From Candidatus Methanocomedens sp. (GTDB lineage: Archaea; Halobacteriota; Methanosarcinia; Methanosarcinales; Methanocomedenaceae): a stretch of 28,471 nt of DNA. This document shows, one piece after another, positions 1 to 28,471 of this stretch; the first letter of the stretch is position 1, and each line of letters starts with the position of its first letter. Below the pieces are notes generated by a model, which saw nothing but the letters and a program-made list of their open reading frames with translations, made no database searches and had not been told where the DNA came from. The stretch covers positions 1-28,471 of the forward strand of contig PYCK01000205.1 of NCBI GenBank assembly GCA_009649835.1. Reading direction: 5' to 3'. Made by a program: the position numbers and the translations under genes.

Positions 1-50
1 ATTAAGATGTAGTTGTGTTTAAAAAATATAGTTTTCAGTGGTGTTAATAA

Positions 51-920
51 TTGTCTAAACGGGTCAAATCGGGAATATATGGATTAGATGAGCTAATAGG
101 CGGAGGATTTAGGAAAAATACCGTCAACATTGTACATGGCGGTATAGGGGTTGGAAAAACTACATTCTGTTTTCAATATGCCTTGTTTGGACTAAACCGT
201 GGAGAAAAAGTCGTTTTTATATCTTTTGAAATGACAAAAGAACAAATTATCCGTGATTGCAATGAATTAGGGTTAAGCGAAATTGAAGAACATATTGAAT
301 CAGGAAATCTTAAGATAATACATATTTATGGAGAAGATCTGGCATTCCCTACAATTAGTCTGGTGGATATCTTAAAGGAAAATAAAACCGATACTGATCA
401 CATTCGATTTATTATTGATCCGCTCACTCATTATTCCATGTTTTTAGATGATGAGAAAAGGAAATCACTAAGTACAATTTTCCAAAGTTTAAGGGATTAT
501 GGCACATCTGTCATCACACTTGAAAAATCACATCCAAATGATGCGATCAACAATGGTTCTTTGATGCCGCTGTATCTTGGTGATACTGTTATACATCTGG
601 ATAATCTGGGTTTCGGTGAATTGTTTAACAGGACACTTCGTGTGGCAAAACACAGGGGTTCAAAGCATGGCGAGGGATTATACCCATATAATATCGAAAG
701 TGGTCTTGGGATAGTAATTCTTGCTTCAGAGCATGATATCAATAAAGTAACAACCACCAAAGAATTTGACGAACAGTTCATTGCTGCCATCAAGCAGGTA
801 AGTAATATAGATATTGTTGGAGAAAAGTTGGCTAAAAGAATCGAACACTTAAGAAATGACTGGAACCATAGCGAAAGTCCTGAATATATTCTTGACCTGG
901 TAACAAAAAACGAAAAGTAA
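51..920 (+). CDS. Single-domain KaiC/RAD55-like (RecA-superfamily) ATPase with ~60-aa C-terminal extension
   Basis: N-terminal RVKSGIYGLDELIGGG, Walker A GGIGVGKT, Walker B FIIDP, GDTVIHL and LRVAKHRGS (KaiC-type Arg finger region). TTG start after GTGGTG. Confidence 0.9.
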   Translation: MSKRVKSGIYGLDELIGGGFRKNTVNIVHGGIGVGKTTFCFQYALFGLNRGEKVVFISFEMTKEQIIRDCNELGLSEIEEHIESGNLKIIHIYGEDLAFPTISLVDILKENKTDTDHIRFIIDPLTHYSMFLDDEKRKSLSTIFQSLRDYGTSVITLEKSHPNDAINNGSLMPLYLGDTVIHLDNLGFGELFNRTLRVAKHRGSKHGEGLYPYNIESGLGIVILASEHDINKVTTTKEFDEQFIAAIKQVSNIDIVGEKLAKRIEHLRNDWNHSESPEYILDLVTKNEK

Positions 921-925
921 CTATA

Positions 926-1279
926 ATGATCAGATCAAAACTCGAACTAACCCTGGATGATCTATATGAAACTGAAGGAGTAGATGCCTGTATATTATAC
1001 CGCATTGACGGTATACCTATAACTGTCAGGACACCCCGGGACAGCGCAATTATTGAGGTGATGTTCTGGCTTGAAAAACAGATAAAACATGTATTAAGAA
1101 ATATGGATAAAGAAGGTTTAAAGGCAGCCACATTTGATTTTAAAAATTACCAAATTCTTCTTACACCATCATCCAGGTCAACGGTCCTGGTTACCCTAAT
1201 AAATCCTCATGCCCATAAACAACTTATTTCCATAGAAATTGCAAGAGCAAAATCCAAAATCCACAAGTGCGTTTCATAA
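926..1279 (+). CDS. Roadblock/LC7 (MglB-like) domain protein
   Basis: 117 aa; LDDLYETEGVDACILYRIDGIPI fits the roadblock helix-GV-strand-DG pattern; 5 nt after the ATPase stop, so probably co-transcribed. Confidence 0.75.
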   Translation: MIRSKLELTLDDLYETEGVDACILYRIDGIPITVRTPRDSAIIEVMFWLEKQIKHVLRNMDKEGLKAATFDFKNYQILLTPSSRSTVLVTLINPHAHKQLISIEIARAKSKIHKCVS

Positions 1280-1681
1280 TAAAAGAAGTTCCTGGATGCC
1301 TGTTATTTTATCTTTCGATATTGTAATTTTTGCCTCAATATCCTTAAATGCCGGTATCCCGTCGGGCGTTTCATCTGGAACCAATGCATTTACCCACAGC
1401 CCATTAATCATAAACCCCAGACCTTTTTGTTCTTCCCTGGGTGATACCCTGGCCCTGACCACCACACTACCCCATTTTGATGTGAGCCTGACGTTTATCC
1501 CGTCCTGGATACCCATACGTTTCATTTCGGCAGCGTCCAGCACTATCAAGGCAGACAGCTCCATGCATTCATCACTAAAACGGTCCTCTTCACATGCACT
1601 GGCCTGGAACACGTCCCTGCGGGTTATGATCTTGATATCGTATTCCGGGGCCTTGATGAACTTACTAACATCCAGCGCCAT
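1274..1681 (-). CDS. fwdD: FwdD/FmdD-like molybdopterin-dinucleotide-binding subunit (divergent)
   Basis: MKRMGIQDGINVRLTSKWGSVVVRA, GLWVNALV and PAFKDI align to FwdD; 1-nt overlap with the fwdB stop. Confidence 0.85.
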   Translation of the reverse strand: MALDVSKFIKAPEYDIKIITRRDVFQASACEEDRFSDECMELSALIVLDAAEMKRMGIQDGINVRLTSKWGSVVVRARVSPREEQKGLGFMINGLWVNALVPDETPDGIPAFKDIEAKITISKDKITGIQELLLL

Positions 1682-2937
1682 CAGCTTACCTCCTCCATGA
1701 TACGTCTTACTATCATTTCATCAGACAATCCATCTACCTGCATAAGGGGAGAAATGTCCATTTTCTTCCCGTCCAACCTGATGGCAGTTCCACCAACTTC
1801 TATACCAGAGACCCCGCATGGAATGGTCACATCCGCTACCCTGGTGGTCAGGTTTGAACAGGGGTCCACCAGGATTAACGGAATATCCTTCAACCGCCTG
1901 GAAATGGATAAGGGTAAGCTTGCCAGGGGGTCAGAACCCACAACCATTACAGCATCGGCACCGTGCTTCAACTGCTCCACTACGGAATATTCAACACTGG
2001 ATACCGGACCATTTTTTGTGAATCCGACCCTGTGAATATATCCTGTTTCCTCATGCAGATTGTGATTAAAACCCCGCATATTAAAATGACCTGCCATCGG
2101 GATCAGGAAAAAGTTTGAGAAACGGTTCAATGTGTTCATAAATTCTGAAATGAGGTCAAATTCTTCTTTAATGGAATAAACCAGCCCCAATCCAGCAAAA
2201 ATGACCCCGAATTCTGCTTTTTTTAATACAGCAGCCAGTTCCAGGATGCGTTTAACATCAAAATCATAGGATAACTTAGGTACACGACCGGCCAACCCAT
2301 CCATCAATGCCCGCATGAACTCAGCATCACCACCGGGCAAAATGCTGAAGAACATACCTTTAGATATCTTTGCGGTCCTGGACTGCGTAACATCAATGCA
2401 GATGGCTGTCCTGTCCTCTTCATATCCCCGCTGCCTCAACTCGCCCCTTGGAAAATATGAATATTTTGAAAGGTGGCGGGGATGGGAACTCATGGGGTCA
2501 GCACCCCAGTAGACTACTACATCTGCCTTTTCCCTTACATCTTCCAGGGTGCAGGAAGGGACGTTGCCGTTTATTATCTCGTTAATAGTGATACCCTGGC
2601 AGAAGGATGAAGTTGAATCTATGCAGGCACCCAGGGTCTGTGCCAGTTCTATACCTGCAACCTGGGCCTCTGAAGTGGAATTGCTCCACCCGTAGAGCAA
2701 CGGGTTTTTGGCCTTTTCAAGTATCTCCGCCGCCTGGCTAATAGCATTATTTACATCAACTTCCTCTTGATCCACTGTGGACATGGCAGTATGTTTACAC
2801 CCATATACCCTGGCTTTGCCCTTAAGGCAGGCATGTTCCACCTTCTCGACCCTGTTATCTTTGATATATACCTGGATATCCTCACAAAGCAGGGCACAAC
2901 CGGTGCAGGTCCATGTAATTGGTTCAGTCATTCTCAT
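1681..2937 (-). CDS. fwdB: FwdB/FmdB-like Mo/W-pterin catalytic-subunit paralog (divergent active site); start may be the second ATG at 2931
   Basis: CTGCALLC...C [4Fe-4S] motif, KAKNPLLYGWS, ADVVVYWG.DPMSSHPRH, EFGVIFAGLG, LIPMAGHFN and GGTAIRLDG all align to FwdB. Confidence 0.9.
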   Translation of the reverse strand: MRMTEPITWTCTGCALLCEDIQVYIKDNRVEKVEHACLKGKARVYGCKHTAMSTVDQEEVDVNNAISQAAEILEKAKNPLLYGWSNSTSEAQVAGIELAQTLGACIDSTSSFCQGITINEIINGNVPSCTLEDVREKADVVVYWGADPMSSHPRHLSKYSYFPRGELRQRGYEEDRTAICIDVTQSRTAKISKGMFFSILPGGDAEFMRALMDGLAGRVPKLSYDFDVKRILELAAVLKKAEFGVIFAGLGLVYSIKEEFDLISEFMNTLNRFSNFFLIPMAGHFNMRGFNHNLHEETGYIHRVGFTKNGPVSSVEYSVVEQLKHGADAVMVVGSDPLASLPLSISRRLKDIPLILVDPCSNLTTRVADVTIPCGVSGIEVGGTAIRLDGKKMDISPLMQVDGLSDEMIVRRIMEEVS

Positions 2938-2943
2938 CTTACC

Positions 2944-3405
2944 TCATACGAACTCAATAGCCTCAGTTGGGCATGGGTCTATGCATGCCCTGCACAGTAT
3001 CCTGTCTTTACCAAAACGCCTGCATTCCTTCACATTGGCAGCTTTTACCTTTCCGTTTTCGACTCTGAAAATGACCTTTTCATTTGTCGGACCAAAACCC
3101 CTGCCTGAACCGTAAGGGTCATTGGCAACATTTACAGGGCAAGCGACTACACAGTTACCGCAGCCTGAGCAGAGTTCTTCATGTATAATGAGCCCGGTCT
3201 CCTCTGCACCTTCCATTGGCTTTAATATAATTTCCAGTTTCTGCCTTGAGTCGATGTATTTATCCTCTTCCATTAGCGGCGGGCATTCGGTGTACTGTTT
3301 GGTGCGTGAAAGTAATGCTACGGCAAATGCCATACAGGTAGATTCATTACATTTCTTGCAATTTGTTTTTGGCAGTAATTGATATATTTCCATTGCACTT
3401 GTCAT
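2944..3405 (-). CDS. fwdG: FwdG-like Fe-S protein: N-terminal CxxC-x4-C...CP Fe-S domain plus 2[4Fe-4S] ferredoxin
   Basis: IYQLLPKTNCKKCNESTCMAFA...ECPPL, then CSGCGNCVVACP and C...CRACIDPCP. Start moved to ATG 3405 (MTSAME), which follows GTGGT. Confidence 0.8.
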   Translation of the reverse strand: MTSAMEIYQLLPKTNCKKCNESTCMAFAVALLSRTKQYTECPPLMEEDKYIDSRQKLEIILKPMEGAEETGLIIHEELCSGCGNCVVACPVNVANDPYGSGRGFGPTNEKVIFRVENGKVKAANVKECRRFGKDRILCRACIDPCPTEAIEFV

Positions 3406-3518
3406 TTTGTAACCACGTAGTAGGGAAGTAACGAACCTTGCATAGCTGTCAATTGAATACAATTGTAGATAGTTCCGAATATAAATAAAAACTTCCTGTG
3501 GCCTGGAAAGCCGATGTT

Positions 3519-3549
3519 AAGAAAATGCTCACTTTGTTCGCATTTTCTT
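3519..3549. promoter_or_regulatory. Perfect 10-bp inverted repeat upstream of fwdGBD
   Basis: AAGAAAATGC (3519-3528), 11-nt spacer, GCATTTTCTT (3540-3549). A minus-strand TATA-like tract lies at about 3478-3490. Confidence 0.45.
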
Positions 3550-3611
3550 TAGCATACAGGAAAGTATATACTTTACCTATATGTTAAAAAAGCAGCAGAA
3601 GTGAAAAAAGA

Positions 3612-3655
3612 AAACAAGAAACTGCTCGCTTGCGCTCGCAGTTACTTATAGTACA
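3612..3655. repeat. Dispersed hairpin element, copy 1 (second copy at 25889-25930)
   Basis: AAACAAGAAA overlapping the hairpin AACTGC-TC-GC-TTGC-GC-TC-GCAGTT (3620-3643), followed by ACTT-AT-AGTACA. Confidence 0.65.
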
Positions 3656-3700
3656 CAATCTTATAGATCATACACAAAAAGAAAAAACAAACTGATGTTT

Positions 3701-4639
3701 TCACACCAGTCTATTAATCGGATGGTTTGGATCCATTATTTCCATGCCGAGATCTTTTGCAGTCTCTGCCAGCATGATATCTACTAAGGCAACTGCAGGG
3801 AATACTGACCTGACATTTTCAATAGGACCGTACAGCAGGCAGTCTGCGCCAACTACCTGGCATACAAGGTTGGTTCCAATATCCGCGGGCATGTAGGCTT
3901 CCTTATGTTCCTTTTTGAACTTCTTGAGCCAATCCCATGCAGATGCCATGTTATGGAAACCACCGCCAGTTGGAAGTCCCAGATGTCCCTTGACTGCCAT
4001 GATAGACCTGACAGTTGCACCTGCACCTGAACCAGGCGGCATAGCTGCCACATCGACAATTGGTCTGGTTATTCCACAATCCTTGGCAACATCAAGCATA
4101 CCTTTTGCCTGGCCAGTACCGCCAATCTCAAGGATGTCCATTTTGCCTTTCACTGAAGGGTCTGTAGCATTGAATGCCAGTACGATGGCTGCATCCAGAT
4201 CGCTTTCCGTAACTGCTGCAATCTCTTCTTCATTGACACTGGCATTGATAGAGTTGTGTATGGCCCTATCTGCCACGCCAATCTCAGTACAATACTTTGC
4301 TGCTGCTGCTCTCACATCACCAGCTGAAGAGTCTATCAGGAATGCAGTTTTATCATCGATATCGACAAACCAGTCTATAAATTTTATTATAGCTTCCGGT
4401 GTCTCACCCACGATCTGGTTAATATAGGGAACACCTGTTACGTCCCCCATCTCTTGTTGTGTGTGCCACAGATCATCTGCCTGGTCTTTGTTAAATATAC
4501 CTTTATCTTCGTCAGTCACAATTTTGTGCTTGCCGTAGAACATAGTACTGATCAGGACAGTGGGATACTGTCCTGGCTGCCCTCCCATCTTTACGCCGCC
4601 AAAATCGAAAACTTCCTGTTCTTTATCAAACCTAAACAT
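3701..4639 (-). CDS. mtrH: Tetrahydromethanopterin S-methyltransferase subunit H
   Basis: MFRFDKEQEVFDFGGVKMGGQPGQYPTVL, FLIDSS, ADCLLYGPIENV; last gene of the mtr operon; SD GAGGTGA. Confidence 0.97.
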   Translation of the reverse strand: MFRFDKEQEVFDFGGVKMGGQPGQYPTVLISTMFYGKHKIVTDEDKGIFNKDQADDLWHTQQEMGDVTGVPYINQIVGETPEAIIKFIDWFVDIDDKTAFLIDSSAGDVRAAAAKYCTEIGVADRAIHNSINASVNEEEIAAVTESDLDAAIVLAFNATDPSVKGKMDILEIGGTGQAKGMLDVAKDCGITRPIVDVAAMPPGSGAGATVRSIMAVKGHLGLPTGGGFHNMASAWDWLKKFKKEHKEAYMPADIGTNLVCQVVGADCLLYGPIENVRSVFPAVALVDIMLAETAKDLGMEIMDPNHPINRLV

Positions 4640-4654
4640 TTATTATCACCTCGT

Positions 4655-4951
4655 TCACTTAAATAGAATTCTTAATACTGCATTCAAAAGGCTTTCACCT
4701 TCCTGTAAGGGAATCGGATTGGTTGGGGATAATCCCAACGTTGTTACTATCAACAGATACATTACTACTATTATTAGAGCAACGCAAATGCCATATAGTA
4801 TTCCAATATCCCTGCCAAGTCGTTTTCCTATTCTCTGCTGGATCTCACTGTTAGTGAATTCGATCTTCTCATCAATGTGGTCCAGTTTCTTGATAACCTC
4901 CTGGTAGTCAGTAGGGTCAACGATTATCTCCGGAATTGTATTTTCAGCCAT
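4655..4951 (-). CDS. mtrG: Mtr subunit G (with C-terminal extension)
   Basis: KLDHIDEKIEFTNSEIQQRIGKRLGRDIGILYG followed by a TM helix. Confidence 0.95.
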   Translation of the reverse strand: MAENTIPEIIVDPTDYQEVIKKLDHIDEKIEFTNSEIQQRIGKRLGRDIGILYGICVALIIVVMYLLIVTTLGLSPTNPIPLQEGESLLNAVLRILFK

Positions 4952-4952
4952 T

Positions 4953-5189
4953 TCAAAGACCTCCCCTTACAATAATGGGCAGTCCGATCATAATGACCGC
5001 AAATACGAATCCGATCACAAGCCCTTTGAAACCAAAGGAGACTCCAGAATCAAGTTTTTGGTTTCTGGCAATAAGCTGTCCCCTGTATCTGATATCCTCA
5101 AGAAGTATATCGAAATTCGCAGCTCCGGGTGGATTAACAACCATAGGAACTCCTTTGTCGTAAACATATTCGTCGGTTTCTTCAGCCAT
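4953..5189 (-). CDS. mtrF: Mtr subunit F
   Basis: [21 protein letters not shown] followed by a TM helix; start taken at MAEE directly after the mtrA stop. Confidence 0.93.
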
Positions 5190-5190
5190 G

Positions 5191-5916
5191 TCATACACCT
5201 CCCAGGATCAGTAATCCAAGAATTCCAAGTGTCAGGGTAAGCCCCATCATAACACCTTCGATCTTTCCTGAATAAACACCTGATGCGAACTTGTTCATAT
5301 TACCTATATCGATAGTTTGGGCTTGAATATTCCGGATCCTCGACTGAATCAGGGCCACTTCAGCAGCCATAGGCCTGATACCTTCAAATTCTTCTTCACC
5401 CTCACCACCTTCCGAGACCTCTATGATCATTGGTTCAGCATCAAACGCTCCGGGATCACGGCCTGCCAGTTCTTTGATCTTTGCAGATATCTGTCCCTGG
5501 TCTTCCGTGCCTATCATGTCGATAATTTCAACCTGTTCCTGGAATCTGGTAATGGATTCCTCAGTCAGGTTCTCAATGTAGGGAATAGCTCCTGCTGCAC
5601 CGACAATCCTGTTCTCCTGGGTACCATTTGCATGGAATTGCATATAGGCATCCCCGGTCAGGTGACCTTTAACCTCTGAACCCGAGACAAGGAAGAACCT
5701 GATATTCGGGTTAGAGATGATATTGGCTACAAGCTTTTCGATACCAATATTCTCTGTCTTACAGGGACCTGTGATGGATGCACCTGCTTCAAGATGTGGT
5801 GCTCCCGGGAGATGGGATCCTAATGTGGTAACAGCAACCGGGTTATTCGGGTCGCCAATCTCATACTCACCTTTCAGGACAGGCCATCCCACTGCCGGTT
5901 CTCTTTTGTCTGCCAT
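5191..5916 (-). CDS. mtrA: Mtr subunit A (cobamide-binding)
   Basis: [28 protein letters not shown] (His axial ligand), GAIPYIEN, C-terminal TM helix. Confidence 0.97.
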
Positions 5917-6228
5917 TTACAAGCCTCCTATCTTCATTAATACGGTAAACAGGAACATCAATATAAGACCTCCTATAAAACCGTAAAATATATTTGTCCA
6001 GACACCTGCAGTAACGGCTGCTTTTTCACGACCCGGGAAGGAAGCAAGTAGTGGATGATCCGGACCAAGTGAGTTCATCATATCATCTGATATTTTATCC
6101 AGTTCTTCCACCAGTGTTGAAATATGGTCAAGGGAGTATTCCAGTACATCCTCCTTTTCTTCTGCCAGGATTCCTGACATGGGTTCCAGGATCAGGTGTA
6201 GTTCGGGTGCAACTCTTATGTGGCTCAT
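5917..6228 (-). CDS. mtrB: Mtr subunit B
   Basis: IRVAPELHL, SFPGRE, AGVWTNIFYGF followed by a TM helix. Confidence 0.93.
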   Translation of the reverse strand: MSHIRVAPELHLILEPMSGILAEEKEDVLEYSLDHISTLVEELDKISDDMMNSLGPDHPLLASFPGREKAAVTAGVWTNIFYGFIGGLILMFLFTVLMKIGGL

Positions 6229-7064
6229 TCTAATTCCTCCGCTGATGGCAGTAAACCTGTACCAACGACCTTATATGCTTCACGGTGGACAGATTTCATG
6301 AATTTATTGAAGTATACCAGGAATATGAGCAGACCTACTAACATGGTCACTGCTGCTGAAACCGCATCGATTACGGTTAATGAGGCAAAACCTGCAATTA
6401 CCATAATAAGGGCTGCTTTTTCAATTGCCACGTACAATGTCCTGTACTGTGTCTCATCCGGTCCGAGGTTTGCATTGAATGGATGAAGTATAGTCATTGC
6501 ACCGCCAATAAAGACTATGGCAATGTATCCAGTACTTACCACACCTGGAAGTATGGCATCATTGAAAGCAAAACTTCCGGCGATAGAGGCACTAAGACCC
6601 ATCAACACCAGGGATCCCGCACCAGCGATCTCGATCATGGATTTCTCCATGATAGGGATGTTCATTTTCAGGATCTTGTTGGACATTACGCCAATCACCA
6701 ATCCGATCAAGGCTGCCACAATAAAAGATATTACAGGGCCTAATATAGTGGGAATTGGCAATATACCTGTTTCAGGTATAATCAATCCGAATATAGCTGC
6801 TACAACACCCATACCCAGGGCCACCATACCAATGGAAGGTACACCTGTACCAAGACCGTAACTACATACCCTGCGTACCGCATCTGCACCCCATACTACA
6901 GCGAATATGGAACCGATACCGCCCATAACAGAGAATATTTTAGTATCAAAAGTCTGGTTCAGCATTGTCAGGTATATTCCTGCGAGTCCGCCGATCACAC
7001 CGATCGCGATGATCGTATTGGGGGGCAGACCACCACTTGCCGGTCCTCCTTCTACAGCTGACAT
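6225..7064 (-). CDS. mtrC: Mtr subunit C
   Basis: WGADAVRRVCSYGLGTGVPSIG and ILHPFNANLGPDETQYRTL. Confidence 0.97.
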   Translation of the reverse strand: MSAVEGGPASGGLPPNTIIAIGVIGGLAGIYLTMLNQTFDTKIFSVMGGIGSIFAVVWGADAVRRVCSYGLGTGVPSIGMVALGMGVVAAIFGLIIPETGILPIPTILGPVISFIVAALIGLVIGVMSNKILKMNIPIMEKSMIEIAGAGSLVLMGLSASIAGSFAFNDAILPGVVSTGYIAIVFIGGAMTILHPFNANLGPDETQYRTLYVAIEKAALIMVIAGFASLTVIDAVSAAVTMLVGLLIFLVYFNKFMKSVHREAYKVVGTGLLPSAEELE

Positions 7065-7792
7065 TAACTAACACCTCCCATAATAGGTACGGCAATGATT
7101 GCACATAGAAGTGAAGCGATCAGGCATGATATGATTGCCTTTGGTACCCTCTTGAACTTAGGGTCATGGAATCCTTCGATAGTGCCCCCGATATTATACG
7201 AGGCAAGCACTGCGTTCACATAGAACACACCAGTGGCAAAAATTCCTGCAAGAGCGACTATGGCCGGATCAGCCGGAGCGTTTCCTATCTGCATTAACTG
7301 GACATAGACCATTGAACCGCCCACTCCTCCGAACAGACCGCCAATAGTACCGCTCACAAAACTGACAGTAGGGACGCCGTGGCCTTCAGTACCTTGTGAA
7401 ACATAGATATCCTGTCTATCTCCTGTTATTGGGTCCTTATCGACCTTGGCAGATACCGGGGGAACACCCACACAGTACACATATACTAACTGCCCGATGA
7501 ACATTGTCACCGTGATCATGATCATAGCACCCACGGCACCAGAGGCCAGCACAAGTATGAAATCCGATGTACCGAAACCACCAGGAGCTGTCGCAAGGAA
7601 ATTATACATAAATCCTGCACTGATCAGCCCGGTAAGTCCGGCACCTGCAGCCAGCTGCACTGTACCTGTACCCACACCTGTTGCCTGGGCCATTGCAGCC
7701 GGTGCACCACCAACTGGAATAAAGTGGACACCTAAGCCGATAAGCACTCCGCCCAGGGTAATAAGGGCAATAGAAATTGGATCAATTATCAT
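7064..7792 (-). CDS. mtrD: Mtr subunit D
   Basis: HFIPVGGAPAAMAQATGVGTGT and YNIGGTIEGFHDPKFK. Confidence 0.97.
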   Translation of the reverse strand: MIIDPISIALITLGGVLIGLGVHFIPVGGAPAAMAQATGVGTGTVQLAAGAGLTGLISAGFMYNFLATAPGGFGTSDFILVLASGAVGAMIMITVTMFIGQLVYVYCVGVPPVSAKVDKDPITGDRQDIYVSQGTEGHGVPTVSFVSGTIGGLFGGVGGSMVYVQLMQIGNAPADPAIVALAGIFATGVFYVNAVLASYNIGGTIEGFHDPKFKRVPKAIISCLIASLLCAIIAVPIMGGVS

Positions 7793-8682
7793 GCTGGTTC
7801 TGCACCTCCTTCCTCATCCTTGTACGGTCCGTAAGCCTTCCTGGCCTTGACCTCTACCAGCCTGTTTGCAAGTATAAGTATCAAGACAATTATCAAGCCG
7901 GCAATTACTGCATTCATCCCACTAAATACTGTAGATCTCCAGTTATCGAAGAACACTGTCCAGCCAAGGGCAAGTCCGGTAACAGGTCCTCCGAATTTTG
8001 CGCAGGCCCATACATTATCCATACCATTCCTCAGACCTGATTCGGCCTTTCTCACAATGTTTCCTGACTGTGCTGCATTCAATCCGGAGCCGAACGGCTG
8101 GTTCTGGAACTCTCGCTCAGCACCATAATGAACATCACCTGTAGACGACCCTATAGCTCCTGCGGTTATTCCCCACAGGAATGCAAGTAGTGGTAACGGG
8201 AACGGGTGTCCTAATATTTCGAACATGATATAAGAAAAACTAACAATACAAAATACTGCAATAAACCCATGTGCCATTATGGAGGGCACATGACCGATAA
8301 CCATGTCCATATAAACTGGTTGTTTGAATCGTTTCTGACTTGCTGTACGTCCCATATGGGCGGTCACTGAGAATAAGCCAAGCAATATTGCACCAGCAAG
8401 AGAGCCGATGGCAATTGCGAAAATCACTGACATATTCTGTGCCAGCAATACACTGGCCACTGTTGCTCCGGTCGCACACCATAGCCCGTAAGCCGGTGGT
8501 TCTCCGGAAATAGCTTTGTTAAATATCCTATGTGGAAAATCCATTTGGGCGGCAAGCTGCACCTGTGAGTTAGGATTGCTCTGAGAACCGACGTCTGATT
8601 CCAAATCTTCAGCAGCACCGGCAATCGTTGCAAGAGCACCCATCAGCGCAACAAGACCTAGACCCGTAATTGGATCAATCAT
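7789..8682 (-). CDS. mtrE: Mtr subunit E
   Basis: AEDLESDVGSQSNPNSQVQLA, NKAISGEP, SSTGDVHYGAER (Na+-linked Asp retained). Confidence 0.97.
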   Translation of the reverse strand: MIDPITGLGLVALMGALATIAGAAEDLESDVGSQSNPNSQVQLAAQMDFPHRIFNKAISGEPPAYGLWCATGATVASVLLAQNMSVIFAIAIGSLAGAILLGLFSVTAHMGRTASQKRFKQPVYMDMVIGHVPSIMAHGFIAVFCIVSFSYIMFEILGHPFPLPLLAFLWGITAGAIGSSTGDVHYGAEREFQNQPFGSGLNAAQSGNIVRKAESGLRNGMDNVWACAKFGGPVTGLALGWTVFFDNWRSTVFSGMNAVIAGLIIVLILILANRLVEVKARKAYGPYKDEEGGAEPA

Positions 8683-8810
8683 TTATTTTCATCCTCCTGT
8701 ACTTTTTATAATCATTACTGATGAAATCAAATTATACATAATAAATAACTTGATTACACTAACAGTCTTATCCAAAAACTAGCATTTTGACTAGCTTATA
8801 TTGGATTACC

Positions 8811-8833
8811 AGAAACCCCATATAAATGTTTCT
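8811..8833 (-). promoter_or_regulatory. Probable mtr promoter: TATA (TTTATATG on minus strand) bracketed by an AGAAAC/GTTTCT inverted repeat
   Basis: AGAAAC-CCCATATAAAT-GTTTCT; would imply a leader of about 110 nt to mtrE. Confidence 0.45.
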
Positions 8834-8980
8834 AAATTAATATGCAGTGAACTAGTTAAGGGTATAGGATAGCATTAATTTGACTAATTAGCATTTAAAA
8901 AATAAAACTGATTTAATTGCAGATGTCCTTGATATAAAATTGGAAAATATCACATGACCTCTGCCAGGTCAATGGGCCGG

Positions 8981-10213
8981 TTATGTGCCTGTTTCCCACC
9001 CTTCCATATATTCGAATTGATGGGGTTTTATCTTGTCGATACTTATCCCCAGAGCCTCAAGTTTCAAACCTGCCACCTTCATGTCGATATGTTGTGGCAC
9101 AGGATGAACCCCGGGTGTAAGCTTGTGAGTAGCTATATGTTCCACACACAATGCCTGGTTGGCAAAGCTCATGTCCATGACCTCGGCAGGATGCCCGTCC
9201 CCGGCTGCAAGATTTACCAGCCGTCCTTCTGCCAGCACATTGATGCGACGTCCGTTTATGTTGTATTCCATAATATTGTTACGTACTTTTTTAGTGGATG
9301 TTGCCATGGCCTTTAGCTCATCAAGGTTGATCTCCACATTGAAATGACCGGCATTGGCAAGTATTGCCCCGTCTGTCATCACTTTGAAATGTTCCCTGGT
9401 AAGTATATCCACATTACCGGTAGTGGTGACAAATATCTCACCAATGGCTGCTGCTTCGTTCATTGGCATTACCCTGTAACCATCCATCCTGGCCTCCAGT
9501 GCGCGTATCGGATCGATCTCGGTCACAATGACATTAGCTCCCAGACCCACTGCCCGCATTGCTGTTCCCCGACCACACCATCCATATCCTGCTATGACCA
9601 CGTTCTTACCAGCGACCAGCAGGTTGGTGGTACGTATTATACCATCCCAACTTGACTGGCCGGTCCCATAGCGGTTATCAAACAGGAACTTGGTCAAGGC
9701 ATCGTTTACGGCTATCACCGGTATCTTCAGTGCCCCATCCCGTTCCATGGACTTGAGCCTGTGCACACCGGTAGTGGTCTCTTCACATGCACCCAGGATA
9801 TCTGGCATCATGTCCTGTCTTTCTGTGTGAAGTTTAAAAATCAAGTCCCCGCCGTCATCTATGGTAATGTCAGGCTTGTGGTCAAGTACCGCATCAATGG
9901 CAGTATAATACTCGTCATTGGAACAGGCATGGACAGCATAGCACCTGATATTATTCCTTGTATCCAGGGCCTGTGCCACATCATCCTGTGTACTTAAAGG
10001 ATTACAGCCGCAAATTGCCACTTGTGCACCCCCGGCTGCCAGGGTTTCCACCAGCACCGCTGTCTTTGCCTCAACGTGCAGTGCCATTCCCACAGTGTGG
10101 CCGGCAAGAGGCTGTCCTGTTATGAATTCTTCCCTGACATGGGCCAAAACCGGCATGTGGTTCCTTGCCCATTCTATCTTCATGTTACCTGATTCGATCA
10201 TATCTTCTGTCAT
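8981..10213 (-). CDS. ahcY: Adenosylhomocysteinase family; probably S-inosylhomocysteine-preferring
   Basis: ALHVEAKT, DDGGD, EETTTG, KFLFDNRYGTGQS, GYGWCGRG, NAGHF, GRLVNLAAGDGHP. Confidence 0.95.
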   Translation of the reverse strand: MTEDMIESGNMKIEWARNHMPVLAHVREEFITGQPLAGHTVGMALHVEAKTAVLVETLAAGGAQVAICGCNPLSTQDDVAQALDTRNNIRCYAVHACSNDEYYTAIDAVLDHKPDITIDDGGDLIFKLHTERQDMMPDILGACEETTTGVHRLKSMERDGALKIPVIAVNDALTKFLFDNRYGTGQSSWDGIIRTTNLLVAGKNVVIAGYGWCGRGTAMRAVGLGANVIVTEIDPIRALEARMDGYRVMPMNEAAAIGEIFVTTTGNVDILTREHFKVMTDGAILANAGHFNVEINLDELKAMATSTKKVRNNIMEYNINGRRINVLAEGRLVNLAAGDGHPAEVMDMSFANQALCVEHIATHKLTPGVHPVPQHIDMKVAGLKLEALGISIDKIKPHQFEYMEGWETGT

Positions 10214-10238
10214 TCAATTAACTCCGCAAATAGAAATA

Positions 10239-11531
10239 TCAATTAGCCTTGGCTTTGTCAGCAAGTCTCCTTGCCGCACTGGAAGCTTGCTCTATTACCT
10301 TTTCCTGGTCTATTGACAGGACTATACCATCTTCCATCAACACCTGTCCGTTTACGATGGTGGTCTTCACATCCGGACCCCTGGCTGCATATATAAGATG
10401 CGATACTGGTTCATGGACCGGGGTTAAGCCTGGTGTGTGCATATCTACCAATATAATATCTGCTGCCATACCCTGCCTTAATATCCCGGCAGGAATGCCC
10501 AGTGCCTTTGCACCATTGGACGTACCCATCTTCAATACCTCTCCTGCCGGCATGGCAGTTGGGTCCATTGCATTTACCTTATGCAGCAGGGCTGCAGTCT
10601 TCATCTCGCCGAACATGTCCAGGCTGTTATTGGAGGCACATCCGTCCGTACCCAGTGCAACATTCACGCCCCTGCTTAACAGTTCAGGTACCGGCGCGAT
10701 CCCTGATGCCAGCTTCATATTGCTTACAGGGCAGTGTATTGCATTGACATTCTTTTTGGCCATGATATCCATATCTCCTGCAGATAGCCATATACAATGG
10801 GCAGCAAGCACATCAGGCCCCAGGAATCCGATCTCATCCAGCATGTTCACGCTGCACATTCCATATTGTTCCTTCATCTGGTTCAGTTCAGCCTCGGTCT
10901 CCAGCATATGTATATGGATGCGGGCATTATCTTCAACTGCCTGCTCCTTGACCTTTGACAGGAACTCGCGGCTGCAGGTATTGGGTGCATGGGGGCCGTA
11001 CATAGTAGTAATTCTACCATCTGCGGCATTGTTCCATTGTCTTACAAACCGGCCCCCTTCCTGTAATTCGGTCTTAGCCTTAGCTTCATCGAACAGTTCT
11101 ATCATACCATAAGATAAGGATGCACGTATGCCTGAATCTTCCACTGCCCTGGCCGCCTGGTCCATGTGGAAATACATATCAGCAAAGGCTGTGGTACCTG
11201 AGCGTATCATTTCCAGGCATGCCAGCATTGTTCCGGTATACACATCATTATCTGTAAGATGGGCCTCTACCGGCCAGATATGTTCTTCCAGCCACTGTTG
11301 CAGAGGCATATCATCTGCATAGCCCCTGAATAGTGTCATTGCAGCATGGGTGTGGGCATTTACCAGCCCCGGCATAACAGCACAGCCCTTTGCACTTATG
11401 ACCTGGTCCGCTTTTTGCTCTTCACGGCCCACATAGGCAATCCTGTCATCCTCAATAAGGACATACCCTCCCTCAATCGGTGGGCCGTCCATAGTAATTA
11501 CATAACCGTCCTTGATGAGTATTCGAGACAT
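10239..11531 (-). CDS. mtaD: 5'-methylthioadenosine/SAH/5'-deoxyadenosine deaminase (amidohydrolase)
   Basis: PGLVNAHTH, HIHMLETEAE, AHC, HCPVSNMKLASG, LGTDGCASNNSLDMF; 25 nt upstream of ahcY. Confidence 0.88.
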   Translation of the reverse strand: MSRILIKDGYVITMDGPPIEGGYVLIEDDRIAYVGREEQKADQVISAKGCAVMPGLVNAHTHAAMTLFRGYADDMPLQQWLEEHIWPVEAHLTDNDVYTGTMLACLEMIRSGTTAFADMYFHMDQAARAVEDSGIRASLSYGMIELFDEAKAKTELQEGGRFVRQWNNAADGRITTMYGPHAPNTCSREFLSKVKEQAVEDNARIHIHMLETEAELNQMKEQYGMCSVNMLDEIGFLGPDVLAAHCIWLSAGDMDIMAKKNVNAIHCPVSNMKLASGIAPVPELLSRGVNVALGTDGCASNNSLDMFGEMKTAALLHKVNAMDPTAMPAGEVLKMGTSNGAKALGIPAGILRQGMAADIILVDMHTPGLTPVHEPVSHLIYAARGPDVKTTIVNGQVLMEDGIVLSIDQEKVIEQASSAARRLADKAKAN

Positions 11532-11602
11532 ATAATCCGTGTTACTGTTTCAATATTCTATAAGGTTTGCCTTAGATGATTACAATATAAAAAAAACACA
11601 TA

Positions 11603-11674
11603 TGCGCCGATCGGGATTCGAACCCGAGTTCATGGCTTGGCAAGCCACGGTGATAACCACTACACTATCGGCGC
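11603..11674 (-). tRNA. tRNA-Gly (GCC), 72 nt, no intron, CCA not encoded
   Basis: GCGCCGA/TCGGCGC acceptor stem, GTGGC-TTGCCAA-GCCAT anticodon arm, TTCGAAT T-loop. Confidence 0.97.
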
Positions 11675-11709
11675 ACAGTGGAATCAGAGGAATCCACATA
11701 CGAGAATAT

Positions 11710-11724
11710 AGTATATAGGTTTTT
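11710..11724 (-). promoter_or_regulatory. BRE/TATA of tRNA-Gly
   Basis: AAAAACC-TATATACT on the minus strand, about 35-50 nt upstream of the mature 5' end. Confidence 0.6.
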
Positions 11725-11759
11725 GGTTTGCAAAATCACACAATTATATCTGCAACGTG

Positions 11760-11843
11760 GGACAACTGATTGCAGTACAGGACAAACGATGCTGTAATAC
11801 AGGACAACTGATTGCAGTACAGGAAAACTGATGCTACAATGCA
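11760..11843. repeat. 42-bp-period tandem repeat (20-mer/22-mer alternation, two periods)
   Basis: GGACAACTGATTGCAGTACAGGA is identical at 11760-11782 and 11802-11824; the interleaved 22-mers GGACAAACGATGCTGTAATACA and GGAAAACTGATGCTACAATGCA are related. Confidence 0.85.
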
Positions 11844-11904
11844 GTACATCTGATGCGCTTTGCTGCATATCTTGAAATATATCCCCTCCCATTTACACCC
11901 TGAT

Positions 11905-12960
11905 ATGAGGGTCAACTCAATCCAGTTTTTTACCAGCGCATCCATAATGATGTCCATAATGTTCATCCCGCTCCTGGCTGAGGAAATGGGTGCAACCTAC
12001 ACCCAGGTAGGCATTATAATGAGTGTGTACGGTGCATGCTTGTTCATTTCAACCTACATTTTCAGTAAAGCGGCAGATGTATGGAACATTAAAAAACTAC
12101 TGCTCGTGGGACTTGCATGCTCGGCTGTAGCTTATTTCCTGCAGATATTCGCCTACGATCCATTAAGCCTTGCACTGCTGCGAGGATTGCTGGGCATATG
12201 CGTGGGCATGTATCCGGCAGCCTTTATCATGCATATCTACGGGCAAAAACGCAGCATAGGGAAATTTAGCTCCTTTGGTGCCCTGGGTTGGGCGTTCGGA
12301 TTCTTCGGGGCAGGATTATTGGGGGACTTTGACCTGATATTCCTTGTCAGTTCATTGATGGTGGTATTGTCCTTCATCCTTGCAGTCCGTATGCCTGAGG
12401 TACAGTTGGATAAGATAAAAGTGAATTACTTTTCACTTTCCACAATTAAAAATAACTGGAGTATTTATCTTCCGTTCTTCATCAGGCATACAGGTGCAGT
12501 TGGATGCTGGACCATTTTCCCGCTGTACATGGTCAGCCTGGGAGCGGATAAGTTCTGGATAGGACTGATATTTGCTATAAATCCGGTAGTCCAGTTCTTA
12601 ATAATGCGGCGGTTGGACGGCTGGAACATGGAACTTGTAGTAAAGGCCGGATACCTGTTGTCTATACTGGCATTTGCCAGCCTGGTTCCTGCCACTATCT
12701 ATTACCACATCATACCCAGTATGTTCCTGGTGGCCTTATCCTGGTCGTTCCTGTTTGTGGGTTCCACTGAACTGCTCCTTGTGCGCAATAAGGATAAGGC
12801 TACATCGGCCGGATATATTAATTCGGTAATCGCCCTGTCCATGATAACAGGGGCTTTGCTTGGGGGCACTCTCTCAGGCATGTTCGGGTTTACTGCAGTG
12901 TTTATTGTTGCGGCAGGACTAAGCCTTGTCAGCCTGCTGATATCCCTTGCTATGGCGTAA
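11905..12960 (+). CDS. MFS transporter, substrate unknown
   Basis: About 12 hydrophobic segments, degenerate motif A (SKAADVWNIKK), LALLRGLLG. Start moved to ATG 11905, about 25 nt after AAATATAT and with no SD (probably leaderless). Confidence 0.85.
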   Translation: MRVNSIQFFTSASIMMSIMFIPLLAEEMGATYTQVGIIMSVYGACLFISTYIFSKAADVWNIKKLLLVGLACSAVAYFLQIFAYDPLSLALLRGLLGICVGMYPAAFIMHIYGQKRSIGKFSSFGALGWAFGFFGAGLLGDFDLIFLVSSLMVVLSFILAVRMPEVQLDKIKVNYFSLSTIKNNWSIYLPFFIRHTGAVGCWTIFPLYMVSLGADKFWIGLIFAINPVVQFLIMRRLDGWNMELVVKAGYLLSILAFASLVPATIYYHIIPSMFLVALSWSFLFVGSTELLLVRNKDKATSAGYINSVIALSMITGALLGGTLSGMFGFTAVFIVAAGLSLVSLLISLAMA

Positions 12961-13022
12961 TATTGAGGTTGGGAAATAATGCCAATTTCAACCCAAAAAC
13001 TTCGTATTTCATCTTCATATAT

Positions 13023-13615
13023 AGAGATTGTCGGAAAAGTCCTTAACTTTTGACAATTTAATATACTGTCTTTGTTTTTAATTTTTGGTTTGACATAACA
13101 TCTGACATTATGCACCATAAATAAATGCTAGCTTCAGCGAACTTTTTCATGTAAATCGATAGATATCGAAGCATTTATATCATTTGGATATATTTATCAC
13201 TTAAAATTTATGATTTGAGTGTGATGGTATGTTTTCGATACTAAAAGACATACAAACTACCTTCATTCACAGTCCAACCGTCTACAAAAATCTCATACCC
13301 GAAGACACAATTCTTTACCGTATAAATCAGAAAATAGATTTTTCCTTCGTAAACGAAGCATGCAGCGACCTCTATTCACATGACAAGGGCAGACCAGTAA
13401 AAAACACCCCTGAAAGGATGTTTCGTTCATTAATCGTTCAATATCTCAATGACTTTTCTGACAGACAAATGGAACATTCCGCCAGATTTGACATCATAAC
13501 AAAATGGTTCATTGGAATTCCAATAGAAGACAGATCTTACGATCGCAGAGCACTGGGAGATTTTCGAGATCGGCTTGGAGAAGAAAGATGGAAATTAATT
13601 GACGGTGATAATTGA
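13023..13615 (+). mobile_element. Remnant of an IS1182/IS5-type insertion sequence (left part only)
   Basis: Candidate left end AGAGATTGTCGGAAAAGTCC at 13023-13042, followed by a truncated transposase ORF; the end assignment is tentative. Confidence 0.6.
13229..13615 (+). pseudogene. Truncated transposase (N-terminal DUF772-like domain only, no DDE domain)
   Basis: LIPEDTILYRINQKIDFSFV...LYSHDKGRP...SDRQME...KWFIG...D...GDFRDRLG pattern; the frame ends after 128 aa in apparently unrelated sequence. Confidence 0.85.
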
Positions 13616-13656
13616 ACTATTCAATTGTCACACCCTTCTTTTTTTTGTCTTTTTTT
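13605..13656 (+). terminator. Hairpin plus T-tract
   Basis: GTGATAATTGAA-CTA-TTCAATTGTCAC (11/12 complementary) followed by long T runs. Confidence 0.55.
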
Positions 13657-13810
13657 CGATTAACATTCATTTTCAACAGTCAGCATATATTTGATAACTG
13701 TTGCAATTTTTCTGCAAATACACTTTTTTATATCATCCCGTTCATTTCTATAGTTGGATTGGATATCAATTCCATTAAAACCTCTACAAACCCTTTAGAG
13801 TAAATCCCCC

Positions 13811-14701
13811 ATGCGCGCAAAGCACCCCATACACACCACCCTGAGCACAGAGGCCATGAGTGTCCTGGAACGCTATGAGCAGGAGCTGGGTGCTAAGAAC
13901 ATCGTGCTGGAGCGTGCACTGCTGGGCATGGACAAACTCCGCTTTAAAGAAAAAGTCGATACCCAGACTATTAGCAAGATCATTAAAAGAGTAAAAACTG
14001 GGATACAAGGCTTTGATGAGCTTGTTGAGGGCGGCATACCCGAAGGCTTTATTGTTGTAGCAACAGGCACACCAGGTACAGGCAAGACCACCTTTTCCAT
14101 GCAGTTCCTGCTTGAAGGGATGAAGAACAATCAAAAATGCATTTTTTTCTCGTTCGAAGAAAAGGCCGATCAGGTTATTAAACAGTCCATACGTTATGGG
14201 TGGGACATTGGACAATACATGGAGAAGGGGTATCTGGAGGTATTTGGATTCACAATGCTCTCAACTGAGGAGATCATCGAGATAATTGACACCTTTAAAC
14301 CAAAACGAATTGTCTTTGATTCCCTGAATATTTTTTCTGATATTACAGACATAAGAAAATCTTCAGAATTTCGGAATATTGTTAAAGTTATCAAAGAGAA
14401 AAAGATCACATGTCTTGCTATTACAGAAAAAAAACACGGTATCGAAGTAAAGGAATATGATGACTTCGATTTTATGGCAGATGGTATTATTTACTTTGAT
14501 AAAAAATTAACGCACGAGCTGGATATGCAGAAAGCCTATTTTATTGAGGTCCAGAAAATGCGAATAACAAAGATCAATGAGATACCCCACCAGTTTATTT
14601 TTTCGGACAAAGGAATTGAAATCAGAACTCTCCCCAGTCTTGCAAGTGCATTTGAAAAAAATATGCATTCAAAATCCATAGGGAAAAGTCAACAAACATA
14701 G
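13811..14701 (+). CDS. Ribbon-helix-helix-like N-terminal domain fused to a single-domain KaiC-like ATPase
   Basis: N-terminal HPIHTTLS-TEAMSVLERYEQEL-G-AKNIVLERAL; then RVKTGIQGFDELVEGGIP, Walker A GTPGTGKT, IVFDS, FMADGIIY, VQKMR. Confidence 0.85.
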   Translation: MRAKHPIHTTLSTEAMSVLERYEQELGAKNIVLERALLGMDKLRFKEKVDTQTISKIIKRVKTGIQGFDELVEGGIPEGFIVVATGTPGTGKTTFSMQFLLEGMKNNQKCIFFSFEEKADQVIKQSIRYGWDIGQYMEKGYLEVFGFTMLSTEEIIEIIDTFKPKRIVFDSLNIFSDITDIRKSSEFRNIVKVIKEKKITCLAITEKKHGIEVKEYDDFDFMADGIIYFDKKLTHELDMQKAYFIEVQKMRITKINEIPHQFIFSDKGIEIRTLPSLASAFEKNMHSKSIGKSQQT

Positions 14702-14834
14702 ATGAAAGCGGGCTTGAGAGTGCAAGGTTAACAGCACAGTGATTATGGACCCGCAGGGTCGCCTGCAGGCTCATATCCCTTATCACGGATTCTAAAAAAA
14801 AACTCACATCGCTTTAAAGACATCTATCCACATC

Positions 14835-16118
14835 TCACCAGCACAGTCCCACATATTCGATATCTTCACATCGTATCATATTACGACCATCGACCACGAG
14901 CGGACGGTGCATAACCTTGAACTCTGAACAAAGTCCTTTAAACTCATCCCATTCGGTCATGACCAGGCAGCCGTTGGCCCCTTCCAGTGCCTTGACAGCT
15001 GAATCGCAATATTCAATACCAGGGTAAATAGCCTTCATATTATCAGCTGCCATGGGATCATATGAAGATACCTTTGCCCCCTTATCCAGCAGTGCCCTGA
15101 TAACAGGGATTGCCCTGGACTCCCTGATATCATCGGTATCATTCTTAAATGCAAGACCCAGCACAGCGATTCTTTTTCCTTCCAGTTCACCTGTGCGGGA
15201 CTCAAGCAGGTCTATCATCATTAAGGGCTGCACTTCATTGACATTGATAACTGACTCAAGCAATCCCGGTTCATATCCAAGTTCTTTTGCCTTTCCGATA
15301 AGAGCCTTAACATCCTTTGGGAAACATGAGCCACCGAAACCCGCACCCGAGTTAAGGAAATTTGGCGATATCCTGGAGTCCTTGCCAACTGCTTCCATGA
15401 CCTTGTATGTATCTATTCCCAGTTTTTTGCATATATTGCCTATCTCATTGGAGAAAGATATCTTTGTAGCAAGGAACGAATTGTTGACATATTTTATCAT
15501 CTCGGCAGTCCCGGGGTCGGTATGTGTGATCTGGCACTTTATATTGGCATACAGGGCAGATATGATATCATCCGACCTCTGGTCTATAGCCCCCACGACG
15601 ATCTTATCCGGGTGCATGAAATCATGGACCGCCTTACCTTCCCTCAAAAATTCAGGATTCATGCCAGCCCCGAAATCCACACCTGGTTTTCTGCCGGATG
15701 CCTGCTCTATTATCGGGACCACTACTTTCTCTGTGGTCTCGGGTACTACTGTGCTCTTGACCACGACCACATGGTAGCCATCCTTTTTCCCTATTGCACT
15801 GCCCAGGCTCTTGCTTGCAGCCTTTACTATCCCAAGGTCGATGTTTCCGTTATCGTCAGATGGTGTTCCCACACAGATAAAGGAAATATCAGTATTTGCA
15901 ACCGCATCATCATAATCGGTAGTGGCCCTGATATTTTTACCGGCATGTTTTTTAAGGAGTTCCTCAAGTCCCTCTTCATAAATGGGTGGCTGGCCCCTGT
16001 TTATCATATCCACTTTTCCAGGGTCAATGTCTATACATACTACATTGTGTCCCAGTTCAGCAAAACATGCTGCTGTCACGGTGCCCACATAACCTGAACC
16101 TATGACTGAAACTTTCAA
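14835..16118 (-). CDS. ugd: UDP-glucose 6-dehydrogenase family
   Basis: GSGYVG Rossmann motif, ICVGTP, VVKSTV, NPEFLREG, GFGGSCFPKD, GLAFKNDTDDIRES. Confidence 0.9.
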   Translation of the reverse strand: MKVSVIGSGYVGTVTAACFAELGHNVVCIDIDPGKVDMINRGQPPIYEEGLEELLKKHAGKNIRATTDYDDAVANTDISFICVGTPSDDNGNIDLGIVKAASKSLGSAIGKKDGYHVVVVKSTVVPETTEKVVVPIIEQASGRKPGVDFGAGMNPEFLREGKAVHDFMHPDKIVVGAIDQRSDDIISALYANIKCQITHTDPGTAEMIKYVNNSFLATKISFSNEIGNICKKLGIDTYKVMEAVGKDSRISPNFLNSGAGFGGSCFPKDVKALIGKAKELGYEPGLLESVINVNEVQPLMMIDLLESRTGELEGKRIAVLGLAFKNDTDDIRESRAIPVIRALLDKGAKVSSYDPMAADNMKAIYPGIEYCDSAVKALEGANGCLVMTEWDEFKGLCSEFKVMHRPLVVDGRNMIRCEDIEYVGLCW

Positions 16119-16198
16119 TTTTGATACACCTTTTTTTTATTATCGCATAATTGGCAGATATGTAAAGAACCTAATATCTTTGACATATATCTTGAACA

Positions 16199-16266
16199 CT
16201 TTGCGCTCTTTGCGTCCTTTGCGGTGTATGATTCTAGTCACCGCAAAGAGAGCGAAGTCCGCAAAG
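16199..16266. repeat. 68-bp imperfect palindrome built from 9-bp CGCAAAG-type subrepeats (REP-like)
   Basis: 28-nt arms match at 22/28 positions as an inverted repeat with a 12-nt loop; each arm has three CGCAAAG-like units at 9-nt spacing. Confidence 0.8.
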
Positions 16267-16303
16267 ATTAGTTTGAATTGTTTGGTTTTTGACAATAATT
16301 ATC

Positions 16304-17494
16304 CTATTTTACAAATTCCCCTGGATGGATATTTGTATCAGGTTCTATCATCGAACCCACGTTCAGCATGCTGTTAATGCCTGTATGTACATTATCGCCC
16401 ATAATGGCACCCAGTTTCCTGCGTCCGGAATCAACCATTGTGCCCATTATCTTCACCTTGATATTGGCACCATCATGCCGCAGGTTCGCCACCTTTGTCC
16501 CTGCACCGAAATTGCAGTCTGAGCCAATTATACTATCGCCCACGTATGAAAGATGTCCGACATGGGTCCGGTCCATGATAATGGAAGCCTTGACCTCTAC
16601 AGCGTTGCCAATGCGCACGCCCCTGCCCAGACTTGTATAAGGCCTGATGTAACAATTTGGCCCGATATCACAATCAGGCCCGATAATTACCGGCCCTTCA
16701 ATGTAAGCACCGCTCCTCACCCTGGCACCCTCACCCACGACCACAGGGCCGTGGATATGCACATCATCCTCAACCTCGCCCAAAATAGCTTTTGAAATAG
16801 TCTTCAGGTACTCCATGTTCGCATCCAGCAAGTCCCACGGCCTGCCAATATCCAGCCATGTGCCGTCCAGTACCTGGTATCCCATGTGAATGCCGCTATC
16901 GATCATATCCTGTATCGTCCTGGTTATCTCGTATTCATCCCTTGCTGAGACGGGCGTACTATCTATGGCCGCGAACACCTCTGGCTCGAACACATAGATG
17001 CCTGCATTGGCAAGATCGGTGGGCGGCTTTTCAGGTTTTTCATGCAGGCGCAGTACATAGCCACCATCTACCTCAAGTACACCGAACCGGGATGGATCAT
17101 CCACCTCCATGGCAGCCATAACAGCTACTTCATCCCGCTCCAGCAAAGTCCTTACCTGGGCAGACGTAATCATAACATCGCCATTCAACACAAGGAACCT
17201 GTCATCAATAAGAGACCTGGCAGTCCCGATGGCATGGGCCGTACCCAGTCGTTCTTCCTGGATAATATAATCGATCTTGACCCCTAAAGCCGAACCACCC
17301 CCAAAATATTCAACAATAGTATCGCCGTGGTACCCTACCACAAGCACGAACTCTCTTATTCCGGCATCCCTGGCCTGCTCGATGACATGCTGCAAAAGGG
17401 GACGGTTGCCAATGGGAAGCATGACCTTGGGGCGGTTCCTTGTAAGCGGACGCATTCGCGTCCCTTCTCCGGCTGCAAGGATGACGGCTTTCAT
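16304..17494 (-). CDS. glmU: Bifunctional sugar-1-phosphate nucleotidylyltransferase/acetyltransferase (archaeal GlmU)
   Basis: LAAGEGTRMRPLT...KVMLP, LNGD, HEKP, hexapeptide repeats with GHLSYVGDS and NFGAGTKVANLRHD. Confidence 0.9.
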   Translation of the reverse strand: MKAVILAAGEGTRMRPLTRNRPKVMLPIGNRPLLQHVIEQARDAGIREFVLVVGYHGDTIVEYFGGGSALGVKIDYIIQEERLGTAHAIGTARSLIDDRFLVLNGDVMITSAQVRTLLERDEVAVMAAMEVDDPSRFGVLEVDGGYVLRLHEKPEKPPTDLANAGIYVFEPEVFAAIDSTPVSARDEYEITRTIQDMIDSGIHMGYQVLDGTWLDIGRPWDLLDANMEYLKTISKAILGEVEDDVHIHGPVVVGEGARVRSGAYIEGPVIIGPDCDIGPNCYIRPYTSLGRGVRIGNAVEVKASIIMDRTHVGHLSYVGDSIIGSDCNFGAGTKVANLRHDGANIKVKIMGTMVDSGRRKLGAIMGDNVHTGINSMLNVGSMIEPDTNIHPGEFVK

Positions 17495-17542
17495 AGGATG
17501 TTGTTTTGGTGTTGTTACAATAAAAAGATGTTTACTTTTATC

Positions 17543-18847
17543 TCAGGAAGAACCGATCGACGATTCTACTGTACGACAGGTTTTAATGAACAGTTCGTCC
17601 ACTCCAAGGCGTGCCTCGGCAGTCACCCGTATCTTGGGCTCTGTACCTGAGGGCCTGACCAGCACCCAGCCGTTCCCGGTAGCCACCCTGATCCCATCAA
17701 TGGTACTGACCTCTCCGAGGGAAGATAATTCACCTGCAATCCCTGCCATTGCTCCCTCCTTTCGCTTGTCAGGACAGGTTATACCGATCCTCCTGGTCTG
17801 GTACACAGGCAGTTCATCCACCATTTCTGAAAGTTTCCGGGTGCCCATGATCTCTATTAATCTCACAGCAGCATATATGCCGTCCGGGCAAAAGGAAATT
17901 CGGGGGAATATCCAGCTTCCTGAGGGCTCGCCTCCAAAAGCTGCCCCTTCCTTTTTCATTGCCTCGGCCACGTAAACGTCACCAACCCTGCTTCGAATGA
18001 TACTGGTACCAGGCAGGGCATCATCCACTATCATGGAAGTATCCACAGGAACAACTATACTGTCAGCCTCTTCATGAGCGGCAAAGATCGCAAGTAACTG
18101 GTCACCGCCCACGAACCTGCCCTTATCATCTACAGCCATCATCCGGTCTGCATCACCATCATGGGCTATACCCAGATCCGCACCCCAATCTTTTACAGTC
18201 TGCATAAGAAGCCCTAAATTCTCCTCTTTTGGTTCCGGGTTCCTGGCACGAAAATGACCGTCCGGGTTGGAGTTCAATGCAAGCACCCGGCACCCCAGCC
18301 TTCGAAGCAGGAAAGGTGTTATCACGGAAGCGGCCCCGTTGCCGCAGTCAACCACGACCCTTAGATCCTGCAAATCGCCTGAATGTTTCATTATAGCTTT
18401 TATATGGTCCTCAACAGCATTCCCGTAGATGTTTATGCCACCGACCCCATCCCATTTCGCAAGTAAATACCTGGATGATGCTACAGCCTCTTCAATCCCT
18501 TCCTGCTGCCGGCTGTCAAAGGCCATTCCATCCGGGTTCCATAGTTTCATCCCCACATATTCTGCAGGATTATGGGAAGCAGTGATCATAACACCTAAAC
18601 TATAGTTCCTGGCAGCATATGCAAGGGTGGGCGTGGGCACCATACCTAACAGGGTAACATCACACCCGGCAGACATCAGGCCTGCTGCAAAAGCTTCTTC
18701 TATCATCATCCCGGCCACTCTTGGGTCTGTTGCAATCACAGCATCCGAGCAACCCTTCCCGGCAGCTTTTCCCACATTGAGTGCCAGCTCAGGCGTGACA
18801 TCAACATTGGTAATTCCCCTTATTCCCGAAGAACCGAACAGTCTCAC
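17543..18847 (-). CDS. glmM: Phosphoglucosamine mutase
   Basis: [15 protein letters not shown] (phospho-Ser), DGDADR, GGEPSG, RPSGTEP. Confidence 0.93.
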
Positions 18848-18855
18848 TATATCAC

Positions 18856-20679
18856 CTATTCCACTGTAACGCTCTTGGCAAGGTTCCTTGGCTTATCAAT
18901 AGAACATTTCAGTTCCAGCGCCGTATAGTAAGCCAGTAGCTGGATAACCACAGAGGACAGCAGTGGTGTAAGCATCTCATCAGTTTTTGGGATGGGAATT
19001 ACAAAATCAGCAAATTTCTCAATCTCACAATAGTCGTCGCAATCTACTATAGCAATTACTGAAGCATCCCTTGCCGTTACCTCTTTAATATTACTGAGTA
19101 TTTTGTCATATGTATGACCCTGTGGGGCAATGGCCACCACTGGTACGTCCTTTGATATCAGGGCAAGTGGCCCGTGTTTCAACTCTCCGGCTGCATACCC
19201 CTCGGCATGGATATATGAGATCTCCTTCAGTTTAAGTGCGCCTTCCAGTGCCACCGGATAATTGATATTGCGGCCGATAAAAAAATAATCTTTTGCTTTG
19301 ACGAACATTGATGCACATTCATGAATCGTTCCGGCATCTTCGAGGATACGGCTTACATGTCCGGGAATCTTTCGAAGTTCTGATAGCAGCATCCTTGCCC
19401 TGTCAGCATCCATCATGGACCTTGCTCTCGCAAAATGGATAGCCAGCAGGTACAGCATCACCAATTGTGAAGTGAATGACTTCGTAGCAGCCACACCGAT
19501 CTCTGGCCCGGCCCTGGTGTAGATGGTATGGGATGCATCCCTGGAAATAGTACTGCCTACCACGTTTGTAATTGCCAGCGTCCTGCAGCCGTAGGATGCA
19601 GCTTCACGTACGGCCGCTAACGTATCTGCGGTCTCGCCGGACTGGGTGATCGCGATTACCAGGGTAGACGGGGCAAGTACCGGGCTGGAATACCTGAACT
19701 CAGAGCCTGTATCCACATCAGTATGTATGCCAGCCAGTCCTTCAAACAGGTACTTGCCCAGCAATCCGGCATTATAAGACGTACCGCATGCAATGATCTC
19801 GATCCTCTGGAACTGCCTGATCTCATTACGGTCCAGTCCCAGTTCCCCGAAGTTGACATCTCCTTCAAGTTCATGCAGCCGCCCTGTCATGGTCTCATGT
19901 ATGGACCTTGTCTGTTCGTGTATCTCCTTTAACATAAAGTGGGGATAACCGGCCTTTTCAGCGGCTTCCAGGTCCCATTCGATGATGTGTTCCTCTTTTT
20001 CCACCGGGTTACCTTCCATGTCAAAAACCCGGACCGAACCCTGTTTTACTGAGATGAGTTCCAGGTTGTCAATATATATGATCCGGTTCGTGTATTTCAG
20101 GATGGCGGGAATATCAGAGGCTATAAAATTCTCATCCTTGCCCAGGCCTATGATCAATGGGCTGTCCTTTCTTGCAGCTATCAGTTCATCGGGATGTTCA
20201 TTGCTCAGTACTCCGATCGCATAGGAACCACGGACATGTCCCAGTGCAGTACCAACAGCCAGACCCAGGTCGTCTGAATAATACTTATTGATCAGGTGGG
20301 CCAGCACTTCAGTATCAGTATCAGAAATGAAAACAAACCCTTCTGAAATTAATTCACTTTTAAGTTCCTGGTAATTCTCTATAATCCCATTGTGTACCAC
20401 GCAGATATTACCTGAACAATGTGGATGTGCATTTTGGGTTGTTGGTCTTCCGTGGGTGGCCCACCTGGTATGACCTATACCCACATGGGATGAAATTTCG
20501 GGAACGATTGCTTCGAGTTCTGATATCTCTCCTTCATTCTTGAATATCCTGGCTTTTCCTTTATCATCAATAATAGCCATACCAGCAGAATCATATCCCC
20601 TGTATTCCAGCTTCCTGAGGGATTCTAAAAGGATATTTACAGTATCCCCATCCCCAATATATCCTACGATTCCGCACAT
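18856..20679 (-). CDS. glmS: Glutamine-fructose-6-phosphate aminotransferase
   Basis: True start MCGIVG (Cys1 nucleophile) at 20679; [57 protein letters not shown]. Confidence 0.97.
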
Positions 20680-20702
20680 TATTTGCTCAGTCCATTCCAA
20701 AT

Positions 20703-21911
20703 TTAAAAAACTTTTGAGTCCCTGGGTATATACCTGGAAACATTTACCCCTGATGCAATACTGCATCCAGTGGATATCATCTTACCAGGTTCGGTTAAAA
20801 CCTTGTGCTTGATGTTATTCCCGTCACCGATCACAGTACCAAGTTTGGCAGCCCTGTGAAGAATGCCTTTCATTTCGATAAATAAGTCCTCTCCGGTCTC
20901 AGTAATGAAATGGGAACCTATACTGTTGTGGGCACCGAGTATTGAGTTGGAGATATATGAAAATGCACCGACCCTGACATCGTGCATTATTATGCTGTTC
21001 TTTATCATGGTTGACGGTTCAATAGTTGAATTGCTGCCAATGGTCGTAGAAGGAAGTATTACTGCATTCGGACCGATCTCGCAATTTTTTCCTATTACTA
21101 CCGGCCCGAGGATATACGAACCTGGATGAATGACTGTATCCGGGCCGATACTTACTCTACCCCTGACCACGGCTCCATCTTCGATCATGCAGTCATTTAC
21201 TATCGGTTCGAATCGATCAAGCATATAGGCATTTGCTTTTAGTAAGTCCCAGGAATGTACGGCATCCAGCCACATGGCTTCTGAATGGACCATGTTAACG
21301 TTCTTACCGTCGTCGATCATATGCTGGATAGTATCTGTGATGGCATACTCACCAGTCTCGGAAATAGAGGTTGATTCTATATAATTAAAAATATCAGGAT
21401 TGAAGATATATATCCCGGTATTCACACTATGGCTCAGGTCTTCTTTTGTCTTTTCGATGATCTTCATCACTCTGTGTTTTTCAGATAATACCACACCATA
21501 TCCTTCAGTATGCTCTCTGACAACGGTCAGTATAGTCGCATCACCTGATCTCCCGGCAAGGATATCAGAGATCGTATCAGCTTCTACAATATTATCACCG
21601 TTTAGGACTATGAACTCATCATCCACGTAAGACGATACCTGTTTTATAGCATGTGCAGTGCCGATCTGGCCCTTTTGCTCTACATAAGTAATATTTACCC
21701 CGAAATCCACTCCATCCCGAAAATGATCCATCATTCGCTCTTTTTTGTATCCTACGACCATAATTATGTCATCAATACCACATTTGAAAAGAGCATCAAT
21801 AATATGTTCAAGGATTGGTTTGTTTGCCACAGGCAGCATTACCTTTGATCTGGTGAGTGTAAGGGGGCGGCATCTCAATCCTTCTCCCGCTCCAAGTATT
21901 ACGGCTTTCAT
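20703..21911 (-). CDS. GlmU-like sugar-phosphate nucleotidylyltransferase paralog with degenerate acetyltransferase region
   Basis: LGAGEGLRCRPLT...KVMLP, LNGDN, IIEK, hexapeptide repeats; lacks GHLSY and NxGAG. Confidence 0.85.
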   Translation of the reverse strand: MKAVILGAGEGLRCRPLTLTRSKVMLPVANKPILEHIIDALFKCGIDDIIMVVGYKKERMMDHFRDGVDFGVNITYVEQKGQIGTAHAIKQVSSYVDDEFIVLNGDNIVEADTISDILAGRSGDATILTVVREHTEGYGVVLSEKHRVMKIIEKTKEDLSHSVNTGIYIFNPDIFNYIESTSISETGEYAITDTIQHMIDDGKNVNMVHSEAMWLDAVHSWDLLKANAYMLDRFEPIVNDCMIEDGAVVRGRVSIGPDTVIHPGSYILGPVVIGKNCEIGPNAVILPSTTIGSNSTIEPSTMIKNSIIMHDVRVGAFSYISNSILGAHNSIGSHFITETGEDLFIEMKGILHRAAKLGTVIGDGNNIKHKVLTEPGKMISTGCSIASGVNVSRYIPRDSKVF

Positions 21912-22095
21912 GTAAATTCATATCTATTATATATTTGAACAATATAAATCATTTGTAGAACATTCCAGCTATATGGTCCGAAATAGTATGGTAGCCGATA
22001 GATTAATCAACCTTATCCACATAATGAAAGCCCCACAAGAATAATATTGATTTATAATTAAATTACTAATACTATTTCATGGACGGAGGATAATA

Positions 22096-22545
22096 ATGAC
22101 AACAGTGTATGATATTCCTGCAGATATACTGATTAAGAATGTAGGACAGAAACTAAAAAATGAAAATTTTATACAAACCCCTGATTGGGGGTCCCTGATT
22201 AAGACCGGTGTCCACAAGGAACTGTCTCCAATGGACCAGGACTGGTGGTACACCAGGTGTGCATCTATAGTACGCAGGGTTTATATTGATGGTCCGACAG
22301 GTGTTTCAAGGCTCAAGAGCTTTTACGGCGGAAAGATGCGAGGGGGTTCAGCATCCCCACATCACGTGAAAGGTAGCGGTTCTGTTGTAAGAGAAGCACT
22401 TCAGCAGCTTGAAAGTGCAGGTCTTGTCAAATCTGTAAAGAAAGGCCGGATAGTTACTCCAAAGGGTCAGTCCTTGCTTGATAATGTTGCACATGAGGCA
22501 AAGTCAGGATTGCTGGAGCAATACCCTGGTATTGAAAAATATTAG
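22096..22545 (+). CDS. rps19e: 30S ribosomal protein S19e
   Basis: MTTVYDIPA, KTGVHKELSP, DWWYTRCASIVR, GSGSVVREALQQLE. Confidence 0.97.
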   Translation: MTTVYDIPADILIKNVGQKLKNENFIQTPDWGSLIKTGVHKELSPMDQDWWYTRCASIVRRVYIDGPTGVSRLKSFYGGKMRGGSASPHHVKGSGSVVREALQQLESAGLVKSVKKGRIVTPKGQSLLDNVAHEAKSGLLEQYPGIEKY

Positions 22546-22582
22546 GTATTCCCGAATATAATTATTTTCAGGAGGTTGTGTG

Positions 22583-22933
22583 ATGGCTGAAGATGAACTG
22601 GAAGCTATCAGACGTCGGAAAATGGAAATGTTAAGGCAGCAGCAACAGGCGCAAATGCCAGACCCACAGGCTGCTGCCCAGCAAGAACAGGCCATGGCCG
22701 AGATGGAAGCAAGGAAACAAGCCATCTTGCGTTCAATCCTGACACCTGAAGCCAGGGAGAGATTGAATACATTGAGGATGACAAAGCCTGAACTTGTGCA
22801 AAGTGTGGAGGCACAGCTTGTGGGACTGGGACAATCGGGCAGGCTGCAGGGTAAGATAGATGATGCTAAACTGAAAAATCTCTTGATTCAATTGCAACCC
22901 AAAAAACGTGAGATGAGCATAACCCGGAAATGA
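22583..22933 (+). CDS. PDCD5-family DNA-binding protein
   Basis: [32 protein letters not shown]...[21 protein letters not shown]. Confidence 0.93.
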
Positions 22934-23535
22934 AGGCCTATGTGTTGTTCAGTAGCGGCAAGGACAGTTCCCTTGCAGCGATCCTGCTGGAACCATTTTT
23001 CGATGTGGAACTGGTAACTATCAATTTTGGTATCGTACCCACGTATGAATTCGCACGTCAATCTGCATCCAGGCTTGGATTCCCCCACAATGTGATAATG
23101 CTGCGGCCTTCCCTGATCGAAAAAGCTGCTGCAATGTTGCTTGAAGACGCGTTCCCCGGGCGTGCGATCAACTATCTTCATAAGAGCGCACTGGAAGCTG
23201 TATGTTCAAAACCGGACACTACCATCGTGGCCGACGGCACTCGCCGGGATGACAGGGTGCCTATGCTTTCCCCGGCACAGGTAAGAAGCCTGGAAGACAG
23301 GCACAATATCAAGTATATCAGGCCGCTTTCAGGCTACGGCCGGTCTGCAGTTGATGTTTTGGTGGACGCCCATCTACTGGTTGTACAGGGAGAAAGTGAC
23401 AGCATAGAAAAGGCCGATTATGAAGTAGAACTCAGGTCTTTTATACGAAAACAATATAACGAAGGTGATAGTATTGTGGAGCGTTTATTTCCCACACATA
23501 TACAATCACGCGTAACAGACAGGAAGCATTCATAA
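22930..23535 (+). CDS. PP-loop ATPase-like protein of unknown function (COG2117-like)
   Basis: [31 protein letters not shown]; ATGA overlap with PDCD5. Confidence 0.85.
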
Positions 23536-23566
23536 TATCTCGATAATCAATGAAGGTGTAGCTAAT

Positions 23567-23722
23567 ATGAGTAAAAAATCAAAAGGCAAGAAAATAAGGT
23601 TGGCTAAAGCCCATAACCAAAATCATAGGGTCCCTTCATGGGCCATAATCAAGACTAACAGGGCTGTAGTGACCCATCCTAAACGCAGGCACTGGAGACG
23701 CAGCAGTCTGAATATCGGATAA
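23567..23722 (+). CDS. rpl39e: 50S ribosomal protein L39e (absent from ORF track, 51 aa)
   Basis: Hand translation: [51 protein letters not shown]. Confidence 0.97.
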
Positions 23723-23734
23723 AGGGTGAAAAAC

Positions 23735-24004
23735 ATGGTAGATACAGGTGAAGAGCAGGTTTATACGATTCCACTAAGGGCAGTAAAGTATGTGCCCCGC
23801 TGGCAGCGCAGCAAGAAAGCAGTGAGTGAGGTTTTCAGGTACCTTGAGCGTCATACAAAAACTGACAGGGAATTGATCAGGATGAATCCCAATATCAGTG
23901 AAAAAATATGGGATCGCGGATCAGAGAAACCACCATCGAAGATCAGGGTCAAGGCTATGAAGTTCGAAGATGGGGTCGTGGAAGCCGAACTGGCAGCCGA
24001 GTGA
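23735..24004 (+). CDS. rpl31e: 50S ribosomal protein L31e
   Basis: EQVYTIPLR, RSKKAVSEV, IWDRGSEKPPSKIRV; start at ATG 23735 after GGGTGA plus 5 nt. Confidence 0.96.
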   Translation: MVDTGEEQVYTIPLRAVKYVPRWQRSKKAVSEVFRYLERHTKTDRELIRMNPNISEKIWDRGSEKPPSKIRVKAMKFEDGVVEAELAAE

Positions 24005-24053
24005 CATTGACAAAGTCCTTTTTTTTAAGGATCTAACCACTTTTATTATATAA

Positions 24054-24713
24054 ATGGCTAACCAGACCGATTTTAGAGGTAATTCTGTCCTTGGTGTATA
24101 TGCCAGATGCACCGAGGATTTTGTCTTATTACCCAGGGAAGCAGACAGGCAGTTCAAACAGGTTATAGGAGATGCTTTGGATGTGGATGTGATTCCCACA
24201 TCTGTGGACGGGAGCAGCATTATAGGCTGCCTGTGCTGTGGGAATAGTAACGGGCACCTGGTATCTGAAAGAGTGAACGACGCTGAACTTGAGGAGATCG
24301 GGAAATATGTACGTATTAAACGGCTGGAGGGTATTCTCACGGCAGCAGGTAATAATATACTTGTAAATGATACTGCAGCCCTTGTAAATCCTAATATGCC
24401 AGACCGGGCCGTGGAAGAGATAGGTGAATTCCTGGACGTGGAAGTGTACAGGGGCACCATCGGCGGACTCAAGACTGTGGGGATGGCAGCTACTGTTACC
24501 AATAAAGGAGTACTGGTACATCCCAGGGCCAGCAAATTCGAACTGGACAGGCTGGATGAGATATTTTCTCTTCATGTAGATATCGGTACAGTGAATATGG
24601 GTTCTCCACTGGTAGGGTCGGGATTGCTGGCTAATTCAAAAGGATATGTCATAGGCAGGGAAACCACAGGGCATGAGATGGGGCGTATCGAGGATGCGCT
24701 GGGATATATCTGA
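24054..24713 (+). CDS. eif6: Translation initiation factor 6 (aIF6)
   Basis: GNSVLGVY, AAGNNILVND, TVTNKGVLVHP, GTVNMGSPLVGSG, TTGHEMGRIEDAL. Confidence 0.96.
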   Translation: MANQTDFRGNSVLGVYARCTEDFVLLPREADRQFKQVIGDALDVDVIPTSVDGSSIIGCLCCGNSNGHLVSERVNDAELEEIGKYVRIKRLEGILTAAGNNILVNDTAALVNPNMPDRAVEEIGEFLDVEVYRGTIGGLKTVGMAATVTNKGVLVHPRASKFELDRLDEIFSLHVDIGTVNMGSPLVGSGLLANSKGYVIGRETTGHEMGRIEDALGYI

Positions 24714-24718
24714 TATTA

Positions 24719-25525
24719 TTATTTCATTTCTTTTATTATTTTGACGATCTGCTTGATATCAGTGATGATGATATCTGCCTCTGAAGAAAGCTTTTCCATG
24801 CACGTACCTGTCTGCTGGATAGATAGAACACCCAGGTCTGAAGCTCTCAGCGCCAGTATGTCGTTCATGCCGTCACCCACCATGACCACTTTATCGTATT
24901 GCTTTTTAAGAGATCTGATCACCCATTCCTTCTTTTGCGGCGTGGCCACATCATAGACACGCTCAATAGGTATTTCGACCAACCTGGCCAGGTTCTCCAG
25001 GTTACGCATGCTGTCACCTGAGGCAATGTATACATCAATCTTCATACTCTGTAAGGTATTAAGTACAGCCGGTGTATTGGCAAATGGCCTGCCACCTGTG
25101 CTTATAGTATATACTATGCCCTGGGATTTTGTATCAACGATAAATCCTACGCCCAGGTAAAATACATCAGGGCATTTTAGCTTGATTGCATTCACGACAT
25201 CATGGATGTCCTGCATGCTGGTCAGGGTATCGTTCTTGATACACTGTGCTGCGTCATCGAGAGTGATTGGACTGCTTGAACAGCTAAGGTCGATCCTGAT
25301 CTTATTGTCAATTAAAAATTCGTAGATTCGTTTTGTGGACTGGCAGCTCATGATCTTATCAGGGTCAGTATGCATGATCACTAATCCGCAGTTTGGTTTT
25401 TTGCTTACCAGGTCAGTTGTGATGATGTCATCGATATATTTACCTGTGAGTGTATCCTTTGCCACCCTGTACATGTGCAGTAATGTACCTGCACTGTCAA
25501 ATACAACAGCAATACTCTCATCCAT
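24719..25525 (-). CDS. HAD hydrolase, soluble P-type-ATPase-like (COG4087-like)
   Basis: VFDSAGTL, IASGD, KK, MVGDGMNDILAL; no TM segments. Confidence 0.85.
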   Translation of the reverse strand: MDESIAVVFDSAGTLLHMYRVAKDTLTGKYIDDIITTDLVSKKPNCGLVIMHTDPDKIMSCQSTKRIYEFLIDNKIRIDLSCSSSPITLDDAAQCIKNDTLTSMQDIHDVVNAIKLKCPDVFYLGVGFIVDTKSQGIVYTISTGGRPFANTPAVLNTLQSMKIDVYIASGDSMRNLENLARLVEIPIERVYDVATPQKKEWVIRSLKKQYDKVVMVGDGMNDILALRASDLGVLSIQQTGTCMEKLSSEADIIITDIKQIVKIIKEMK

Positions 25526-25758
25526 TGCAGTGAAAGACCATTTAGTCCTATAACTAATTTTCTACAACTGAAAAGAGGGGATGAATACCTGCAAGAAAAT
25601 TTGTATTGAGGGATAGTTAATGGACAGGACATAAAATCTGGTAGGTATATTGGATAACTATCTTGGGGTGATGCAAGTATTCACAGTTTATCATTATTAT
25701 TCATAGCATATATAATGTGTGGTCAATTCAGGAAAATGACGTGAAAATAAAGAAAAAA

Positions 25759-25833
25759 CGGGCGCAGAGGGATTTGAACCCTCGATCTTCAGCTTAGGAG
25801 GCTGCTGCCATATCCAGGCTTGGCCACGCGCCC
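25759..25833 (-). tRNA. tRNA-Arg (CCT), 75 nt, no intron
   Basis: GGGCGCG/TGCGCCC acceptor stem, GCCA/TGGC D-stem, CTCCTAA anticodon loop, GAGGG-TTCAAAT-CCCTC T-arm. Confidence 0.95.
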
Positions 25834-25888
25834 GCGATGATTGTGGACTTACTCTAAACTGGTTATTATGTATTAAATATTGCCCATG

Positions 25889-25930
25889 AAACAAGAAAAT
25901 CCTCCCTACGGTCGGATTAACTTGAGTACA
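25889..25930. repeat. Dispersed hairpin element, copy 2 (first copy at 3612-3655)
   Basis: AAACAAGAAA overlapping the hairpin AATCC-TC-CC-TAC-GG-TC-GGATT (25898-25918), followed by A-ACTT-G-AGTACA. Confidence 0.65.
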
Positions 25931-26060
25931 AAAAGTTATATTTTATGTACAATGAAAAAACCTTGCCGGGCAACCAGGATGGATTATGTGCGATATGTTT
26001 ATTATTGTTAAAGATATAAAAGCATGAAAATCATCATTGTATTCATAAAGGAGTAATCAA

Positions 26061-26441
26061 ATGCAGTATCAAGGTAAATCAAGACGTAAATACACAGGTG
26101 GACGGCGCATCGCCTCAAAGGGTAAGAGAAAATTTGAATTAGGCAGGGAAGCCGCTGAACCCCACCTGGATGAAACCAGGCGAAAAAATGTGGACACCCT
26201 GGGCGGCAACAGGAAGGTTCGACTGCTCAGGTGCAATATGGCAAATGTGACAGATCCATCAAACAATTCAACCAGGCAAGTGTCCATCGAGACAGTGGTT
26301 GATAATAATAGCAACAAGCACTACATAAGAAGGAACATCTTATCCCGGGGCGGTATTGTCCGGACCGAGATGGGAAACGCCAGGATAACCAGCCGTCCGG
26401 GTCAGGATGGTGTGGTGAATGCAGTATTGATAAAGGAATAA
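26061..26441 (+). CDS. rps8e: 30S ribosomal protein S8e
   Basis: [53 protein letters not shown]; SD AAGGAG. Confidence 0.97.
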
Positions 26442-26449
26442 ATCTTTGA

Positions 26450-26514
26450 CCGGCCGGTATGATATCAGTCTAAATGATATCGGTCGGAATGATTATTTTT
26501 GGTTGTAATTTTTT
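26450..26514 (+). terminator. Probable rps8e terminator
   Basis: Bulged stem CCGGCC/GGTCGG plus GATATCA/TGATATC, followed by T-rich runs. Confidence 0.45.
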
Positions 26515-26613
26515 CTTGAGTGTTTTTATCGAAATCTTCTATCGAAACAAAACCCAAAAATATATGTCTTTTGGCATCACAGCACTTTTTATTGTACATC
26601 AGGGGTGACCACT

Positions 26614-27081
26614 CTGGCATTTGAGGATATTGGTGAGATATTGAAAAAAGAACCAGACGATGCTGCTAAAGCCGTACTGAAAGAAGTAGAATCAATTTAC
26701 GGTGAGGTACCTTATATCCTCCAGTTCATGGAAGATAAACCAGATCTGCTGATACCTAAGGTGCTATATGACAATTCCATAATGAGGGAATTCAAGCGGC
26801 TCGACCAGCGGACCATTGAGCTTATCAGTATTGGTGTCTCAGCCGCACTTCGCTGTACCCACTGCCTGGACATGCACCTCAGGGTGGCAAAGAGGATGGG
26901 CATACCACGTGATGAGATATTCGATGCAATTCTTATAGCAGGAACCTTATCCAACGCTTCTGTACTTGCCTATGGTACCAGGGCACTGGACACAGAAGTA
27001 CCGGCAACTGACAGATCATCTAAAAAAAGCAATAATGATGAATGTCACGTGTGTGAGATACCAACAATGGAAGACGATTAG
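26614..27081 (+). CDS. Carboxymuconolactone-decarboxylase/AhpD-family protein with an extra C-terminal CxxC; start is CTG 26614 or GTG 26605
   Basis: ELISIGVSAALRCTHCLDMH is the AhpD-type motif; the tail contains DECHVCE. Confidence 0.8.
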   Translation: MAFEDIGEILKKEPDDAAKAVLKEVESIYGEVPYILQFMEDKPDLLIPKVLYDNSIMREFKRLDQRTIELISIGVSAALRCTHCLDMHLRVAKRMGIPRDEIFDAILIAGTLSNASVLAYGTRALDTEVPATDRSSKKSNNDECHVCEIPTMEDD

Positions 27082-27085
27082 AATA

Positions 27086-28321
27086 TTAATTTTTTGGCGG
27101 GGTACCCAGTGCATTTACATGGTTGATCAGTTCTGTGAATGCCTCGATCTCCCGCTGTATTACCTCATCCTGTGTCATAGAGATACTCATTTCCCCATCC
27201 ACAGTCAGCTTGTCCGGGCCCCTGCGCACAAGCCGGTCCACACCGTCCTTGCATAGAACCTCCTTGATCTCAGGGTCGTAGACAAAGGCCCGCCCTGGGA
27301 AGAACACTGTTTCCTTGACATCTGACAGGTCCAGCTTCTGTATGTCTTCTATGGTGATCAGGCATCCCACATCTTTTTCCAAACCTATAACATTTACCGG
27401 TGAGTCCAGCCGCTCAAAGATGGCTCCAATTAGCGGCGCTGATATGCGGCTGGTTAGTATGGTAGCTTCCATATTGATTTTTGGTAGTTTTGACAAAGCC
27501 TCTTCGTGATTCAATATGGCGAATGGTGAGCCGATTTTTGGGTCCCCCAGCGGGGTTCCTGTCACCCTGAATGAATAATCGCGGGCTATCTCCTCCACAA
27601 TTGACTGGAACTCTTCCACTGAATGAGCCTCAATGCCTGGGATTATCGGGGCATTGTTCAGGATAAGTCCCTGGTCATAGGTATTTGCGAACCTCATAAG
27701 TATCAGGCCTTTTGCACCCATGGCTTCCAGGTCGTCACAGGTCTTTTTTAGCACATCTTTGTCATTGACGCCGGGTATCAGCACAGCTGCGGCATAAACC
27801 TCTGAGCTACCGCAGAATAGTTCCAGATTGGTAAGAGCAGCTTCAGGTGTTTTATCGTGCATATAGTCCCTGCGTAGTGCCGGGTCAGTAGCAAATACGG
27901 TGAAGGATACTTCCGTGACACCACTGTCCAGGTAGTACTCTGCTTCATCACCTCTTGTGAATCCCTTTCCACTGGTATATCCAAGGTGTATGGGTGCCTC
28001 AAGCTGTGTCAGTATCTGTGTAAGTACTTCAAGGTCGGGATAACAGCTTACATCCCCGCCACCGCTGATCGTGATGCGTTCTATTTCTTCCTTGTTGAAC
28101 CGGAGTGTCTGGTTAACAGCCTGGACAACTGCCTGGAGTGGTTTGAAACCCGGATAGGATTCCTTTACACTTTCAGTGCAATATTGACATCCTTTCTGGT
28201 AGGGAGGGCAATGTTGACATCCGAATGCAGGGACCTCTTTTACACCCTTGAAATAACAGTATTTACAAAAACCCATACAATCGTATCCGGGGCGACCCCC
28301 AACATCAGCAAGTAGTTCCAT
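27086..28321 (-). CDS. mmp10: Methyl-coenzyme M reductase arginine C5-methyltransferase (methanogenesis marker 10; cobalamin-dependent radical SAM)
   Basis: [19 protein letters not shown] (CxxxCxxC), CQHC-x6-CQYC iron loop, [27 protein letters not shown]. Start MELL at 28321 after GAGATGA gives 411 aa. Confidence 0.95.
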
Positions 28322-28471
28322 CTGAATCATCTCATTTTTTGGTAATTCTGACCATATAACCATATATTACTTGAAGCCTTCTTTAGCGAAAGTATTCTAC
28401 TTAATATAGTTTTCTGTATAAGCTAAGTAAGATATATTTTTGGTCAAGTGTTTGGTTGAATTATGTTCCAT

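Follow-up and report, generated by a model that had tools for sequence, protein, structure and literature searches.

To our knowledge, insertion sequences of the IS91 family are regarded as bacterial. Their transposition leaves no target duplication, a target tetranucleotide (CTTG/GTTC) lies beside oriIS, terIS carries a subterminal palindrome beside the cleavage tetranucleotide, and a single-stranded circular intermediate has been described (PMC13181058). Miniature derivatives of one member, IS801, transpose in vivo (PMC3189936). In the stretch of 28,471 nucleotides analysed here (the window), which derives from an ANME-2a (Methanocomedens-like) MAG, two intergenic sites carry a short hairpin repeat, which we explain best, with a probability of about 70%, as copies of a ~61-nt non-autonomous element derived from, or parasitising, IS91-family (HUH Y2) insertion sequences of Methanosarcinales. 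The repeat is a mobile element of ~61 bases that occurs in tens and probably hundreds of copies in ANME-2a methane-oxidising archaea. Although the family is new and lineage-specific, the kind of mobile element that it represents is already known.

Anatomy of the two sites and of the repeat family

The window regions 3612-3655 and 25889-25930 have both flanks and a covarying hairpin in common. On the minus strand, the hairpin of copy 1 reads AACTGC-GA-GC-GCAA-GC-GA-GCAGTT and that of copy 2 AATCC-GA-CC-GTA-GG-GA-GGATT. The tandem G·A/G·A of both stems (two mismatches) is found only on this strand, here termed the sense strand. An earlier note, made from the letters of the window, had pointed to the likeness of the two loci and to their common hairpin architecture, and the sequence at both sites is as it stated; the 10-mer AAACAAGAAA is present at these two places and nowhere else in the window, whereas shuffled sequence gives an expectation of 0.07. 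A chance similarity in AT-rich intergenic DNA, in favour of which only the AT-rich context speaks, has a probability close to nil in view of this count and of covariance-model E-values reaching 1e-14 in many genomes. It was refuted by the matches of the model both in the MAG from which the window derives and across genomes.

The weaker similarity which the earlier note saw continuing beyond the hairpin (TTATA...GAAAAAAC) is real and corresponds to a second, 10-bp covarying hairpin and a T-run flank. The 44-nt site that it delimited is therefore genuine as a site but too short as an element: the latter measures ~61 nt (3615-3675 and 25892-25950), and each reported site represents its 3' half. 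Copy 1 is a type-A miniature element of 61 nt (3615..3675, minus strand), which extends from the left hairpin to a terminal TCTTG and scores 90.6 bits with covariance model R1. Its boundaries were drawn from tandem arrays with a 61-nt period, from filled versus empty sites and from the comparison of ends. The right, ter-like hairpin (3620..3643, minus strand) is followed by TCTTG at 3615-3619; in the L013 ortholog it still pairs through a compensatory GC to AU change, and the orthologs in L012, L014 and L016 show G-U wobbles on the minus strand. The left hairpin (3651..3675, minus strand; GTGTATGATC-TATAA-GATTGTGTAC) has a 10-bp stem which covaries between copies, is AT-rich and TATA-box-like, and is homologous to the left end of two IS91-like elements, L183 and L185. 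The T-run TTTTTTCTTTTT forms the 5' flank (3676..3687, minus strand). This insertion target is the ancestral T-tract behind mtrH and is continuous in the element-free relatives L017-L022. Copy 1 lies behind mtrH, the last gene of the mtr operon (3701..4639, minus strand; Pfam MtrH, 457.8 bits), which is 88-100% identical to mtrH from ANME-2 cluster, Methanosarcinales archaeon and Ca. Methanocomedens MAGs.

A type-B miniature element adjoins copy 1, directly downstream in the minus sense (3518..3584, minus strand), with ACATATAGGTAAAGTATATACTTTCC as its left end and TTTTCTTA as its terminal sequence. It consists of a left hairpin (3553-3583) and a right tandem-GA hairpin (3519-3549), is flanked by a T-run (3586-3591), and has a folding z-score of -5.8. 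The gene downstream of this type-A and type-B pair (2944-3462, minus strand) encodes a small Fe-S protein (Pfam FeS + Fer4) and is kept behind mtrH in relatives with and without elements. Copy 2, also of type A and matched by R1, is located at 25892..25950 (minus strand) between tRNA-Arg(CCT) (25758..25834, minus strand; ARAGORN and Rfam) and rps8e; its right hairpin, left hairpin and T-run flank occupy 25898-25918, 25926-25950 and 25955-25960, respectively.

The whole MAG was scanned with a descriptor of the hairpin (stem, GA, 2 bp, 3-4-nt loop, 2 bp, GA, stem). This led to the recovery of further copies with the same flanks and also revealed the second family, type B, in which the same hairpin is joined to another upstream half. 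Read on the minus strand, the order of parts is T-run flank, 10-bp left hairpin, TCAAGT, tandem-GA hairpin and TTCTTG. Type A comprises a T-run, 0-5 variable bases, the 10-bp hairpin GTATATAATC-TATAA-GATTATGTAC, T(C)CAAGT, the tandem-GA hairpin and TTCTTG or TTGTTC; in type B, ACGTATAGGAAAGTATATACTTTCCTGCAGGCTT takes the place of the type-A left part and the right tandem-GA hairpin is retained. Nearly all copies have TT(T)CTTG or TTTTGTTC next to the right hairpin, on its 3' side. The left and right ends are unrelated in sequence and do not form terminal inverted repeats.

Both hairpins covary, the right one as the earlier note had proposed from two stems that differ and still pair. Among eight copies from the window's MAG, 3/8 pairs of the right hairpin vary on both sides, while the GA/GA positions are invariant; the closing C-G pairs, both GA dinucleotides and the G...A ends of the loop are unvarying in these eight and kept in most of the 91 copies of G032. 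The 91 copies were aligned to the covariance model: 98% of the hairpin cells are paired, 6/8 pairs vary on both sides, and none of 500 shuffles reached the observed values. Variants of the right stem include AATCC/GGATT, AATGC/GCATT and ACTGC/GCAGT, with CC/GG, GC/GC or AC/GT as inner pairs. In the left stem G-U outnumbers A-C (32 vs 12); no G-U excess is seen in the right stem (14 vs 14). Calculated DNA folding energies hardly distinguish one strand from the other, as G·A pairs receive no credit from the nearest-neighbour parameters. An outer CAAG/CTTG stem was considered and rejected: since GTTC is the terminal sequence of many copies and no more than 62% of the cells pair, these flanks are a sequence motif and not a stem.

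Distribution, insertion sites and mobility

Model R1, built on type A, finds 28 copies in the window's MAG (G000, 85% complete), where nhmmer retrieves ~21 A-like and 12 near-identical B copies. R1 matches are present in 19/19 sampled genomes of the same family and in 4/6 of a second family, compared with 1/34, 0/27, 0/33 and 0/1 in other families of the order. The richest genome, G032, has 91 matches in the 353 kb sampled. Copies are almost always intergenic. Viral contigs were searched for the right-end pattern and gave no exact match. The outcome that the earlier note held against its own proposal was an absence of further copies, with flanks resembling shuffled AT-rich DNA; the copies in the MAG and the excess of the 10-mer are the opposite of this, and its dispersed, MITE- or REP-like family under structural constraint is borne out by the 28 copies, the occurrence in every family genome sampled and the covarying hairpins. 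G000 also contains ~20 copies of an unrelated repeat, CCTGTAAATCCTGTCAAAA-GATTTGATTGAAACTAAGAAAATT-ACCTATATCGATATCGAAATGCGTT, which is often close to contig ends (C6, C19, C82, C91, C94, C116, C130, C189, C190, C206, C211, C212 and C216), is not found in the window and is probably another mobile-element end.

The family is mobile, and the presence/absence polymorphism between relatives that the earlier note had wished to see is found at three orthologous loci. The locus 3' of mtrH is filled in five close relatives, L012-L016, by A and B or by A and a truncated A; in six slightly more distant relatives, L017-L022, it is empty and holds only the T-tract. In L013, a 5'-truncated A-like copy with a disrupted hairpin (L013:2437-2700) is located where the window has its type-B copy. 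The spacer between tRNA-Arg and rps8e carries the element in genus g1 only, where four genomes are filled; in genera g2 and g3 it is ~60 nt shorter and without element sequence, the spacer having diverged so that the exact edges are blurred. At both loci orthologous copies decay, with GA changing to AA and loss of the 3' motif. The third locus, C65, is empty in four genomes of the same genus with 93-96% flank identity, where CTTTTTTTA runs directly into ATTTTAAG. Precisely at this junction a type-A insert of 62 nt is found in the window's MAG and a type-B insert in G036, both with no duplication. These are sister genomes (L159 of G000 for type A, L160 of G036 for type B) and the insertion point is identical, which reflects a hot spot for insertion or, alternatively, an exchange of the left half.

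An IS200 tnpA pseudogene of G032 is split after GGTTTTTC by a clean 60-nt insertion of the element, again with no duplication; at this site and at C65 at most 1-2 bases are ambiguous. Inserted copies always lie directly 3' of a T-run, and the target reads as a T-run and one base (TTTA, TTTC, TTGA, TTCA); CTTG is seen at this place in tandem arrays and for two full-length elements. The arrays are head-to-tail with a 61-nt period, the ...TTTTCTTG end of one unit being the T-rich flank of the next. Two mosaic arrays of G032 (L139:18530-18700 and L139:19190-19350) are inverted to each other around a small ORF; they combine a left hairpin, an inverted tandem-GA hairpin, the modules TAATCCTCCATTCCTCTGGAATGTCGG and ACGAAGATTCTACGAATCTTC, and a terminal tandem-GA hairpin.

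RNA-level readings of the pair behind mtrH

The repeat could alternatively act in RNA, for instance as the gene of a small structured RNA, as an L7Ae site of K-loop-like form or as a terminator/promoter cassette, copy 1 then being the mtr terminator; we consider this very unlikely. It has the look of a terminator, a hairpin followed by TTTTCTTGTTTT, and the left hairpin contains a TATA-like box ~23 nt upstream of the right one. The AT-rich left hairpins, including those of the two elements behind mtrH (3518-3584 and 3615-3675), resemble archaeal BRE/TATA boxes. Many copies are also found in RNA-library contigs, and in G000 the next downstream ORF is co-directional in 21/26 cases. However, there is no Rfam match to the element (Rfam detects only tRNAs in the window), orthologous loci lack the element in relatives whose genes there are unchanged, and orthologous copies decay as described above. 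The orientation relative to neighbouring genes is moreover unbiased in G032 (36/82), so that the co-directionality in G000 is no more than a weak hint of a retention bias.

The role of copy 1 as terminator of the mtr operon, which the earlier note had suggested, is not supported. Element-free relatives already have a T-run directly after mtrH and the element sits inside this run; since the T-tract predates the insertion, the hairpin need not be invoked as a terminator. Metatranscriptome contigs include the region as well as many B copies, and one contig spans the region from mtrH to the next gene; this and the lack of orientation bias in G032 count against the suggested role. RNA contigs break at the repeats, and the depth peaks at the B hairpin are due to other copies, so that transcript ends are unreadable there. 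The tandem G·A pairs also brought a K-turn/K-loop (L7Ae) or small RNA into consideration; this was rejected as the primary reading, as there is no 3-nt bulge and no Rfam match, and copies are gained, lost and decaying.

A further proposal combines both levels. ANME-2a would have seen a bloom of the smallest known IS91-type miniatures, in which the GC-rich ter hairpin was replaced by a tandem-G·A, GNA-loop mini-hairpin, and some copies, including the pair behind mtrH, would since have been recruited by highly expressed genes, as modules for termination, mRNA stabilisation or promotion of transcription. This broader scenario is speculative and we regard it as unlikely.

IS91-like ends and comparison with known systems

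To return to the IS91-type reading, genes with the Y2 domain (PF04986) occur in 7/19 genomes of the family and in 27/121 genomes of the order, and carry Zn_Tnp_IS91+Y2_Tnp. An intact example is the archaeal Y2 transposase of 472 aa encoded at L178:1012-2430. The boundaries of these IS91-like elements were set where conservation starts or stops between copies in different genomes. Six of them, preceded by a T-run and any one base or by CTTG, begin with ACGTATAGGAAAGTATAAAC, which is the type-B left end; 17-19 bases are identical, as is also the case for the type-B copy of the window. Two other elements begin with (G)TATATAAAGTATA... and match type-A left ends, for which 16/19 bases are identical: L183 begins with GTATATAAAGTATAAATTTC and the type-A copy L114 with GTACATAAAGTATAACTTT. 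At the right, the IS91-like elements terminate in ...AATTTGC(A)CCC-GAA/GATA/GCA-GGG(T)GCTTTCTTG, or in shorter form GC(A)CCC-GAA/GATA-GGG(T)GC-TTTCTTG. Here, the layout, the terminal TTTCTTG and the G...A form of the loop (GNA or GNNA) are common to full-length and miniature elements, while the stem differs. These end matches, together with the features described for IS91 in the literature, are the reason why types A and B are read as IS91-type derivatives reduced to their ends. A different subgroup is represented by L173 (G011:C41:6273-9971), with three tandem Y2_Tnp genes and upstream ORF ends resembling tyrosine recombinase C-termini.

The ends also bear on a competing origin, namely a palindrome-associated element of IS200/IS605 type or a repeat of REP-like type, with a Y1 HUH enzyme (TnpA or RAYT) as its mobiliser. 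Such an enzyme would equally account for insertion 3' of a fixed short target with no duplication and for two hairpins on one strand with strand-specific structure, and intact Y1_Tnp genes exist in G000, G001, G007 and G027. Nevertheless, the end hairpins of IS200 in these genomes, such as GGCCCTGGACTTAAGTCCGGGG, are unrelated to the repeat, no intact Y1 gene is flanked by the element, only broken Y1 genes are found in G032, the genome with most copies, and the element ends match IS91-like ends instead. IS200 Y1 was rejected as the mobiliser on the first three of these points, and the Y1 origin as a whole appears quite unlikely. One IS200-type Y1 transposase gene of the MAG (G000:C171:3401-3844; L092:1426-1869) is intact and has an end hairpin of its own, unrelated to the repeat, and no PF07282 (TnpB) match was found in it. 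Of the link drawn in the earlier note, attribution to an HUH family of single-strand DNA transposases stands; its ends place the element with the Y2 enzymes of IS91 and not with IS200/IS605, TnpA(Y1) or RAYT.

Several observations weigh against a tidy IS91 picture. A PF04986 gene was sought and not found in four copy-rich genomes, G000 (85% complete), G001 (100%), G007 (97%) and G027 (99%). A search for a full-length element with a tandem-GA right hairpin found none, all full-length elements having GC-rich hairpins; G032 has a degenerate tandem-GA-like hairpin downstream of a truncated Y2 gene. The T-run target, the lack of a G-U excess in the right stem and the orientation of the transposase gene, which in the full-length relatives points away from the end beside the target and towards the hairpin, count in the same direction.

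Under the IS91-type reading, with the minus strand as the presumed active strand, the left end of the element is homologous to the transposon end which abuts the target, and a short linker follows. The right end, a subterminal hairpin and then TTT(T)CTTG or TTTTGTTC, reproduces the layout of the terIS end of the IS91 family. A Y2 transposase supplied in trans may cut one strand at two places, behind the terminal tetranucleotide and at the left boundary. This strand would then be re-inserted directly 3' of a T-run and one base, and the target would not be duplicated. Its tandem G·A pairs, together with the GNA/GNNA loop, may confer unusual single-strand stability on the short AT-rich right hairpin, which could then act as a compact ter-like signal. 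Such stability would account for the conservation of pairing and of the GA positions in subfamilies that differ in the letters of the stem.

These results account for a conspicuous repeat class in uncultured methane-oxidising archaea and provide exact rules (ends, target, no duplication) for annotating and masking it, as well as presence/absence markers at the strain level. They point to active IS91-type single-strand transposition in Methanosarcinales, of which a literature search found no description. The copies represent a natural series of hairpin variants for probing what the Y2 transposase reads at the ter end. They also call for caution, as hairpins behind operons such as mtr are not to be taken as terminators that evolved in place.

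Compared with classical MITEs, the element is likewise miniature, non-coding, intergenic and present in many copies, but the terminal inverted repeats and the target duplication of MITEs are both absent. Elements derived from IS200/IS605 and REP/BIME repeats are similar in being short, intergenic and hairpin-forming, in their processing by HUH enzymes in single-stranded form and in their capacity to build arrays or mosaics like those of G032; they differ in that their ends match Y1 elements or bear a GTAG-type REP head, whereas the ends described here match Y2 elements. Non-autonomous Helitrons of eukaryotes are very short or gene-less rolling-circle HUH derivatives that lack inverted repeats, cause no duplication and reach a high copy number; their 3' subterminal hairpin lies within a few bases of the end. 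All of these traits are reminiscent of the present element, although Helitrons use a RepHel transposase and an AT dinucleotide target and belong to another host domain.

The closest likeness is to the IS91 family (IS91, IS801, IS1294), in which terminal inverted repeats and target duplication are lacking, a short specific target adjoins the element, and at one end CTTG or GTTC follows a subterminal palindrome. Its members are active as single strands and in a strand-specific manner, as would be the case for the element, short derivatives with nothing but end sequences can be moved in trans, and full-length archaeal relatives carry Zn_Tnp_IS91+Y2_Tnp. The differences lie in the target, a T-run and one base rather than CTTG/GTTC alone, in the right hairpin with tandem G·A pairs in place of a GC-rich stem, in the archaeal host and in the high copy number. 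Relative to the IS91 layout as read from the literature, the gene of the archaeal full-length relatives runs the opposite way with respect to the ends. Finally, while the IS801 miniatures are one-ended fragments of 229-679 nt, the element described here is reduced to ~61 nt and consists of both ends only.
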